This document shows positions 1 to 64,000 of a stretch of DNA of 64,000 nucleotides, piece by piece. The DNA is from Candidatus Moraniibacteriota bacterium (GTDB lineage Bacteria > Patescibacteriota > Minisyncoccia > Moranbacterales > UBA2206). How positions within the stretch are numbered: the first letter of the stretch is position 1; the number at the start of each line of letters is the position of its first letter. The position numbers and the translations under genes are program-made. Below the pieces are notes generated by a model. That model searched no databases. It was not told the DNA's origin and was given only the letters and a program-made list of their open reading frames with translations. The DNA is taken from NCBI GenBank assembly GCA_013334765.1, contig JAAXWW010000005.1, positions 28,350-92,349 on the forward strand, in the 5' to 3' direction.

Positions 1-847
1 TTGAAGATATCCGTCAGGAATATGTCCGGATTATTGTCCGATGCGGCCAGTATCCTTTCCAGCCCTCCTCCGAAATCGACATTTTTCTGTTTCAAAAGTT
101 CGAACCCGTTTTCAGTTTTCAAATATTCCATGAAAACATTGTTTCCGATTTCCATGAATCTTCCGCAATCGCAGTTCACATGGCAGGGCTCGTTTTCCCA
201 TTTCGATTTCTCATGAAGGCCCAGTTCCGCTCCGAAATCCCAGAACATCTCGCTGTCCGGACCGCCCGGCTCACCGATCGGCATATTCTCCGGCACTCCG
301 GCGCGCGACCACCAGTTTTTCTTTTCGTCGTAATAGAAAATCCGTCCGTTCCCCATCCCGTCCCTCTCTGAAAAGTCCACTGCTTCAGCTTTGATCCCGG
401 CTTTCCTGAATTCTTCTTTCCAGATTTCGACCGCTTCTTCGTCCCGATCGATGTTGAGTGCTTCGCTTCCTCTGAAAACGGTGACATAGATGTTTTTCGG
501 ATCAAGCCCGACTTCTTTGGTCAAGAATTCGAACATCCAAGGAATCTGCTCCCTTTTGAAATAGTCTCCAAGCGACCAATTCCCGAGCATCTCGAAAAGA
601 GTCGTATGACGATTGTCCCCGATTTCTTCGATATCCCCCGAACGGAAGCTTTTCTGAGAATCGGCTATGCGCGTTCCGAGCGGATGCTTCTCGCCCATGA
701 GATACGGGATCATCGGCTGCATGCCGGAGCCGGTGAAAAGAGTGGTCGGATCATTTTCCGGCACTAGCGGTGCGCTCGGAATTATCGCATGCCCTTTGCC
801 TGCGAAAAAATCAAGATATTTCTTTCTAAGTTCCTTGGCTGTCATAA
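1..847 (-). CDS. alaS: Alanyl-tRNA synthetase, N-terminal fragment; the gene continues past the window start
   Basis: Manual minus-strand translation from the ATG at 847 gives MTAKELRKKYLDFFAGKGHAIIPSAPLVPENDPTTLFTGSGMQ...HTTLFEMLGNWSLGDYFK. These are class II AlaRS N-terminal catalytic motifs. There is no stop before position 1, and the supplied ORF track does not list it. Confidence 0.8.
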
Positions 848-849
848 AA

Positions 850-1125
850 TTATCCCTTTAGCAAATTTTCTTTGATCGAATCCAGAATCTTGTCGATCTT
901 ATTATCCATTTCGTGATCTATGGATCTGCTTATATCTTTCAACCCTTCCTTCGCTCTATCCATCATGTCCTCGAAAAGACGATCAATACCGCTTTCCAGC
1001 CTTTCCGCTCTTGAAATCGCCTCATTCTTAGCAGTTTCATCGAATTCCTTGCCTTTGCTTGCTTCTTTTTCCGCGATAGCTGCCTCTACCAAATCTTTCA
1101 GGTTAGAGCTTCCGAAATTTGCCAT
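850..1125 (-). CDS. Hypothetical small acidic helical protein (91 aa)
   Basis: ORF in the same orientation as alaS, ending 3 nt before its start codon. The composition is charged and alpha-helical and I recognise no family. Confidence 0.4.
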   Translation of the reverse strand: MANFGSSNLKDLVEAAIAEKEASKGKEFDETAKNEAISRAERLESGIDRLFEDMMDRAKEGLKDISRSIDHEMDNKIDKILDSIKENLLKG

Positions 1126-1142
1126 ATGTTTTTTTTGAAAAA

Positions 1143-1421
1143 TTAGATCAAATTGAGTTTCTTCCTTTCTTTCTTGAGGTCTTCCTCCTTTATGGCGACC
1201 TCCTGAGAAACATGATCGAATCTTTTGCGTTTCTCGTCAAGAATGACGCGGATACGCTCGCCGTCTTGCTTGAGCTTCCTGATTTCCGCTTCGAGCAGGG
1301 TTTTTTCCTTGACGAACTTCCTCATGTCGGATTCGAGCATGATCATTTCCATCTGGATATTCCTTCTTTGTTTTCTTTTTTCCTCTTCGTCCCCCAGGCC
1401 TTGATTTACCGAGTATTGCAT
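1143..1421 (-). CDS. Hypothetical coiled-coil protein (92 aa)
   Basis: The K/E/R-rich heptad-like sequence EIRKLKQDGERIRVILDEKRKRF sits directly downstream of the ATPase gene in the same operon orientation. Confidence 0.4.
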   Translation of the reverse strand: MQYSVNQGLGDEEEKRKQRRNIQMEMIMLESDMRKFVKEKTLLEAEIRKLKQDGERIRVILDEKRKRFDHVSQEVAIKEEDLKKERKKLNLI

Positions 1422-1422
1422 A

Positions 1423-3351
1423 TTATTTTTCAGTATTGTTTACTGGGCTATTCCCGCCCTGGCTGCCGTTTTCGCTTCCTTTGTTCCTAGTCTGATTGAT
1501 CATCTTCCGAACGCTTTCCAGGTCTATGCCTGGGCGCTCCGATTTGAATTTCTTCGGAGCGACATGGCTCAGCTGCGAGAGATTCATCGGCTTTTCGCGC
1601 GGAATATATGCCGCCGGACGCTCTTCGTATGCCTTCATTTCCTTTTTCGCGTCTGGAACAGGCGCTTCCTGAACCCTGGACGGATTGGCGGAATTTCCAG
1701 CGGCATTCCTGCTTTCCTGAGCCTTCGCCCTGGCACGCTGATATTCCTTGAGGCATTCCTTGCAGAATGTCGGCCGTCCTGGCATAGGCTTGAAAGGGAC
1801 CATGATTTTCTCCTCGCAAGTGTCGCAAACCGTTTCGAACATCTGACGTTCAGGCTTTTCGGCTGTTTCATCTTTTTCCGACTGATTCATGCCTTCGATC
1901 TTCAGCACACTGACAGGCGGTTGGATATTCTGAGAAGCATCGTTCGCCTTAGCGCTCACGACAGGCCTTGAAGGAACTGGCGCGGGTTTCGCCTCTCTTT
2001 TTATTTCAGGCTGCTTCTCTTCCGCCTTGGCAGGAGCGCTATGCGTCATCTTGAAATCTTCGAACTCCATCATTCCGCTCCAGCGGGCGATCTTCTCTTC
2101 GACTTCCAGCCTTGAGCGCCCATAGCGCTCCCGGGAAACATCGATCGCTTTCTTCTCATTGGCAGCGGTATCGGAAATATCGATCGGAGCAAGAGTGGCC
2201 GCCGAAAAAGCATCGCCAGTAATTCCGTCGATCATGAGCTTCAGGTATATGTTGTATTTGGAAAGATTGACGATATCGTTCATCATGAAAACCGGCTCGA
2301 ATTCCTTTTCGAGAGCCTCCGCGTCTTCCGCGCCGACGCGAAAGGAAACGATGGTTCCGACGTTTCCGAAAACGGCATCGCGCACGGTCGTGCTTCCGTC
2401 CGAATATACCAGCTGGCGGATATATTGGTGCGCCAGGATAAGGCAGAGGCGGTATTTCCTGGCTTCAGAAAGGATATTGGCGAAAGAATCGGTTGCGAAA
2501 TTCTGGAATTCGTCGACATAGAGATAGAAGTCCTTGCGTTCCTCTTCCGGCATATCCACCCGGCTCATGGCCGCCAACTGGATCTTGGTGATGATCATTC
2601 CGCCGAGCAGCCTCATCGCGTCTTCCCCGATGCGTCCTTTGGAAAGATTGATGATCAGGATTTTCTGATTATCCATGATCTCGCGCATGTCGATTGTCGA
2701 TTTCGGCTGTCCGATGATGTGGCGGATGAGGGTGTATGACAGGAACTGGCCGACCTTGTTCTGGATGGCCGCTACAGCCTCCTTCCTGAACTTGTCATCC
2801 CATTGGTCGAACTCGTTGATCCAGAAAGACTTCACCACCGGGTCTTTGATTTTGGTATAGATGCGCTTCCTATAGTCTTTGTCGCTCATCATGCGGTTCA
2901 CGCCAAGCATGGTGGAGCCGGGATAATCGAGAAGCGCCAGGATGGTGTTATTGAGGATGTATTCCATCCTCGCGCTCCACACGTCCGGCCAGATCTTCTT
3001 GAACACGCCCATCATGCCGGAAGCGACCAGGTTCTTCTTGTCTTCATCGACAGATTCCAGAATGTTGAAAGACACCGGAAACTCTGAGTCGGCCGGATTG
3101 AAATATACCACGTCATTGATGCGCTCGCTCGGGATGGCACGCATCATCTTTTCGGCAAACTCGCCATGCGGATCCACCACGCAAAGGCCTTTGCCGGCAC
3201 GGATGTCCTGGATAGCCATATTCTCCAGCATGTTGGATTTTCCCATACCGGTCTTTCCGATGACGTACATATGGCGCCTACGGTCGTCCTCCTTGATCCC
3301 GAAAATCCGCTCGCTGTTTCGGAAATTGGTTTTAGCGAAAAAATTTATCAT
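1423..3351 (-). CDS. FtsK/HerA-VirB4-like (DUF87-type) P-loop ATPase with a C-terminal Cys4 zinc ribbon; stand-alone ATPase half
   Basis: Walker A VIGKTGMGKS, the HerA/VirB4-type motif VVDPHGEF and Walker B FYLYVDEFQNF are present. The C-terminus has CDTCEEK...TFCKEC. It is a clear paralogue of the ATPase domain of the 28043-30511 product (RRRHMYVIGKTGMGKSN versus RRRHLYAIGQTGVGKSN). Confidence 0.8.
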   Translation of the reverse strand: MINFFAKTNFRNSERIFGIKEDDRRRHMYVIGKTGMGKSNMLENMAIQDIRAGKGLCVVDPHGEFAEKMMRAIPSERINDVVYFNPADSEFPVSFNILESVDEDKKNLVASGMMGVFKKIWPDVWSARMEYILNNTILALLDYPGSTMLGVNRMMSDKDYRKRIYTKIKDPVVKSFWINEFDQWDDKFRKEAVAAIQNKVGQFLSYTLIRHIIGQPKSTIDMREIMDNQKILIINLSKGRIGEDAMRLLGGMIITKIQLAAMSRVDMPEEERKDFYLYVDEFQNFATDSFANILSEARKYRLCLILAHQYIRQLVYSDGSTTVRDAVFGNVGTIVSFRVGAEDAEALEKEFEPVFMMNDIVNLSKYNIYLKLMIDGITGDAFSAATLAPIDISDTAANEKKAIDVSRERYGRSRLEVEEKIARWSGMMEFEDFKMTHSAPAKAEEKQPEIKREAKPAPVPSRPVVSAKANDASQNIQPPVSVLKIEGMNQSEKDETAEKPERQMFETVCDTCEEKIMVPFKPMPGRPTFCKECLKEYQRARAKAQESRNAAGNSANPSRVQEAPVPDAKKEMKAYEERPAAYIPREKPMNLSQLSHVAPKKFKSERPGIDLESVRKMINQTRNKGSENGSQGGNSPVNNTEK

Positions 3352-3387
3352 CTTGCATTGATTATACCATTTGAGAATCGGATCCTG

Positions 3388-4662
3388 TTATTGGACAGGC
3401 AGATTAGGAGGCGCTGCTCCCAATTTCGACGATATCTGAGTGATAGCGGGAGATTTCACTGACATATGCGGGAAATGGAAAATGGTCGCCAACTCTTTCG
3501 TGGAAAGGATTATGTTGTCGCCGTCCATATTCCGCCTCCTGTAGCGGTCGTATATCTTCCTTTTCCTCATCGCCGCTATCCCTTCTTTGAAAAATATCTT
3601 CCCATAGGTCTTGCTGATGTCTTCCGGCTTGAACTGATTCATGTTGAAATCGTTGAACTGCTTTATGGCGCCGATGAAAGAACTCAGGTTGGTCTTGTCG
3701 AAACCCTGCCTTTTGCCGATATATATCATCCTCATCTTGGTAGTGAAGTTGTTCCTGGAAATATTTTCCTGGACCGCTTTGTATATATCCCTTTCAACCG
3801 GAGTGAGACGCTGATCGATCGGCAGGACTTCCTTTTTGGCAGCTGTCTTGAACGCTATCTCCCCACCGAACAGCGCGGAGAATGCGTTGGAAAAAACATC
3901 CTTGATATGATCGAAATGACCCATTTTAGCAGGCGCTTCCCTACCGGTCAGCTTATCCATGAGCACCTTTCCGGCTTTTACCGTATCAGGTTCGGAAATA
4001 GGGCTAATGACTAGTTGCAGCCAAGTATTCTGCCCCGGTCCCAAGCTGCCCAGAGACTCGATGATGGAAGCCATCGGATCAACCATTTCCCCGGTGAAAT
4101 CCTCCTGGAACCTGTCATAGGTCTTTATGGGATAGTACGGCTCGGGATGAGCGAACACGAAATCGGTCCCCCAGAGATCCCAGTCACGATTCGGAACTAT
4201 CTTGGGGTATTTGTTATAGTAATCTTCCACTTCGAATATCTGAGCTTCCGGGTAGTGGGCATAGATCTGCGATTCCACCAGATGGCGGTATTTCTTGTGC
4301 GTGCGGATATAGTAGTGCACCTTGCCTTCTTCCCCGACCAGTTCAAGGCTGAACCTGTCCTGGGCAAGCGCGCCCATCGTCCATTTAGTAAAAGTGTCAT
4401 AGCTGGTAAAAACTCCGCTAAGACCGGCATAGATGCTCTCGAACGGCTTCGGTCCTTTTTCAAGCTCGCGCGGCGGAATCACTTCTAGAACGGTGAACTG
4501 GAATTTCGACGCCCAGGAATCCTTCGAATACACAAACGCAAAATCCCCCCAGAGAGCATCGAAGAGGGCATAAAGAATCAGCGGAAGGATTATCCACCAG
4601 GTATTGTAGAAAACGACGCCGAGAGCGCCGAAAGAAAAAGAATTGTCGCCGAAGGTTCCCAT
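3388..4662 (-). CDS. Membrane-anchored protein homologous to the N-terminal domain of the fused ATPase at 28043-30511 (split VirB4-like N-domain)
   Basis: It has an N-terminal TM (WWIILPLILYALF). Its C-terminal ILSTKELATIFHFPHMSVKSPAITQISSKLGAAPPNLP aligns with ITLSNEEIASIYHIPISTTETPKIKWLKSNASPPPINIP of the fused paralogue. It sits immediately upstream of the ATPase gene. Confidence 0.7.
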   Translation of the reverse strand: MGTFGDNSFSFGALGVVFYNTWWIILPLILYALFDALWGDFAFVYSKDSWASKFQFTVLEVIPPRELEKGPKPFESIYAGLSGVFTSYDTFTKWTMGALAQDRFSLELVGEEGKVHYYIRTHKKYRHLVESQIYAHYPEAQIFEVEDYYNKYPKIVPNRDWDLWGTDFVFAHPEPYYPIKTYDRFQEDFTGEMVDPMASIIESLGSLGPGQNTWLQLVISPISEPDTVKAGKVLMDKLTGREAPAKMGHFDHIKDVFSNAFSALFGGEIAFKTAAKKEVLPIDQRLTPVERDIYKAVQENISRNNFTTKMRMIYIGKRQGFDKTNLSSFIGAIKQFNDFNMNQFKPEDISKTYGKIFFKEGIAAMRKRKIYDRYRRRNMDGDNIILSTKELATIFHFPHMSVKSPAITQISSKLGAAPPNLPVQ

Positions 4663-4702
4663 TTTTTAGTTTTATTTTTGAAAACCGCCTGATTATAAAA
4701 AC

Positions 4703-5764
4703 CTATTTCAAGCTGTAATATTCGCCTTCTTTTTTGAAAAAATCAGGATTGTTCAAGTTTATCATAACCGTGGTCTTTTTCACTTTCCTGACCTTGAACA
4801 CGCTTTGGAGTATCTTCTCTTTCTGAAGGGGCTCTTTGCTTTCAGCGAGGATGTTCCTGATGACATCCTTGATCGTGCCTTCATAATATCCCCATTCGCG
4901 AAGAGCGTATATGCCTCTTCCGATAAGGACGAAATTGTCATCCTTTATGAGCTCGTTATGGATGGTCTGCGGATGGGTCTTCTTCTTGCTGAGCCCGTGC
5001 TTGTCTATGGATTTCGCGATTTCGGTGAAATGAAGAGGCTTTCCTTCCTCTTTCAGGACCAGATTGATCTTCTCGCGGCTGCCTTTCGGATTGATATCGT
5101 TCCAATCATAGATCCCCCATTTTCCGAATTTGTTCTTCTTGACGCGAGCCAGGACTTTCATAAAACTGAACGCCTGCTCCTTGGAAAAACCAGGGAACTC
5201 TGCCGCTACTTTCTCGGAAAGATCCGATCCCTTGAGAGGAACCTTGCCTTTCTTGAGAATATCTTCCGCGACACGAGCGACATCCTTTGCCTGCTTAAAA
5301 GCGGAATCGGAAACCGCCCATGACTTCTCGATGAGATTCTTCTGAGAAACCGTTCTTATCCTTTTCGAACATTCGACTATGAACCTTATGGCATTCGATT
5401 CTTTCTTTCCGTCAGGATCGAGGATATCGACGGCTTCTTTTTCCTCGATTATACCATTATTTTTTTCTATTGCAAAAATGATCTTTTCTTCGGCCTTTTT
5501 GAAATTGTCGCTCACGGCGGATTTGGAAATCGTCCTCATGGCATCGCCCACGATCTGACGGACCCTTTCCCTGGTTATCCCGTAGTCTCCGCCGATATGT
5601 TCCAGTGTCTTGGCATCACGATCGCCGACCAGGCCGTATCTTTTCTTCAATATATCGGCAGCCCTCTTGGCAAGAGGGGCCAGCAGTTCCTCAACCAGGG
5701 CGAAAAACGCCGATCCGTTCTCCGGCTGCGCGCCTTCCGTCTTTTTGATATCCTTCGATTCCAT
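4703..5764 (-). CDS. Sigma-70 region-4-like plus C-terminal HARE-HTH-like DNA-binding protein (putative transcription regulator)
   Basis: AADILKKRYGLVGDRDAKTLEHIGGDYGITRERVRQI resembles sigma-70 region 4. The C-terminal PLHFTEIAKSIDKHGL...IGRGIYALREWGY resembles the RpoE-delta/HARE-HTH fold. Confidence 0.55.
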   Translation of the reverse strand: MESKDIKKTEGAQPENGSAFFALVEELLAPLAKRAADILKKRYGLVGDRDAKTLEHIGGDYGITRERVRQIVGDAMRTISKSAVSDNFKKAEEKIIFAIEKNNGIIEEKEAVDILDPDGKKESNAIRFIVECSKRIRTVSQKNLIEKSWAVSDSAFKQAKDVARVAEDILKKGKVPLKGSDLSEKVAAEFPGFSKEQAFSFMKVLARVKKNKFGKWGIYDWNDINPKGSREKINLVLKEEGKPLHFTEIAKSIDKHGLSKKKTHPQTIHNELIKDDNFVLIGRGIYALREWGYYEGTIKDVIRNILAESKEPLQKEKILQSVFKVRKVKKTTVMINLNNPDFFKKEGEYYSLK

Positions 5765-5933
5765 AATTTTTTCAGGACCTACGCTTTGGCATATGGCAAT
5801 CCGTCATGGGATTGGCACATGAAAATACGCAAGCCGCATATTCTAGGCTTAATATTTCTTATGAGATGTCAAGACATACTAGCACACATTCGTTTTATTT
5901 GTCAAGAGTATGTCGGTATGATATCCTTCGCCT

Positions 5934-7013
5934 ATGAAATATCTCCACGCTTTGAACAAGATAAACGGGCTGGGTCCGCAGAAGATGAGATTGCTTCTCG
6001 GCTTCTTCGGAAGCTATGAACGGGCATGGAAAGCGGACGTTTCCGAGCTCTCCCGAGTGAAACTGGGCGGATCGTTAGCAGAAAAGATTGGCATCGAACG
6101 AAAAAAGATCGATCCGGAGAACGAATGGGAAAAGCTCCTGCTGGAAAACATCATCCTGCTATCCCCGGACAGTCCCGATTATCCTGATCTTCTCAAGAAA
6201 ATCCACAATCCCCCGCATGCCATATATATGAGAGGCGCGACGAACCTCAATTCTTTTCACATGATTTCCGTGGTCGGCTCAAGGAACATGACAGCATACG
6301 GGCTGGACGCTGCCGCCAGGCTTTCCAAGGAACTCGCCGAGAGCGGGTTCTCCGTCGTGAGCGGACTGGCTCTCGGAATAGACGCGGCGGCGCACAAAGC
6401 CGCCCTTCAAGCATCCGGCCACACAGTGGCAGTGCTTGGAAGCGGAGTGGACGACATGAACATCTTTCCTCGCGCCAATTTCTCCCTGGCAAAAGAAATA
6501 ATCAGATCGGGCGGAGCAGTCATGAGCGATTATCCACCGGGAACGCCGGCAAGCAACACCACTTTCCCCGCCAGGAACAGGATCATCGCCGGATTATCGC
6601 TCGGCACCTTGGTCATCGAAGCGGCAGAAAAAAGCGGCGCTCTCATCACAGCGAAACATGCTCTCGAATTCAATCGGGAAGTCTTCTCCGTTCCAGGCAG
6701 CATATTTTCCCCCTATTCGATCGGGACCAACAAGCTCATCAAAAGGGGTGCCAAAATCGCCATGGATGTTGGCGACATACTGGAGGAATTCGAATTCAAG
6801 GATATCAGAAAAGACGCCCCCGCCGCGCAGAAAAATCCTGAAAACGAAGAGGAAAAAAGAATCCTTGACGCGCTTAGCATCGTTCCGCTTCACATTGACA
6901 ACCTCGGCAAATTGACTAGACTGGAAACTGCAACCCTTTCCTCGACGCTTTCGATGCTGGAAATAAAAGGCTGGATAAAGAACGTGGGAGGACAGAACTA
7001 TATAATCACGTAA
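5934..7013 (+). CDS. dprA: DNA processing protein A (DprA/Smf)
   Basis: The DprA Rossmann core motifs are VVGSRNMTAYGLDAA, SGLALGIDAAAHKAAL and AVLGSGVD. There is a C-terminal winged-helix tail. Confidence 0.85.
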   Translation: MKYLHALNKINGLGPQKMRLLLGFFGSYERAWKADVSELSRVKLGGSLAEKIGIERKKIDPENEWEKLLLENIILLSPDSPDYPDLLKKIHNPPHAIYMRGATNLNSFHMISVVGSRNMTAYGLDAAARLSKELAESGFSVVSGLALGIDAAAHKAALQASGHTVAVLGSGVDDMNIFPRANFSLAKEIIRSGGAVMSDYPPGTPASNTTFPARNRIIAGLSLGTLVIEAAEKSGALITAKHALEFNREVFSVPGSIFSPYSIGTNKLIKRGAKIAMDVGDILEEFEFKDIRKDAPAAQKNPENEEEKRILDALSIVPLHIDNLGKLTRLETATLSSTLSMLEIKGWIKNVGGQNYIIT

Positions 7014-7028
7014 CGCGCATCACTATTC

Positions 7029-9311
7029 ATGAAACTTATCATCGTCGAGTCACCCACCAAAGCGAAGACTATCTCGAAATTCCTGGGAAAAGAATACACC
7101 GTCAAATCAAGCTACGGGCATATCCGCGACCTGCCCCAGAAGGAAATGGGAATCGACATCGAGAATGACTTCGCGCCCGAATACGTCATCCCGTCCAAGG
7201 CTGCTGACCGGGTGAAGGAACTCAAGAAGCTCGCTGCCAAATCGGAAGATGTCATCCTCGCAACCGATGAAGACCGCGAAGGAGAAGCCATTTCCTGGCA
7301 TTTGGCCGAGGCTCTTGAGCTTGACAAGAAAGACAAGAAGAAAGAAAAAACCGATCCCAAGCGAAGGATAGTTTTCCATGAAATAACCAAGACGGCGATC
7401 GAAAAAGCGCTGGAAAATCCCCGCGAATTGGATTTGGGACTGGTCGACGCGCAACAGGCAAGACGGGTCCTCGACCGTTTGGTCGGCTATGAGCTCTCCC
7501 CATTCCTCTGGAAGAAGATAAGGCGGGGCCTCAGCGCCGGACGCGTACAGTCAGTCGCTCTTCGCCTCATCGCCGAAAGAGAAAAAGAGATCAATGAATT
7601 CAAACCTGTTGGATATTTCGCCATAACCGCGAAATTGGAAAACACCAAGGACAGCAAAAGAGTTCCATTCGAAGCCGAGCTGACGAAAATAAACGAAGAG
7701 AAGATAGAAGAAAGCGTCACGCTCGATCTTTTCGCCGGAGCCTATAAGACCAAGAAGACGAGCATCTCCGAAAAGAAGGATGCGGAAAGGATAAAAGCCG
7801 ATCTTGAAAGCTCGGATTTCTCAGTCAAGAGCATCCAGGCGAAAGACACTTCGCGCTCCCCGCTTCCGCCATTCACCACATCGACCCTGCAACAGTCAGC
7901 CATCAATAGCCTCGGATTTTCAGCCAAGCAGACCATGGCTCTTGCCCAGAAGCTGTATGAGCAAGGCCATATCACATATATGAGGACGGACAGCGTGAAT
8001 CTGTCTTTGGAATCCCTCCTGGCCGCCCAGAAGACTATCGACAGCCTTTTCGGAAAAGATTACGTCCTCCCCAATCCGAGATTCTTCAAGACGAAATCCA
8101 AAGGCGCGCAGGAAGCCCATGAGGCTATCCGCCCTACTTCGGTCGAAAAGACCCCTGAAATAATGAAGAAGGATTTGGAACCGAGAGAATACCGGCTATA
8201 CAAACTGATCTGGGAGAGGATGATCGCTTCGCAGATGCCCGCCGCCATCTTCAATTCGCAGAAAGTTGAAATCATCGCTAAAAGCGAAAAGACATCAGAC
8301 AGCTATACCTTCATGGCAACCGGATCAGTCCTTAAGTTCGACGGATTCCTGAAAGTCCATCAGGGAGGAAAGAAATCGGCCGAAAACGGCAGCGACACCC
8401 TATTACCAAAAATGGACGAGGGTGATATGCTTAACTTGATAGGGATAACGCCCAACGAGAAATCGACCAATCCCCCTCCGCGCTATAACGAAGCGACTCT
8501 CGTCAAAGTGCTCGAAGAAAACGGGATCGGAAGGCCATCGACCTATGCCCCGATCATCTCGACCATCATCGAAAGGAAATACGTCGATAAGAACGAAGAG
8601 AAACGGCTCTATCCGCTGGAAATAGGAAACGTGGTCAATGACGCGCTGGTCCTTCATTTCCCGCAGATCGTCGACATCAAATTCACAGCCACGATCGAGG
8701 AGGAATTCGATGAGATAGCCGAGGGAAAGAAAGCCTGGGTGCCGGTCATCCGCGATTTCTATGGTCCCTTCCACAAGAACCTGACAGAAAAGACCAAGGA
8801 GGTCAAGAAGGAATCGTTCCAGGAAAAACTGGATCGCAGCTGTCCCGAATGCGGAGGAGACCTCATCATGAAGCATGGCAGGTTCGGGAAATTCATCGCC
8901 TGTTCGAACTATCCGAATTGCCGATATACTGAAAAGACCGACTCGGAAAAGAAGATGGATGAGGAATTCGCTGAAGAGATATGCGAGAAATGCGGATCGA
9001 AAATGGTAGTGAAACGCGGAAAATTCGGAACGTTCCTAGGATGTTCCAACTATCCGGAATGCAAGAATATCCGCAAGATAGAGAATAAGACCGGAATCAA
9101 ATGCCCGAAATGCGGCAAGGGAGACATAGTCGAAAGGAAATCGAAAAAAGGAAGGCTCTTCTATGGATGCAACACCTATCCGAAATGCGATTTCGCCCTT
9201 TGGAACAAGCCGACCGGAGAAGAATGCCCGAAATGCAAAAGCCTGCTCATTTTCGCCGCCAAAGGAAAAATGAAATGTTCCAATAAGGAATGCGGATTCG
9301 AGAAGGAATAG
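7029..9311 (+). CDS. topA: DNA topoisomerase I with C-terminal tandem C4 zinc ribbons
   Basis: The Toprim start MKLIIVESPTKAKTISKFLG, EGEAISWHL and active-site region ITYMRTDS are present. Three C-terminal CPECGG / CEKCG / CPKCGKG zinc ribbons follow. Confidence 0.95.
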   Translation: MKLIIVESPTKAKTISKFLGKEYTVKSSYGHIRDLPQKEMGIDIENDFAPEYVIPSKAADRVKELKKLAAKSEDVILATDEDREGEAISWHLAEALELDKKDKKKEKTDPKRRIVFHEITKTAIEKALENPRELDLGLVDAQQARRVLDRLVGYELSPFLWKKIRRGLSAGRVQSVALRLIAEREKEINEFKPVGYFAITAKLENTKDSKRVPFEAELTKINEEKIEESVTLDLFAGAYKTKKTSISEKKDAERIKADLESSDFSVKSIQAKDTSRSPLPPFTTSTLQQSAINSLGFSAKQTMALAQKLYEQGHITYMRTDSVNLSLESLLAAQKTIDSLFGKDYVLPNPRFFKTKSKGAQEAHEAIRPTSVEKTPEIMKKDLEPREYRLYKLIWERMIASQMPAAIFNSQKVEIIAKSEKTSDSYTFMATGSVLKFDGFLKVHQGGKKSAENGSDTLLPKMDEGDMLNLIGITPNEKSTNPPPRYNEATLVKVLEENGIGRPSTYAPIISTIIERKYVDKNEEKRLYPLEIGNVVNDALVLHFPQIVDIKFTATIEEEFDEIAEGKKAWVPVIRDFYGPFHKNLTEKTKEVKKESFQEKLDRSCPECGGDLIMKHGRFGKFIACSNYPNCRYTEKTDSEKKMDEEFAEEICEKCGSKMVVKRGKFGTFLGCSNYPECKNIRKIENKTGIKCPKCGKGDIVERKSKKGRLFYGCNTYPKCDFALWNKPTGEECPKCKSLLIFAAKGKMKCSNKECGFEKE

Positions 9312-9500
9312 CGAACAAAATAACAATAAAAATACCCTAGGACTTGCGCGTTTGCTGAAAAAACTTTTTTCTTAGCCAGAAACAGAAGGCAGTTTCCCAA
9401 GAGTCAAGGTGAGACTACATATAACCCGGACGGATTCCGCACAGCCTCGCGATTTAAAAGGTTTTTGAGGAAAATGCGCGAGTCCTGAAACAATAAAAAT

Positions 9501-10991
9501 ATGCCTGAGAAAAGAATCACCATCGAGGACATACTCAAAAGCGTACACAAGCTCGACGCCAAAAAGGAGGCGCTCATTAGAAGCGCCTACGAAGTGGCTC
9601 TTAAGGCGCATACCGGACAAAAAAGGAAGTCCGGAGTCGAATATATCCAGCATCCCCTTCACACCGCGCTCAATCTGGCAAAGATAGGGCTGGGTTCCCA
9701 CACTATTTCCGCCGGGCTCCTGCATGACGTTCCGGAAGACACCGAAACGACCCTCGAGGAAATAGAAAAGAAATTCGGCAAAGAGATCGCAACGCTGGTT
9801 GACGGAGTGACCAAGCTCGGAAAAATAAAGCTGCGCGGAACCAAAGAGGAGCTCTATCTCGAAAACCTCAGGAAGATGTTTTTGGCTATGGCGTCTGACA
9901 TCCGCGTAGTACTCATCAAGCTCGCCGACAGGCTGCACAACATGGAGACGCTCAGCCACGTCCCGCCGGAAAAGCAGCAAAGGATCGCCATGGAAACGCT
10001 CGAGGTTTTCGCCCCGATCGCCAACCGGCTCGGGATCGGAGAGATCAAGGCCCGGCTTGAAGACCTGTCTTTCAAATACCTTGATCCGGAAAACTATGAA
10101 GAGGTTTCCAAACTCGTCAAGGAACAATACAGCCAAAGGAAGAAATATGTCGACAAGGCCATAAGCGAACTCAAGAAAGAGCTTCTTCGCGAAGGCATCG
10201 ACGTCATCGATATCTATGGCAGGACCAAACACACATATAGCCTGTTCCAGAAGCTCAAGCGCCATGACATGGATATCAATAAGATCTATGACCTGGTCGG
10301 GGTGCGTATCGTCGTTCCGGAGGTGGTCAACTGCTATGAGACGCTCGGAATCGTGCACAAGAAATACCGCCCGCTGGTCGGAAGAATCAAGGACTATATC
10401 TCCCTCCCCAAGCCTAACGGATACCAATCCATCCACACGACCATCTTCGGTCCGGAAGGAAAATTCCTGGAAGTGCAGATCCGCACCAAGAAGATGGACG
10501 ATGAAGCGGAATTCGGAATCGCTGCCCATTGGATATATTCCGAAAAGAAGCAGGCGCTCAAGGATATCTTCTTCAGGAATAAAAAGACCGTCATTCCGGA
10601 AAAGGATATCGCCTGGGTGAGACAGCTCCGGGAATGGCAGAACGAACTCGGAAAAGACGACCAGGAATTCATGGAAAGCCTCAAGATCGATTTCTTTAAG
10701 AACCACATTTTCGCCTTCACTCCCTCTGGCGACATCATCGACCTTCCCGAAGAAGCCAACACTATCGATTTCGCCTATCGGGTCCACAGCGAAGTCGGCA
10801 ACCGCGCCACCGGCGCCAAAGTCAACGGGAAAATGGTCCCGCTGGACTACAAGATCAGGAACGGCGATGTCATCGAAATCCTGACATCCCGCGACCACAA
10901 GACTCCCAGCCGCGACTGGCTCCGCTTCGTGCGCACTTCCAATGCCAAAAGTCATATCAGAAGAATGCTCAAGAAAAAAGGATTGCTCTAG
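9501..10991 (+). CDS. rsh: RelA/SpoT-homologue (p)ppGpp synthetase/hydrolase, short form (HD + synthetase + TGS)
   Basis: The HD hydrolase signature is HPLHTA...LLHDVPEDT. The synthetase motif is YGRTKHTYSLFQKLKRH...DLVGVRIVV. The TGS region is FTPSGDIIDLPEEANTIDFAYRVHSEVG. It is 496 aa with no ACT/RIS C-terminus. Confidence 0.85.
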   Translation: MPEKRITIEDILKSVHKLDAKKEALIRSAYEVALKAHTGQKRKSGVEYIQHPLHTALNLAKIGLGSHTISAGLLHDVPEDTETTLEEIEKKFGKEIATLVDGVTKLGKIKLRGTKEELYLENLRKMFLAMASDIRVVLIKLADRLHNMETLSHVPPEKQQRIAMETLEVFAPIANRLGIGEIKARLEDLSFKYLDPENYEEVSKLVKEQYSQRKKYVDKAISELKKELLREGIDVIDIYGRTKHTYSLFQKLKRHDMDINKIYDLVGVRIVVPEVVNCYETLGIVHKKYRPLVGRIKDYISLPKPNGYQSIHTTIFGPEGKFLEVQIRTKKMDDEAEFGIAAHWIYSEKKQALKDIFFRNKKTVIPEKDIAWVRQLREWQNELGKDDQEFMESLKIDFFKNHIFAFTPSGDIIDLPEEANTIDFAYRVHSEVGNRATGAKVNGKMVPLDYKIRNGDVIEILTSRDHKTPSRDWLRFVRTSNAKSHIRRMLKKKGLL

Positions 10992-11024
10992 CAATCCTTT
11001 TTTTAGAAATATCGGAAAAAATAT

Positions 11025-11957
11025 TTACGCCTGGATCCTGCTGAGGATGTTATTGAGTTCTTCCTGCGAATAATATTCCACGACTATCTTCCCGCCGCTC
11101 CCCGATTTGGAAATCTTCACTTTCGTGCTGAGCTTTTCGGAGAGCTTGTCTTCCAGCGCCTTCGTCTCCGGATCGGTATTCACTGTCCTTTTGTGAGGAT
11201 GAACCGATATCTCGCGCGTCTTGCTTTCAGTCTGCCTAACAGTCAATCCGCTTTTCAATATGATTTCGAAAAGGGCGCGCTGTTTCTCCGAGTTCGATAT
11301 GGCCAAGATCGCCTTGGCATGCCCTTCAGTGATCTTGCCTTCCATGAGAGCCTTCTGGATTTCAACCGGAAGCGTGAGCAGCCTCAGTTTGTTCGCCACC
11401 GCGCTGCGGCTCTTTCCGAGTTTCGCTGCCGCTTCTTCCTGAGTGAGATCGAATTCATCGGAAAGGCGCTGATATGACTTGGCTTCTTCGATCGGGTTCA
11501 GGTCATGGCGCTGGATGTTTTCCACGATCGCGAGCTCCAATTTTTCCTGTTCGGTGACATCGCGAACAATCACCGGAACGGCTGAAAGCCCTGCCAGCTT
11601 GGCCGCCTGGAAACGCCTTTCACCAGCGATGATCTCAAATTTTTCCCCTTTTTTAGAAACGACGATCGGCTGGATGATCCCATGATTCTTGATCGAAGCG
11701 GAAAGCTCTTTCAACTTTTCTTCATCGAAATGGAATCTTGGCTGATCCGGATTAGGCACAATTTCAGAAAGATCCATTTCCCGGATTCCGTTTCCGACAT
11801 CAAAAGATTTTGCCGAAGCTGCGCCGCGTGGAGCGTCACCGGATGGAGGAGCGAAATAGTTGAATCCTTCTTCAGGAGCTGAAATCTTTTTTTCGCTGTT
11901 GTTCTTTTGAGGAATAAGGGAAGAAAGGCCGCGCCCCAATCCATAATTCTGTGCCAT
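11025..11957 (-). CDS. parB: Chromosome partitioning protein ParB
   Basis: GLGRGLSSLIP and the ParB-N box IQPIVV...GERRFQAAKLAG are present. An HTH region follows. Confidence 0.9.
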   Translation of the reverse strand: MAQNYGLGRGLSSLIPQKNNSEKKISAPEEGFNYFAPPSGDAPRGAASAKSFDVGNGIREMDLSEIVPNPDQPRFHFDEEKLKELSASIKNHGIIQPIVVSKKGEKFEIIAGERRFQAAKLAGLSAVPVIVRDVTEQEKLELAIVENIQRHDLNPIEEAKSYQRLSDEFDLTQEEAAAKLGKSRSAVANKLRLLTLPVEIQKALMEGKITEGHAKAILAISNSEKQRALFEIILKSGLTVRQTESKTREISVHPHKRTVNTDPETKALEDKLSEKLSTKVKISKSGSGGKIVVEYYSQEELNNILSRIQA

Positions 11958-11980
11958 GATTTTTATTTTACTTTGATATT

Positions 11981-12775
11981 TTAGACCGAGAATTTTTTCT
12001 CCTGCTCTTTGTTCTCAAGGCTGATGACTTCTTTGGCCAGGCTTTTGTATGCCCTGGCGCCGCTTGAGAAGGAATCGAATCCGAGAATGGATTTCCCGAA
12101 TCCCGGCGCTTCGGCAAGACGCACCGACCTTGGAATCAGCGATTCGAAAACATGCCCCGGGAAATGGTCGCGCAATTCCTTGACCACTTGGCGTGACAGC
12201 CGGTTCCGCTTGTCATACATCGTCATGAGTGCGCCCATGATCTTGAGATTGGGCTGGAGATGCTCCTTGACCAGTCCGATGGTATTGAGAAGCTGGCTCA
12301 GCCCTTCCAGGGCGAAATATTCGGTCTGAACGGGAATGAGCACCTCGTCGCTCGCTACCAGTCCGTTGATAGTGAGAAGGCCGAGACTCGGCGGCGAATC
12401 GATGATGATATAGTCATAGTCGGTCCTTATCTCGCGAAGGACGTTATATAGCCTGAACTCACGGTTATCCATGTGGACCAGCTCCACTCCGGCTCCGGCC
12501 AGATCCTGGGAGGACGGGATGAGGTCATGCCCGAGCGTATCCGTTTTCATGATGACGTTCCTGGGATGCTCGCCGAGCACCATGGAGTGATAGAGGCTTT
12601 TCTCGACGTTCCTGATGTCTATTCCAAGCCCTGATGAAGCATTTCCTTGCGGATCAAGGTCGACAAGCAGCACGAACTTGCCTAGCGACGCCAAATACGT
12701 CGTCAGGTTGATGGCAGAGGTGGTTTTCCCCACTCCGCCCTTCTGATTGACTAATGAAATTATTTTCGCCATAAT
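11981..12775 (-). CDS. parA: Chromosome partitioning ATPase ParA/Soj
   Basis: Deviant Walker A KIISLVNQKGGVGKTTSAINL. The start is taken at MAKIISL because the longer ORF to 12853 would overlap the tRNA. Confidence 0.9.
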   Translation of the reverse strand: MMAKIISLVNQKGGVGKTTSAINLTTYLASLGKFVLLVDLDPQGNASSGLGIDIRNVEKSLYHSMVLGEHPRNVIMKTDTLGHDLIPSSQDLAGAGVELVHMDNREFRLYNVLREIRTDYDYIIIDSPPSLGLLTINGLVASDEVLIPVQTEYFALEGLSQLLNTIGLVKEHLQPNLKIMGALMTMYDKRNRLSRQVVKELRDHFPGHVFESLIPRSVRLAEAPGFGKSILGFDSFSSGARAYKSLAKEVISLENKEQEKKFSV

Positions 12776-12815
12776 GGTTAAGTGAATTATACTACATTGC
12801 AGGAGCATTACAAAA

Positions 12816-12899
12816 TGCCGCGATGGCGGAACTGGTAGACGCACGGGACTCAAAATCCCGCGATGGCAACATCATGAGAGTTCGAGTCTCTCTCGCGGT
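12816..12899 (+). tRNA. tRNA-Leu (anticodon CAA), long variable arm
   Basis: Hand-folded cloverleaf. The acceptor is GCCGCGA/TCGCGGT, the anticodon stem is CGGGA/TCCCG with loop CTCAAAA, there is a long variable arm, and the T-arm is GAGAG-TTCGAGT-CTCTC. Confidence 0.85.
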
Positions 12900-12908
12900 A
12901 CGAATATG

Positions 12909-12935
12909 AAAAACTGTCTTTCAAAGACAGTTTTT
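12909..12935. terminator. Bidirectional intrinsic terminator hairpin after tRNA-Leu
   Basis: AAAAACTGTCTTT and AAAGACAGTTTTT form perfectly complementary arms with A/T runs on both sides. Confidence 0.6.
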
Positions 12936-12976
12936 CCTTTATATAAACCCTTTTAAACATAACCATTTCTCAGTGG

Positions 12977-13005
12977 TTGACTTTTAATGATTTTTATTAT
13001 ACAAT
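12977..13005 (+). promoter_or_regulatory. Sigma-70-like promoter for the small membrane protein pair
   Basis: TTGACT, then a 17-nt spacer, then TACAAT. A GGAGGA RBS precedes the ATG at 13070. Confidence 0.45.
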
Positions 13006-13069
13006 TGTGAGTTGGCTATAGGTATCTCCTATTTTCAACGAAACAGTACCTAAACATCCAGGAGGACAT

Positions 13070-13486
13070 ATGAACACCTCGACCATTATCATCGGAGTCT
13101 TGATTGCGGCCGCTTTCGTCGGCTGGCCAATTATCGGAAGCTATTCGAAAATTTCAGGACCTTGGGTTAGCGTAATCATTTTCCTGTCAGGCACCCTGTC
13201 CGTGACCATTCTCTCCATGAAACAGCTCGAGACCTCCACTCTTAGCGCAAAAGGAGTAATCCTCCTTGCACTGGCGGGAGTTATCAATGGCATCGCAGTT
13301 TATTTTTACACAAAAAAGATCGCCGATCCAGCGATTCATACCGCATCACTGATTATTCTAGTTTCCGTGTCGATGGCGGTCCTAGCCCCTCTTTTGGATT
13401 GGATGATCAAAGGATTGACTCCCGACCTGAAGCAGATTTGCGGATTTGCTATGGCAACAGGAGCGATCTACCTGCTGAGCAAGTAG
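13070..13486 (+). CDS. Small 4-TM membrane protein, DMT-superfamily-like (ArnE/F- or SMR-like half transporter)
   Basis: 138 aa with four hydrophobic helices. It ends ...LLSK like its downstream paralogue. Confidence 0.55.
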   Translation: MNTSTIIIGVLIAAAFVGWPIIGSYSKISGPWVSVIIFLSGTLSVTILSMKQLETSTLSAKGVILLALAGVINGIAVYFYTKKIADPAIHTASLIILVSVSMAVLAPLLDWMIKGLTPDLKQICGFAMATGAIYLLSK

Positions 13487-13532
13487 GTTCTAAGTACAGA
13501 ACAACACATAGGGAACACAAAAGGAGCGCAGC

Positions 13533-13943
13533 ATGGACAACTTACAAGTCAAGGCCATTCTGGCCGGCATGTTTTTCGGAATTTGGCCGCTTTTCATGAA
13601 CAGAAGCGGACTCACTGGAAATGTTTCCTCTGTCATGTTCTGCATGGCGGTTCTGATCGGCGTTTCACCGTTTGCTATATATAGCAACGGTCTGTCGATC
13701 CCGACCGCCAATTGGACAATGGTCGCTCTCGCCGGATTCTTTGGCGCCATCGGCCTCTTATCCTTCAACAGTATGTTGTCCAATGCCACACCCCAGAATG
13801 TGGGAACACTCTTCGTGTTTATGATCGTGGTGCAGATAGTGGTGCCGGCTCTGTACCAGACAATCATGGATGGAAACATCTCAATCCGAAAAATCGGAGG
13901 ATACACCGCTGCCATAACGGCCGCATTTCTTCTGTCCAAATGA
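13533..13943 (+). CDS. Small 4-TM membrane protein, paralogue of the upstream gene
   Basis: 136 aa with four TM helices and the same ...FLLSK ending. It forms a tandem pair with 13070-13486. Confidence 0.55.
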   Translation: MDNLQVKAILAGMFFGIWPLFMNRSGLTGNVSSVMFCMAVLIGVSPFAIYSNGLSIPTANWTMVALAGFFGAIGLLSFNSMLSNATPQNVGTLFVFMIVVQIVVPALYQTIMDGNISIRKIGGYTAAITAAFLLSK

Positions 13944-13970
13944 TGAAACAAGCATCGAAATCGTACTAAT

Positions 13971-14011
13971 CCCCGCAAAGCTGCATGCAGCTTTGCGGGG
14001 ATTTTATTTTT
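13971..14011 (+). terminator. Intrinsic terminator of the membrane-protein pair
   Basis: A CCCCGCAAAGCTGCATGCAGCTTTGCGGGG hairpin is followed by ATTTTATTTTT. Confidence 0.6.
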
Positions 14012-14016
14012 CCACA

Positions 14017-14046
14017 CAAAAAACATCCCGATTGTGTCGGGATGTT
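14017..14046 (-). terminator. Intrinsic terminator of yqeY on the minus strand
   Basis: An AACATCCCGA-TTGTG-TCGGGATGTT hairpin is followed by a T-run on the minus strand. Confidence 0.5.
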
Positions 14047-14068
14047 TTCAATATCGATACGATGAAAT

Positions 14069-14512
14069 CTACTTCTTCAGTTCTTCCTCGACGATCTTCC
14101 TGACAACGGCGCCGTCGGCTTTGCCTTTCAGCTTGGCCATGGCGGCTCCCATCATCTTTCCCATGTCGGAATCTCCGGCTTCGGCAATCGTTTCCTGGAC
14201 GATTTTCCGCACTTCGTCTTCGCTGAGCTGGGAAGGCATATAGGCGCTAAGGAATTCGATCTCTTTCTTCTCTTTGTCAGCCAATTCCTCCCGTCCTCCT
14301 TCGACATATTGAGCGATCGCATCCTTTCTCTGTTTGATAGCCTTCATCACAACTTCCTGGACTTCTTCGTCGCTCAAACCCTCCTCGCGCTTTTTCTTGT
14401 CAATCTCCGTGTTCTTGACCATCGAGTCAAGCATACGCAGAGTATCGCGCTTTTCAGCGTTCCCTTCGCGCATGGCGGACTTGAGGTCTTCAAGAATTTG
14501 TTGCTTTAACAT
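14069..14512 (-). CDS. yqeY: GatB/YqeY domain protein
   Basis: MLKQQILEDLKSAMREGNAEKRDTLRML...EIEFLSAYMP matches the YqeY family signature. Confidence 0.85.
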   Translation of the reverse strand: MLKQQILEDLKSAMREGNAEKRDTLRMLDSMVKNTEIDKKKREEGLSDEEVQEVVMKAIKQRKDAIAQYVEGGREELADKEKKEIEFLSAYMPSQLSEDEVRKIVQETIAEAGDSDMGKMMGAAMAKLKGKADGAVVRKIVEEELKK

Positions 14513-14529
14513 AATATATATTGCCGCAA

Positions 14530-14787
14530 TTATTTCTTAATGAGTTTCTTCTTGGTGTTCTTGAAATTTTCTTCATCGAATTTTCCAAGTTTCTTGAGGC
14601 GTCCGACGAGCTTCCTGACTTCCGCCTTATACATGGCGCCTTCTCTCAATTGGCGTTTGCTCTTCTCTTCGGCGCGGAATCTCACGCGTCTGGCACGCAC
14701 CAAAACACCGCTCTGCTGAACGCGGCGGCTGAAACGCCTGATGAGACTTTCAGAAGTCTCTCGGTCTTTCTTTTTTACTTCGATCAT
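14530..14787 (-). CDS. rpsU: 30S ribosomal protein S21
   Basis: MIEVKKKDRETSESLIRRFSRRVQQSGVLVRARRVRFRAEEKSKRQLR fits the bS21 pattern. The start is taken at MIEV, and a strong AAGGGAGG SD lies upstream. Confidence 0.8.
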   Translation of the reverse strand: MIEVKKKDRETSESLIRRFSRRVQQSGVLVRARRVRFRAEEKSKRQLREGAMYKAEVRKLVGRLKKLGKFDEENFKNTKKKLIKK

Positions 14788-14805
14788 AAAAAACCTCCCT
14801 TCTAT

Positions 14806-14888
14806 GTCATAGAACATGGAGCATGGAACATGAAGCAAGCCTTTGAATTCCTGCTACGCGCTATATGCTCCGTGTTCCATGTTCTATG
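14806..14888. promoter_or_regulatory. Long imperfect inverted repeat in the rpsU leader
   Basis: ATAGAACATGGAGCATGGAACATG ... TGCTCCGTGTTCCATGTTCTATG would form an extended stem-loop in the 5' UTR of rpsU on the minus strand. Confidence 0.35.
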
Positions 14889-14902
14889 CTTTGTGCTTTG
14901 TG

Positions 14903-15253
14903 CTATATGACTTCCGGATGGATGTTCTCCTGGAGCTTGGCTCCTCCGATCAGATGGAGATGGATATGCGGGACTTCCTGTCCGCCCCATTCGCCTACCC
15001 GAAATAACAGTTTATACCCTTTTGGGGAAATGTCAAAATCTTCGGCTATTTTCTTGGCAGTCAGAATGAGCTTTCCTGCCAGTTCCGTGTCCTCTTCGGT
15101 CAGGTTGCTGATGCTTTCGATATGCCTTTTCGGGATGATCAGGATATGCACCGGAGCCAACGGTCTCACATCTTTGAAAGCCAGAACGTCATCATCCTCA
15201 TAGACGACTGCTGCCGGCACTTCCTTGTTGATGATTTTGCAGAATATGCACAT
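14903..15253 (-). CDS. HIT-family (HinT-like) nucleotide hydrolase
   Basis: Contains the histidine triad HIHLHLIGG. The N-terminus CIFCKI is HinT-like. Confidence 0.85.
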   Translation of the reverse strand: MCIFCKIINKEVPAAVVYEDDDVLAFKDVRPLAPVHILIIPKRHIESISNLTEEDTELAGKLILTAKKIAEDFDISPKGYKLLFRVGEWGGQEVPHIHLHLIGGAKLQENIHPEVI

Positions 15254-15267
15254 ATGATTATTTTATA

Positions 15268-16650
15268 CTATACTCCGTGCGTATCGTGTTCGCCGTTGTG
15301 ATAGACGACAACGTTGTCGGCTTTCAGCTTCCTCTTGATCATATCGAACAGCTTGTCCATGCTGACTGTCTCCTGGACGCCGGTCGTCATGTTCTTGACG
15401 ATCACTGTCCCGTCCAGCGCCTCCTTCTGTCCCAGAATGAGAGTGAATTCGACGCCCAGTTTGTTGGCGACTTTCAATTGGGATTTCAAACTTCCGCGAC
15501 CGAAGCTCTCCGCTATCAGTATACCGTTTTTTTCAAGTTCGGAAAACAGCCTGAGGCTTTTCTTCTTGGCCATGTTCCCGAGCTGCGCCAAGAAAACGCG
15601 CGGCTTCATCGGCTTATACGGCCTGGCTTGAACCCGTTTCATTTCGATTATGAGCCGCTCAATGCCTACTGCGAATCCGATGGCCGGCGTGTCCTCGCCT
15701 CCGAGATTCTTGAGCAGCTTGTCATAGCGGCCGCCGCCTCCAAGAGAGAATTTCTTTCCTTCCTCGGAACCGGACCATATTTCAAAAACTGTTTTCGTAT
15801 AATAGTCCAAGCCGCGCACCAGGTGCGGATTGATGGTATATGGCAGATCGAGCTCGTCCAGATATTCAAGCAGCGTCTTGAAGTGGACATGGCATTCCTC
15901 GCACAAGTGATCGACTGATTGCGGCGCGGTGACTGCCACCTGTACGCATTTGTCTTCTTTGCAATCCAGAATGCGAAGCGGATTGGTTTCGAGCCTCCTT
16001 TTGCAATCCTGACAGAGCTTGTTCTTCTTGGAATCGAAATAGTTCACGAGCAAGTTCAAATAGTCTTTGCGGCAAGTCGGGCACCCGATCGAATTGATCT
16101 GGATCTGAACGGCTTTGATGCCGAGGCACTGCATGAAACGGTGAGCGATCTGGATCATCTGGGCGTCCAGGATCGGGTCCTGCTCTCCGAAAGCGTCGAA
16201 ATTGGCTTGATAGTGCTCGCGATACCTTCCTTCCTGCGGCCTGTCATAGCGATAGACCGGACCGGTCGAGAAAAGCTTCACCGGCTTGCTGAGCACATTC
16301 ATACCGTGTTGGATAAAGCTTCGGCAGATGCCGGCCGTGAACTCTGGGCGAAGCGCCACTTTGTCTCCGCCGCGAGTAGTGAAGTTATACATTTCCTTGT
16401 CGATTACATCTGTCCCTTCTCCTATTGTCCTGACATAGAGATTGGAAAACTCCACTGACGGAAGATCGATCCTGGAAAATCCGTAGTCCCTGGCCAGGCG
16501 CTCCGAAACCCGCCGCACCTGTTCCCAATATGACTGCTCTTCCGGAAGGATGTCTTTCATCCCGCGAAGGGTCTGAAGGACTATCGGTTCGAGATTCTTC
16601 TTTTCAACAGGGGCTTTCTTGGAGGTTTTCTTAACAGTCTTCTTTTCCAT
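15268..16650 (-). CDS. hisS: Histidyl-tRNA synthetase with a Cys-rich insertion domain
   Basis: The class II motifs are RGMKDILPEE, ALRPEFTAGICR and GGGGRYD. The insertion is CPTC...CQDCKRRLETNPLRILDCKEDKC...CEEC. There is a Lys-rich N-terminal extension. Confidence 0.9.
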   Translation of the reverse strand: MEKKTVKKTSKKAPVEKKNLEPIVLQTLRGMKDILPEEQSYWEQVRRVSERLARDYGFSRIDLPSVEFSNLYVRTIGEGTDVIDKEMYNFTTRGGDKVALRPEFTAGICRSFIQHGMNVLSKPVKLFSTGPVYRYDRPQEGRYREHYQANFDAFGEQDPILDAQMIQIAHRFMQCLGIKAVQIQINSIGCPTCRKDYLNLLVNYFDSKKNKLCQDCKRRLETNPLRILDCKEDKCVQVAVTAPQSVDHLCEECHVHFKTLLEYLDELDLPYTINPHLVRGLDYYTKTVFEIWSGSEEGKKFSLGGGGRYDKLLKNLGGEDTPAIGFAVGIERLIIEMKRVQARPYKPMKPRVFLAQLGNMAKKKSLRLFSELEKNGILIAESFGRGSLKSQLKVANKLGVEFTLILGQKEALDGTVIVKNMTTGVQETVSMDKLFDMIKRKLKADNVVVYHNGEHDTHGV

Positions 16651-16679
16651 ATTTTTTAAGCGAATTTATCTTATAAAGA

Positions 16680-17306
16680 TTAATAGAAGTTCAATCTGTC
16701 CAGCGGCCAGGCGCGAAGAAGCACTTCGCCGATGACCAGGTTTTCCGGCACTGTTCCCCAAATCCTGGAGTCGGAACTGTATGGCCGGTTATCCCCTAGC
16801 ACGAAATATTCATTGTCCTTGAGCGTGACAACCAGATCCCCGGAGGTGTTTACTCCTTTGGGAAGATATCCGCTCTCATCCAGAACGAACCCGTCCGGAT
16901 GCTCCTTATTGAATATCGTCACATGGCCGTTCCTGATTTCCACTTTTTCCCCGGGAAGCCCGATGACTCTTTTTATGAAATATTTCGAAGGATCAAGCGG
17001 GTAGCGGAACACGACGACTCGGTCGCGATCCACCGTCTTGAAATGGTTTATGGTCAGCAAATGGGAATCGCCGATTCCGATCGACGTGTCCTTGTATCCG
17101 AATTCGTTGATAATCAGGTATTCGCCGTCTTCGAAATTGGGTTCCATGGACGCTCCTTGGACAAAAAACGGCTGAAAAAGGAACACGCGGATAGGCACGA
17201 TGACAAAAAAGGCCAAGAGGACTATCTTGACTATTTCCAGCACGAAATTGCCGACACCTATATATTCGACGTCTTGCGAGCCGTTTTCTTTCCTTGTTTG
17301 ATCCAT
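16680..17306 (-). CDS. lepB: Signal peptidase I (S26)
   Basis: GASMEPNF is the catalytic Ser box, and the Lys box and GDNRPYSSDSRIWG follow. The start could instead be the in-frame ATG at 17360. Confidence 0.85.
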   Translation of the reverse strand: MDQTRKENGSQDVEYIGVGNFVLEIVKIVLLAFFVIVPIRVFLFQPFFVQGASMEPNFEDGEYLIINEFGYKDTSIGIGDSHLLTINHFKTVDRDRVVVFRYPLDPSKYFIKRVIGLPGEKVEIRNGHVTIFNKEHPDGFVLDESGYLPKGVNTSGDLVVTLKDNEYFVLGDNRPYSSDSRIWGTVPENLVIGEVLLRAWPLDRLNFY

Positions 17307-17470
17307 GATATTTGCCTTATAGCACCCCCTAAGAATAACAGGAATCCGCCGCTTTGACAATAGCTTATTTTGCCTCTAGAAAGCCAAAGTTTGACGCCCA
17401 AGAGCTACATGGTCTATTATGAGCACAGGTATCATTCCTCAAAAAAACATATTTCATAAAAAATAGCAAC

Positions 17471-18961
17471 ATGCACAGAAAAAGGATCGCCACGAGAATC
17501 TTTTTATGGTTCGCTCTCCTTCTGCTTCTCTTGGCTCTAGGTTATGTTTCTTTCTTTTTTTATAAGCTGAACTATTTCGGCAACAAGGTCAATCCGTCTT
17601 CAAAGCAGCCAGAAACCATCTTCGATACCTTGAAATCGGTAACTTCCAATGATGCATCCGGACTCAAAGGAGCAGAAACCGGCAGAATCAATATATTGCT
17701 TTTAGGCACTGCCGGAAAAGGAAAGCCAGGGCAGAACCTCACCGACACGATAATGATCCTGAGCGTGAATCTTAAAACGAATCAGGTCGCCCTTCTTTCC
17801 CTTCCGCGCGACCTCTATGCGAGAGTTCCTGGCACATACTATCAATCCAAGATAAACTCAGTATACCAAGCGGCCCTCAATAGGTCAGGAAACAATCCTG
17901 ATGAAGCAGCCAATTCGATCAAGGAAACGGTCAAAGACATCACCTCGCTCGATATGAACTACTATGTCGTTCTAGATTTTGACGGATTCAAGCAAGTGGT
18001 CGACGCTGTGGGAGGAATCAACATAACGAGCGAACGGGACATATATGACGCGACCTATCCCGGACCGAATTATAGCTATGAGACTTTCGAACTCAAGAAG
18101 GGGTTCCATCAGCTGGACGGGGCCACCGCCCTCAAATATGCCCGCGAACGCCATGATGACCCGGAGGGCGACTTCGGCAGAGCCAAGAGGCAGCAGCAGA
18201 TCATGCAGGCAACCAAGAACAAGATATTTTCCGCCGGAACTTTTTTCAACATAGTGGCAATCAATAATCTCATCAACGCGCTCGGAGACAACATCCGCAC
18301 CGATATCAGCCCCAACGAGGCGGCATCATTTTTCGAGCTCAGCAAGAAACTGGACACTGCCAACATAAACAATGTCGTGGTCGACGCCTGGAACAGCGAC
18401 AGCTTGCTCAAAGTCTCGCATGTCATGGTCGGCAATGTGAGGGCGTTCGTGCTCATCCCCCGCATCAGCAACTATAGCGAGATCCATGATCTTGCTCAGA
18501 ACGTTTTCGACCTCAACAAGATCAAGCGCCGGAAAGAAGAAATATCCGATGAAAACGCGACTGTTGCCATAATCAATAAAAGCGGCGATGCTTCACTGCT
18601 CGGAAAAATAGAAAAGCTCCTCAATGAAAGGTTCGGATACAAGAGCGTGATCACGATCAATGATCCGATGAAGTTCGACGAGGAAACATCGACTGCCTAT
18701 GACCCCACCAACGGTTCGAAGCCGTTCACTCTTGACGAGATCGCCACCAAACTCCCCGCCAAGGTTTCCTATGACCTTCCGGAGGGATATGGAAAAGTCA
18801 TCGAGAAAAGCAAAAAGGCAAACCCAGACATCACTGTCATCCTAGGCAAGGACCTTTCTGAAAAATACCGCATGGAAGAAGATTCGATCGATGACCTCAA
18901 AAACGCTGAAGATGATCAGAATTATATGGACTTATCGGATAATACTAACTCAAATAAATAA
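17471..18961 (+). CDS. LytR-CpsA-Psr (LCP) family cell-envelope phosphotransferase
   Basis: An N-terminal TM is followed by the LCP core INILLLGTAGKG...TDTIMILSVN...LLSLPRDLYARVPG and a LytR_C-like tail. Confidence 0.85.
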   Translation: MHRKRIATRIFLWFALLLLLLALGYVSFFFYKLNYFGNKVNPSSKQPETIFDTLKSVTSNDASGLKGAETGRINILLLGTAGKGKPGQNLTDTIMILSVNLKTNQVALLSLPRDLYARVPGTYYQSKINSVYQAALNRSGNNPDEAANSIKETVKDITSLDMNYYVVLDFDGFKQVVDAVGGINITSERDIYDATYPGPNYSYETFELKKGFHQLDGATALKYARERHDDPEGDFGRAKRQQQIMQATKNKIFSAGTFFNIVAINNLINALGDNIRTDISPNEAASFFELSKKLDTANINNVVVDAWNSDSLLKVSHVMVGNVRAFVLIPRISNYSEIHDLAQNVFDLNKIKRRKEEISDENATVAIINKSGDASLLGKIEKLLNERFGYKSVITINDPMKFDEETSTAYDPTNGSKPFTLDEIATKLPAKVSYDLPEGYGKVIEKSKKANPDITVILGKDLSEKYRMEEDSIDDLKNAEDDQNYMDLSDNTNSNK

Positions 18962-18966
18962 ACATC

Positions 18967-19515
18967 ATGAAAATAATCATCGGCCTGGGGAACCCGGGCA
19001 AGGAATATGAGGCGACCAGACACAATGTCGGCTTCATATTTCTCGACAATCTGCAGAAAAAATGGTCGTTTCCCGGCTTCGAATCCAACAAGAAGTTCAA
19101 CGCTGAAATTTCGAAAGGAACTGTTAACAGCAGGGATGTCATCCTGGTGAAGCCGCAGACGTTCATGAACCTTTCAGGCGAAGTAGCCAGAGCGATCCTC
19201 GATTTCTATAAGCTCACGCCGGAAGATATCCTCGTCATCCAGGACGACCTCGACATCATGATCGGGAAATACAAAATCGCAACCGATTCGTCTTCGGCCG
19301 GACACAACGGCATCAATGACCTGATCGAAAAACTCGGAACGCAGAAATTCGCCCGCATCCGCATCGGTATCGGCGAAGAAAAAGACGGTGCGCTGGTCTG
19401 CCGCCTCGGAGCCCATGATTTCGTGCTGGGGAAATTCAAAGAAGAAGAGATGGGAAAGATAGGAATGCTGAAAGAAGATATATTGAAAGAGGCTGATAAA
19501 TTCGCCACATCATAG
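18967..19515 (+). CDS. pth: Peptidyl-tRNA hydrolase
   Basis: MKIIIGLGNPGKEYEATRHNVGF matches the Pth signature. Confidence 0.9.
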   Translation: MKIIIGLGNPGKEYEATRHNVGFIFLDNLQKKWSFPGFESNKKFNAEISKGTVNSRDVILVKPQTFMNLSGEVARAILDFYKLTPEDILVIQDDLDIMIGKYKIATDSSSAGHNGINDLIEKLGTQKFARIRIGIGEEKDGALVCRLGAHDFVLGKFKEEEMGKIGMLKEDILKEADKFATS

Positions 19516-20529
19516 ACCCGCTTTCTTCTTGTTGGCCAGATGCTCGTCGTATGTCTTGGCATACATCACTTCTTTCGTGCCGTTGACGGTTGAAGTGAGG
19601 AAATAGTTGTAGCCGGAAGCCTGCGGATAGATCGCTGCCAAAATAGCGTTCATTCCCGGATTGCTGATAGGAGTCGGCGGAAGGCCGGAGAGCCTATATG
19701 AATTATAGGGCGAATCAAGATCCAGGTCCTTTCCGCTATGGCTGTCCTCATTGTCACCCAGCGCATAGCTGAGCGTCGCATCGCTTTGGAGCCTCTGCCC
19801 GCTATTGATCCGGTTCAGGAAAATCCCTGCGACTATTTTCATATCTTCCGCAGTCTGCACTTCCCGTTCGACGATGCTCGCAAGTATTATCGTGTCTTCA
19901 ATCGAACTGTTCCTGCTTATGATATCCTGCCGCATCTGGCTGGTCAGTTTCCGATCGAAATTATCCAGAAGCTTGGTCACGATATCTTCAGCGGTCGCGT
20001 CCTTATCGAAGAAATAGGTATCCGGAAAAAGGAAACCCTCGAGAGTCGCTATTTTCTGATCCGACAGGAAATCGTATCTGCTCCGGAAATCCCACTTGGG
20101 TGAATCCGTCGCTATCGATAGGAACTGATCGCCGGGAAGGCTTTTGTCATTGAGTCTTTGAGCCAGCTGCTTGACGGTCAGCCCTTCCGGGAAAGTGACC
20201 TTGATTGCCATATCTTTCCCTTGGGTGATATTCCCGACTATTTCCGGGATGGTCAAGCTCCCTGAAAGCTCGTATTCTCCAGGAAGCAGCCTGTTGAGTT
20301 TCCCGTGGGTGCGGAGATAATAGTAGAGATACCATTTGTTGGAAATGAATCCCTTCTCTTCCAGATTGCCGGCGATATCCAGATTGCCTTCCCCTTCCTT
20401 GATTTCGAAAAACCTGCTCGTTTTCAAGGATCCGTGAGAATAGTAGACTTCGAAACGGAAATAAAAAATCCCTCCGATAATGAGGACCGCGACAATCATG
20501 AAGATGGCGATATTTTTCCTGAAATCCAT
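19510..20529 (-). CDS. mltG: Endolytic murein transglycosylase MltG/YceG
   Basis: A TM anchor is followed by YceG-like motifs FPEGLTVKQ, LFPDTYFF and GLPPTPISNPG. Confidence 0.85.
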   Translation of the reverse strand: MDFRKNIAIFMIVAVLIIGGIFYFRFEVYYSHGSLKTSRFFEIKEGEGNLDIAGNLEEKGFISNKWYLYYYLRTHGKLNRLLPGEYELSGSLTIPEIVGNITQGKDMAIKVTFPEGLTVKQLAQRLNDKSLPGDQFLSIATDSPKWDFRSRYDFLSDQKIATLEGFLFPDTYFFDKDATAEDIVTKLLDNFDRKLTSQMRQDIISRNSSIEDTIILASIVEREVQTAEDMKIVAGIFLNRINSGQRLQSDATLSYALGDNEDSHSGKDLDLDSPYNSYRLSGLPPTPISNPGMNAILAAIYPQASGYNYFLTSTVNGTKEVMYAKTYDEHLANKKKAGL

Positions 20530-20554
20530 AAGATGGAATTGTGAGAATTATGCA

Positions 20555-21178
20555 TTATCCGATTATGAGGGGCACGAAGGAGAATCCGGGATATTCCTCG
20601 GTATAGAAATCGTCCTCCCCTTTCTTTTCCAAATACATGATGCTGTTCCTCGTGCTTATCGGAATGACCATTTTTCCTCCGATAGCGAGCTGGCTCTTCA
20701 AGTCCTCCGGGACGTGTTCCGCTCCGGCGGAAACCAGTATTCTGTCAAAGGGCGCTTCCGATGGGAATCCCTTGCTTCCGTCGCCCGTGAAAAAAGACGC
20801 GATTCCTTTTTTCACGAAGCCGAACTTGTCGGTATTGGACTCGCCAAACTCCTTTATTTTCTCTTGCTGATCAAGGGCGATGACTTTGCCATGAGAGCCG
20901 GCGACATATGAAAGGATGGCTGTCGTCCAGCCGGAACCGGATCCGACATCCAGGATCTTCTGATCCCTTTTCGGATCAAGAAGCTCCATCATGAAAGCGA
21001 CCACCGTCGGCTGCGAAATCGTCTGCCCGAAACCGATCGGAAGCGGGATATCGGCATCCGCGTCCTTCTCGAATTCCTTCGGAACGAATTCGACTCTTCC
21101 CAATTCGGAGAAAGCGTCGATAAGGATGTCCGTCTGAAGATATCCCTTATGGATAAGCTCGTTGGTCAGTCTGCTCAT
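20555..21178 (-). CDS. pcm: Protein-L-isoaspartate O-methyltransferase
   Basis: The SAM-binding motif is ILDVGSGSGWTTAIL. The N-terminus is MSRLTNELIHKGYL...VEFVP. The start is taken at the internal Met to avoid a 47-nt overlap with the upstream gene. Confidence 0.8.
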   Translation of the reverse strand: MSRLTNELIHKGYLQTDILIDAFSELGRVEFVPKEFEKDADADIPLPIGFGQTISQPTVVAFMMELLDPKRDQKILDVGSGSGWTTAILSYVAGSHGKVIALDQQEKIKEFGESNTDKFGFVKKGIASFFTGDGSKGFPSEAPFDRILVSAGAEHVPEDLKSQLAIGGKMVIPISTRNSIMYLEKKGEDDFYTEEYPGFSFVPLIIG

Positions 21179-21206
21179 ATGTTTCCAAGAGTTTATTTTT
21201 CGCGGA

Positions 21207-21647
21207 TTATAATCCGATGACCTGAACGAAGATGTCGCGCTTCCTTGCGCCATCCATTTCAGCCAGGAAAATGCTCTGCTTTTCCGTAATCAGCATCGAT
21301 CCCTTCTCGATCGGAACGGACTGACTCACCCCGATTATCATCGTCTTGCAGTGGGAATGACCATTGCTTCTGCCATCCGACTTGTTCGATCTGGTCAGTT
21401 CGAACATATCATGCGAATAGCGGTCGCTTATGGGAACCAGGCGATACAGCACTCTCATGAAATCCTGCACCAGCATCGGCTCATTGTGGTTTATCACTAT
21501 TCCAGCGGTCGTGTGCGGGGAATAGACGAGAACCTGGCCTTCGCGCACTCCGGAGTCAGCCACCACGCCGGCTACCTCCTTGGTTATATCGACAAATTCA
21601 ACCTGTGCCTTGCTCTTTATTTCCAGTTTTTGTTTGTATATTTTCAT
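21207..21647 (-). CDS. YjbQ/UPF0047 family protein
   Basis: HTTAGIVINHNEP...SNGHSHCK...GSMLITEKQSIFLAEMDG matches the YjbQ-family pattern. Confidence 0.7.
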   Translation of the reverse strand: MKIYKQKLEIKSKAQVEFVDITKEVAGVVADSGVREGQVLVYSPHTTAGIVINHNEPMLVQDFMRVLYRLVPISDRYSHDMFELTRSNKSDGRSNGHSHCKTMIIGVSQSVPIEKGSMLITEKQSIFLAEMDGARKRDIFVQVIGL

Positions 21648-21689
21648 GGAATTATGATTTTAAAAAATTATTCCATTTTTTTATTGAGA

Positions 21690-22610
21690 CTATCTGCTCT
21701 TCAGAAGCTTGTGCACGCCGTTGGCCGCTATGGCGCCTTCCGCTGCTGCCGTTATGACCTGGCGGAACTTGTCGGAGCCGGTCGTTATGTCCCCCGCCGC
21801 AAAGATGCCTTCTATGTTCGTGCTCTGATCAGGATTGGTGATTATGTAGCTTGCCTCATCCATCTTGACTCCGAGCCCCTTAGCGAGCGTCACTCCGGGA
21901 GTGGTCCCGACAGCCACGAAAATGCCGTCCGTTTCCAGGAATGTCTTGTCGTTATACGGCTTGTCCAGAACGAGCTTCTCCACTTTGCCTTCGCCTTTTA
22001 TCTCAATCACCGATGTCCCTGAGATTATTTCGATCTTGTCATTATTCCTCAGCTTGTCGATCCAAACCGCTTCCGACATCAGCTTCTCGCCCCGATGGAT
22101 TATATATACTTTCGAAGCATGATCCGCAAGCGTAAGAGCGGTGACGGCAGCGCTGTTCCCGCCTCCGACAACCGAGACGACTTTGTTCCGGAAAAACATC
22201 GCGTCGCATGTCGCGCAATACGAGACCCCTCGCCCGACAAGCTCCTTTTCTCCCGGTATATTCAGCTTGCAATATTCAGAACCCATCGCCATAATGACGG
22301 TCCGCGCCTTGTATAGTCCTGAGGAAGTTCTGACATTGAAAACGTCGCCGTTCTTCTCAACCGACATCACCATCTCGTTCTTTATTTCTATGCCGTAGTG
22401 CTTCACGTGATCCACCATGCGCGAGATGAGATCATAACCGGATATCGAGATATCGCCCGGCCAGTTTTCCAGCATATGGATGGACTGCATCTGCCCGCCG
22501 GGAGTCGATCCGAGAACCACATGGTTCAATTTGTATCTTGAAGCATAAATGGACGCCGAAAGTCCGGACGGACCGGCTCCGACAATCACCGAGTCTAAAA
22601 TCTCTTGCAT
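21690..22610 (-). CDS. trxB: Thioredoxin reductase
   Basis: The FAD motif is VIVGAGPSGLSASIYA. The redox-active site is CATCDAMFF. The NADPH motif is VVGGGNSA. Confidence 0.9.
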   Translation of the reverse strand: MQEILDSVIVGAGPSGLSASIYASRYKLNHVVLGSTPGGQMQSIHMLENWPGDISISGYDLISRMVDHVKHYGIEIKNEMVMSVEKNGDVFNVRTSSGLYKARTVIMAMGSEYCKLNIPGEKELVGRGVSYCATCDAMFFRNKVVSVVGGGNSAAVTALTLADHASKVYIIHRGEKLMSEAVWIDKLRNNDKIEIISGTSVIEIKGEGKVEKLVLDKPYNDKTFLETDGIFVAVGTTPGVTLAKGLGVKMDEASYIITNPDQSTNIEGIFAAGDITTGSDKFRQVITAAAEGAIAANGVHKLLKSR

Positions 22611-22632
22611 ATCTTTGAAGCGTTAGGTCTTA

Positions 22633-23346
22633 TTATTTTCCGAACCTCCTCTGCCTTCCGGCATAATCAAGAAGGGCTTCCTCATATTTCTCTTCATTGA
22701 AATCAGGGAATTTCTCTTCCGAGAAATAAAGCTGGGCGTTCGCCGTGTCCCACATCATGAAGCCGGCGCTGTTGTGCGGCTCGCCGCCTGTCCTTATCAC
22801 GAAATCGACTGCCGGAATCCCCGAGGTCATCAGGTTTTCCTTGAATATTTCCGCCGTTATCTCAGTCCCTTTCTGGTATTTTTCAAGGATCCTGTTTGCC
22901 GCCTCGATGATCTCGTCCGTGCCGCTATAGGCAAGCATGAAATTGAGCACCTTTTTGTTATAGTTCTTGGTGCGGTCCAGGACTTCATGTATGATTTTTT
23001 TCAAGGAATCCGGAAACTGCTCTTCCCAGCGGCCGATGACATTCACCCGCACTTCGTTCTCATGCGTCTTCCTGTCTTCCAGAAGCCGTTTGAAATAGCG
23101 CCTGTATATGTCCAAAAGGGCTTTTTTCTCATCCAGCGGACGCTTTAGAAGATTGTCTTGGGATGATCCCCAGATGGAAAGGCATCCTATTCCCCTTTCG
23201 AAAGTATAATTTATCAGCTTTTCAAAATTTTTGGCGCCTTCTTCATGCCCTTCCCACGGCTTCAATCCCCTTTCTTTCGCCCATCTCCGGTTCGCATCTG
23301 GAATAATCGCGACGTGACGCGGGAGATTCTCTTGATTATTGTCCAT
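22633..23346 (-). CDS. uppS: Undecaprenyl-diphosphate synthase (cis-prenyltransferase)
   Basis: PRHVAIIPDANRRWAKERGL is the UPPS signature. Confidence 0.9.
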   Translation of the reverse strand: MDNNQENLPRHVAIIPDANRRWAKERGLKPWEGHEEGAKNFEKLINYTFERGIGCLSIWGSSQDNLLKRPLDEKKALLDIYRRYFKRLLEDRKTHENEVRVNVIGRWEEQFPDSLKKIIHEVLDRTKNYNKKVLNFMLAYSGTDEIIEAANRILEKYQKGTEITAEIFKENLMTSGIPAVDFVIRTGGEPHNSAGFMMWDTANAQLYFSEEKFPDFNEEKYEEALLDYAGRQRRFGK

Positions 23347-23471
23347 AAATTACATAAACATAAGCTCCGCTTGTTCGAGCTTCATGGTTCGTTATTGATA
23401 AGGATATATTAGACCATAAACAGGAAAAAGACAATCGAGGTTTTTGAGGCAAATGCATAAGTCCTAAGAAA

Positions 23472-24545
23472 CTATTTCTGCCTTTCCACCATATAGCGGG
23501 CTATTCCCTCTAGGAAAGTCCGCGCCTCCTGATTTTTGAATCCTATCCCTTTGAGAGCTTCCAGCGATTCCGAAACCAGCTTTTCCATGAGCTTTTCAGA
23601 ATACGCGAGCGCGCCGGTCTCCTTGATGAGATTCCTGAAATCTTCCAGGTCGGACTTGGTCAGATCCTTTTTCCCCAAAAGCTTCCTGATTCCGGCAATC
23701 TGCCTTTTGTTCCCGTTCGCTAAAGCCCTTGCCACAAGGATGGTCTGTTTGCCTTCGATGATATCCGATCCGACCGGCTTCCCGATTTTCTTCTCTTCCC
23801 CGAAAACGCCGAGGATATCGTCACGGATCTGAAACGCTTTGCCGACAGCCATGGAATACCTGGAAAACTTATCCGCCAGATCCTTGCCTTTCTTTCCAGC
23901 CAGCGCCGCGCCGAGATGAAGCGGCCCTTCGAAGCTATAGCTTGAGGTCTTGCCTTCATACATATCAAGGATTTCCTTTTCAGTGGCATTCCCCCTCATT
24001 TCCAAATACACATCCTTCATTTCGCCCGGAACGATCTTATAGACTATTTCCTGAAGCTTATCGAGGGCGTCCAGTATTATCTTTGCTGGAAAATCGCTCC
24101 TGAAGATTATTTCGTTGCCCATAGCGGCTGCCATATCGCCCACCAGCATCGCCATGGAATTGCCGAAATGCTCGGCATCCTTCTTCGGGAAATGCCGCTT
24201 GGATATTTTCTTGTACCGTTCGTGGATAGTGTCGACTCCGTGCCGCTTGGCGTCTTTGTCGATTATGTCGTCATGGATCAGAAGAAAGACATGGGTAAGC
24301 TCAATGCTCATCGAAGCCTTGATTATCGCCTCGCCATCGCGGCCGCCCGCCGCCAAATAGCCATAGTATACCAAGGCGGGACGGACCCTTTTGCCGCCGG
24401 ACAGAGTGAAATCCTCAAGCATCTTGAGCGCCTGTTTTGCCAGAGGATCCATTTTTTCTGACTCCTTTATTTTGAGCGAAAAATAATCCCCTAGAAGAGG
24501 ATCGACTTTATCCTTGTAGCTTTTGAGCAGTTCGATTGCGTCCAT
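23472..24545 (-). CDS. Trans-polyprenyl diphosphate synthase (IspA/IdsA family)
   Basis: The first Asp-rich motif is LIHDDIIDKD and the second is FQIRDDILG. The start is taken at MDAIELL to clear the adjacent tRNA. Confidence 0.85.
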   Translation of the reverse strand: MDAIELLKSYKDKVDPLLGDYFSLKIKESEKMDPLAKQALKMLEDFTLSGGKRVRPALVYYGYLAAGGRDGEAIIKASMSIELTHVFLLIHDDIIDKDAKRHGVDTIHERYKKISKRHFPKKDAEHFGNSMAMLVGDMAAAMGNEIIFRSDFPAKIILDALDKLQEIVYKIVPGEMKDVYLEMRGNATEKEILDMYEGKTSSYSFEGPLHLGAALAGKKGKDLADKFSRYSMAVGKAFQIRDDILGVFGEEKKIGKPVGSDIIEGKQTILVARALANGNKRQIAGIRKLLGKKDLTKSDLEDFRNLIKETGALAYSEKLMEKLVSESLEALKGIGFKNQEARTFLEGIARYMVERQK

Positions 24546-24547
24546 AG

Positions 24548-24623
24548 TACCGCGTATGGGATTCGAACCCATGATTTCCAGGATGAGAACCTGGCGTCCT
24601 AGACCGGACTAGACGAACGCGGC
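24548..24623 (-). tRNA. tRNA-Glu (anticodon CTC)
   Basis: The minus-strand read is GCCGCGTTCGTCTAGTCCGGTCTAGGACGCCAGGTTCTCATCCTGGAAATCATGGGTTCGAATCCCATACGCGGTA. The anticodon loop is TTCTCAT and the D-arm is Glu-like. Confidence 0.8.
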
Positions 24624-24840
24624 TCGCTTAGGGCTTCGCCCTCACAATAACCAATCTACCAGTTTTGAAAAAACTTATCAAGGCGCCTCCCGGATCGTTT
24701 CCATAAAACTGCCAAACAAGGGCAAAAGGCAGTTTTTCTATTGCGGATTATATGCTAGAATTATGGCATCCGAACATATGGACAAAACGAAGTTTTGCAA
24801 TTTATTTTTCCAATGTTAATCTGGGAGAAAGTTTTGCATT

Positions 24841-27423
24841 ATGGCAAAAAACGGAGCATCTAAGAAAATATCGCTTCTCGAACCGTCTTTTCGGGATATT
24901 TTGGTTTGCCGCAATAATGACAACAAGCCTTTTCTGGAAGCTTTCCATGCGGAACCGGAGAACGTATCGCTTGAAAAGCTAGGCACCCTTTTCGGATTCT
25001 TCGAAATAACCGACCATTCCGAAGATTCCTCATATATAGTCAACTACCTCATTTCCGTCATCAAGAAGGAATTCTTCCTGCGTCCCGGAAGAGGATCAGT
25101 CGAGAGCTTCGAGGCGGCGCTCCACAAAGTCAACCTCGCCCTTTCGAAACTGGCCGCCCATGAGAACGTGAAATGGATCGGGAACCTCAATTCGGTCTGC
25201 GCGGTCATCGAAAAGAACAACCTCCATATAGCCAGCGCCGGTTCCGGAAACGCCTTCTTCCTCCGATCAAAGACCCTCACGGAACTCACCGATCCATCAG
25301 AGAACTCCGGATCCGCCAATCCCTTGAGGACATTCCAGGACGTATTGTCCGGACGCATGGAAGAAGGCGACAAGATAATCCTGGCAACCCAGAGCATCTT
25401 TGACATCTTTTCCATTGAGGAAATCAAGAAAAGCGCGCTTAAATTTTCGCGCGAGGAATTCGCCCGATTCCTGAACACGGCGCTTGTCAACGAGCTTGAT
25501 TCGGCAACAGTCATTCTGGCCGATATGGACAAGAAAGGGGCCAATGCGTCGGTCGAAGCTCCCGAAAAAGAGGTTATTGAAGAGATGAACGCCTTTGCCC
25601 AGACAACCTATGCCAAGAAACGGGAGACGGAAGAGCCGCATAGAGAAGAGGCGCACATATCCCCCGAAGAGAAAAGCAGGCTGAAAGAAGAGATCCAGGA
25701 GTTGAAAGATGAATTCGTAGACAAAAGGACTGGCCATATATATATCAAGGAAACCGCTCCCGAAGAGGAACAGGAAGAAATACGTTTTCAGGGCAGCTAT
25801 TCGGAAATGCTTGGAAAGATTACGCAGACTGCCGGCACCAAACTGAAGAACCTGAGCGATTCTTCGAAGTCAGCCGCGTCAGGCATGCTGGATTCGAGCC
25901 GCCTACTGCTGGAGAAAGTCAGGAAGAACATATCCAAGAAAAAGGAGGGAAGGATTTCTTCCATCGAATACGCGACGGATGAAACGCCTACAAAAGAAAA
26001 CTATGCCCCGCAGGAAATGGCTGCCGCGGCATCTTTGGCGGCAATAGCCAAAAAAAGCGCCAGCGCTTTGACGCAAAAAGCGAGCAACGCCCTCCGTGAG
26101 GAAAATTTCGAACTTATCTGGAAATCCATCCGGAACGCCTGCGTCCGCTTGGCAGAAAACCTGAAGCCTGCCGCCATAGGAACAAGAAACGCTCTCATAA
26201 GGCTTGCTATTCTCATAGCTACCATCTCGAAAAACTTGGCGCGCATGATAGCGACCGAGGCTTATCCGGCAGCCAAAAGGGCTGTTATTTCGACTATTAG
26301 TAGATTCAAACATGCGCAGAAAAGCAAGCCAGAAACCGCAGTTATCGTCACCGAGAACATATCCGCCCAGTCGGCAAGCAAGGCATCTATTGAGAATTTT
26401 TCCAGAGCAAGAGCATCCCGAACGATAACCCCCCGATCGCTTCCGGCGCGAAGGAAGATGATCCCTGATTTCAAAAAGCTCAGGAATATCATAGGGAAGC
26501 TCAACTATCAGCAACGGCTGTATCTCATCCTTCTCGTGATGGCTTTCTTCATCGTCCCCTATTGGATCGTGAAATTGGAAAACCGTTCCGCCGAAAAGAA
26601 ACCAGCACCCGCTCCGGCAGCCATGACAGAAAGCGCATCATCCATGCTGCCGCTTCAGAATGACAAGAACGTCACCCGTATAGAAAAGATTTCCAAAACG
26701 TATTCCGGAGAAGACATTACCAACGTGATAAACCTGAACGGCAAATTCTTCTCGGTTTCCAAGACCGACATAGTAAGCCTTGAAACCGAAGCCAGATTCC
26801 CGATTCCTGACAATTTCCAAAATGCTGAATTCGCAGCTCCGATGGACGACTTGGGGATTATTTTCCTGATGAAAGGCGGGCGCGTTACGTCCTTCAGCCC
26901 TGCATCCGAGAAATTCAGCGATAACAGCCTGTCCCTTCCGGCAAGCGTCGAAGTGAGAGGGATAGGCAGCTATCTTACCTATCTTTATGTGCTTGACGCT
27001 AAGGCGGGGCAAATCTATCGCTACCCGAGGGCCGAGGGCGGCTTCGGGGACAAATCCGACTGGCTGAAAGATACTCCGAACCTCTCAGGAGCCCAGGATA
27101 TGGCCATCAATGATAACGTCTTCATTATTTCCAATGGCAGGATTATCAAGTTCTTCCGCGGAAAATCTCAGGACTTCTCACCCGAAAAAACCGCTACCGA
27201 GGTCATTCCGGAAAAACTGTATACCAATCCTGATTCCGAGAACATCTATGCTCTCGACACCAAGAACGCCAGAATCGTGAAATATGACAAGGACGGCAAT
27301 CTGGTTTCTGAGTTCTATAACGCTGCAATCGAAAACGCTGACAACTTCAGCGTCGACGAGAAGAACAGCGTCGTCTATTTCTCAACCGAAAACGCGGTGA
27401 ATTCGTTCGGGATGGAGGGATAG
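24841..27423 (+). CDS. Transmembrane PP2C-like (PPM) Ser/Thr phosphatase with a C-terminal extracytoplasmic repeat domain (860 aa)
   Basis: The N-terminal PPM motifs are LFGFFEITDH, NLHIASAGSGNAFFLRS, ILATQSIFDIFS and ATVILADM. A single TM (LYLILLVMAFFIVPYWIV) follows. The C-terminus has repeated units (LYVLDAKAGQIYRY, IYALDTKNARIVKYDKDGN). Confidence 0.7.
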   Translation: MAKNGASKKISLLEPSFRDILVCRNNDNKPFLEAFHAEPENVSLEKLGTLFGFFEITDHSEDSSYIVNYLISVIKKEFFLRPGRGSVESFEAALHKVNLALSKLAAHENVKWIGNLNSVCAVIEKNNLHIASAGSGNAFFLRSKTLTELTDPSENSGSANPLRTFQDVLSGRMEEGDKIILATQSIFDIFSIEEIKKSALKFSREEFARFLNTALVNELDSATVILADMDKKGANASVEAPEKEVIEEMNAFAQTTYAKKRETEEPHREEAHISPEEKSRLKEEIQELKDEFVDKRTGHIYIKETAPEEEQEEIRFQGSYSEMLGKITQTAGTKLKNLSDSSKSAASGMLDSSRLLLEKVRKNISKKKEGRISSIEYATDETPTKENYAPQEMAAAASLAAIAKKSASALTQKASNALREENFELIWKSIRNACVRLAENLKPAAIGTRNALIRLAILIATISKNLARMIATEAYPAAKRAVISTISRFKHAQKSKPETAVIVTENISAQSASKASIENFSRARASRTITPRSLPARRKMIPDFKKLRNIIGKLNYQQRLYLILLVMAFFIVPYWIVKLENRSAEKKPAPAPAAMTESASSMLPLQNDKNVTRIEKISKTYSGEDITNVINLNGKFFSVSKTDIVSLETEARFPIPDNFQNAEFAAPMDDLGIIFLMKGGRVTSFSPASEKFSDNSLSLPASVEVRGIGSYLTYLYVLDAKAGQIYRYPRAEGGFGDKSDWLKDTPNLSGAQDMAINDNVFIISNGRIIKFFRGKSQDFSPEKTATEVIPEKLYTNPDSENIYALDTKNARIVKYDKDGNLVSEFYNAAIENADNFSVDEKNSVVYFSTENAVNSFGMEG

Positions 27424-27426
27424 AAA

Positions 27427-27473
27427 AAGCGGTTCAGACGCAAGCCGCAATGGCTTTCCTGTCTGAACCGCTT
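27427..27473. terminator. Hairpin immediately after the PP2C gene stop
   Basis: AAGCGGTTCAGAC and GTCTGAACCGCTT form a 13-bp stem with a 20-nt loop. No clean T-tract follows. Confidence 0.4.
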
Positions 27474-27493
27474 AAAAGCGCAATCTTCTTCGC

Positions 27494-27664
27494 TCATATT
27501 CTCACTTCCCCCGTTTCTTTGAGCATGATCTTCTCACCCATTCGGGATTCCGAATGTTCCCAGGGATTGATTTCATAAACTTCCACCAATCCAGCCAGGA
27601 TGCGCATGGCCATGCGCAAATCAAGAATGCCTTCGTCAGCTAAACCCATCATGCTTTTTGCCAT
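27494..27664 (-). CDS. Possible small protein (57 aa), uncertain
   Basis: MAKSMMGLADEGILDLRMAMRILAGLVEVYEINPWEH... starts at an ATG with a GGAAG about 9 nt upstream. The rest of the long track ORF (to 27979) is Cys/Trp/Arg-rich and not protein-like. Confidence 0.25.
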   Translation of the reverse strand: MAKSMMGLADEGILDLRMAMRILAGLVEVYEINPWEHSESRMGEKIMLKETGEVRI

Positions 27665-28042
27665 TTTCTCATCTTCCGTGTTTCTCCTTGAAAGATACTG
27701 TTTGACTGAAAAAACAGATCTGCCCATGCGAGGCATGGGCTTATGGAGCACAAACGCAAAGAACAGCTCCAAGTCACAACGCCTAATGGAAAAAATCCCA
27801 ATGAGGCGTAGAGCAAAAGACCATACTACGATGACAGGGCAGGCTTTGTGTTCCAGCCAGGTTATTGTCCCGGCACACACAGCATGTCCATCCGGCATTG
27901 CGGTTCCTCTCATGAATCTCATGACAATACTCCGTTGTTTGGGGTGAAAACATATATACACCAAAGAACCTAGCCACAATATACAAGGATGCTTTCAATA
28001 AGTCAAGAATTGTTTTGAACAACTTCAGTGCTTCTGCGTATG

Positions 28043-30511
28043 TTATATGACGCTCCGCATTCCGGCTCTGGTCATGATTTCGCGCTCAACGAGATCGCGG
28101 TCGCGGCCGTATTTGAAACGGGAAAGCTCCTTGAGCGCATTGGCGATTTCCTGATTGCCCTTGATCGGAGGGAAAGTCGCCATGTTGAAAGGCTTGGTGA
28201 GCGCGTTATCGATGAGGATTCTGGCAAAGCCGTTATAGTTGTCCACATTCACCAGGTCTTTGGCACTGAAGGTCGGAGCGAACTGCTTTTCCAGGAACTC
28301 AGCGTCCTCAGGGCCGACCCTGAAAGCCACCATCGATCCCACATTCCCGAACACCGCCTTGGAAATCTCCTCCTTGAGCTGAGCGATGAACTGATGCGCC
28401 AGCACCAGGCAGAGCCGGTATTTCCTGGCTTCGGAAAGAATCTGCGAGATGGAATTGGTCGTGACATTCTGGAATTCATCGAGATAGAGATAGAAATCCT
28501 TCCTCTCATCCTCCAGGATATCGGCGCGCGAAAGCGCTGCCATAAGGATCTTCCCGACAATCACCATCCCCAAGAGGCGCGCATTGATCTCGCCTATCTT
28601 CCCTTTGGAAAGAGCAACCAGAAGGATCTTCTTGCTGTCCATGATATCTCGGAAATCAAGCGTGCTCTTCTGCTGGGCGATGATCGGGCGCATCATATCG
28701 TTTGATATGAAAGGCGTGAGTTTCGAGGTGATATAAGGAACCATGTTGGCAAGCGAGGCTTCGCCGCCGGCCTTTTCCGCTTCCTTGGTCCAGAAATCGA
28801 CTACGATCGGATTCTTGCATTTCTTGAGTTTCATGGCGCGGAAAGATTCATCGGAAAGCACTTTTGGGATTTCCATAAGCGTCGATCCGGATTCGGGATC
28901 ATCCATGACAAGGAGCATGGCGTTCCGCATATACTGCTCGAACATCGGTCCTCCGGTCGCTTTCAAGTCATAGAGCTGGTCGAATATCCCGATCATCTCA
29001 TTGATAACGAAGGTCTTGAGTTCCGGCCTAGTTGTGTCATATTCAAGCATATTCAGCCCGAAGGGACGCTCCGTATCGGCCGGATTGAAAACAATTACAT
29101 CTTCGGCTCGCTCTTTCGGAATAGCAGTCAGGATATCTTCGATAGCATCCCCGTGCGGGTCAATGAAGCAGAAACCGCGACCGTCCCTGGCATCCTGCTT
29201 CGCCATTTCCTGCAGGAAATTGGATTTTCCGACTCCGGTCTGTCCGATTGCATACAGATGGCGCCTGCGGTCTTTCTCTGAAATCCTGATAGTAGTCTTC
29301 GTTCCGCGATAGTCGTTGTATCCAAGGGTTATTCCCTCAGTTGGAATATTTATCGGCGGAGGGGAAGCGTTGGATTTCAGCCATTTGATTTTCGGCGTTT
29401 CCGTGGTCGAAATGGGAATATGGTATATGCTGGCAATTTCCTCATTGCTGAGCGTTATGGATTCATCCGATTTGAAATTGCGGAAAATGAAATCATAAGC
29501 GATTTCCTTCTTATCCATCCTTTTGACTTGGAAGTAGTTTATGTCGGAATTCTGGTATTGCGAAAAAGCGTTTTCGAGATGGCCTAGGATTTCCTGGGCA
29601 CGTTCCTGGGTCTTGGCCGAAGCGACCAGGCGGATATTGACACGGAATCCGCTTTTGACGCTCTTCCTCTCGATGCTCTTCACCAGTTCCTGTTCTTCCG
29701 GCGTAAGCTGGACGACCGTCTTCTCAAAAGATTGCTGATCTTTACCTTCGTGCGCGATAACCCCGGAGATGGCGCTGCCCACTTCGCGACCGACTTTCAG
29801 CATGAAGTGTCCCGTGACATCCTTGAGCCGTTTGCCTTGCTGCATTTCGTGCGCGATGCGCTTCCCTTCGCTTCTCCAGCCTGTTCCGGCGGGAGCAAGA
29901 ACCAGCTGGATAGCTGCCCCTTCTTCGACAGTGTCCAGCTTGCTTATGGCGTTAGTAATAGCGTTCAATGGGTCTATTTCCAGATCCTCATAGGTTTTTA
30001 TCGGCAAGGCATGGCTTTCCTTGAGGATTATGATCGACGCCTCAGTGAAGCTTCCAGGAGAAAAAACGCTATAGTCGCCGCATTTCTCCAAGACTGCGTT
30101 CGGGAAATAGCTGTGGATCTGCTTTTCAACGCTCTCGCGGAATTTCTTGGGAATGGAAATAAAGAATATTATCTCTTCGGAATCGGACGAATTGGCTATT
30201 TCGAAAGAAATGCTCGGAGAACCATATATCAGCTTCTTAAAGAATCCCTTCTTGTCCTTCATCGAAGAAAGCGCCGTAAGAAGCTGTTCCATGGCGCCTA
30301 TTTCGTCTTTCCAAGTCTGCTTCTCCCTACTGCTGTCTTCGGGCCTTATTTCCATCTTGGAGACACGGATAATATCCAGATCGAGATTCATCGACTGGTT
30401 TATTTGAGAGCGGAAAGAAACGAATCCATTGATGATAGTCAGGGCGCCCAGAATAAGCGTTGCCAGTCCGGAAACGACAAGAATCGGAATCAGGATAATA
30501 TTGATGTCCAT
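28043..30511 (-). CDS. Fused N-terminal membrane domain plus FtsK/HerA-VirB4-like (DUF87-type) ATPase (822 aa)
   Basis: An N-terminal TM is followed by a domain homologous to the 3388-4662 product. The ATPase has Walker A AIGQTGVGKS, FIDPHGDA and Walker B FYLYLDEFQNV. Confidence 0.8.
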   Translation of the reverse strand: MDINIILIPILVVSGLATLILGALTIINGFVSFRSQINQSMNLDLDIIRVSKMEIRPEDSSREKQTWKDEIGAMEQLLTALSSMKDKKGFFKKLIYGSPSISFEIANSSDSEEIIFFISIPKKFRESVEKQIHSYFPNAVLEKCGDYSVFSPGSFTEASIIILKESHALPIKTYEDLEIDPLNAITNAISKLDTVEEGAAIQLVLAPAGTGWRSEGKRIAHEMQQGKRLKDVTGHFMLKVGREVGSAISGVIAHEGKDQQSFEKTVVQLTPEEQELVKSIERKSVKSGFRVNIRLVASAKTQERAQEILGHLENAFSQYQNSDINYFQVKRMDKKEIAYDFIFRNFKSDESITLSNEEIASIYHIPISTTETPKIKWLKSNASPPPINIPTEGITLGYNDYRGTKTTIRISEKDRRRHLYAIGQTGVGKSNFLQEMAKQDARDGRGFCFIDPHGDAIEDILTAIPKERAEDVIVFNPADTERPFGLNMLEYDTTRPELKTFVINEMIGIFDQLYDLKATGGPMFEQYMRNAMLLVMDDPESGSTLMEIPKVLSDESFRAMKLKKCKNPIVVDFWTKEAEKAGGEASLANMVPYITSKLTPFISNDMMRPIIAQQKSTLDFRDIMDSKKILLVALSKGKIGEINARLLGMVIVGKILMAALSRADILEDERKDFYLYLDEFQNVTTNSISQILSEARKYRLCLVLAHQFIAQLKEEISKAVFGNVGSMVAFRVGPEDAEFLEKQFAPTFSAKDLVNVDNYNGFARILIDNALTKPFNMATFPPIKGNQEIANALKELSRFKYGRDRDLVEREIMTRAGMRSVI

Positions 30512-30543
30512 TTATGTTATTGTTTTTCTTTTTTATTTTTCTC

Positions 30544-31014
30544 CTATATCTCGGTTATGAGCCCTTTCCTGACTAGCGCGTCATGCAGATCCGCAGAAAG
30601 AAGCCTGTCATGAAGCTCGTCGAGAAGATAGTTGTCTTCCATATGGCGCGCCACCTTCACGGCATGGACGACGCCTTTCGATTCGGCGATGCTAACCAGC
30701 TTTTCCAGCCTGCTCTCGTAGTCTTTCATTTCACTCATCTCTTTAGCATCAGAAGACACATTGCTGGTAGATGAGGCTTGCGGAGCGTCGGAAGGAACCT
30801 TGGAAAGGATCTTGGAATATGCCGCTTCCTTTTCCGCAGCGCCTTCCTTTCTTTCCGCGTTCGTTTCGGGAAGAGACGGCGTTTCAGCATCCAAAACAGC
30901 CTCGCTGGGAAAATCGATATTTTCTTTCTTGGCGGCTGCTCCTGGCAGGAATTTGTCTTTCAAATCCAAATCGCTTTCATCGATCGGTTCCAGATTAGAT
31001 TTTATCGGTTCCAT
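30544..31014 (-). CDS. Hypothetical acidic protein (156 aa)
   Basis: It is in the operon directly upstream of the fused ATPase. It is E/D/S-rich with a helical C-terminus. Confidence 0.5.
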   Translation of the reverse strand: MEPIKSNLEPIDESDLDLKDKFLPGAAAKKENIDFPSEAVLDAETPSLPETNAERKEGAAEKEAAYSKILSKVPSDAPQASSTSNVSSDAKEMSEMKDYESRLEKLVSIAESKGVVHAVKVARHMEDNYLLDELHDRLLSADLHDALVRKGLITEI

Positions 31015-31036
31015 ATTTTTCAGTTAATTATTGAGT

Positions 31037-31348
31037 TTATGCTTTTTTCATTTCCGTCTTGAATTCGTCGATGATGCTTCTCACCATTCCGTCATAATCG
31101 GCGATCTTTTCCCTGAGAAATATCTCTATTTTATCGGGACCCTCTTCGGCATCGATCATTTTCATGTATTCCTCTTTGTCCCCCTCCGAAAGTTTCGCAA
31201 GAGACTCCGAGAATATCCTGCGAAGGACGACTTCGGTCATCTTTATGAGAAGCTCGTCCTGCTTGTCCTTGGAAAGCTCGGAAAGACCGAGCTCTTCTAT
31301 GAGAGCGTTGCGCGCTTCGTCCTGATTAGGTTGTCCATTATTTCCCAT
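31037..31348 (-). CDS. Hypothetical small helical acidic protein (103 aa)
   Basis: In-operon ORF with 22-nt spacing from its neighbours and charged helical composition. Confidence 0.5.
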   Translation of the reverse strand: MGNNGQPNQDEARNALIEELGLSELSKDKQDELLIKMTEVVLRRIFSESLAKLSEGDKEEYMKMIDAEEGPDKIEIFLREKIADYDGMVRSIIDEFKTEMKKA

Positions 31349-31369
31349 GTCGTTTTAAGATTAGTATAT

Positions 31370-34009
31370 TTATTGTAATTGTATTCCTTTGCTTTTCATT
31401 ATCATGCCTATCACTCTGGTTGTCCAACTACTCAGCCTCTCCCCGTCCTTAGGTTCGAATACTTTCCCTCCTGGAGCCGCTAACAATGACCTGTATACCC
31501 CGATAACCTTCTCCCCACTGCCGTTCGACACTGGGTCATCGAAAAGCTCCTTGGCTGTTATGTTCTGCATCTGCTGGAACGAACCTATGCGGGTATTGTC
31601 TCCCAACATGCTGATACGGTATCTGGAGAACATCTTCTTGATAAGCTGGTTGTGATACTCTTTAAGCCTCAGCATTACCGCTTTGGCTCTTATGTTTTCT
31701 TCCATGCTCATTTTGGCATCTGTCAGCCTATCAAGCTCGGCAGAATCTCCATGCAAAGCATGCTCTGAAACGATTTTCTGATCTATTTCGCCTAATTGGA
31801 TTCTCATCGCATTGATATCGGTTTTTTCTATGCCAGGATTATGAGATAATATATTGTTTATTTTCCCTGATACTTCATGGTATCTATAAATGTCACGACC
31901 GACAGATCCGGATAACCCGAACTGACCGTCAATACGGTTCACGTCTTCCACATCCATTCCCATGATTTTTCCATGAACTTCGCCTGTTTCAATATAATGG
32001 TTTCCAACCCCGGCATTATTAGGAGCACCGTCATGAATGCCAGCTGCAGCCTTTTCATCAGGAGTGGCAAAAGAAAAATAAGGCTTTCCATCCGCTCCCT
32101 TTTCGATCCAGCCCAAATGCTTGTCACCGGTTATTCCCATTATCCCTTTGCCATCCGGAGTAAGATGTATTTTTGTTCCTTCATGCACTAGACTGAAAGC
32201 TCCTTTCGGTAAATCATGCTTTTGGGCAAATTCGACAGCCATTCTGTGCGCCCTTCTTCCAGCTTCTTCTTTGCTAACACCTTGGGATGTAAGATGCTTA
32301 ATCAGGTTTCTTTCAATGCTTCCTCCTTTCCCGATCGTTATTTCAGCCCCTTTTGGAATTTCAGCAGTCGAAGCAATCCCGGGACCGGATTCCGGAACTT
32401 TCGGTATGCCGGAATGAATCGGCGAATCGCTCTGCAAATCCGGCGCCTGATACGAACCGTCCGGAAGACGCGCTCCGTGTCCATGATTCCGTATATCGTA
32501 TTCTTTCAGCTTGCTATATATTTCCTTAGCTCCTGGTCCTGGTTTCACTCCTGGCGTTTCGGTGCCATGAACGCCTCCCTGGATTTCAGGCTTCATAGCA
32601 CCATCATGCGAAGGATGCAACTTCGGCATTCCGGCCTTGACTGCATGATCCGCATTCAATCCTAAACCGTTCACGACTTGAAATATTGCTGAGGCTCCGA
32701 TAGCTCCGCCAACAATCCACCCGATCGCCTTCCTGCTTCCTGATTTCCGCACTTCGCGCTTGAGGCTTTCGTCATATGTCTTGATTTCATTCCTCAATGA
32801 TCCAGCAAGGACATTGAATTTTCCTTCCAGATCATTGACATCCATTTTAGCCAGCTCTTCAAGCATTTTATTCTTCTCTTTCTCGGCTTTTTTCGCGTCT
32901 GACAAGCGCCTCATATTCTTCTGGGTCTCCGCTATTCCGACTCCAGCCGCCGCGCCGCCGATTATTTTCTGACCGAATCTGGCCACTCCCGCAACAGTAG
33001 CGACTGAAGCAACCCCGGCAAATCCTGCGCCCAATCCGATTGCGAAAATACCAGCAGAAGCAGCGACCTTCTGTTCCCGAGGGAGCTTCTTGTACCACTC
33101 CACAACTTGCACTCCCCTTTCCCAAACCTTATCTTTCCAGCTCTTGTCCTTGCCGTCTTCATCGGCCTTGAGGTCGGATTTAGCCCTAGTACGGGCATCG
33201 AAGAGATTGTTATTCTCTTCCAATTTGAAATACATGATCAGCTTGCCGATTTCATCCTCCGCCTCTGTGCCCGTAGCAATCTTTCCAGCTTGGCTTTTCG
33301 ATTCGATGCCGTCATACTTCGATCTTAATGATTCCACTTGGAAGCTTATAAGCGCATTAAGCGCGGCTTGATATTGGTTGTATTCATCAGTCGTGCCGGC
33401 TAAGGTTTCGGATGTGGTTTTGACATAGCGCAGCACTCTGTTCATCATCGACAGCTTTCTGCTCATTTCCAAATCTTTCGCAGCATATGCCGCTCTGGTC
33501 GATTCGACATTCTGCCTGAGCATCTCTAGTTCTTCTGCTCTTTTTTCCGCTTCGCTTTTTTCACCTACCGCTTCACTGTCAACCGGCTTATCTTTATTAT
33601 TGTCCTCCATATTCTTTCCGGTGAACTCTCCATCGTCAGATATCCCTGAAAATTTCCTGAGCCATTCCTCCTTGCTCATTGATTCTCTCGGTTTTTCATC
33701 ACTATTATCAGCCACCGGTCCGCGCGAAAAATCTTCCAGCCACTGCCTTTTCATTTCCTCTTGATTATCTGGATATGAATCTTCCGGTTTTTCTTCTTGA
33801 GGCTCCTGCTTATTATCCTCGGGCAATTCATTTTTTTTCAATTCCAGACTTCCCGGTTTTGCCGGTTCGCCATCGATGGCAGAGTTCTCTGTCGCATTCC
33901 TGCTCTTCATCTCATTCAATCTGAGATTCCTTTTTCGAGCCATTTCATTCTCTTTTGCGAGTATTGATTTTGTTGCTGCCTCTGGATCAAACATTATTTT
34001 TATTTTCAA
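31370..34009 (-). CDS. Large hypothetical membrane protein (879 aa) with two Gly-rich TM segments
   Basis: The N-terminal third is acidic and coiled-coil. The TM-like segments are AASAGIFAIGLGAGFAGVASVATVAGVA and AIGWIVGGAIGASAIFQVVNGLGL. It has a Gly/His-rich C-terminal domain and I recognise no family. Confidence 0.6.
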   Translation of the reverse strand: MKIKIMFDPEAATKSILAKENEMARKRNLRLNEMKSRNATENSAIDGEPAKPGSLELKKNELPEDNKQEPQEEKPEDSYPDNQEEMKRQWLEDFSRGPVADNSDEKPRESMSKEEWLRKFSGISDDGEFTGKNMEDNNKDKPVDSEAVGEKSEAEKRAEELEMLRQNVESTRAAYAAKDLEMSRKLSMMNRVLRYVKTTSETLAGTTDEYNQYQAALNALISFQVESLRSKYDGIESKSQAGKIATGTEAEDEIGKLIMYFKLEENNNLFDARTRAKSDLKADEDGKDKSWKDKVWERGVQVVEWYKKLPREQKVAASAGIFAIGLGAGFAGVASVATVAGVARFGQKIIGGAAAGVGIAETQKNMRRLSDAKKAEKEKNKMLEELAKMDVNDLEGKFNVLAGSLRNEIKTYDESLKREVRKSGSRKAIGWIVGGAIGASAIFQVVNGLGLNADHAVKAGMPKLHPSHDGAMKPEIQGGVHGTETPGVKPGPGAKEIYSKLKEYDIRNHGHGARLPDGSYQAPDLQSDSPIHSGIPKVPESGPGIASTAEIPKGAEITIGKGGSIERNLIKHLTSQGVSKEEAGRRAHRMAVEFAQKHDLPKGAFSLVHEGTKIHLTPDGKGIMGITGDKHLGWIEKGADGKPYFSFATPDEKAAAGIHDGAPNNAGVGNHYIETGEVHGKIMGMDVEDVNRIDGQFGLSGSVGRDIYRYHEVSGKINNILSHNPGIEKTDINAMRIQLGEIDQKIVSEHALHGDSAELDRLTDAKMSMEENIRAKAVMLRLKEYHNQLIKKMFSRYRISMLGDNTRIGSFQQMQNITAKELFDDPVSNGSGEKVIGVYRSLLAAPGGKVFEPKDGERLSSWTTRVIGMIMKSKGIQLQ

Positions 34010-34035
34010 CTATTTGGATATTCAAATTGGCATTT

Positions 34036-36018
34036 TCAAAAAAACAAGAAATCGAGGTCATTAGACTTGATTAGCCTTTTAATTGCCAACTCGACTCTTT
34101 CCTCGCTATTGAAATGCCCTTCTTTGACCATCTCTGCTTTTAATCTTCGAAAATATGCCCTGATGTTGATATCCGCCAAATCACCAGCATCGTCAGGATC
34201 ATAGCCGAACCCGGACCAGTCCATACCTCTTATATGTCCGATCATCTCTTTCACGCCTTCTTCATATATATCGCATATTTCGATTTCTTTTTGCGTCAGC
34301 ATTTCCTTGAACAAATCAGCATTCCACTCTTGCAATTGCTTGAATGAAATTATCTTCGGAATTGATTTTATTTCGTCTCCGGATCGATTCTCCACTACAA
34401 CCATTCCTGATTCTGTATTCACTGCAGCAATCCGCCATCCTTCTTCTCCAGCGACCTTCACATCGATTGTTCCTCCGTTCTCAATATACGTCCTGATTTC
34501 TTTCAAATATTCCTCTTCGCTTGATCCTTCAAATGAACCATTTTTAAACACGCTATCAATCAATGCAGAGGCATCGCTTTCTATGGTTTCCTTTCCGCGT
34601 GTTCCGTCATTGCCCAGGTTTTTTTGATCTGGTTCGGCGGCAGCGACTTCATCTTCATGGGTTCTTTCATTTTTAACTGATGGTTGATTTTTTTCTGGAA
34701 TCGCGACAGGTTCAGGCATGGATTTCTCAGCTCGTTCTTTTGCTTCTTTTTCCAGGGCCGCCTTGAGTTCAGGATTGATTTCTCCTCCCGACAAAGTCTT
34801 CATGAATTCTTCCATTGTCACGTCAAGCGGCTCGCTGTCATTCGTGTCTCTTAGCAGATAGTTACCGCGAACATTGATCATTCCGCGAGGAACGATCCCG
34901 TCGTCTATTTTTCTTTTATGATATGAGTAGAATTTGAATTGATCTTCCCCCGGGCTCCAAATCAGATATCCGTCATAGCCTCTGTATCTAGCCGCTAATT
35001 GTCCGACATTTTCCGCGCGATTAACCTTAGGATACCCATTCTCCTTTTTTGTATCGATAAGCACTTTATGATCGCCGCCTACATCCAGAACAAATCCTTT
35101 TTTCTCTAATTCTTCAATTTCTGCCTTGGCTTCTTTCTTAGCCTTCTCCAGCTCTTCGCTGCATTCTGAAAGGGTTTTTCTTCTAGCCTTCCCATTACCG
35201 ATTGAACAATTGTTATTGTTCAAATAGTACTCATCAAGAGGATCGGCCGGATTTCGGCGAGGCCGTCTCCGGAACAGCGCCAAAATTTCGCTGGTATCTA
35301 TTTTATTGCGCAATCCGTACAGATTCTTGTGATAGTTATCAAAAACTTTTTTCAGCTCCCTATCAGAATAATTTTCATTATCACACTTGGTCACAAATTC
35401 CACAAACCGATCCAAGTATTCCTCTTTTTTCAAAATGCCTTCCCTGACTAACTCTTCGTAGAAATACTTTGCGGCTGAGGTGTCCTTGTCTGAATCCTTC
35501 CCGTGATGGTCATCTATGTATATTTTCCCAGCTTCTCTGGTAGCCGTTCCATCTACACCGCCGGAATCAAAGATGGCTCCGCTTTTGACTGTATCCCCCG
35601 GGAAAACATAACCCAGTTTTATTTCCTGGTCTTTCAAATCTATTCCGGCTATTCTGAGTATTTCCAGACAGCTTCTACCATCAAGATCCGTAAATTTTAG
35701 CAATGACTTTTCACCTGTTTCAGGATCAATTCTTACGATTCCATGAACGGATATTTCTTTCCATAAATGCGTGAATAATTCCTTGAGTCTTTCTTGCTTT
35801 TCCTCTTCCGTGCCACCAAGCTCTTCCTCGGAATCTAGTTCCACTCCGAAATCGTTCGCTAATTTATTAAGCAAATAAAAAGTATGTTGGACCAAGGGAC
35901 GATTAGCAGCCTCTTCTTTTGCAAACTCATATCCTTTCAATCCAACTTCTTGCTTCGGCTCTTTTTTTTGCGCTTCGCCTGCGCTTACGCTGCCAGAGCT
36001 ACTTACTGTCTCTTTCAT
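34036..36018 (-). CDS. Hypothetical 660-aa protein with DHH-phosphoesterase-like motifs; first gene of the operon
   Basis: KFTDLDGRSCLEIL resembles DHH motif I (DxDG). GKIYIDDHHGKD resembles motif III (DHH). VLDVGGDHKV is a possible GGGH-like motif. The C-terminal half is unassigned. Confidence 0.55.
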   Translation of the reverse strand: MKETVSSSGSVSAGEAQKKEPKQEVGLKGYEFAKEEAANRPLVQHTFYLLNKLANDFGVELDSEEELGGTEEEKQERLKELFTHLWKEISVHGIVRIDPETGEKSLLKFTDLDGRSCLEILRIAGIDLKDQEIKLGYVFPGDTVKSGAIFDSGGVDGTATREAGKIYIDDHHGKDSDKDTSAAKYFYEELVREGILKKEEYLDRFVEFVTKCDNENYSDRELKKVFDNYHKNLYGLRNKIDTSEILALFRRRPRRNPADPLDEYYLNNNNCSIGNGKARRKTLSECSEELEKAKKEAKAEIEELEKKGFVLDVGGDHKVLIDTKKENGYPKVNRAENVGQLAARYRGYDGYLIWSPGEDQFKFYSYHKRKIDDGIVPRGMINVRGNYLLRDTNDSEPLDVTMEEFMKTLSGGEINPELKAALEKEAKERAEKSMPEPVAIPEKNQPSVKNERTHEDEVAAAEPDQKNLGNDGTRGKETIESDASALIDSVFKNGSFEGSSEEEYLKEIRTYIENGGTIDVKVAGEEGWRIAAVNTESGMVVVENRSGDEIKSIPKIISFKQLQEWNADLFKEMLTQKEIEICDIYEEGVKEMIGHIRGMDWSGFGYDPDDAGDLADINIRAYFRRLKAEMVKEGHFNSEERVELAIKRLIKSNDLDFLFF

Positions 36019-36194
36019 GTCTTATTAAAAAATAAAGCAATGAGATTAGTACTCACTTTTCTTTATCTGAATTATACAACAAAACAACAAAACCTCCCAC
36101 CTGTAAATGCGAGCGTCGGCTGTGGATAAGTGAAAATGTGATATAATCGAATCAGCAACCGAGTTGCTGGCTAATTTTTTCTCAAAACAAAAAA

Positions 36195-37772
36195 ATGGAA
36201 GAGGCACAGGAAGAAAAAAGAATGGGCTACAAGGTTTGGATTATTTTGATAGCCATACTGGCAATCGGTTTCTTCTTGAGGATATACAACATCGATCATG
36301 CGCCTCCGGGAGTATATCCCGATGAAGCGGTCAACGGCATGGATGCCGTTCAGGCCGAAGAATCCGGAAATTATCAGTGGTTCTATACCGCCAATAACGG
36401 ACGCGAGGGGCTTTTCATGAATATGATCGCAATGAGCTTCAAATTCTTCGGCATAAGCCCGCTGTCGCTCAGGATCCCATCCATAGTCTTCGGAACCCTC
36501 ACCATACTCGGGACCTATCTTGTCGCCAAAGAACTTTTCCAGAAGGAACGGGTCGGCCTTCTGGCCGGATACCTGGTCGCCGTGTCATACTGGTCGATCA
36601 ATTTCTCACGCATATCCTTCCGGGCTATCCTGGTTCCTTTCATCCTGTCTTTTTCTTTCTATTTCCTGTTCAGAGCAGTCCGTACGAAGAAATGGTATGA
36701 CTTCGCGGCAGGCGGCTTGATTTTCGGCATCGGGTTGCATACGTATATCGCCTTCCGCATCGCGCCGCTCATCCTGGTCGTCGCGCTCATGAGCTTCATG
36801 CTTTCCAGAAAGGATTTCCTGAAAGAATATTGGAAAGGGATATTGATATTCATAACCGGAACGATCATAACGGTCGCTCCGATACTATATACCTTCTATA
36901 TCCACCCTGAATATCTCAGTTCTAGAACCGCTTCGGTTTCCATCCTTTCACCGGATGTCAACCAAGGGCATCTCTTTGCGACGTTCTTCCGGAGTTTCGG
37001 GTTGAGCCTTGCCAAATACAACTTCTGGGGCGACCAGAACTGGAGGCATAACTATCCTCCCTATCCCGTTTTGGATATCGCTTCAGGAATCGCGTTCCTT
37101 TTCGGAATCGCCTATTCTTTCATCAGGCTTTTCCATCTGCTTTGGAATAGGATAGTCGATGGATACAGGAATTCCAGGCTGGACAAGCATGTGTTTCTCA
37201 TTTCCTGGTTCTTCATCATGCTGGTTCCGGAGTTCATGACAGCCGAGGGGCTTCCGCACGCCTTGCGTTCGATCGGAACGCTGCCGGCAGTCTTCATCCT
37301 CGCCGCCATGACCTTCGACTATTTCTTCAGATATGCCGAACGGCACACTCCCTTTTTCAGGAAGCTCAATGCCGCAATGGTCATCATCGTTCTCCTTAGC
37401 ATCGGGATATTCAACAGCATAAAATATCACCTCTTTTGGGCGCACAAGACCGAGGCTGCTAGCTCCTTCGAGCGTCCATTGATGGATATCTCGGAATATC
37501 TCCATACCCTTCCCCTGCAGCAAGAGAAGATCGTTTTCGCCGAGTCCATGCAAAGGATTCCTATCCAGGTTTTCGATTGGAAAATGCCTAACACCGAATA
37601 TCTCTATTCCGGGCAGATCAATGAATTTTCGCCGACGTCCGATAATTTCATAGTCATCCTTACCGACAAGAATGATGCGATCATCAGCCATATCCAAGAC
37701 AAATTCCCGGAACTCGCGCTCAAGGAAAGAAAGGACGCCTACGGCCTTAGCTTCTATACCCTAAGCAAATAA
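36195..37772 (+). CDS. GT-C fold glycosyltransferase, ArnT/PMT (GT39/GT83)-like
   Basis: It has 10 or more TM helices and a first-loop motif APPGVYPDEAVNGM of the DE type. Confidence 0.8.
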   Translation: MEEAQEEKRMGYKVWIILIAILAIGFFLRIYNIDHAPPGVYPDEAVNGMDAVQAEESGNYQWFYTANNGREGLFMNMIAMSFKFFGISPLSLRIPSIVFGTLTILGTYLVAKELFQKERVGLLAGYLVAVSYWSINFSRISFRAILVPFILSFSFYFLFRAVRTKKWYDFAAGGLIFGIGLHTYIAFRIAPLILVVALMSFMLSRKDFLKEYWKGILIFITGTIITVAPILYTFYIHPEYLSSRTASVSILSPDVNQGHLFATFFRSFGLSLAKYNFWGDQNWRHNYPPYPVLDIASGIAFLFGIAYSFIRLFHLLWNRIVDGYRNSRLDKHVFLISWFFIMLVPEFMTAEGLPHALRSIGTLPAVFILAAMTFDYFFRYAERHTPFFRKLNAAMVIIVLLSIGIFNSIKYHLFWAHKTEAASSFERPLMDISEYLHTLPLQQEKIVFAESMQRIPIQVFDWKMPNTEYLYSGQINEFSPTSDNFIVILTDKNDAIISHIQDKFPELALKERKDAYGLSFYTLSK

Positions 37773-37792
37773 AAAAGTAACATAAAAAAAAT

Positions 37793-39640
37793 ATGCGTCG
37801 CTTTTTGGAAAACAATCACAGAGCAATCATCACGCTGGTGATGCTGTTCATGTTCGCCGTTTCTACGCTCAATGCCTGGAGGGACAGCGCCATCTTCGAC
37901 GAAACCGCTCACATTCCAGCCGGGTATTCATATCTCACCATGCATGACATCCGCCTCAACCCGGAGCATCCGCCGCTTCTCAAAGACCTGGCAGCCCTTC
38001 CCCTTCTTTTCCTCCATCTCAAATTCGACACGACCCAGAAGTTCTGGACGACTGATGTCAACGGGCAGTGGGAAGCCGGGAAAAGCCTTTTCTGGCAATC
38101 AGGCAACAACCCTGATCTTCTCATTTTCCTGGCACGCATGCCCATTGTCATCCTGTCCCTCGTTTTCGGATTATTCCTGTTCAAATGGGTCAAGGAACTA
38201 GCTGGAACACTCGCCGGACTTTTCGCATTGATTCTCTATGCCTTCGATCCCAATATCCTAGGGCATAATCATTTCGTGACGACAGATCTCGGAATCGCCG
38301 GATTCATGATGATCTCTTTCTATTATTTCCTGCGTTTCATCAAAAAACCGACTTGGAAAAACGTCGCCATCGGCGGGCTGTTCCTGGGAATAGTCCAGCT
38401 CACCAAATTCTCTTCCATAATGCTTTTCCCGATCTATGGGCTGATCCTCATCATCTATCCCATGTTCAGGATCGCAAGGCAAGACAATGAGAACACGTTC
38501 GGGTTCAGGATGAAAACCATCGGGGAATATCTCATAAAAGGAATCGCCGCCTTCGCCATATCCCTGGTAGTCGTTTGGGGATTGTATGTCTTCAATACCT
38601 ATGACATGCCGAAAGAAAAACTTGCCGAAACCATCAACTATTATTTCAGCCCGACCGATACCAACCCGACCAACCTATATACCAACCGGGCACTTATCGG
38701 ACTCAACCAATCATCGATCACCCGTCCGCTCTCCGGATATGTTTTGGGCATCGCCATGGTCTTCAAGCGCGTCGAGGGAGGAAACGGGGCATATTTCATG
38801 GGCCAGGTTTCGAATAGCGCTTTTAGAAACTATTTCCCGACCGTTTTTGCCATAAAGGAACCGATTCAGAACCTGTTCCTGTTCGCATCCGCCATAGCGA
38901 TCGCTCTCATAGGCATCTTCGCGGCTATCGTCCGCCATCTCAAGAAACCTTTCGGAAGCATGTTCCCTGCCGGAGAATTCGGCGCTTTTGTCAGGCACAA
39001 CATCACATCCATTTCGCTTTTGGGATTTGTCGCCCTTTATGCCTATATAAGCATCACGGGAAATCTCAATATCGGATTCCGCCATCTCTTCCCGATCCTG
39101 CCTTTCGCCTATATCCTCACTGCCAAAACTATTTTCGATTTCATTAAGAAACGGGAAACCCACAATGAGAAAGTCATTTTCCGCTCGATCGTCCTTCTGC
39201 TTTCTTTGACTCTCGTAGTCCAGACCGCCCTGGCCTATCCCTACTACATGTCATATTTCAACCAGATAGCTGGCGGGCCGAAGAACGGCTATCACTATGT
39301 CACCGATTCCAATGCCGACTGGGGACAGGACCTGAAGCGCCTCAGATCCTTCCTGGCGGTTCATCCTGAGATAATGAAGATCCGCGTCGACTATTTCGGC
39401 GGGGCGGATATCAAATACTATATCGGGGACAGATATGCGATGTGGTGGGATTCCAAGCGTCCCATCGAATCAGGCTGGTATGCCGTTTCCACCAATTTCC
39501 TGCAGGGCAGCCTCTACGACAAAACCAAACCGGACAATCAATCATATCGCTGGATCCAGAAGTTCACCCCGAAATACCAAGTAGGCACTTCGATTCTGGT
39601 TTATTACATAAGCCCGGATGACTTGAAACAGTTGAAATAG
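37793..39640 (+). CDS. Second GT-C fold glycosyltransferase, ArnT/PMT-like, with a C-terminal soluble domain
   Basis: FDETAHIPAGYSY...NPEHPPLLK resembles the ArnT-family DE...EKPPL loop. It is polytopic and tandem with the previous gene. Confidence 0.75.
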   Translation: MRRFLENNHRAIITLVMLFMFAVSTLNAWRDSAIFDETAHIPAGYSYLTMHDIRLNPEHPPLLKDLAALPLLFLHLKFDTTQKFWTTDVNGQWEAGKSLFWQSGNNPDLLIFLARMPIVILSLVFGLFLFKWVKELAGTLAGLFALILYAFDPNILGHNHFVTTDLGIAGFMMISFYYFLRFIKKPTWKNVAIGGLFLGIVQLTKFSSIMLFPIYGLILIIYPMFRIARQDNENTFGFRMKTIGEYLIKGIAAFAISLVVVWGLYVFNTYDMPKEKLAETINYYFSPTDTNPTNLYTNRALIGLNQSSITRPLSGYVLGIAMVFKRVEGGNGAYFMGQVSNSAFRNYFPTVFAIKEPIQNLFLFASAIAIALIGIFAAIVRHLKKPFGSMFPAGEFGAFVRHNITSISLLGFVALYAYISITGNLNIGFRHLFPILPFAYILTAKTIFDFIKKRETHNEKVIFRSIVLLLSLTLVVQTALAYPYYMSYFNQIAGGPKNGYHYVTDSNADWGQDLKRLRSFLAVHPEIMKIRVDYFGGADIKYYIGDRYAMWWDSKRPIESGWYAVSTNFLQGSLYDKTKPDNQSYRWIQKFTPKYQVGTSILVYYISPDDLKQLK

Positions 39641-39647
39641 CTCAACT

Positions 39648-39673
39648 AAAAAATCTCCGCAAGGAGATTTTTT
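39648..39673. terminator. Bidirectional intrinsic terminator between convergent genes
   Basis: The sequence is AAAAAATCTCC-GCAA-GGAGATTTTTT. Confidence 0.6.
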
Positions 39674-39696
39674 AGTTCTATATTGCCGTTATCGAA

Positions 39697-40542
39697 TCAT
39701 TCCAGCCGTTTTCTGTTTCTGCCTGATGCCAAGAAATTATTTCCGGTCACTACGCTTTTTCCGGTTTTCTGTTCAAGCGCGGTTCTCGCGTCCTTAGCGA
39801 TCCTGCCGCCTTTTTTAGCTGGAACCTTATTCTCTTCCAAACCTTTCGCCTTCATTGTTTCGGCGATCTGCCGGGTCGAAAGTTCAGCCAGGGCTGTGAA
39901 GACCAATTCGGCGTCCGACATATGATCGCGCAGATTATGAGTCTTGAGTTTTTTCAGATTCTTATGCTCTTTGATGGTCAGGTCGCTCCATTCTTGATGG
40001 ATTATATTCGTCAGAATCGCGAATTCATCTTTCTCTTGAACATCGTTGTTTTTCCAATAGTCCGTCAATTTGTTCCTGACCTCCTGCCCCATCATCCTTT
40101 GCTGGATCCATTTCTCGCTCCGGCCCATCTTCAGCCAATATTCCCTCGAGCGATTCATCGCCTTTTCCGGATCTGACATTTCCTGAATTCGCTCATAGCC
40201 GACTTTCGCCAGCCACAGTTTGATCGGTTCGGCTTTTTTGGATGGAACCGATTGGATCAAGCGCAGAATCGTTTCGGTATTCGCAACATCAGTCTTATAG
40301 AATTTACCATCGGCAGATTGCAATTTCAGTTTGTCACATTTTGTGACAGACTCATTTCCTTCTTTTTTTAAGCGATTCTTAAGAGTTGTCCAATAACTTT
40401 GCGCTTTCTTGAAATCTTTCTGCTCAATCAACGCTGCCACGATATCGATCACCGAAAAATACCAAGTTTCGGTTTCTTCATCGTAGTGCCGGCGAATCTT
40501 GAAATTCTCAAAAATCGCCAATGAGTCCTTTTCCTTCGCCAT
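39697..40542 (-). CDS. DinD-like (DNA-damage-inducible protein D family) protein with an N-terminal Bro-N-like domain, paralogue 1
   Basis: The N-terminus AIFENFKIRRHYDEETETWYFSVIDIVAAL is Bro-N-like. The central KAEPIKLWLAKVGYERIQE and C-terminal KNLKKLKTHNLRDHMSDAELVFTALAELSTRQI parallel E. coli DinD (KGLKKNQKILDHMGSTELAANLF). Confidence 0.75.
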   Translation of the reverse strand: MAKEKDSLAIFENFKIRRHYDEETETWYFSVIDIVAALIEQKDFKKAQSYWTTLKNRLKKEGNESVTKCDKLKLQSADGKFYKTDVANTETILRLIQSVPSKKAEPIKLWLAKVGYERIQEMSDPEKAMNRSREYWLKMGRSEKWIQQRMMGQEVRNKLTDYWKNNDVQEKDEFAILTNIIHQEWSDLTIKEHKNLKKLKTHNLRDHMSDAELVFTALAELSTRQIAETMKAKGLEENKVPAKKGGRIAKDARTALEQKTGKSVVTGNNFLASGRNRKRLE

Positions 40543-40557
40543 GTTTTTATTTTATTT

Positions 40558-40586
40558 GGTTATAGTGATATCATATCACTATAACC
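40558..40586. promoter_or_regulatory. Perfect 14-bp-arm palindrome upstream of dinD-like paralogue 1 (putative operator)
   Basis: GGTTATAGTGATAT-C-ATATCACTATAACC lies 16-44 nt upstream of the start codon at 40542. Confidence 0.5.
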
Positions 40587-40626
40587 ATTTTCCGTCTACT
40601 ATCTCCGTCTCAGGCATTGATTTATT

Positions 40627-41571
40627 TCACTTCTTTTTCTTCTTCTTGTCTTTCGAGTCGCTTTCCGAGCTCGATGATGAGCTTGAGGAAGCGGAAGGAT
40701 TCTGGTCGTCCTGATTCATATCCTGCCCATCCTGACCCTTGAACTTATAGAAAACCTTGTTGTCAGCGCGAAGATCGACATATTCCAAATCCCCTCTCTT
40801 GTCCTTGCCTATCTTCTCATCGAGAACGATCCGAAGCATCTCGATCTCTTTCTCAGCATCGGCTTCCTCGTTGAAAAATATCTTCCATCCTTCCTTGGTC
40901 GTGACCCGGAGATCGGAGGAAACGCGGCTCGGGGTTTCCATTTCCCTTTCCAGATCGATATCAAGCCGGTCTTTCAAGCCGTCTTTTATCGCAAAAATGA
41001 AATCCATATAGTCCGTTCCGAGAATGTCGTTCTTCTGATCGATGCCGACCCCGCTCGTATCATTGAGAACAGCATAATCATCCTCTTTTATTTCCTCTCG
41101 GGAAAACATCCCTTTTGGAAAAAGCGAACCGTTGTCATCGACATAATAGCAGTCTCCGGAAGCGCAAAGGATCAGTTTCATTTCATGCTCGGCGACTGAT
41201 ATTTCAAGCGTATTGGGAAATTTCCTGACAATCTTAATGTTCCTTATCATATTGAACCTGGCTTTGATTTCATCCGCCATGCGGGCGCTTCTGAAAATGA
41301 TGATGTTGTCTTTCGGGATAAATCCCAGATATTTTCCGGATAATCCACCAGCAATCATCTCCCTCACGTCCGACTCGCTGATATTATGCGTTCCGCTTAT
41401 CCTTATTTCCGTCACATTCAGGAACGGAGAAAAAAACAGGACGAATACCGCCGCTCCCATGAAGCAAAGCAGGAAGAAATAGAAGAAGATCCTTTTCCAA
41501 TGGATCCTTCTGGGATTCCTGTCGGACATCCTTGACCCCGCCCTGGATTTTGATTTTCCCGGTTCAAGCAT
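40627..41571 (-). CDS. FtsQ/DivIB-like cell-division protein with a POTRA domain and a poly-Ser/poly-Lys tail
   Basis: An N-terminal TM is followed by VTEIRISGTHNISESDVREMI, which is POTRA-like. The C-terminus is SSSSSSSSESDSKDKKKKKK. Confidence 0.6.
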   Translation of the reverse strand: MLEPGKSKSRAGSRMSDRNPRRIHWKRIFFYFFLLCFMGAAVFVLFFSPFLNVTEIRISGTHNISESDVREMIAGGLSGKYLGFIPKDNIIIFRSARMADEIKARFNMIRNIKIVRKFPNTLEISVAEHEMKLILCASGDCYYVDDNGSLFPKGMFSREEIKEDDYAVLNDTSGVGIDQKNDILGTDYMDFIFAIKDGLKDRLDIDLEREMETPSRVSSDLRVTTKEGWKIFFNEEADAEKEIEMLRIVLDEKIGKDKRGDLEYVDLRADNKVFYKFKGQDGQDMNQDDQNPSASSSSSSSSESDSKDKKKKKK

Positions 41572-41576
41572 ATTGA

Positions 41577-42446
41577 TCAGATATTTATGAACATGTTTTC
41601 GAGAGCCAGGCGCGCGTTCGCGTTGGTATTGCCCATGATCGATTTCCCTCTGTCGATCAGGTCGATCATCCTGAGTGCGCGCGCGGGTGATATTCCCAAG
41701 ACATCGTTGCCAAGAACGGTTTGCCTCAAGAGAGCCGCCCAGATAGCCAGTTTTCGCGAAAGCGCCGCTTGGTCCTTCGCAAGGTTTTCAGCCAGATCGA
41801 ACCGGCCATTCAGGTCGGCCGATATGACATCCTTCAGCTGTTTCAGGATGTCACGATTCTCATCCAGGAGCGAACTGTCTTCGATCATTCTCTTTGCCCA
41901 GCCGGGACGCCCGAACGACCAGAAGATTATTTCTTCCCTGTCCTTCGCCGAACCGGCAAGCTCTGAGATCTCCTTGTCAGTCATGAGCGAGAACTTCTTC
42001 GTTTGGCAACGCGACACAACCGTCGGAAGGATCCTTTTCATATTGCTGACAATGAGAAACAGGACCGAATTTTCCGGCGGCTCCTCCAATATCTTAAGAA
42101 GCCCGTTCTGCGCCCCCTTGGTCAGGCGGTCGGCATCGTTTATGATGGCAATCATGTGCTTGCCATGGCCCGGAGTCGTGCCGAGCCTGCCTTGCAGTTC
42201 CCTGATTTCATCGATGCTGATATCTTTGACTTTTTCAACGCCTTTCGTTTCCTCTATCCTGGGTGAAAGGATGACCAAGTCAGGATCGATATTCGTGCCG
42301 ATGCCGTTTATTTCAGATGTTAAATCAAGAGCGAAAGTGAATTTGCCCACTGATTCCGGCCCGGTGAAAATATATGCCTGGCTGAGACTCTCCTTTTCCA
42401 GCGACCGCTTGAATCCGTTCCTTATTTTTTGATGACCGATGATCAT
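41577..42446 (-). CDS. holB: DNA polymerase III delta-prime subunit
   Basis: AAA+ clamp-loader fold with a degenerate P-loop AYIFTGPESVGKFT and an SRC-like VVSRCQ. Confidence 0.75.
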   Translation of the reverse strand: MIIGHQKIRNGFKRSLEKESLSQAYIFTGPESVGKFTFALDLTSEINGIGTNIDPDLVILSPRIEETKGVEKVKDISIDEIRELQGRLGTTPGHGKHMIAIINDADRLTKGAQNGLLKILEEPPENSVLFLIVSNMKRILPTVVSRCQTKKFSLMTDKEISELAGSAKDREEIIFWSFGRPGWAKRMIEDSSLLDENRDILKQLKDVISADLNGRFDLAENLAKDQAALSRKLAIWAALLRQTVLGNDVLGISPARALRMIDLIDRGKSIMGNTNANARLALENMFINI

Positions 42447-43600
42447 ATCCCAGATTTTTGCGCCTGATTTGCCGCTTTTATCTTTTCCAAATATTCCAAG
42501 ATGTTTTTCTTGAACTTCTCTTTCGAAAATTCGTTCGCCTTGTTCCTGATCGCTTCCCTGTCGTAGCCTTTCTCGTTTTCAATGAATCTCCTCACTCCGT
42601 CAGCGATCACTTCCGGAACCGATGAGGCAAAGAACTCTCCCGTCTTGCCCTCGACAATCACTTCTCTCATGCCGCCTTTCCTGATCGAAAGGACCGGAAC
42701 GCCATATGACATAGCCTCGACCGGTGCGATTCCGAAATCATCCACTCCCGGAAAAACGAAGGCGCGCGCATTGCTATATATCTCTCCCAGCTTTTCATCC
42801 GGAACGAACCCGGCGAAACGTATATTCTTCCCAGCAATCGATTTCAGGTATTTTTCCTGTTCGCCTGTCCCGACCACCACCAGTGGCAGCTCCAGCTTAT
42901 TGAAAGCCTCGATTGCCGCGTCGACCTTCTTGTATGCCGACAGGCGGGAAACGATGAGGAAATAATTATCCTTGATGTCTCCTGCTCCTTGCTTGCCCAC
43001 CGTAGTCCCGCTTAGCGGGACGAAGGCGGGTGGATAAATGACTTCGGAATCCCTGCCATAATATTTCCTGATACGGTCCCGGGTATATATCGAATTGGAA
43101 AGCAGAAGATCCGGCCTATCGGAAGCGACGCGGTCCCAGACGCGGATATAGTTGAGGATGAAGCGGGTGATGAAGCGTATGCATCCCAAGCGGCTCCTTT
43201 GATTGAGATATTCCCCATTCATGTCCCAGATGAAGCGCATCGGGCTGTGGACATATGAGACGTGGGTCGTGTTGAGGCGCGTCACGATCCCCTTTGACCA
43301 CGCTCCGGAGCTCGAAATGACCAGATCGAAATCCCTCAGATCGAAAGTCTCCGGCGCGACCGGGAGGAACGGCAGCAGCCATTTCTTCCTCTTCTTGAGA
43401 AAGGCGGGAAATTTCTGCAGGAAGGAAACACGCACGTCCTTTGATCCGAATCTCTCCCCTAAGGCATTTTTGTCATATATGAGGGTATATATCGGCGCGT
43501 CCGGAAAAATCTCAGACAGAGCCAGAAGGACCCTTTCTGCTCCTCCGAACTGAGTCAGGAAATCATGCACCAAGGCTATTTTCAATTCTTTTTTGTTCAT
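42443..43600 (-). CDS. GT4-family glycosyltransferase
   Basis: The GT-B C-terminal motif is FVFPGVDDFGIAPVEAMSYGVPVL (E-x7-E). Confidence 0.85.
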   Translation of the reverse strand: MNKKELKIALVHDFLTQFGGAERVLLALSEIFPDAPIYTLIYDKNALGERFGSKDVRVSFLQKFPAFLKKRKKWLLPFLPVAPETFDLRDFDLVISSSGAWSKGIVTRLNTTHVSYVHSPMRFIWDMNGEYLNQRSRLGCIRFITRFILNYIRVWDRVASDRPDLLLSNSIYTRDRIRKYYGRDSEVIYPPAFVPLSGTTVGKQGAGDIKDNYFLIVSRLSAYKKVDAAIEAFNKLELPLVVVGTGEQEKYLKSIAGKNIRFAGFVPDEKLGEIYSNARAFVFPGVDDFGIAPVEAMSYGVPVLSIRKGGMREVIVEGKTGEFFASSVPEVIADGVRRFIENEKGYDREAIRNKANEFSKEKFKKNILEYLEKIKAANQAQKSGI

Positions 43601-44412
43601 TCCAGCGGGCTTTTTATGTTTTTTAGCATCGGATTGGTCACTTTGGTATAGATCTGCGTTGTCCTAATATTAGCATGACCCAGAAGTTCCTGCACATAAC
43701 GGACGTCCACCCCGTTTTCAAGCAAATGCGTCGCGAAACTGTGACGCAAGGAATGGAAAGTGGCCGTTTTTTTGATCCCCGCTTTTTTGAGCGCGTTTTC
43801 AAAAACCTTCTGGGCTGTTCGTTCGGTCAGTTTGCCTCCCCTTTCACTGCCAAAAACATAGTCATTCAAATTTTTGCTTCCGATTATTTTTCCCAAATCC
43901 CCAGCCAGCTTTTCCGGGAAAACGGTTATGCGGTCATTATTGCCCTTGGCTCCTTTGATATGGATCGTCAACTCCTGCAAGCCGATATCTTTTACTTTCA
44001 AATTAACAACTTCGCTGACTCGCAAGCCGCCGGAATATGCCAGCGCAATCATCAGCCTATGTTTCTCATTGCTTATGGATCCCAGAAGCACCCTGATTTC
44101 ATCCCTGGACAGCACGATCGGCAGCTTGCTCGGAGTTTTGGCGAATCTGATATCGATTTTCCCCTGATATTTCAAAACACTCCGACAAAAGAAATTGATC
44201 GCTTGCAGGCTCTGATTGACTGTCTGCGAAGACATCCCTTTGTCAATTTTGATCAAGAGGTGTTTCTTGATGAAATCCTCATCCACTGAATCGAATCCGC
44301 ACCGCTTTTCACGCAAATAGTCCGCCACGCAAGCAACATAGCTTCTGACTGTTTTAGGGCTATACTTCCTCAATCTCAATTCATCCTCCAGTTTTTTCAA
44401 ATAGACCTCCAT
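43597..44412 (-). CDS. Tyrosine site-specific recombinase, XerC/XerD family
   Basis: The catalytic residues are RVSEV, HSLRHSFATHLL and LLGHANIRTTQIYTKV (R...H-x-x-R...Y). Confidence 0.9.
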   Translation of the reverse strand: MEVYLKKLEDELRLRKYSPKTVRSYVACVADYLREKRCGFDSVDEDFIKKHLLIKIDKGMSSQTVNQSLQAINFFCRSVLKYQGKIDIRFAKTPSKLPIVLSRDEIRVLLGSISNEKHRLMIALAYSGGLRVSEVVNLKVKDIGLQELTIHIKGAKGNNDRITVFPEKLAGDLGKIIGSKNLNDYVFGSERGGKLTERTAQKVFENALKKAGIKKTATFHSLRHSFATHLLENGVDVRYVQELLGHANIRTTQIYTKVTNPMLKNIKSPLE

Positions 44413-44484
44413 TGGGATATTTGATATAATTAAATCACAATAAAATTATACATAATATTCTCAAATGCAACAATATTATGCATA

Positions 44485-44707
44485 CTATGCGAAAACACTT
44501 CGCATATGGAAGAGTTATTCAAAATGTCGCGCGCTACGCTTGCTCCATTTTGAATAACGTGCAGCTATGCGAAGGGGCTATGCGCAAAGAAAAAAGATTG
44601 TCTTTATCAATCGCGCGCGCCACTTCGTATAACTACCGCTATACGGCTGACGCCCAAATCCCGACTCCGCTCCGCTCCGTCGGGACTTCGCATAGCTGCA
44701 CGTTATA
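44485..44707. repeat. Inverted-repeat-rich non-coding element between xer and the DUF218 gene
   Basis: AATAACGTGCAGCTATGCGAAG (44553-44574) and CTTCGCATAGCTGCACGTTATA (44686-44707) match at 21 of 22 positions as an inverted repeat. Nested hairpins are TATGCGAA-AACAC-TTCGCATA (44485-44505) and TCCCGAC...GTCGGGA (44659-44685). The motif GCTATGCG recurs. Confidence 0.5.
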
Positions 44708-44729
44708 TGAAATTTCACCCCTCCTCACT

Positions 44730-45377
44730 ATGATAAATAAACAAACATTTGAATTAGCAAACAAGTTGTGGGATTACCACCACGTTAATCAATCTCTTGA
44801 AAAATCTGATTGCATTTTAGTTCTGGGTAGTCATGATTTGAGGGTCGCCGAAAGAGGCGCGGAATTATATCTTCGAGGATTGGCACCTATTATAATTTTT
44901 TCTGGTGGCCTTGGAAATTTTACAAAAGAAATTTGGGATGAGTCTGAAGCTGACAAGTTCACAACTATTGCTATGAATATGGGAGTTCCGCGTGATGCAA
45001 TTTTGATTGAGAATAAATCAACGAACACTGGCGAAAATATTTTGTTTACGCAAAAGTTGCTAAAGGAAAATGGCCTTGATCCGCAAAGTTTTATCGTTGT
45101 GCAAAAACCGTATATGGAAAGAAGGAGCTATGCGACATTCAAAAAACATTGGCCTGACAAAAAACTTGCGGTCACATCGCCCCAAATTTCTTTTGAAAAA
45201 TACTACAATGATGAAATTCCGCTTGAAAAGGTGATAAATATCATGGTCGGCGACTTACAAAGAATTAAAATATACCCAGAAAAAGGATTTCAGATTTTTC
45301 AAGAGATACCAAATGAAGTGTGGTCTGCATATGAACAACTTGTTAGTCTGGGGTACGACAAACATTTAGTGAAATAA
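44730..45377 (+). CDS. DUF218 (YdcF/ElyC/SanA-like) domain protein
   Basis: CILVLGSHD...YLRGLAPIIIFSGGLG is the DUF218 core. The start is taken at MINKQTF. The upstream 252 nt of the track ORF is the inverted-repeat element and is not protein-like. Confidence 0.7.
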   Translation: MINKQTFELANKLWDYHHVNQSLEKSDCILVLGSHDLRVAERGAELYLRGLAPIIIFSGGLGNFTKEIWDESEADKFTTIAMNMGVPRDAILIENKSTNTGENILFTQKLLKENGLDPQSFIVVQKPYMERRSYATFKKHWPDKKLAVTSPQISFEKYYNDEIPLEKVINIMVGDLQRIKIYPEKGFQIFQEIPNEVWSAYEQLVSLGYDKHLVK

Positions 45378-45637
45378 ACCGGAGGGGTGAAACATCATAT
45401 AACAAAGAATATCTGGCTCCAAAATTTTTCACTTTTATATTTTCAGATGAAAGAAAAATTTTTTCGACCCAAATTCATTTCCGCTACGCTACAATGAACT
45501 TCAGATATTCTTAACGTTGTCGGAAATAAAATTCTTTTCTTTTCCCATACGATCAAAGCATTGTTCAGGGAAAATATCCGGTTGCAATTTTCTGCGAAAG
45601 ACCCGCCTAATTCCGTCATTTTTGACGGTTTTTGTAA

Positions 45638-45658
45638 ATAGTGATACACTATCACTAT
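45638..45658. promoter_or_regulatory. Palindrome upstream of dinD-like paralogue 2 (same core as at 40558)
   Basis: ATAGTGATA-CAC-TATCACTAT lies 21-41 nt upstream of the ATG at 45679. It shares the TAGTGATA/TATCACTA core with the paralogue 1 site. Confidence 0.5.
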
Positions 45659-45678
45659 AATAAATATAGCTTGCACAA

Positions 45679-46509
45679 ATGAACAACACAAACAGCCACA
45701 TCGCCATCTTCGAAGGAAAATCCATCAGGAAAATCATCTATCAGAATGAGTGGTGGTTTTCGGTGGTTGATGTTTGCATGGTTCTTACTGGTAGTCCAGA
45801 CCCAGGGGCCTATTGGAGGAAGTTAAAACAACGGCTAATAGCCGAAGGAGGTGAAGTCGTGACATTTTGTCACGGGTTGAAATTGCCAGCTCCGGACGGT
45901 AAAATGAGGGAGACTGATTGCGCCAACACTGAAGGAATGTTCAGAATCATCCAATCAATCCCCTCGCCCAAAGCCGAGCCATTGAAGCGTTGGCTAGCTA
46001 AAGTCGGTTATGAGCGTATTCAAGAGGTAGAAAATCCCGAATTAGCAACAAAAAGAACCAGGATGCTTTACAAACTCAAGGGATATCCTGAAGACTGGAT
46101 CGAAAAACGAATGCGCGGTATCGCTATCCGGGAAGAACTGACTGAAGAATGGAATAAACGCGGAGCAGAAACCGATCGGGATTATGAGATTCTAACCGCA
46201 GAAATTTCACAGGCGACTTTTGGAATGAAGCCGAGTGAATACAAGAAACTAAAAGGATTGAAACGAGAGAATCTTCGCGATCATATGGACGACTTCGAAT
46301 TGATCCTTACCATGTTGGGCGAAAGAACTACTACTGAAATACATAAAACCAGGGATTCCAAGGGATTGCCGCGACTCAAAGATGATGCTCGCAGAGGCGG
46401 ATCAGTTGCCGGAACCGCCAGAAAACAAATCGAAAGACAAATAGGCAGACCGGTGGTTTCAAAAAACAATTTCTTGAAACAGAAAAACGACAAAGGATTG
46501 AAGAAATAA
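45679..46509 (+). CDS. DinD-like/Bro-N domain protein, paralogue 2
   Basis: IAIFEGKSIRKIIYQNEWWFSVVDVCMVL, AEPLKRWLAKVGYERIQE and KKLKGLKRENLRDHMDDFELILTMLGERTTTEI match the DinD family. It is collinear with paralogue 1. Confidence 0.75.
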   Translation: MNNTNSHIAIFEGKSIRKIIYQNEWWFSVVDVCMVLTGSPDPGAYWRKLKQRLIAEGGEVVTFCHGLKLPAPDGKMRETDCANTEGMFRIIQSIPSPKAEPLKRWLAKVGYERIQEVENPELATKRTRMLYKLKGYPEDWIEKRMRGIAIREELTEEWNKRGAETDRDYEILTAEISQATFGMKPSEYKKLKGLKRENLRDHMDDFELILTMLGERTTTEIHKTRDSKGLPRLKDDARRGGSVAGTARKQIERQIGRPVVSKNNFLKQKNDKGLKK

Positions 46510-46555
46510 ATTTTCCCAACCCTGATTGGATTCAATAATAAATAACAAACCGATC

Positions 46556-47644
46556 TTAGTCTTCGATAATCTTCTTTATCAGCCCGGCGCACTTCTCCCA
46601 GCTGAATCTTTTGATATTCTCTTTGCCCTTCTGTATCATCTCATTGGCCAGCTTTTCGTCCGTTATGAGGGAAAGAGCTGCTCCGGCTATGAACTCAGGC
46701 TCGCGAGGATCGACTAGGAGCGCGCTTCCCTCGGCAACCTCAGTAAGAGACGATACGTTCGAAGAAACGACTGGCACGCCCGCATTCTGAGCCTCGAGGA
46801 TAGGAAGGCCGAAACCTTCATAGAAAGTCGGGAAAAGGAAGACTGACGCGCCTTCAAGCAGTTCCTGTTTCTTTTCGGCGTTCACGAATCCGGTCTCGAC
46901 TATTTCCGCCTTAAATTCGCTTTTTTCGATCTGTTTTTTTATATCCTCATATCCGTGTCCCGGACGGCCGATGAGCACGAGGCGATGAGGAATGCCATGC
47001 TTGGATTTCAATATTTCAAACGCCCTTATCATCCCCTCGATATTCTTCCGTTTCTCTATCCTGCCGATGAACAATAAATAAGGATCATTCTTATCATCTT
47101 TTGACTTTTTTCCGCCAACTGGCGGATTAACTTCTGACTTTTCTTCATATCCTTCATATATGACGCTTATCTTCTCTTTCGGGACTTCATAGATATTGGT
47201 CAGGTCTTTTCTCGTGCTTCTGGAAACGCTTATTATCTTTTTCGCCCACTGGCATGATTTCTTGATGGACATGCGCATATAGAAGCGCTCCCAGGGAGAA
47301 TAGGCTTCCGGCATCACTTCGAACTCGAGCCCATGGATCGTGACAACGGTGTTTTCAGGATGGATTATCGGAACAGTGTGAGCCGGAACGAACAAGGCGT
47401 CGACCGGATGGAGCATGAGCTCCAATGAAAGCCCGATCTGAGTCCAGAACCGGCTGAATCTTATCTTTTTCATCCTCCAATTGGATGGCAGCTCGAAATC
47501 AGGCATCTGTTTGCTTCTCAGATACAAAATGACCTGATGGTCATTCAGTTTTCCTGCAAGATGCCTTATGGTCCGATATGAATATTCCTCAATTCCCGTC
47601 CTCTGCTTCAAAAAAGCGCGCGAGCCGTCTATGCCTATTTTCAT
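46556..47644 (-). CDS. GT4-family glycosyltransferase
   Basis: FLFPTFYEGFGLPILEAQNAGVPVVSS is the E-x7-E motif. Confidence 0.85.
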   Translation of the reverse strand: MKIGIDGSRAFLKQRTGIEEYSYRTIRHLAGKLNDHQVILYLRSKQMPDFELPSNWRMKKIRFSRFWTQIGLSLELMLHPVDALFVPAHTVPIIHPENTVVTIHGLEFEVMPEAYSPWERFYMRMSIKKSCQWAKKIISVSRSTRKDLTNIYEVPKEKISVIYEGYEEKSEVNPPVGGKKSKDDKNDPYLLFIGRIEKRKNIEGMIRAFEILKSKHGIPHRLVLIGRPGHGYEDIKKQIEKSEFKAEIVETGFVNAEKKQELLEGASVFLFPTFYEGFGLPILEAQNAGVPVVSSNVSSLTEVAEGSALLVDPREPEFIAGAALSLITDEKLANEMIQKGKENIKRFSWEKCAGLIKKIIED

Positions 47645-47667
47645 GGGTGTTTTTGTTTTATGTATTT

Positions 47668-47788
47668 CTCTACGAATTACGAATTTTACGAAATTACGAA
47701 TTTTTTACTGAATGATAAAATAAAAATAACAAAAATAATTTTGCTAAGAAGATGTTCGTATATTCGTAATGATTCGTAGTTCGTAGAG
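47668..47788. repeat. Composite inverted-repeat element built from TACGAAT heptads around an AT-rich spacer
   Basis: The left arm CTCTACGAATTACGAATTTTACGAAATTACGAAT (47668-47701) faces the right arm, whose reverse complement is CTCTACGAACTACGAATCATTACGAATATACGAAC (47752-47788). They flank a 50-nt spacer of about 90% A/T. Confidence 0.6.
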
Positions 47789-47818
47789 ACCGTAGGAACC
47801 ATACATATACAGAAAGTA

Positions 47819-48826
47819 TTACTTACTCAGCATTATCGTTCTCTTGTATAGCTCAAGATTCTCAAGCGCGATTCCGATTCCTTTGATGACGCAGAACAGC
47901 GCTTCGTCCGCGACATAGCACGGAACACCGATGGTTTTGGTGATCAGCTGATCAAGGTTGCGAAGCAGCGCTCCGCCGCCGGATAGCACCATCCCCTTGT
48001 CCATTATGTCGGCAGCCAACTCTGGCGGAGTTTCCTGAAGGACTTTCTTGATAGCATTGATGACTTCGCGCAGTTCGTCTTGAATAGCTTCCGTAACTTC
48101 GTTGGATGATATCTTCACCGTGCGCGGCAACCCTCCCGTGAGGTCCCGGCCCCTGACTTCCATATAGTCTTCCTTCACTTGAGGAAGCGCTGAACCGATC
48201 TTTATCTTCACATCCTCCGCGGTCCTGTCCCCGATCGCTAGGCTGTATTTTCGCTTGATATAGTCCGCGATAGCCTGATCGATCTTGTTGCCGCCGATCC
48301 TGGCGCTGGTGGCGGAGACTATTCCGCCGAGGGATATTACTGCCACTTCGCTCGTTCCTCCACCGATATCGATGATCATGTTCCCGGCCGGATTATTGAT
48401 GGGAATTCCAGCTCCGATCGCTGCCAGAACAGGCTCGCGGACAACATAGGCGGATTTGGCTCCGGCACGGATCGCAGCGTCGATGACGGCGCGCCTCTCT
48501 GTCGAAGTCACTCCGACCGGAATAGATATCATGATTTCAGGCCTCACGAAACGGAACTTGCCGCTCACTTTATTGATGAAATATTTGAGCATGGCTTCGG
48601 TTATCTTGTAGTCAGCAATGACTCCGTCTCTCATCGGGCGGCTAGCCACGATGGAATCCGGCGTGCGCCCCAGCATTTCTTTGGCATCATTGCCCACTGC
48701 CAAAACCTTGTTTTCCAAAACAGAAATGGCCACCACTGACGGCTCATTCGACACTATCCCCTTCCCCGGAACATACACCAAGACATTGGCCGTCCCCAGA
48801 TCGATTCCGATTTTTCTTATCAGCAT
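47819..48826 (-). CDS. mreB: Rod-shape-determining actin homologue MreB
   Basis: IGIDLGTANVLVYV, the phosphate loops and DIGGGTSEVA are present. Confidence 0.9.
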   Translation of the reverse strand: MLIRKIGIDLGTANVLVYVPGKGIVSNEPSVVAISVLENKVLAVGNDAKEMLGRTPDSIVASRPMRDGVIADYKITEAMLKYFINKVSGKFRFVRPEIMISIPVGVTSTERRAVIDAAIRAGAKSAYVVREPVLAAIGAGIPINNPAGNMIIDIGGGTSEVAVISLGGIVSATSARIGGNKIDQAIADYIKRKYSLAIGDRTAEDVKIKIGSALPQVKEDYMEVRGRDLTGGLPRTVKISSNEVTEAIQDELREVINAIKKVLQETPPELAADIMDKGMVLSGGGALLRNLDQLITKTIGVPCYVADEALFCVIKGIGIALENLELYKRTIMLSK

Positions 48827-48840
48827 AGATTTTTTCGTTA

Positions 48841-49521
48841 TTATAATTTCCCCTGTACTTCTTTTTCCAGTCTTTTTAGAAAATCCTTATATAATTTCAG
48901 CCGTTCTTTTGCAATTTTTTTCGCCTTGGCAGTATGCATTTTATCCGCTAAGTATTTCAACTTTGTCTCAAATTCTATTTGCGGACTGTGTTTTGACTTA
49001 TCCTGAATCCTACCTCCGATTTTTCCACTCAGATTTTCCTTAGCATATTTTTCCAGATTTTCTACTTTCTTGTATATATTAGCGTTGTTTTTTCCCACCC
49101 AAACAAAGGAGCGCGCTACGCCTATAGCACCTAGTGCATCCAGCTTATCGGCATCAAATAATAATTTAGCCTCCAAAGTCTTCGGCTCATGATTGTTCTT
49201 ATATCGATGAGAAATAATGCAGTCCTTGATATGATCGATCTTATCTTCTGAAAATCCCAATTCTCTCAAAATAGGCTCCGCCATTTTGCTGCTTTCAACA
49301 GCATGATCAGTCTTTCCGCTTTTATCTTCTAATTCTCTAGCTCCGCCGATGTCATGCAGCAGTGTAGCCGTTTGCAGCACTTCCCTGTCTATTTTTTCGC
49401 CCTGAGCTAAATGCAGGCAGATATTATACACTCGCATCACGTGGTCAATATTATGCCCCGGACACACCATTTCCTTCGTCACATATGCTTTTATTTTCTC
49501 AACTCTTTCTTTGCTTGTCAT
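48841..49521 (-). CDS. HD-domain phosphohydrolase
   Basis: H...HD...D motif residues are HNIDHVMRV, LLHDIGG and LFDADKLDALG. Confidence 0.8.
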   Translation of the reverse strand: MTSKERVEKIKAYVTKEMVCPGHNIDHVMRVYNICLHLAQGEKIDREVLQTATLLHDIGGARELEDKSGKTDHAVESSKMAEPILRELGFSEDKIDHIKDCIISHRYKNNHEPKTLEAKLLFDADKLDALGAIGVARSFVWVGKNNANIYKKVENLEKYAKENLSGKIGGRIQDKSKHSPQIEFETKLKYLADKMHTAKAKKIAKERLKLYKDFLKRLEKEVQGKL

Positions 49522-49583
49522 ATGATCCTGATTTATAGGAATTTGTTATTCGCATATTAGTAAAAATTCGTGTTTTGTGGGGA

Positions 49584-49904
49584 TTACCTAAATTCACTTA
49601 TTCTCACTTTCCCATTTATATTCCTCGCTTCCCTACTCATGATTTTTTCATATTTATTCTGGAACGCTTCGTCGAATTCTTCCTCGGAAACTTCCATACT
49701 TATCAGATTACCCACGATTAGATTGAACAAATCAACATTCTCCTCAATTATTTCCTCCCTTGATTTTCCCTTAGTGACAGCCTGAGCCAGTTCTCCCAAT
49801 TCTTCGATCATAAGATTGAGTCGGAACTGCATATCCTCATTATTCGATTCTTTCATTCCATGCTTGTCATGGAATTTTTGGATTGCTTTAAAATATTTTT
49901 TCAT
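49584..49904 (-). CDS. MazG-like all-alpha NTP pyrophosphohydrolase
   Basis: LMIEELGELAQAV is the EExxE metal-binding helix. The start is taken at MKKYFKAIQ. The track ORF start at 49973 would overlap the next gene. Confidence 0.65.
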   Translation of the reverse strand: MKKYFKAIQKFHDKHGMKESNNEDMQFRLNLMIEELGELAQAVTKGKSREEIIEENVDLFNLIVGNLISMEVSEEEFDEAFQNKYEKIMSREARNINGKVRISEFR

Positions 49905-49906
49905 TT

Positions 49907-50320
49907 CTATTTTATAAGACTCAAGTCTCCGTTGATAACAATAGGCCTGACTGCTTCTATCTCCGACTTGCAATATGGCATTTCAGGAATCGGATTGAGC
50001 ATGAATATTTTTTGATTAAGCACATGAGCAAAGCCGATTTCCATAAGCGTATTTCCTCCAACATAGTTCTCAATCCCATTCTTATCGAAATTCAACACCA
50101 ACACTGCATCTGCTCCCTGCATAGCTCGCCAAAATTCACGAATAGCATCCATGTTGTTCTTCTGATGAATTTTTATTTCCTCGATTTGTTCCGCATTCTT
50201 TCCTATCATCGATTTATGGAGGTCTGTAACAAAAGCATCATGTCCCAACTTTTTGAGCTGATCACAATATTCAACCATCTTGTCCGTAAATTGCATCGAG
50301 CCGATTATTCCTATTTGCAT
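49907..50320 (-). CDS. Nucleoside 2-deoxyribosyltransferase-like / LOG-like (SLOG superfamily) Rossmann protein
   Basis: MQIGIIGS...ADAVLVLNFDKNGIENYVGGNTLMEIGFAHVL resembles the Nuc_deoxyrib_tr / LOG PGGxGTxxE-type motif. Confidence 0.55.
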   Translation of the reverse strand: MQIGIIGSMQFTDKMVEYCDQLKKLGHDAFVTDLHKSMIGKNAEQIEEIKIHQKNNMDAIREFWRAMQGADAVLVLNFDKNGIENYVGGNTLMEIGFAHVLNQKIFMLNPIPEMPYCKSEIEAVRPIVINGDLSLIK

Positions 50321-50321
50321 A

Positions 50322-51590
50322 TTAATTCTCTTTAACCCTCTTAATATCCACCCCCAGCTTCTGCAATCTCTCTTCGATCTTCTCGTATCCCCTGTCTATC
50401 TGATATATATTGTCGATAACAGTTTTCCCTTTGGCTATCATCCCGGCCAGGATCATGGTGATGCCAGCGCGGAGATCGGGGCTGGTAAGCCTTTTTCCAT
50501 AGAGCTCGGTCGGGCCGCTCACGACGACCCGGTGAGGATCGCACATGATGATGTTGGCTCCCATGGTGTTCAACTGATCAGTGAAAAACAGCCTGCCTTC
50601 GAAAATCGCTTCATGGATTATGCTTATGCCTTTTGCTTGAGTCATGAGGAGCGTATACGGCGGCTGGATGTCAGTCGCGAATCCAGGATATTCATGAGTG
50701 GCTATCGAAGTCGCGATCAGGTCGCTTTTTTTCGTTGTGATATAGTCCTCGCCTATTTCAAGATTGGCACCGGCTTTTTTGAGAATCGGAATGACAGCGC
50801 CGAGGTGCTCAGGAATGCAGTTCTTGACGGTTATTTCACTCTTAGTGAGAAGCCCCATCATGACGAACGTTCCGGCTTCGATCCTGTCGGGAATCACTCG
50901 GAACTCTCCGCCTGAGATTTCCTTCACTCCTTCGATTTCGATCGTCGGGCTTCCGGCTCCTTTTATTTTCGCTCCGCATGAATTGAGATATTCGGCCAGG
51001 ACCGATATTTCCGGTTCCATGGCAGCATTCCTGAGAATGGTTTTCCCTTCAGCCAGAACCGCTGCCATCACCATCGTTTCCGTTCCGGTGACCGTAACTT
51101 TCGGAAAGAATATATCAGCGCCTTTCAGTTTTCCGTCTTTTGCTTTGAGAATGAAAGCCTCTTCTTCCCACTGCACTTCAGCTCCGAATGCGCCAAAGCC
51201 ATCGAGGAACATATCAATGGGACGTTTCCCGATAACGCACCCGCCAGGATGAGACATCTTGACTTCTCCGAATCTCGAAAGCATCGGACCTGCCAATATG
51301 ATCGAAGAACGGAGTTTCCTGACCAGTGTTTCGCTAAGAGCGGTCTTGCTGATTCCGGTCGGATCTATTTCAACGGTTTTCTGAGACTCGTCCGATTCGA
51401 TCTTGGCACCCAGGTCTTCCAGGAGTTCCAGCATCCGGCGGATGTCTTCTATGAATGGCAGGTTGGTTATCTTGCATTTTCCGGACATAAGGACTATTGC
51501 CGGAAGGATCTTCAGAGCGAAGTTCTTCGCACCATTGACTTCGATTTCCCCATGGAGCTCATTGCCTCCGATTACCTCGAAATTTTCCAT
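50322..51590 (-). CDS. murA: UDP-N-acetylglucosamine 1-carboxyvinyltransferase
   Basis: MENFEVIGGNELHGEIEVNGAKNFALKILPA aligns with E. coli MurA, as does the C-terminal DNIYQIDRGYEKIEERLQKLG. Confidence 0.9.
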   Translation of the reverse strand: MENFEVIGGNELHGEIEVNGAKNFALKILPAIVLMSGKCKITNLPFIEDIRRMLELLEDLGAKIESDESQKTVEIDPTGISKTALSETLVRKLRSSIILAGPMLSRFGEVKMSHPGGCVIGKRPIDMFLDGFGAFGAEVQWEEEAFILKAKDGKLKGADIFFPKVTVTGTETMVMAAVLAEGKTILRNAAMEPEISVLAEYLNSCGAKIKGAGSPTIEIEGVKEISGGEFRVIPDRIEAGTFVMMGLLTKSEITVKNCIPEHLGAVIPILKKAGANLEIGEDYITTKKSDLIATSIATHEYPGFATDIQPPYTLLMTQAKGISIIHEAIFEGRLFFTDQLNTMGANIIMCDPHRVVVSGPTELYGKRLTSPDLRAGITMILAGMIAKGKTVIDNIYQIDRGYEKIEERLQKLGVDIKRVKEN

Positions 51591-51712
51591 ATAAATGGCT
51601 TAGATTTGTTATTTATGGGTTCTTGCGGATATATCTAACTATATATCAAAACCAGGTTGAAATCAAATCAAAAAAGAGCTGTTCAAGGCTCTTTTTCACA
51701 AAAACTAAAGGC

Positions 51713-52960
51713 TTAGATAAGGTCTTTGTAGTGCTTCGACCAATATATGATTCCGTCTATATACGGCTTATAGCTCGTACCGAGATAATATTTAGCGGCT
51801 AAGCGGAAGGCTGATTCCTTGCCGGATGTCACGCCGGGCGTCCTGCTGAGCTTCAATGCCATAGCCACCACGCCATCCGTCAGGTTCCATGGGCTCGGAT
51901 TATCATGACCCGTGACAGATGATACTTGGCTCTTGTATGCATTCCAAGTATCCGGCATGAACTGCGCCACTCCCATCGCCCCTCCGGTTCCTGCATAGCC
52001 GCTTGGGTTGCAGGAAACTTTCTGTTTTTGATAATTAAGATCCAATTCGTCACAAATAGCTTTGAAAGTTTTGCGCCTTGCCTGAAATGTATTCCATGCA
52101 GTCTTGCCTAATTTTCCTTTTTTATAATTCGCCTCAGCGCCATCCTCTACCTGGGCATATGTGCAACCGCCGACGTTCGCCCCGAGATTGGTTTCCATCT
52201 TAAGGACTCCGACAAGAAATCCCACCGGAACATCCGTCTTGTCGCTGGCATATTTCACGGCGTCCTTGATGTCTTTGGCATCGTAGTTCGATCCCAACAA
52301 CTTATTCAAGTCGCTTTGCAATTCCGCGAATTTCTTCTGAAGATCGGCGATGTCGCTCTGAGTGTCCTGAATATTGTCGACTATCTGAGACTGCTGGACC
52401 TGCTGGGTAGCAAGCTGCTGTTTGGTGTCCTGGTTTTGGTCGGCTAGTTTTTCCTTCGCCAACTGAGCTTCAGTCTTGGCATCATTGATGACCTCTATCG
52501 CATCGGATATCTTGTTCTTGATATCAACCATCCTATCATATCCGGAAGACAGCTCATCCAGATTCGCATCGGACATGGCAAGCTCCGTCACCGCATCAGC
52601 CGAGTCGGTATAGTATATCTGGCGCAGGTATTCCGCCAACATAGTCTTGTTCGATTCAGCCCGGTCATTAAGATTGCCGAGTTCCTCTTCCTGTCTCTTG
52701 ATGTCAGCCTCAAGACTTTTCATAAGCGCCTGGGTCGCCGCTATCTGGGATTTGTTCTTATATAGTTTCGACTGCTCCGCTGCCAATTCCGCTTGGGCTT
52801 CTTTCTGTTTCTTAAGAAGATCGTCGAGTTTGTCTTGGATTTTTTCAGCCGAAGTGTCCGCTTGCGCCACATTTTTGGAAAACGGAAAAACGCCAGTCAA
52901 AACAAGCGTCATGACAAGCACTGAGAGGAATATCTTTTTCATATTCTTAATCATCCACAT
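51713..52960 (-). CDS. Secreted lytic transglycosylase (SLT_2/MltB-like) with an N-terminal coiled-coil region
   Basis: A signal/anchor is followed by about 200 aa of Q/K/E/L-rich coiled coil. The C-terminal GGAMGVAQFMPDTWNAY matches the MltB-family GxMQFMPxTW motif. Confidence 0.7.
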   Translation of the reverse strand: MWMIKNMKKIFLSVLVMTLVLTGVFPFSKNVAQADTSAEKIQDKLDDLLKKQKEAQAELAAEQSKLYKNKSQIAATQALMKSLEADIKRQEEELGNLNDRAESNKTMLAEYLRQIYYTDSADAVTELAMSDANLDELSSGYDRMVDIKNKISDAIEVINDAKTEAQLAKEKLADQNQDTKQQLATQQVQQSQIVDNIQDTQSDIADLQKKFAELQSDLNKLLGSNYDAKDIKDAVKYASDKTDVPVGFLVGVLKMETNLGANVGGCTYAQVEDGAEANYKKGKLGKTAWNTFQARRKTFKAICDELDLNYQKQKVSCNPSGYAGTGGAMGVAQFMPDTWNAYKSQVSSVTGHDNPSPWNLTDGVVAMALKLSRTPGVTSGKESAFRLAAKYYLGTSYKPYIDGIIYWSKHYKDLI

Positions 52961-52980
52961 GATTATACCACAAAATGAAA

Positions 52981-53005
52981 ATATCCTCCAGCTGGTGGAG
53001 GATAT
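52981..53005 (-). terminator. Intrinsic terminator of rplY. A TGGTATAAT extended -10-like element for the next gene sits immediately downstream.
   Basis: An ATATCCTCCA-GCTGG-TGGAGGATAT hairpin is followed on the minus strand by TTTCATTTTGTGGTATAAT. Confidence 0.5.
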
Positions 53006-53028
53006 CTTCTCATATTCCGAATATTGCC

Positions 53029-53694
53029 TTATTTCCCTTTCTTTTCTTCTACTGCAGGAGCCTGCTCTTTCACCACTCCTTCGACTTTGGTGACATCAGC
53101 CTCGACTTTCTCCTCAAGTCCGGACAGCTCTTCCTCGCTTCGCGGAGGAGAAACCAATGCTACGACAGTTTCCGGTTCGAGTTCAATCTTCACTTTTGAG
53201 GAAATCTTCAGATCCTTGATACAGATATGATCATCGAATGTCTTGAGAGATGCGATATCGACTTCGATTTCAGATGGAAGATCGGCAGGAAGGCATTTCA
53301 CTGTGACAGCATCGATGCTTTTCACGAATATTCCGCCCAATTCCCTGACAGCCGGAGCCTCGCCAACAAATGACAGTTCGACTTCGGTTTCGATCTCTTC
53401 ATCCATCCTGACCTGGAAGAAATCTATGTGAGAATAGGCGCCTGAAAGCGGGTTTTTCTGCATGCCGTATATGAGGACATTCCTGTGATCCTTTCCGTCG
53501 ATAGCAAGGTCGATGACCGTGCTTTCTCCAGCGCTCTTCAAAAGCCTTTTGAGATCAAGAGCATTCACCCAGAGGCTGCTGCTTTCGACTCCCCTTCCAT
53601 AAACGACCGCTGGGACAAGGCCTTCTTTTCTTCCTTTATTGACTTTCCTTCCGAAAACATCGCGTGTTTTCGCTTCCAATTTCACTTTATCCAT
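53029..53694 (-). CDS. rplY: 50S ribosomal protein L25 / general stress protein Ctc
   Basis: MDKVKLEAKTRDVFGRKVNKGRKEGLVPAVVYGRG is the L25 N-terminus. Confidence 0.9.
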   Translation of the reverse strand: MDKVKLEAKTRDVFGRKVNKGRKEGLVPAVVYGRGVESSSLWVNALDLKRLLKSAGESTVIDLAIDGKDHRNVLIYGMQKNPLSGAYSHIDFFQVRMDEEIETEVELSFVGEAPAVRELGGIFVKSIDAVTVKCLPADLPSEIEVDIASLKTFDDHICIKDLKISSKVKIELEPETVVALVSPPRSEEELSGLEEKVEADVTKVEGVVKEQAPAVEEKKGK

Positions 53695-53787
53695 GATTTT
53701 CCGCTCTACCTATCCCGCCTTGGCGGGACCTCTCAAGCGCATGATTTGATTAATAAACACTCATCACAGTCTACCACACGGACGGCT

Positions 53788-54888
53788 TTAGTCAAGGGTT
53801 TTCACCCTGTGGGAATATATGCTCTGGATGATCCCTATGGACACGAACATCATGACCAGTGAGCTTCCGCCATAACTGAGAAATGGCAAAGGGACCCCGG
53901 CGACTGGCGCGATGCCGGCATTCATCCCGATATTGACCAGCATCTGGAAGAATATCATCGAAATGATGCCGATTGCCAGGAGATAGCCGAAATTGTCATT
54001 GGAAAGCCGGGCTATTTCCTTCATCCGATAGAAAAGCGTCCCGAAAAGCAAGAACACGACCGAGGCGCCGAAAAGGCCGAGTTCTTCCGCAATCACCGCA
54101 AAAATGAAGTCAGTATGCTTTTCCGGAAGGAAATTGAGCTGGGATTGCGATCCATGTCCCAGCCCTTTGCCGAACATGCCACCTGAACCGACAGCCACCA
54201 TCGATTGGATTACGTTGTATCCGCTTCCTTTCGGGTCATTATATGGATTGACGAAATTCATTATGCGCTCCTTCTGATAGGGCTTAAGGAAGAACCAGCT
54301 CGATCCGGCTGCCATAATCCCGATCATTGCCAATACGAAAAGATTCTTGCCGCTTATGCCAGAGACCGACAGCATGACCGCCCAAGTACCGATTATTATC
54401 ATCGCCGAACCGAAATCGGGCTGCTTAAGAATCAGGAACACAGGAATGAAAACCAGGACCACTGAAGATATTATCCTCACCACGATGCTCAATTGGGTTT
54501 TCTTTTTGCTCAAGAAGCTCGCCAAGAAGATTATCATGATGACCTTCGCCACTTCGACGGGCTGCAAGCGGAAAGATCCGAATCCTATCCAGCCGGTAGT
54601 TCCTCTCACTGTCGTTCCGAAAACGACGACCAAAGCGAGCAGGATCAAGGAAAAAAAATACAGTTTCGTGCTATGCAGATTCAGCGCGCGATAGTCATAT
54701 ATGGAAAATATGACCATCAGGACGATGCCGATAAACGCGGAGATCAGCTGCTTCTTGAAGTTCCCGAAATCAGGAACAGCGCCGCCATAGGAAACGCTGT
54801 AAAGCGCGAGAAGGCTTATGGAAACCAAGAGCATGACCGCTATGCCACTCACTAAATCGAATTTTATGAATCTGTTCATCGGCAACAA
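53788..54888 (-). CDS. SEDS-family peptidoglycan glycosyltransferase (RodA/FtsW)
   Basis: It is polytopic with the SEDS signatures GWIGFGSFRLQPVEVAK and FLPEKHTDFIFAVIAEELG. MreB is nearby, which favours RodA. Confidence 0.85.
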   Translation of the reverse strand: MLPMNRFIKFDLVSGIAVMLLVSISLLALYSVSYGGAVPDFGNFKKQLISAFIGIVLMVIFSIYDYRALNLHSTKLYFFSLILLALVVVFGTTVRGTTGWIGFGSFRLQPVEVAKVIMIIFLASFLSKKKTQLSIVVRIISSVVLVFIPVFLILKQPDFGSAMIIIGTWAVMLSVSGISGKNLFVLAMIGIMAAGSSWFFLKPYQKERIMNFVNPYNDPKGSGYNVIQSMVAVGSGGMFGKGLGHGSQSQLNFLPEKHTDFIFAVIAEELGLFGASVVFLLFGTLFYRMKEIARLSNDNFGYLLAIGIISMIFFQMLVNIGMNAGIAPVAGVPLPFLSYGGSSLVMMFVSIGIIQSIYSHRVKTLD

Positions 54889-54939
54889 AAAATTAGCTGG
54901 CCTTCACGCCGTCCGTTCCTTATCCTATTTTCTGTTTTT

Positions 54940-55764
54940 CTATTTATATTCCTGGAATTGCTGCGTCTTGAAATATTTCTTCGCGAAAGCGTCAGTGCTG
55001 AAAACATTGACCTCGGGCTGGGCTTCCACATCCGTGACGGTTCCCTGAAAACGGCTGGGCCATGACGCCCTGAAATCGCGCTCTTCCCCGGAATTGACCG
55101 TGCGCATCTCCGTCGAATTGAGAGCGACTATCCTGCCATTGGAATCGCGCAATATTATCTTTATTTTTATGGAAGCGAAATCGAACGGGCTGTTGTTCTT
55201 GAGCAGTCCGATCGCCTCGGCGAATCCCACGCCCGAATTGATTTCGTTATATGACTTGTTCACGATCTTGATATCCGGCTTTTCATAGTATGTGTCGAAT
55301 TCTATCCAGCCGGTTTCAAGGATCGTGAACTCGACGCTAGCAGGACGCGTATTGGAAGGGATGTTGGTTTCCACTATGTATTTCTTGTCTCCGGGAAGGA
55401 TGAATGAATTCCCCTTTTTCTCAGCCAGGATATTCCCGCTCTCATCCTTGAATCTTATCTGATAGGTGAAATTGTCGCTGCCGTATACATTGTTCGGATT
55501 CGCCACTAGCCCGAAAAAATCATACTGGCCCTGGATTGTGCTGTCCAGAATCCCCGCTTCTCCGATGGTCAGATATTTCGCTTCGATCTTTTTGCATGCG
55601 GCGCAAACGCCGCCGCAATCGATATCCTTCTCATTTTGATTCCTTATGCCGTCCGAGCAGGTTTCCTTGGGCTTGGTGCAGGAACGGATCCAAAGAGCCA
55701 GGAGCAAGAAAATAGCCAGATACACGGCTGATATTATGAGCCTTTTCCTTTTGGATTTTTGCAT
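54940..55764 (-). CDS. Hypothetical secreted/anchored protein with an N-terminal Cys-rich segment
   Basis: A signal anchor is followed by CSDGIRNQNEKDIDCGGVCAAC and a beta-rich remainder. Confidence 0.5.
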   Translation of the reverse strand: MQKSKRKRLIISAVYLAIFLLLALWIRSCTKPKETCSDGIRNQNEKDIDCGGVCAACKKIEAKYLTIGEAGILDSTIQGQYDFFGLVANPNNVYGSDNFTYQIRFKDESGNILAEKKGNSFILPGDKKYIVETNIPSNTRPASVEFTILETGWIEFDTYYEKPDIKIVNKSYNEINSGVGFAEAIGLLKNNSPFDFASIKIKIILRDSNGRIVALNSTEMRTVNSGEERDFRASWPSRFQGTVTDVEAQPEVNVFSTDAFAKKYFKTQQFQEYK

Positions 55765-55824
55765 TTCAGTTGGATTTCATATTATAGATATCATTATAGC
55801 ACAATGCTTTCGCCAACAAAAAAA

Positions 55825-55844
55825 TTACGTAACTAATTACGTAA
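55825..55844. promoter_or_regulatory. Two TTACGTAA palindromic octamers 12 bp apart, upstream of the 54940-55764 gene
   Basis: AATTACGTAACTAATTACGTAATT is related to the TACGAAT heptads at 47668-47788. Confidence 0.3.
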
Positions 55845-55878
55845 TTCTTGGATATTCTTTCGTGGTTTTGAATGCATT

Positions 55879-55998
55879 GTTCCCAGCATTGTCCTACTCT
55901 TCCCCCGCCTGAGCGGGGATACCATCGGTGCTGATAAGCTTAACGGCCGAGTTCGGTATGGGATCGGGTGTTTCCTTATCGCTAGAAACACTGGGAAC
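55879..55998 (-). rRNA. rrf: 5S ribosomal RNA
   Basis: The reverse complement reads TTCCCAGTG...CCCGATCCCATACCGAACTCGGCCGTTAAGC...CACCGATGGTATCCCCG...GGGGAAGAGTAGGACAATGCTGGGAA with helix I pairing. The ends are approximate. Confidence 0.85.
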
Positions 55999-56239
55999 GA
56001 TACATTCAAAAAGTGCTTAGAATGCCTTGATCACAGGAGAGAAAAACATGAATGATGCAATGGCAATCAGGATAACAAAAAACACGGCTGATATGAACTT
56101 CAAATTATCAGTATACCTTTTCATAAGTGACTTTTTTAGTAACTGTTAACTGCTAACCGAATCATACCATATATCATGAAACACCGCACATGAGACTTGC
56201 GCCTCATATAAAGTGCTCCACGTTATATGGAAAATAAGA

Positions 56240-59392
<3,153 letters not shown>

Positions 59393-59885
59393 TTTTTGAT
59401 TGATCCCGATTGCGCGGGATCGCTCGGTTAGCAGTTAGCAATTACTAACTTGCGTTTTTTGTTACCTACACTTATTACTTAGCATTTCTTACATGCTAAG
59501 ACGAATAATCACAGATACTTCTCCTAATTCCGCTTCCTTCGGAAAAGATACCCTGATTAAGACCTATTCAATTGGGAAAGTTCGCTTTCGCGGAAAATGG
59601 TTTCAACGACTGAATCGTCGCGCAAACTTATTCTCCGTAAAAGCCTGAATTTGGTAAACAAAAAACCGCCTTTCAAGCGGGTCCTGCGCCAAGCAAAACA
59701 AAAAAAATCACCCGCTTTTGCTATTCAGTTTTTCTTGGATTTTTAACATTAAGTGAGTCTCAGAAATCCTTTCGAATCTATAAGGGCTTCGAGATCAATT
59801 TAAGTGCTTACTCATAATAGCAAACTGAAATAACTTGTCAAGGGAATCGCGGTTATTTTTCTTGCGAATACGGACGATTGGCTGA

Positions 59886-59928
59886 ATGCAGCCATTTTAA
59901 ACCTCAGATAAGGGAAAAATGGCTGCAT
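59886..59928. promoter_or_regulatory. 13-bp perfect inverted repeat downstream of the 59961-60680 gene
   Basis: The sequence is ATGCAGCCATTTT - 17 nt - AAAATGGCTGCAT. Confidence 0.3.
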
Positions 59929-59960
59929 AATAAAGTCTTCGAGTGGTTGGAAAAAACGAT

Positions 59961-60680
59961 TTATGTCTGTTTTTTCCCTTTTTGTTCGTGCTCGTAGTTA
60001 TCCACTATCTCCTCTCGAAGTTTCCTAAGGATCAATTGCGCCTCCTCTTTGCCGCCAAGGCCGAAAGCAAGCCCGCCAGCGATTGCCAGCATGGCAACGA
60101 ATCCGGTGAACATTATGCTTACGAGGGATGACGCGACGCCAAGCTGGATGAGCGCGGCGAATATTCCGAAGATTATGATAGCCCACTTGGAAACGGCCGC
60201 GATAAGCGTTGCTGACATCACTCCGGCCGCCCTCGTGCTTCCCTTGACGATCCTGTATACGAAATTGCCAAGAATGAAGACGAAAGCCAGGATGACAACC
60301 GCAACAATAACATTAGGTATATATACGACGATGCTGTTCAGGAACGCAGTCACTTCCACGAGCTTGAGTATGTCGGTCGCGGCCATCAGGAATACCAGCA
60401 CGAGAAACCACTTGACCAGCCCGCCTAGAAAAGCGGATATGCTCGAATTGACTCCGACACCGGAAAGCTTTCTCCCGAATCCCAGCTTTTCAGCAGCCCT
60501 ATCAACCCTGGCCGTTCTTACTAATTTCTCAACCAGTTTACCGAGGGAAACCGCAACTATCCAGCCCACCGCAAAGACGATTATCGCGCCCAGAAGAATC
60601 GGGAAGAAATCAAGGAATTTCTGGCTCATACCCATAAGCGATATTGTTATAGCTTCCCCCCAAGTCTGTACGTTGTTCAT
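59961..60680 (-). CDS. Polytopic membrane protein with tandem conserved-TM-helix repeats (MscS-associated type), function uncertain
   Basis: It has about six hydrophobic helices and the repeated pattern ILLGAIIVFAVGWIVAVSLGKLVEKLV / VIVAVVILAFVFILGNFVYRIVKGS. The C-terminus is basic. Confidence 0.5.
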   Translation of the reverse strand: MNNVQTWGEAITISLMGMSQKFLDFFPILLGAIIVFAVGWIVAVSLGKLVEKLVRTARVDRAAEKLGFGRKLSGVGVNSSISAFLGGLVKWFLVLVFLMAATDILKLVEVTAFLNSIVVYIPNVIVAVVILAFVFILGNFVYRIVKGSTRAAGVMSATLIAAVSKWAIIIFGIFAALIQLGVASSLVSIMFTGFVAMLAIAGGLAFGLGGKEEAQLILRKLREEIVDNYEHEQKGKKQT

Positions 60681-60782
60681 ATTTTTTCCGTCCTCCGCGA
60701 AGGGCGTTTTTGTTTTTATGCTTATTAAAGAATAGACGGAAACATTTTCAATCCATGTTTCCGTCTATGTGAGGTTCAGATT

Positions 60783-63344
60783 TTATTGTCCGGGCTGATC
60801 GGAGGCGCCCTGTCCCGAATCGGAATTCTTGGTCAAGCCAAGGCTGTCAGGAGTGTTCTCGATTCCTCTTCCGATATTGTCTATCATCTTTTCCAACTGC
60901 TTCTTCGTGTCATTGGAACCGTCTGGCAGAAGCGATTCGACTTTCTGGTATTCCGCCTTGGCCTGATCCCTCTTCTTGTCCTTCTCATATGTCAGTCCCA
61001 AATAGAAATGAGCGTTGATGTTCTTGTCGTCGCTCTGGATGATGTACTGGAATATCTTCTCGGCATTGTCATAATCGCCGTCACCGCCACGGAACCGATA
61101 GAAATTGGCAAGTCCTATGAGATAAGTGGCATTTCCGGAATCGTTCTGCACGGCTTTGGTGGCGTTATCAATAGTGCCATCCTTATCGCCCAATGCATCG
61201 TCAATCAGAGCTATCTGATAATATCCTTCGGCAAAGTTGCTCTTTTCAGACACTGATCGCTCGAAAAATCCTTTGGCATCATCAAGTAATCCCTTTCTCG
61301 TTGATTGATCCTTTTCCAAGGATGCCTCAGCTATTTTTATCTGACCTATCTTGAGCAGCGTTGCGGGGTTATGAGGATCGAGCTGCAATGCCTGCTCATA
61401 TGACTGCTCGGCCATCTTCAGCGAGTCCCCCAGATACATTCCCGAATTCTCATAGACTTGAGCGAGCGATTCTATTGATCCGACATCGTTTTTCTGAAGG
61501 TTGCTTCCGGCAGAAGCGGCATACAGCGAACTGTTGACCAATTGCCGTATGAGATCGACATTGCGGGAATTGTCATCCTTCATGACTTCCTTATTGGCAA
61601 GAATCATATACAGCTCTCCCAGCTTGCTGTAATAAGCACCTTCCCTCGGATTGAGACTTATCGCCCTATTCATCTTCATGACAGCATCTTCCGTGTTGGC
61701 GGAAGAAACCATGACGGCTCTTCCCGCGTATATGTCAGCCGTATATATCTTGCCAAGGAAAACGAAGAGGAAAGCCACCCCGGCGCTTATGACCATGAAC
61801 ACGAATGCCAGAGCCAACGCGAACTTAGGAGAAGCCTTCAGGCTGAGGCTTAGGGTTTTTGTCTGAGTATCGCTTTCGTTAAGGATGGATGCAAGGGCGA
61901 TTATGCCGACCAACGCTGTCAGGATAAGAACCGTTCCTTCCATTTTCATGCTGATAGCATCGATAAGGAGAACGAGTGACGCAGCGAGAAGACCAAGGGA
62001 GTAAAGCTTATTCTTCTCTTTTTCGCGCGAGATGAGATAAATGGAAACACTGACGAATGAAAGGATCAGGATGACCAAGAAGAAAGTTCCAAGCGCTCCA
62101 AGCGTCGCTATCGATTCGAAGGCAATGCCGGTTCCCTGATAGAAACGCAGCATATAGAGCGCATTCTCATTGAAGTATTGGGGCTTATGAAGAGAAAAAT
62201 CATAACCATAAGTGGCAGGACCGGATCCGAGAATGAACCGGTCTTTGAGAGAAGATACCGCTATATCGGACGACAGCTTGTAATTCAAGCTGGCCTCGGT
62301 CGGAAAATTGACTCTGGATATTTGGACTTCTCCTGTCATTCGGATAATCATGACTGCCACGAAAAGCACCATCGGGAGCCAAGCCCAGCTCATCTTGGGC
62401 CGCACTATCTTCGAGAGGATATAGATAAGGAATACGACTATTCCCGAGAATAAACCGATCCAAGGAACAAAGCCGTAAATGCTGAGAAGAAGTATCAGGT
62501 CGAAAAACAACGCCGCAAGCAGCACTCCGACAGACACCCTATCCATGATTCCCATCTTGTCTTTTTCCGCTAATTTCAGAACCGAAACGGTAAAAAGGAC
62601 AAGCAACGCTGAGAAGTAAGCGCCTAATCCGGTTATTGATCCTGATGCACTTAGCGGGATGAATTGAGCGAAATGACCTGAAACGAGAGAATCGACTGTT
62701 CCGCCAATGAATGGGATCTTCAGAAAAATCAAAGAGGACCAGAAAACCAGGATCGCTCCGCCGCCGACCAGACCGAAAAGTATTGAGCGCAGCCTCCTCT
62801 GATCGAAGTTGCTTATGATCAGGTAATAAAGAATGATTACCGCGGTTATGGACATGAATCCGCGAGACGGATCTCCGAAAGCTCCCCAGAAACTATGCCA
62901 GCGATCAACGGAGAAAAATACCGACAGAAGGCATGCGGCCCAAAAGCCGACAATAGGAATGTCCAGCGGGGTGCGCTTTATATTCATCTCTTCCGTAATC
63001 ACGCCCTTCGCTGCCCAGGAAACCAATGCCAGGAGAAGCCAGAAATAGAAATAAAGCTGCTTTTCAAAAACTATCCCTTGAAAAGACAGGCTCGTGAAAT
63101 AAAGAGGTATGCCGATCGCTATCATGAAAACGCTCAGTCCGATTATCTTATCGAACAGGCCAAGAACGAATCCCGAATTCCTTTTCTTCCCAGAATCATC
63201 TTTCATGCCCTCTCTCTTCAGCTGCATATTCATCAGCCTCGACATCCTGCTTTCATTGGACATACTGGAAAAGCTACCCGTATTCGCATCGATGCCTCCG
63301 GTCTTTATTTCAACCTTCATCGCCTCTTCGGAACGTGTTTCCAT
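60783..63344 (-). CDS. O-antigen ligase (Wzy_C)-like polytopic membrane protein with C-terminal TPR repeats (853 aa)
   Basis: It has 10 or more TM helices. The extracytoplasmic C-terminus carries TPR-like AISLNPREGAYYSKLGELY, QALQLDPHNPATLLKIGQ and FQYIIQSDDKNINAHFYLGLTYEK. Confidence 0.7.
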   Translation of the reverse strand: METRSEEAMKVEIKTGGIDANTGSFSSMSNESRMSRLMNMQLKREGMKDDSGKKRNSGFVLGLFDKIIGLSVFMIAIGIPLYFTSLSFQGIVFEKQLYFYFWLLLALVSWAAKGVITEEMNIKRTPLDIPIVGFWAACLLSVFFSVDRWHSFWGAFGDPSRGFMSITAVIILYYLIISNFDQRRLRSILFGLVGGGAILVFWSSLIFLKIPFIGGTVDSLVSGHFAQFIPLSASGSITGLGAYFSALLVLFTVSVLKLAEKDKMGIMDRVSVGVLLAALFFDLILLLSIYGFVPWIGLFSGIVVFLIYILSKIVRPKMSWAWLPMVLFVAVMIIRMTGEVQISRVNFPTEASLNYKLSSDIAVSSLKDRFILGSGPATYGYDFSLHKPQYFNENALYMLRFYQGTGIAFESIATLGALGTFFLVILILSFVSVSIYLISREKEKNKLYSLGLLAASLVLLIDAISMKMEGTVLILTALVGIIALASILNESDTQTKTLSLSLKASPKFALALAFVFMVISAGVAFLFVFLGKIYTADIYAGRAVMVSSANTEDAVMKMNRAISLNPREGAYYSKLGELYMILANKEVMKDDNSRNVDLIRQLVNSSLYAASAGSNLQKNDVGSIESLAQVYENSGMYLGDSLKMAEQSYEQALQLDPHNPATLLKIGQIKIAEASLEKDQSTRKGLLDDAKGFFERSVSEKSNFAEGYYQIALIDDALGDKDGTIDNATKAVQNDSGNATYLIGLANFYRFRGGDGDYDNAEKIFQYIIQSDDKNINAHFYLGLTYEKDKKRDQAKAEYQKVESLLPDGSNDTKKQLEKMIDNIGRGIENTPDSLGLTKNSDSGQGASDQPGQ

Positions 63345-63476
63345 ATTTTTTTGTTTCGTATCTTGACTTAGTTATTTATTGAACGCTGCTTCACTTTTGC
63401 TTATTATAAAAACTATTCGAACAGACGCAAACAACCACGCATCAATTATACCACATGAAATGAAAAATCAAACAGC

Positions 63477-64000
63477 CTACACATCAAGATTCTTGACGCC
63501 TTTGGCATGAGTCTGAATGAAACGGCGTCTCGGCTCAACATCCGCACCCATAAGAACATCGAACATCTTGTCGGCTGCCTCGGCATCTTCGATCTTCACC
63601 TGGATCATCATGCGAGTAGCAGGATCCATGGTTGTCTCCCAAAGCTGCGTCGGGTTCATCTCTCCCAAACCTTTATACCGCTGCATGCTGACACCGGCGA
63701 TTTTCTCTTCTGCCACTCCGCCCTCCTCTTCCTGTTCGGGCTTTCCGGAAGAATCATCCTCTTCTTCCTTTTTTTCTTTGACTTCGACTTCAACCGCTTT
63801 GTTTTTCAATGATTGAGCTTTGAATTTCTCCAGAATCTTGTCCTTCGCCGCATCATTATATACATAATGGACCTCTTTCCCTTTCTGGATCCTATATAGC
63901 GGAGGCTGAGCGATATATACATGACCTCCGGTTATGAGAGGCTCGAAATAGCGATAGAAGAATGTCAGAAGGAGTGTCCTGATGTGGGCTCCGTCGACGT
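63477..64000 (-). CDS. gyrB: DNA gyrase subunit B, C-terminal fragment; the gene continues past the window end
   Basis: The minus-strand frame from the window edge reads [37 protein letters not shown]...[26 protein letters not shown]...[12 protein letters not shown]. An E-rich insertion precedes QRYKGLGEM. Confidence 0.85.

Follow-up and report, generated by a model that had tools for sequence, protein, structure and literature searches.

The folded DNA between the xer gene and the DUF218 gene probably belongs to a gene-cassette platform of integron-like design, widespread in CPR/Patescibacteria, and would form the end of it nearest the integrase. The element, about 220 bp in length, would consist of a core site and a gene-less cassette with a 19-nt 'cargo'. 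A recombination site for the adjacent tyrosine recombinase was among the roles named in the original prediction, and this role is supported in a more specific form, namely a dif-like/attI-like core joined to an attC-like gene-less cassette.

The 22-nt inverted repeat reported earlier (44553-44574 and 44686-44707, 21/22 matching) is real, and its true extent is 28 nt, with arms at 44547-44574 and 44686-44713 that are 89% complementary and stand 111 nt apart. Within the window, the 64-kb stretch of DNA analysed here, a 19-nt core of the arm occurs exactly twice, once in each orientation, where 0.01 occurrences are expected; likewise, the recurring motif that had been pointed out, GCTATGCGMA, is found three times against an expectation of 0.24. 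Both of the hairpins described as nested exist, one at 44486-44506 with an 8-bp stem and a 5-nt loop, and the other, P2, at 44656-44688; however, the former lies outside the big inverted repeat and is not nested in it. An additional hairpin pairs 44514-44526 with 44546-44558 through 13 perfect base pairs around a 19-nt loop. The fold of 44478-44720 reaches -90.1 kcal/mol on the plus strand (z = -6.5) and -107 kcal/mol on the minus strand (z = -7.1), and none of 200 shuffled controls was equally stable.

The region is non-coding, as had been proposed. The open reading frame from 44478 merely extends DUF218 upstream in frame, and the real start, consistent with the family, is 44730. Public annotation of this contig contains an identical over-extension of the DUF218 ORF, to 296 aa, and the cassette platform would explain this over-extension of the first cassette ORF by gene callers. 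A small ORF behind a minus-strand GGAGG near 44720 was considered and rejected, the GGAGG being an arm of a cassette-specific inverted repeat (44714-44725 and 45382-45393).

The xer-proximal part of the element is an attI-like (dif-like) core site (44498-44525, plus strand), delineated from the consensus of 43 loci. It is made up of an L arm CTTCGCATAT (44498-44507), a central region GGAAGA (44508-44513) and an R arm GTTATTCAAAAT (44514-44525), with the crossover probably at G|TT, between 44514 and 44515. Across the 43 loci, the site is conserved ~100-140 nt upstream of xer, where it reads ATTTC..aTAAC|TCgTTt.TATgCGAA in the xer sense and has the dif-type layout TTCGCATA-n-AACGA-G-TTAnnnGAAAT. 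An inverted-repeat search identified the hairpin at 44486-44506, TATGCGAA-AACAC-TTCGCATA, as the L arm of this site with an inverted extra copy. The hairpin is kept next to xer in closer relatives as TATAyGCGAAGTGTTTTCGyATA, and at distant loci only its TATGCGAA copy is retained.

The arrays beyond the core site are hypervariable. Sequence conservation with relatives ends at window positions 44517-44525, and synteny between close genomes begins 114-133 nt upstream of xer. From a point 114 nt upstream of xer, loci L015 and L016 share 90.6% identity, and their array sides are unrelated; L005 and L010 have both flanks in common and differ in their 3.2-kb arrays. Both flanks of the array in the window are common to L011, L014 and L023, again with differing arrays: the stretch 47148-48835 is syntenic with these three loci, and 44526-46555 is not.

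Adjoining the core site, the gene-less cassette occupies 44515-44702, as judged from its fold, family alignments and homologous copies, and its folding strand is the minus strand, i.e. the xer sense. It comprises, in top-strand order, an R'-derived end TTATTCAAAATG (44515-44526), the 19-nt 'cargo' (44527-44545), an R'' box CATTTTGAATAAC (44546-44558), L'' GTGCAGCTATGCGAAG (44559-44574), a branched interior (44575-44685), L' CTTCGCATAGCTGCAC (44686-44701) and a final G (44702). In keeping with the cassette rule set out below, the boxes at 44546-44558 and, on the attI side, at 44514-44526 are perfect complements. The R (13 bp) and L (16-20 bp) helices are perfect, and a second 3' half is imperfect. 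This second half belongs to an inner 'short-type' unit (44622-44713, minus strand), which matches the full length of model R1 (61.5 bits, E = 2e-11); the inner unit shares the 5' box ATTTCATATAAC, the L'' arm, the P2 hairpin and the TTTGGGCG core, and its imperfect 3' half is GTATAGCGGTA plus GTTATACGAAGT.

The DUF218 cassette follows directly (44703-45516, plus strand), its ORF at 44730-45377 being assigned by Pfam. The R' box GTTATATGAAAT at 44702-44713 (plus strand) is divided between the two cassettes, in that its G is the last base of the gene-less cassette and TTATATGAAAT opens the DUF218 cassette; the box is complementary to the R'' box CATCATATAAC (45393-45403) beyond the DUF218 ORF. 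The ORF is further flanked by a cassette-specific extension of the repeat, TTTCACCCCTCC at 44714-44725 against GGAGGGGTGAAA at 45382-45393. The attC-like site of this cassette (45392-45527, minus strand; model R1, 86.7 bits, E = 1.5e-17; nhmmer, E = 1e-8) runs from that R'' box to an R' box GTTGTCGGAAAT at 45516-45527, and is the final unit of the window array. Another DUF218 cassette is present in the array at locus L047. A Bro-N domain gene (45679-46509, plus strand) comes after the last attC-like site and precedes the conserved flank, which carries a GT4 gene (46556-47644, minus strand). Neither the model nor inspection by eye revealed a distal attC-like site for the Bro-N gene, and its status as a cassette is uncertain.

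The window is one case of a recurrent arrangement. Homologues of the recombinase (80 relatives, 57-81% identity) were fetched across CPR lineages, and model R1, seeded with 16 units from four loci plus the window's second unit, found 116 units, all on the xer-sense strand. Their placement is one-sided, with 114 in the 213 kb upstream of xer and none in the 411 kb downstream. Among 43 loci where 1.5 kb or more lies upstream, 42 carry at least one unit. The units are ~90-210 nt long, co-oriented, and separated by spacers with a median of 626 bp. Where a spacer holds an ORF of at least 60 aa, the ORF is directed away from xer (85/93), and a single such ORF covers a median of 79% of its spacer. 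The products are diverse accessory enzymes, including NUDIX, glyoxalase and isochorismatase proteins. Homology between cassette proteins, sought as a sign of shared cassettes, was limited to two pairs among ~95 proteins.

The gene-less unit itself is single-copy within the 64-kb window. The check for further copies proposed in the original prediction did find them in other genomes: three near-identical 191-nt copies (95-98%) at locus L013, repeated copies at L076 and L051, and homologues at L015, L021, L039, L020, L010, L008, L019, L069 and L027. The family is frequently first in its array. Because it is multi-copy in other arrays and often first, we read the gene-less cassette as a minimal cassette that may be highly recombinogenic and selfish.

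An independent sample, metagenome contigs picked by the element's own motif, gave 54 units in 21 contigs, co-oriented within every contig; most of these contigs are too short or have no xer on the expected side, and xer was seen in two only (L098 and L082). Five contigs (L084, L088, L089, L093 and L094) carry arrays with 1.6-12 kb on the expected side and no xer, so the link between array and xer is not obligatory in cis. In two others (L083 and L096), the recombinase beside the unit is an unrelated 393-aa phage-type integrase.

Multi-copy palindromes raise the question of a recombinase-independent repeat of the REP/BIME or MITE type, lying near xer by chance. Such a repeat would suit the copies at L013, L076 and L051, as well as the xer-less clusters and the orphan copies away from xer on metagenome contigs (L088, L084); it would also suit the early ending of 30 of 80 contigs, 450 bp or less upstream of xer, since contigs tend to break at repeats. 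Nevertheless, we regard it as very improbable. All 116 units have the xer orientation, and the 114-to-0 distribution was obtained with twice as much DNA searched downstream. Moreover, the boxes correspond in sequence to the two arms of the core, the box rule is the footprint of a site-specific crossover at a fixed point, and neither target-site duplications nor a transposase were found. Thus, from the earlier suggestion of a MITE-like insertion, the multi-copy nature of the unit stands, but the spread is at defined boxes in cassette arrays and no transposase-driven MITE is involved.

The fold of the units is conserved in a manner that indicates selection on it. In the alignment produced by the model, and hence fitted to it, 92% of the cells are paired, both partners have changed in 29 of 35 pairs, and covariation scores 0.50 compared with 0.06-0.08 for slid partners. 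The seed alignment alone gives 20 of 35 such pairs. For the family of the gene-less cassette, two alignments (A1 and A5) reveal compensatory substitutions in three elements: the long stem, the 3' hairpin and the inner hairpin. Two G.U pairs of the units scarcely vary, being kept in 111/116 and 103/116. Of the two strands, the one in the xer sense folds more stably in 106/116 units under RNA parameters and in 98/116 under DNA parameters (p = 1e-14).

Several of these features would equally suit a structured RNA transcribed in the xer sense, either an xer leader or small or antisense RNAs to the cassette genes: the very stable minus-strand fold (z = -7.1), the greater stability of the xer-sense strand, the strong covariation, the conserved G.U pairs, unpaired motifs such as AUUUGGGYGA, and the three-way junction. 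However, the covariance scan suggested in the original prediction, run against Rfam 15, returned nothing for the region at the gathering score and, even at E <= 10, two weak chance-level matches of which none was relevant. In addition, the conserved xer promoter lies downstream of the element, for which the scan found no promoter of its own. An RNA would also leave unexplained the tandem arrays, which are antisense to their genes, the complementary boxes that flank ORFs according to a DNA-recombination boundary rule, and the breaks of synteny at the core site. A structured RNA, another of the roles named earlier, is therefore not favoured, and we consider it very unlikely.

The promoter in question is a putative sigma-70-like element at 44445-44473 (minus strand), with a -35 box TTGTTG (44468-44473), a 17-nt spacer, a -10 box TATAAT (44445-44450) and a TG before the -10 box. 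Its position is on the xer side of the recombination site, ahead of the gene. It was read off the aligned upstream regions of 25 loci, e.g. as TTGCTA-17-TGTGTATAAT in L005 and L010, and the consensus points to this conserved element as the xer promoter.

The boundary rule concerns the boxes GTTnnnnGA and TCnnnnAAC on either side of a cassette ORF. In 42 of 87 adjacent pairs, all five variable positions are complementary across the ORF (imperfect in the other 45), as opposed to 5.5% of random pairs and 6% of comparisons between a unit's own two boxes (p = 2e-29). Both window cassettes obey the rule. Furthermore, extended flanking repeats of 8 bp or more are present in 21 of 60 cassettes, compared with 1.9% in controls. 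Complementary boxes that flank an ORF and are specific to its cassette are the signature of integron cassettes.

An inverted repeat beside a tyrosine recombinase gene could also denote an inverton, in which the recombinase would flip the 111-bp segment between the 28-nt repeats and so control xer or DUF218. We give this idea almost no weight, given that the arms covary as a helix, their sequences vary between copies, all homologous copies have one internal orientation relative to xer, and no promoter-like site was found within the segment.

The recombinase, the presumed array integrase, is encoded on the minus strand at 43597-44412. It is a Xer-like tyrosine recombinase of 271 aa with Phage_int_SAM_4 and Phage_integrase domains (Pfam), and its catalytic residues are legible as R (GLRVSE), HxxR (HSLRHS) and H...Y (GHANIRTTQIY). 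The top NCBIfam match, the integron integrase TIGR02249, scores 214 bits, below the cutoff of 265, and aligns in two stretches that leave the middle of the profile unmatched; the second, XerA, scores 212.6 bits against a cutoff of 220. Among PDB entries, it matches XerA (4a8e, 9e-41) and IntI4 (2a3v, 3e-39). In these comparisons, the protein is closest to IntI and XerA. It lacks the IntI additional domain, because residues 174-194 stand in the place of residues 178-241 of IntI4 (2a3v). That domain is defining and necessary for an integron integrase and is needed in attC recognition (PMC9668308).

The dif-like core lends some weight to a housekeeping role, whereby the enzyme would be the sole dimer resolvase acting on a neighbouring dif, and the cassettes would be IMEX-like hijackers comparable to the CTX phage and TLC in Vibrio. 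The core does have two arms around a central region, and its R arm TTAnnnGAAAT resembles the XerD arm of E. coli dif, TTATGTTAAAT. As in the XerS/difSL system, the site adjoins its own recombinase gene. Only one such gene was found in the 64-kb window, and the protein is unusually conserved across phyla. Moreover, the 'Cand' Xer-related recombinases of candidate phyla are among the taxon-specific simple recombinases that possibly replace Xer (PMC8138268). On the other hand, a location at the replication terminus was rejected, as the window shows no sign of a terminus in either GC skew or gene orientation: the skew is negative throughout, its cumulative curve falling monotonically over the 64 kb with no turn at 44.4 kb, and gene orientation does not flip nearby. 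In the complete genome CP011209, the gene is at ~119 kb of 984 kb, a figure whose bearing on the terminus depends on where the origin lies. Arrays at 42 of the 43 testable loci suggest a dedicated platform instead. A housekeeping role is thus unlikely, though it deserves more credence than the other alternatives. The primary role of the enzyme differs between it and the cassette platform; the chemistry does not.

For the cassette platform, the following mechanism can be proposed. The double-stranded dif-like core upstream of the xer promoter, with its L arm TTCGCATA, ~6 bp and R arm GTTnnnnGAAAT, would serve as attI. A cassette would comprise what is left of an R' box, as a rule a single ORF directed away from xer, and an attC-like site. 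The attC-like strand antisense to the ORF (the xer sense) folds into an R-box helix ATTTCnnnnAAC / GTTnnnnGA, a 2-3-nt bulge, an L-box helix ..ATATGCG / CGCATAT.. and the conserved three-way junction AAGUU-hairpin-AAUUUGGGYGA-hairpin-GAACC, the probable substrate being single-stranded DNA. Without the bulge, the folded site has the same arm-6 bp-arm geometry as the double-stranded core. The recombinase, as the likely catalyst, would carry out a single-strand exchange, its partners being either a folded site and the core or a pair of folded sites. The cut would presumably fall at AA|C in the folding strand, equivalent to G|TT in the top strand. Precedents for such chemistry would be the action of integron integrases on attC x attI and that of XerCD on the folded attP of the CTX phage; there, too, a folded single strand (attP(+)) mimics a duplex site, as may be the case here.

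The likeness to integrons is extensive. The array is co-oriented, consists mostly of single-ORF cassettes and diverges from a tyrosine recombinase gene, with an attI-like site beside that gene. Every cassette terminates in an imperfect palindrome that carries boxes of the RYYYAAC...GTTRRRY type (e.g. GCCTAAC / GTTAGGC); these boxes and a folded two-helix stem covary and recall attC sites in part, though the geometry is different. Every cassette also has its own R' remainder, as would follow from the probable G|TT crossover. The preferred folding strand is antisense to the ORFs, sites within a genome are similar to one another, and arrays are hypervariable among related genomes, with accessory genes and gene-less cassettes. 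There are also clear differences. First, the CPR recombinase has no IntI additional domain and is ~43 aa shorter than IntI4 at that point. Second, the sites are larger (~90-210 nt), and in place of a free, variable terminal structure their interior has a sequence-conserved three-way junction. Third, the 12-nt R box terminates in GAAAT, and cassette-specific pairing often lengthens it. Fourth, a 2-3-nt bulge on one side only intervenes between the R and L helices, in place of an unpaired central spacer with extrahelical bases. Fifth, the attI-like site is dif-like.

Compared with Xer/dif and its IMEX, the CPR recombinase is Xer-sized and nearest to XerA in sequence, and the core likewise has two arms around ~6 bp; single-recombinase systems are known in XerS/difSL and XerH/difH, and XerA is archaeal. 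Unlike those elements, which are phages or islands flanked by duplex dif copies, the CPR elements are tandem single-gene cassettes with folded sites of their own, and the window data give no terminus location. The pdif modules of Acinetobacter plasmids are also small gene modules bounded by Xer-type sites, but theirs are inverted duplex XerC/XerD sites, whereas the CPR sites are folded, co-oriented and beside a dedicated recombinase. Gene-less cassettes of Vibrio superintegrons similarly amount to a recombination site with little or no cargo inside an array; the one described here differs in its 19-nt cargo, its duplicated 3' half-site, its multi-copy occurrence in arrays and its lack of evident promoter activity.

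The integron surveys consulted report these systems from other bacterial phyla and Archaea, not from CPR, and we found no account of such arrays in CPR in the openly searchable full-text literature, which does not extend to subscription-only papers. The balance tips slightly in favour of a larger claim, that CPR/Patescibacteria possess an unrecognised, phylum-spanning gene-capture system: a functional integron whose recombinase is Xer/XerA-like and devoid of the IntI additional domain, whose attI is dif-like, and whose attC-like sites share a conserved three-way junction, being either a living Xer/dif-integron intermediate or an independent invention, and with gene-less minimal cassettes that are selfish. 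The definition of an integron rests on an integrase with the special additional domain. If the platform is active, cassettes would be captured through folded single-strand sites with no need of that domain, and there would be a concrete, testable evolutionary path from Xer/dif to integrons and a hotspot of gene flux in tiny, streamlined CPR genomes. The platform would explain why MAG contigs frequently end just upstream of xer, and it suggests that surveys keyed on the IntI domain overlook CPR loci.

Finally, scans for regulatory signals returned zero terminator sites and only weak consensus matches to promoters. One of these, on the plus strand at 44402-44430 (TAGACC-17-TATAAT), is a consensus-only candidate for a Pc promoter that would drive the cassettes.

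The inverted repeat, hairpins and recurring motif that the original prediction placed between the DUF218 gene and xer, which encodes an Xer-like tyrosine recombinase, are all present, plus a little more. The large inverted repeat has 28-nt arms (44547–44574 and 44686–44713) that are 89% complementary and separated by 111 nt; the 64-kb window contains exactly two occurrences of the 19-nt arm core, as opposed to 0.01 expected, and three of GCTATGCGMA (0.24 expected). A perfect 13-bp hairpin (44514–44526/44546–44558) and a hairpin at 44656–44688, the P2 of the unit family discussed below, accompany it. Hairpin 1 (44486–44506), made of the L arm of a dif-like core site and an inverted extra copy of that arm, lies outside the large repeat rather than nested in it as had been stated. 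The single-strand fold of 44478–44720 has z scores of −6.5 (+ strand) and −7.1 (− strand, the sense strand of xer). As for the checks originally proposed, an Rfam scan matched the element to no family, and copies were found in other genomes. The observation is real, and of greater interest than was supposed: the element is quite probably a recombination site with a cassette.

In searches with blastn and iterated nhmmer, the first ~105–113 nt beside xer proved to be conserved in many loci, and the remainder of the element was seen to recur further upstream of xer in relatives, sometimes several times. The complete Wolfebacteria genome L013, for example, holds three 191-nt copies, mutually 95–98% identical and 783 and 1196 nt apart. 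A shorter form of the same design accounts for most array units; in the xer sense it reads ATTTC-nnnn-AAC, a stem strand ending in ..ATATGCGAAG, a hairpin and AATTTGGGYGA, followed by a second hairpin, GAACC, the complementary stem strand and GTGTTA-nnn-GATGT. From 16 short units, RNAalifold predicted 35 pairs with compensatory changes in 20 of them. A covariance model, R1, was built from these 16 and searched on the window and the loci of 80 xer relatives (E < 0.01), yielding 116 units, every one on the xer-sense strand; 114 lie in the 213 kb upstream of xer (the array side) vs 0 in the 411 kb downstream. At least one unit occurs in 42 of the 43 loci having at least 1.5 kb of upstream sequence; the remaining locus, L052, still has the attI-like core. 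Across the 116 units, 92% of the cells are paired, both sides vary in 29 of the 35 pairs, and the covariation score is 0.50 vs 0.06–0.08 with slid partners, figures that lean toward structure because the alignment was fitted to R1, whereas the seed result is independent of that fitting. Two G.U pairs are near-invariant, and the xer-sense strand is the more stable in 106 (RNA parameters) or 98 (DNA parameters) of the 116. In the window, R1 matches the − strand at 44622–44713 (61.5 bits), within the element, and at 45392–45527 (86.7 bits), just past DUF218.

Units are separated by spacers with a median of 626 bp. ORFs of at least 60 aa were found in 93 of these spacers, covering a median of 79% of the spacer and directed away from xer in 85. 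The products are mutually unrelated (two homologous pairs among ~95 proteins), and the recognisable ones are accessory enzymes, namely NUDIX, glyoxalase, methyltransferase, RibD_C/DHFR and isochorismatase, together with Ham1, SRPBCC, LD-carboxypeptidase, metallo-beta-lactamase fold and DUF218 proteins. The decisive feature for reading the arrays as gene cassettes is a rule at the boundaries. The far-side box of an ORF, GTTnnnnGA (xer sense), and its near-side box, TCnnnnAAC, have perfectly complementary variable cores in 42 of 87 adjacent pairs; random pairs reach 5.5%, and the two boxes within a single unit 6% (p = 2e-29). In integrons, a fixed crossover at the inner edge of R' yields the same complementarity, each cassette keeping its own R' remainder and its own R'' at opposite ends. 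The complementarity is, in 21 of 60 cassettes from the 80 loci, prolonged by 8–24 cassette-specific bp (1.9% in controls), and with such long R'/R'' extension stems the whole ORF could therefore loop out on the single strand.

The putative site at which cassettes join the chromosome is also conserved. In 43 loci the xer-proximal block starts ATTTC..aTAAC|TCgTTt.TATgCGAA, or, read away from xer, TTCGCATA-n-AACGA-G|TTAnnnGAAAT, which is two arms around ~6 bp, the architecture of dif sites, as the original suggestion of a recombination site would have it; the variable nnn(n) is part of the first cassette. The R arm resembles the XerD arm of E. coli. The folded units match this core site, with the R arm represented by the R helix and the L arm by the L helix (..ATATGCG), and the 8–9 nt between R and L on the 5' strand amount to ~6 helical positions because 2–3 nt are bulged. 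Genome comparisons place synteny breakpoints exactly at the core site. Between loci L015 and L016, identity is 90.6% over the stretch that runs from 114 nt upstream of xer to ~6.9 kb downstream, and the array sides have nothing in common; different 3.2-kb arrays lie between the shared flanks of L005 and L010; and the pairs L018/L019 and L021/L022 behave likewise. Both flanks of the array in the window, xer-GT4 on one side and a GT4 gene (46556–47644) and mreB on the other, are syntenic with L011, L014 and L023, while the cassettes in between differ, so the locus is a sedentary chromosomal platform with variable content. No GC-skew switch was found at the site within the 64-kb window, and the core site is therefore not evidently a terminus dif.

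Several other explanations were weighed. A housekeeping Xer with passengers, an ncRNA, a recombinase-independent repeat or an inverton would each leave the box rule, the orientation bias and the breakpoints, taken together, unexplained. Integron-like or CTX-like single-strand exchange is the best-supported mechanism, in which the folded xer-sense strand would recombine with the dif-like duplex site, with the adjacent recombinase as the putative catalyst.

Read directly from the sequence, the window array begins with the core site at 44498–44525 (L arm 44498–44507, central region 44508–44513, R arm 44514–44525). Next is a gene-less cassette (44515–44702), consisting of the R' remainder TTATTCAAAATG, a 19-nt cargo and then R'' CATTTTGAATAAC, which is perfectly complementary to TTATTCAAAATG and forms with it the 13-bp hairpin; L'' (44559–44574) pairs with L' (44686–44701), and this is the large inverted repeat. 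The interior contains the P2 hairpin, a TTTGGGCG core and a second imperfect 3' half-site. The DUF218 cassette starts with GTTATATGAAAT at 44702–44713, has its real ORF start at 44730, and ends in its own site (45392–45527), which opens with CATCATATAAC, the complement of the cassette's 5' end, and closes with GTTGTCGGAAAT. A cassette-specific inverted repeat (44714–44725/45382–45393) lies on both sides of this ORF. The public DUF218 call (L001, 9036–9926, equivalent to 44487–45377) is over-extended to 296 aa: like the ORF from 44478, it runs across the gene-less cassette, and such mis-annotation is likely to be routine for first cassettes beside these sites. A Bro-N gene follows (45679–46509), for which no distal attC-like site was found in 45528–46555; this stretch falls within the variable segment and is not syntenic with L011, L014 or L023, and a second, weaker Bro-N gene lies on the opposite side of xer (39697–40542). 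Short (G/A/T)AGCG repeats, such as GGAGCGGAGCGGAG, GCGTAGCGTAAG, GAGCGAAGCGAG and GTAGCGGAGCGGAAGCC, recur in the hairpin loops of units and just past some 3' boxes (44656–44688 in the window, 2347–2440 in L024, and many loops in L002–L102); an accessory factor may bind them, or they may simply result from composition.

Two alignments of the gene-less family, A1 and A5, represent two subfamilies on one plan, with compensatory changes in the long stem, the 3' hairpin and the inner half-site. Judged from match coordinates, at least ~15 loci have a member of this family as their first cassette, adjoining the core site, and the family is multi-copy in L013, L076 and L051. These features, together with the perfect helices and 19-nt cargo, suggest a minimal, highly recombinogenic, selfish cassette. 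Metagenome contigs selected by the subfamily's own motif gave 54 co-oriented units on 21 contigs, with xer found after the units in L098 and L082. Orphan gene-less copies lacking xer occur in L084 (1400–1751) and L088 (61–300), where no more than the first ~60 nt of the conserved xer-proximal region come after them (core site and hairpin 1); the L088 orphan lies 54 kb from the xer array L098 on the same contig, Ga0209727_1000014. Small arrays in L089, L093 and L094 have no xer within 3.7–5 kb. Integrase-less clusters therefore exist, the counterpart of the CALINs of integrons. On L083 (12112–14063) and L096, which are contigs of 245 and 370 kb, a single unit with one small cassette and an attI-like motif neighbours an unrelated phage-type integrase of 393 aa. 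The location is apparently a tRNA-like sequence, and a genomic island may have inserted where xer would be.

The recombinase (43597–44412, − strand; 271 aa) has intact catalytic motifs, and its promoter, predicted from consensus (−35 at 44468–44473, −10 at 44445–44450, − strand), is conserved in relatives. Its top family matches are TIGR02249 'integron integrase' (214 bits in two stretches, cutoff 265) and archaeal XerA (212.6, cutoff 220), and the nearest solved structures are XerA and Vibrio IntI4. In a structure-database comparison, residues 174–194 occupy the place of IntI4 residues 178–241; the IntI additional domain is thus absent. Since this domain defines integron integrases (PMC9668308), we rejected membership and class the system as integron-like in its working. 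Recombinases of candidate phyla, the 'Cand' group, have so far been noted solely as Xer-related (PMC8138268), and full-text searches of the freely accessible literature yielded no description of cassette arrays in CPR.

The window belongs to a CPR/Patescibacteria genome; the close relatives of its genes are all in CPR MAGs, and an identical contig is present in a Logan assembly. Relatives of xer (57–81% identity) occur in 80 species-level genomes from Moran-, Wolfe-, Lipton-, Portnoy-, Gottesman-, Shapiro-, Uhr-, Komeili-, Abawaca- and Dojkabacteria, among others. The contig ends <450 bp upstream of xer, i.e. at the array, in 30 of the 80 MAG contigs, which hints at a repeat or variable region there, and such loci are probably under-represented and fragmented in MAGs. 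Elsewhere in the window, 55881–59382 holds 5S and 23S rRNA genes, the latter with insertions (3146 nt vs a 2925-position model); the rRNA genes are apparently unlinked, as no 16S rRNA was found in the 4.6 kb past the 5' end of the 23S gene.

Follow-up and report, generated by a model that had tools for sequence, protein, structure and literature searches.

Direct repeats of the heptamer TAACTGA lie near start codons in Beggiatoaceae, Cyanobacteria and Bacteroidetes and have been proposed to act as translational signals in Beggiatoaceae (PMC4679880). The BOGUAY sets of this repeat are strict tandem heptamers, 169 of them direct and 1 inverted (PMC4679880). The REP, BIME and REPIN elements of Enterobacteria and Pseudomonas are built on another kind of unit, an imperfect palindrome of 20-40 nt with a GTAG/CGTC-type head. 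Copies of MITEs, such as the Correia/NEMIS elements of Neisseria, ERIC, RUP and BOX, have their interior and target-site duplications in common (TA in the case of Correia), and the Rickettsia palindromic elements (RPE) are units of 100-150 bp that are conserved over their full length. CPR/Patescibacteria are uncultivated, and to our knowledge almost nothing is known of how their gene expression is organised.

The inverted repeat described here lies in a 64-kb window (the whole stretch of DNA that was analysed), in the 174-nt spacer (47645-47818) that separates the mreB stop codon from the start codon of a gene coding for a GT4 glycosyltransferase. Both genes are encoded on the minus strand and are what the earlier note had taken them for: the product of the upstream gene (47819-48826) matches Pfam MreB_Mbl (E = 2.9e-137) and has orthologues in the related loci L002-L081, and that of the downstream gene (46556-47644) matches Pfam Glycos_transf_1 and Glyco_transf_4. 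The exact MreB protein of the window is on record on one Logan-assembled metagenome contig only, and its nearest relatives, with at most 92% identity, come from MAGs labelled Candidatus Moraniibacteriota. Synteny and the alignment of orthologues indicate that the order mreB to GT4 is kept in about 30 related MAG loci.

Read directly from the plus strand, the left arm of the repeat (47668-47701) consists of CTC followed by four copies of TACGAA, which start at 47671, 47678, 47687 and 47695. The right arm (47752-47788) carries four copies of TTCGTA, starting at 47755, 47763, 47773 and 47780, and ends with GAG at 47786-47788. The outer end of both arms is formed by CTCTACGAA, a 9-mer that is unique to these two sites within the 64-kb window. 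The CTC end of the left arm points to the GT4 start; on the minus strand, which is that of the mRNA, the arm ends in ...TTCGTAaTTCGTAGAG and is followed by a stretch of 23 nt between GAG and the GT4 ATG (47645-47667, AAATACATAAAACAAAAACACCC on the minus strand). The outer end of the right arm faces the mreB stop codon at a distance of 30 nt. The flanks of the element read ...ATGTATTT before CTC and ACCGTAGG after GAG.

The position of the repeat, its four facing copies per arm, the common outer ends and the 50-nt spacer (47702-47751) are thus as first reported, and several of the finer details have to be revised. The arms are alike as reverse complements, with 30 identities in 37 aligned columns (~81%, not the ~85% given before), and the spacer is AT-rich, with 84% A+T by composition count instead of ~90%. 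The spacings between the hexamers, 7, 9 and 8 nt in one arm and 8, 10 and 7 nt in the other, indicate that the invariant unit is the hexamer TACGAA and not the strict heptad TACGAAT. A distance of 7 nt is restricted to the outer two hexamers; the remaining spacings are 8-10 nt here and reach up to 11 nt elsewhere in the family described below. TACGAA occurs 21 times in the 64-kb window, and eight of these copies, four per strand and facing each other, are found within 47671-47785, a clustering with a Poisson probability of ~3e-18 against the background rate. As TACGAAT is present 7 times in the window with 7.15 copies expected by chance, the signal lies in the clustering and orientation and not in the frequency of the word. 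A weak third array at 49549-49572 is no more than chance expects.

To collect further arms, we used the exact pattern CTCTACGAAYTACGAA-N1-5-TACGAA, which contains 22 fixed bases, on metagenome contigs without taxonomy labels. The pattern matched at least 120 metagenome stretches on contigs of 31-53% G+C, whereas by our own estimate about one match or fewer would be expected by chance. The sequence around each match covers 9-14 kb and all family counts are lower bounds; open reading frames in these loci were called with a simple in-house script that selects the longest ones by greedy choice. The family arm is about 36 nt long and consists of (T)CTC and four TACGAA hexamers spaced 7, 9-11 and 8 nt. 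When read towards the adjacent gene, the consensus among the matches listed is TTCGTA-NN-TTCGTA-N3-5-TTCGTA-R-TTCGTA-GAG-A, in which the spacing pattern is conserved and the A after the terminal GAG is present in 114 of 134 modules. The outer two hexamers and GAG were fixed by the collecting pattern and their invariance is therefore no independent evidence.

After the removal of duplicates, the matches listed fall into 92 convergent pairs, 0 divergent pairs, 64 clusters of a single orientation and 8 compound clusters, and in the convergent pairs listed the CTC/GAG ends always point outward. The loops between the arms are 0-76 nt long among the matches listed and unrelated in sequence. The loop of the window is likewise unconserved across the family, being no more similar to the family loops (0.61 identity) than shuffled controls are (mean of 0.66). 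Copies on L311 have arms that are identical, including the bases between the hexamers, and loops that differ, and arm variants are contig-specific and common to several copies on one contig. The MreB proteins of module hosts are only 51-76% identical to that of the window, which indicates that the family extends beyond Moraniibacteriota. The repeat between mreB and GT4 almost certainly belongs to a family of intergenic repeats that are dispersed in Parcubacteria-type CPR bacteria. Such a family of TACGAA-array palindromes has apparently not been described before: the open-access literature yielded no bacterial repeat under any of the 14 rotations of TACGAAT/ATTCGTA and no palindromic elements or MITEs of CPR bacteria. 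Rfam gave no match at the gathering score, and a permissive scan returned only sub-threshold generic long-hairpin models of miRNA precursors, the best with 29 bits against a cut-off of 119 bits.

Among the three explanations offered by the earlier note, a small MITE with terminal inverted repeats of about 35 bp comes nearest to these observations. In its classical form, this would mean that the whole unit of ~120 bp is a non-autonomous transposon moved by a DDE transposase. The arms are indeed repeated, resemble terminal inverted repeats and face inward, their conserved ends are always on the outside, solo arms exist and the element is patchily distributed. The subterminal repeated hexamers may also resemble the transposase-binding arrays of some transposon families. 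However, only the arms recur in the family; the 120-bp unit occurs once in the 64-kb window, and copies differ in their interior even when they are located on the same contig. No target-site duplication is visible in the flanks of the element and, by eye, no consistent direct repeat is present across the flanks of the family. Ten long-range arm pairs lie 0.4-6 kb apart; in the small sample of eight that were viewed by eye, the N-termini of the open reading frames between the arms look like those of ordinary genes such as S4 and L10, and no transposase was seen. We consider a classical MITE improbable.

The modules are placed with precision relative to the surrounding genes. Coding sequence accounts for 87% of the DNA, yet no more than 22 of the roughly 165 clusters listed are located inside open reading frames. 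The pairs listed are distributed over tandem, divergent and convergent spacers in numbers of 59, 6 and 6, compared with 615, 101 and 114 for the background. In the tandem spacers of the matches listed, 1-7 nt separate the stop codon of the upstream gene from the first hexamer and 8-10 nt the last hexamer from the next start codon, so that the element typically makes up the whole spacer. An ATG that opens a reading frame of at least 60 codons is found 5-8 nt past the terminal GAG in 49 of the 134 modules listed, with 1-5 modules at each of the other offsets. Of the pairs listed that have GAG at one end only, 23 have it on the side of the start codon and 8 on that of the stop codon, and single arrays in tandem spacers are without orientation bias (14 versus 14). 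At least 61 genes start next to a module among the matches listed; they match 76 Pfam families, none of which contains more than two of the genes, and include the genes for EF-Tu, GroES, SSB, L7/L12, L17, S13, S15, FtsA, MreC and tRNA synthetases. As these are unrelated housekeeping genes, they do not constitute a regulon. The copy in the window has the architecture of the family, but it is atypical and looser in its placement: GAG is 23 nt away from the ATG, and 30 nt separate the facing arm from the mreB stop codon.

Either strand of the region is predicted to fold into a long imperfect hairpin (-43 kcal/mol and z = -6.8 as RNA; -26.7 kcal/mol and z = -7.5 as DNA). Selection for an RNA hairpin was considered and rejected, as it left no signal in covariation or strand-folding tests. 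The complementarity of the bases between the hexamers, compared arm against arm, is 0.401, and random re-pairing gives 0.403 ± 0.044. The gene-sense strand has no folding advantage in a test based on the asymmetry of G-U pairs, with the sense strand better in 19 and the antisense strand better in 29 of the matches listed. Furthermore, about 40% of the arrays listed are single arms, which are unable to fold back. The absence of arm covariation and of a sense-strand advantage together with the high proportion of single arms indicates that continuous base pairing is not what is conserved. What is maintained is the set of hexamers with its spacing and the arm polarity, which suggests that the arm is recognised by a protein, be it a propagating enzyme or a factor involved in gene expression. 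The hairpin would then be a by-product of the convergent arrangement of the arms.

The predicted hairpin could also be regarded as an intrinsic terminator of mreB or as a bidirectional terminator. It is stable and starts 30 nt past the mreB stop codon, and six of the family pairs listed are located in convergent spacers. On the other hand, the stem is not G+C-rich, no T-run (a U-tract in the RNA) follows either arm and terminator scans reported nothing at the element, while the position of the next gene's ATG 5-8 nt past GAG in 49 of 134 modules listed is hardly that expected of a terminator. Canonical-looking terminators exist elsewhere in this genome, and one of them concerns a second sequence that had been linked to the repeat. 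The palindromic pair at 55825-55844, two copies of TTACGTAA where 0.24 are expected, exists as the earlier note had described it. On the minus strand it folds into a stem of 11 bp, which is capped by a 4-nt loop and leads into a run of seven U; the structure starts 37 nt past the 5S rRNA gene (55881-55995). The pair forms a terminator-like hairpin with which the rRNA operon ends; a DNA-binding factor common to both sites is not supported, and nothing in the family consensus links TTACGTAA to the TACGAA module. For the repeat between mreB and GT4, we regard a terminator as quite improbable.

At the orthologous mreB-GT4 junctions, the TACGAA site is missing or swapped for other units in most of about 35 loci. 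In the nearest relatives, the gap between the two genes is 0-25 nt (L002, L005, L008, L012, L016, L017, L025 and L032), and in L032 the mreB stop codon and the GT4 start codon overlap. TACGAA arrays at this junction are found in L007, L013 and L061 as well, while palindromes made from other heptads occupy it in L015, L019, L020, L023, L024, L026 and L028-L031; the replacement units, again in inverted arrays, are TTGAAAA-like, CATGTAA/CATGAAA, AGCTAAA, TTTAAAT and CGTAAC. The related loci also contain TACGAA clusters elsewhere, namely after murA, before mreB, inside the GT4 coding sequence and ahead of an L25-like gene, the last of which was identified by eye. We considered whether the mreB-GT4 junction is a hotspot, but do not claim this, with strict period-7 arrays at 4 of 31 such junctions compared with 12 of 197 other junctions. 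The nearly spacer-free or overlapping arrangement of mreB and GT4 in the nearest relatives suggests co-transcription of the two genes and a derived state of the 174-nt spacer in the window.

These junctions bear on the proposal that the repeat is a local multi-site operator, at which a dimeric or tetrameric transcription factor would bind both arms and control GT4. Inverted hexamer arrays upstream of GT4 are what such an operator might look like, and the lack of covariation between the hexamers fits recognition of the hexamers by a protein. A dedicated GT4 operator would, however, be conserved at the junction, whereas the closest relatives lack the element at this position, and the junction is apparently internal to an operon, as mreB and GT4 overlap or abut in some of them. 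Moreover, the arm precedes at least 61 unrelated housekeeping genes, the arms lie anywhere between 0 and 76 nt apart in the family, which is ill-suited to a fixed oligomer, and the minus strand of the spacer revealed no sigma-70-like promoter from which GT4 could be transcribed, although this last result is weak evidence since the promoter model may not fit CPR bacteria. We therefore find an operator very improbable.

The third of the earlier suggestions, an unwinding element flanked by iterons, and with it a replication origin, has next to no chance of being correct. It would account for an A+T-rich spacer between repeated units, but no GC-skew switch is present, with a cumulative skew that is monotonic across the window and the site, and DnaA-box-like words occur at chance level and not within 2.5 kb of the element. 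Likewise, no replication genes were found among the scanned neighbours, and the very many copies of the family in diverse contigs, some with loops as short as 0-10 nt, do not fit an origin. The skew and the DnaA-box-like words led us to discard this candidate.

Several observations point to the spread of the arms. The left arm of the window recurs, with 34 of 36 positions identical, as an insert that is in frame with the GT4 protein of L031 and lies in its C-terminal domain (IPEI-STNYEFYETT...-SSAMLVD), and related inserts occupy this site in the GT4 proteins of L021 and L199. The window contains a second element that is built alike (14805-14905, minus strand), with seven copies of a CAYRRAR heptad, a 25-nt spacer and four inverted copies, at the junction between genes for a HIT-family and an S21-like protein. 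While this HIT to S21 junction is occupied by a palindrome of the CATGRAR type in the window, L225 has a palindrome of the TACGAA type there; the S21-like proteins encoded at the two junctions are homologues (E = 3e-10). Period-7 arrays were strongly over-represented in this analysis, and strict (TACGAAT)n arrays are present in phage-like contigs. We count the patchy junctions, the interchangeable repeat families, the contig-specific arm variants and the in-frame arm as evidence of propagation.

Our overall explanation, in which we have about even confidence, is that the repeat is an intergenic palindrome of the REP/BIME/REPIN or MITE kind that was gained in the mreB-GT4 unit and is present on its transcript. 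We propose that the element was acquired inside the mreB to GT4 transcription unit, which is nearly spacer-free in the closest relatives, and that its arms may be recognised and propagated by a trans-acting protein. The element would be co-transcribed with the two genes and might fold into an imperfect intercistronic hairpin of about 120 nt. Any effect on GT4 could then be exerted through read-through, through RNA processing or stability, or by uncoupling of translation.

We set against a mobile origin of the family that no target-site duplication was visible by eye, that no transposase or RAYT-like partner was found in a small sample and that the arm, unlike REP, is non-palindromic. Features that we count towards a function read by the host are the spread of the hosts over 51-76% MreB identity, the ATG 5-8 nt past GAG and the prevalence of GAG on the start side. 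In line with the latter, one might speculate that the family marks the boundaries of cistrons. The TACGAA arrays would in this case be sites for a conserved nucleic-acid-binding factor of CPR bacteria at the starts and ends of genes, for example a ribosome-associated protein, an RNA binder of the OB-fold/cold-shock type or a DNA-bound roadblock, and the start-side arm would supply an initiation context of the form GAG(A)-N5-8-ATG. This is consistent with the peak of ATG codons 5-8 nt past GAG, with the excess of GAG on the start side (23 versus 8 on the stop side), and with the conservation of hexamers and spacing, as opposed to the intervening bases, which are freely variable and show no covariation. 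It also agrees with the frequency of single arms and the divergence of the hosts. Shine-Dalgarno motifs are scarce in the genome of the window (5 of 50 open reading frames), and in this respect a boundary signal would parallel the TAACTGA arrays of Beggiatoaceae (PMC4679880). However, the arrays are patchy at orthologous junctions, where other heptad families take the same position, and they also occur in frame within coding sequence. Pairs in convergent and divergent spacers are proportional to the background, single arrays in tandem spacers are unbiased (14 versus 14), and the GAG of the window copy, 23 nt from the ATG, is out of the typical range. We regard such a boundary signal as the main rival of our explanation, a possibility, though not a likely one. 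More doubtful still is the wider proposal that TACGAA and the heptad arrays that replace it together form an unrecognised cistron-boundary code of Parcubacteria-type CPR bacteria, which is read by a conserved factor and sets initiation, re-initiation or RNA processing. Such a code may act where one cistron of an operon stops and the next one starts, in genomes that are largely without Shine-Dalgarno sites.

Whether it is mobile or a signal, a sequence-conserved module that in many lineages is fitted with nucleotide precision between the stop codon of one housekeeping gene and the start codon of another provides a concrete handle. A mobile family may reveal the active spread of repeats in extremely reduced genomes, including the in-frame invasion of proteins as in Rickettsia, whereas a signal may represent a common cis-element with its own reader. 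The excess of period-7 arrays ties CPR genomes to the unsolved problem of heptamer repeats in cyanobacteria and Beggiatoaceae.

Returning to the described systems, the TACGAA family resembles RPE in that palindromic repeats are found in a reduced genome, both between genes and in frame inside genes. Whereas RPE are full-length units, the coding inserts of the TACGAA family are single arms or heptad arrays, and the two are unrelated in host lineage and sequence. With Correia/NEMIS and the other MITEs the family has in common that they are intergenic palindromes of 100-150 bp with inverted ends; as a further likeness we count that those elements are co-transcribed with their neighbours, vary between strains and have context-dependent effects on expression. 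In contrast to MITE copies, members of the TACGAA family are alike in their arms only, and no target-site duplications were seen. The similarity to REP, BIME and REPIN lies in short conserved extragenic modules that are present in many copies as hairpin-capable inverted doublets and as singlets, in spacers of co-directional genes, near stop codons and, for the TACGAA family probably, carried on mRNAs. Unlike the palindromic REP unit, the TACGAA arm lacks self-complementarity and consists of a CTC head and four hexamers, and the family differs further in the free distance between its arms (0-76 nt), its deeply divergent hosts and an outer end 5-8 nt from the ATG. Like the TAACTGA arrays and the cyanobacterial STRR heptamers, the family is made of units of 6-7 nt that are strongly intergenic, with many of them a few nucleotides from a start codon, and, as is the case for the TAACTGA arrays, they precede unrelated genes, including those for ribosomal proteins, in genomes poor in Shine-Dalgarno sites. 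What sets the TACGAA family apart from both is the spacing of 7, 9-11 and 8 nt, the terminal CTC/GAG and the arrangement of the arms, mostly as convergent inverted pairs.

Tandem arrays with a period of 7 nt are hugely over-represented across the loci analyzed. In the Moraniibacteriota-like set, comprising loci L002-L045 and the window (386 kb), 79 arrays with this period were counted versus 0-7 at periods 5, 6 and 8-12, and in a second set of other CPR loci (L046-L081) the count was 21 versus at most three at other periods. The repeat units varied, many of them being AATT-rich. The TACGAA palindrome itself was also present on L061 (DYDH01000605.1), a contig of 1.1 kb that had been assigned to a Herpetosiphon sp. 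bin. The MreB protein encoded on this contig is 87% identical to that of the window, and L061 is probably a mis-binned Moraniibacteriota fragment.

A second inverted repeat, built from strict 7-nt units and with the same architecture as the TACGAA palindrome, is located at 14805-14905 on the minus strand of the window. Read on that strand, its first arm consists of CATATAG CACAAAG CACAAAG CATAGAA CATGGAA CACGGAG CATATAG, which is followed by a 25-nt spacer and a second arm of CTTCATG TTCCATG CTCCATG TTCTATG. On one side the repeat is flanked by a gene of the HIT family, on the other by an S21-like gene with its GGGAGG ribosome-binding site; in the comparison locus L225, this junction is occupied by a TACGAA-type palindrome instead.

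Perfect (TACGAAT)n arrays were also found in at least 116 stretches of phage-like contigs with a G+C content of 41-65% (viral contigs L082-L197; for example L126, L113, L132, L107/L117 and L125), where they mostly take up the whole of a very short gap between ORFs of the same direction. Many of them form inverted pairs with a ribosome-binding site behind them and, unlike in the CPR set, these pairs are both convergent and divergent. L126 carries eight such arrays within 9.9 kb and codes for a terminase that resembles the one from a Sinorhizobium phage.

The palindromic pair TTACGTAA x2, which the earlier note had tied to the TACGAA repeats, turned out to be unrelated to them. It forms a hairpin whose 11-bp stem encloses a 4-nt loop and is followed by a U7 run (55823-55851, minus strand). 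This structure lies 37 nt past the 5S rRNA and looks like the intrinsic terminator of the rRNA operon. The 23S rRNA (56237-59382, minus strand) gave a 3146-nt match to a model of 2925 positions and contains a 25-nt inverted repeat (58051-58075/58129-58153); the rRNA genes of CPR bacteria are reported to carry expansions or insertions, and this may be one of them. The window contains no 16S gene. A further inverted repeat of 28 nt (44547-44574/44686-44713; 89% complementary, 111 nt apart) falls within the 5' part of a DUF218 ORF (44478-45377). The surrounding stretch has a lower G+C content (0.41) and adjoins a BRO-N domain gene (45679-46509), which may point to a mobile or phage-derived patch. 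Across the whole window, GGAG, GAGG or AGGA precedes the first start codon in only 5 of 50 long ORFs, most start codons being preceded by A-rich stretches, and translation in this genome appears to start mainly without the help of a Shine-Dalgarno site.

In related genomes, the glycosyltransferase gene GT4 downstream of mreB carries insertions at four to five hot spots, all of which keep the reading frame (L012 ~5510-5590; L013 ~5240-5290 and ~5650-5790; L018 ~5750-5870; L020 ~5680-5790; L028 ~2300-2410; L021/L031 ~6090-6180). The inserted DNA consists of heptad arrays or small palindromes, giving peptides such as NFQFPISNFQS and SKFKIQNSKF, and a 7-nt repeat preserves the frame only when its copies come in threes. 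These in-frame insertions resemble the Rickettsia palindromic elements found inside genes.
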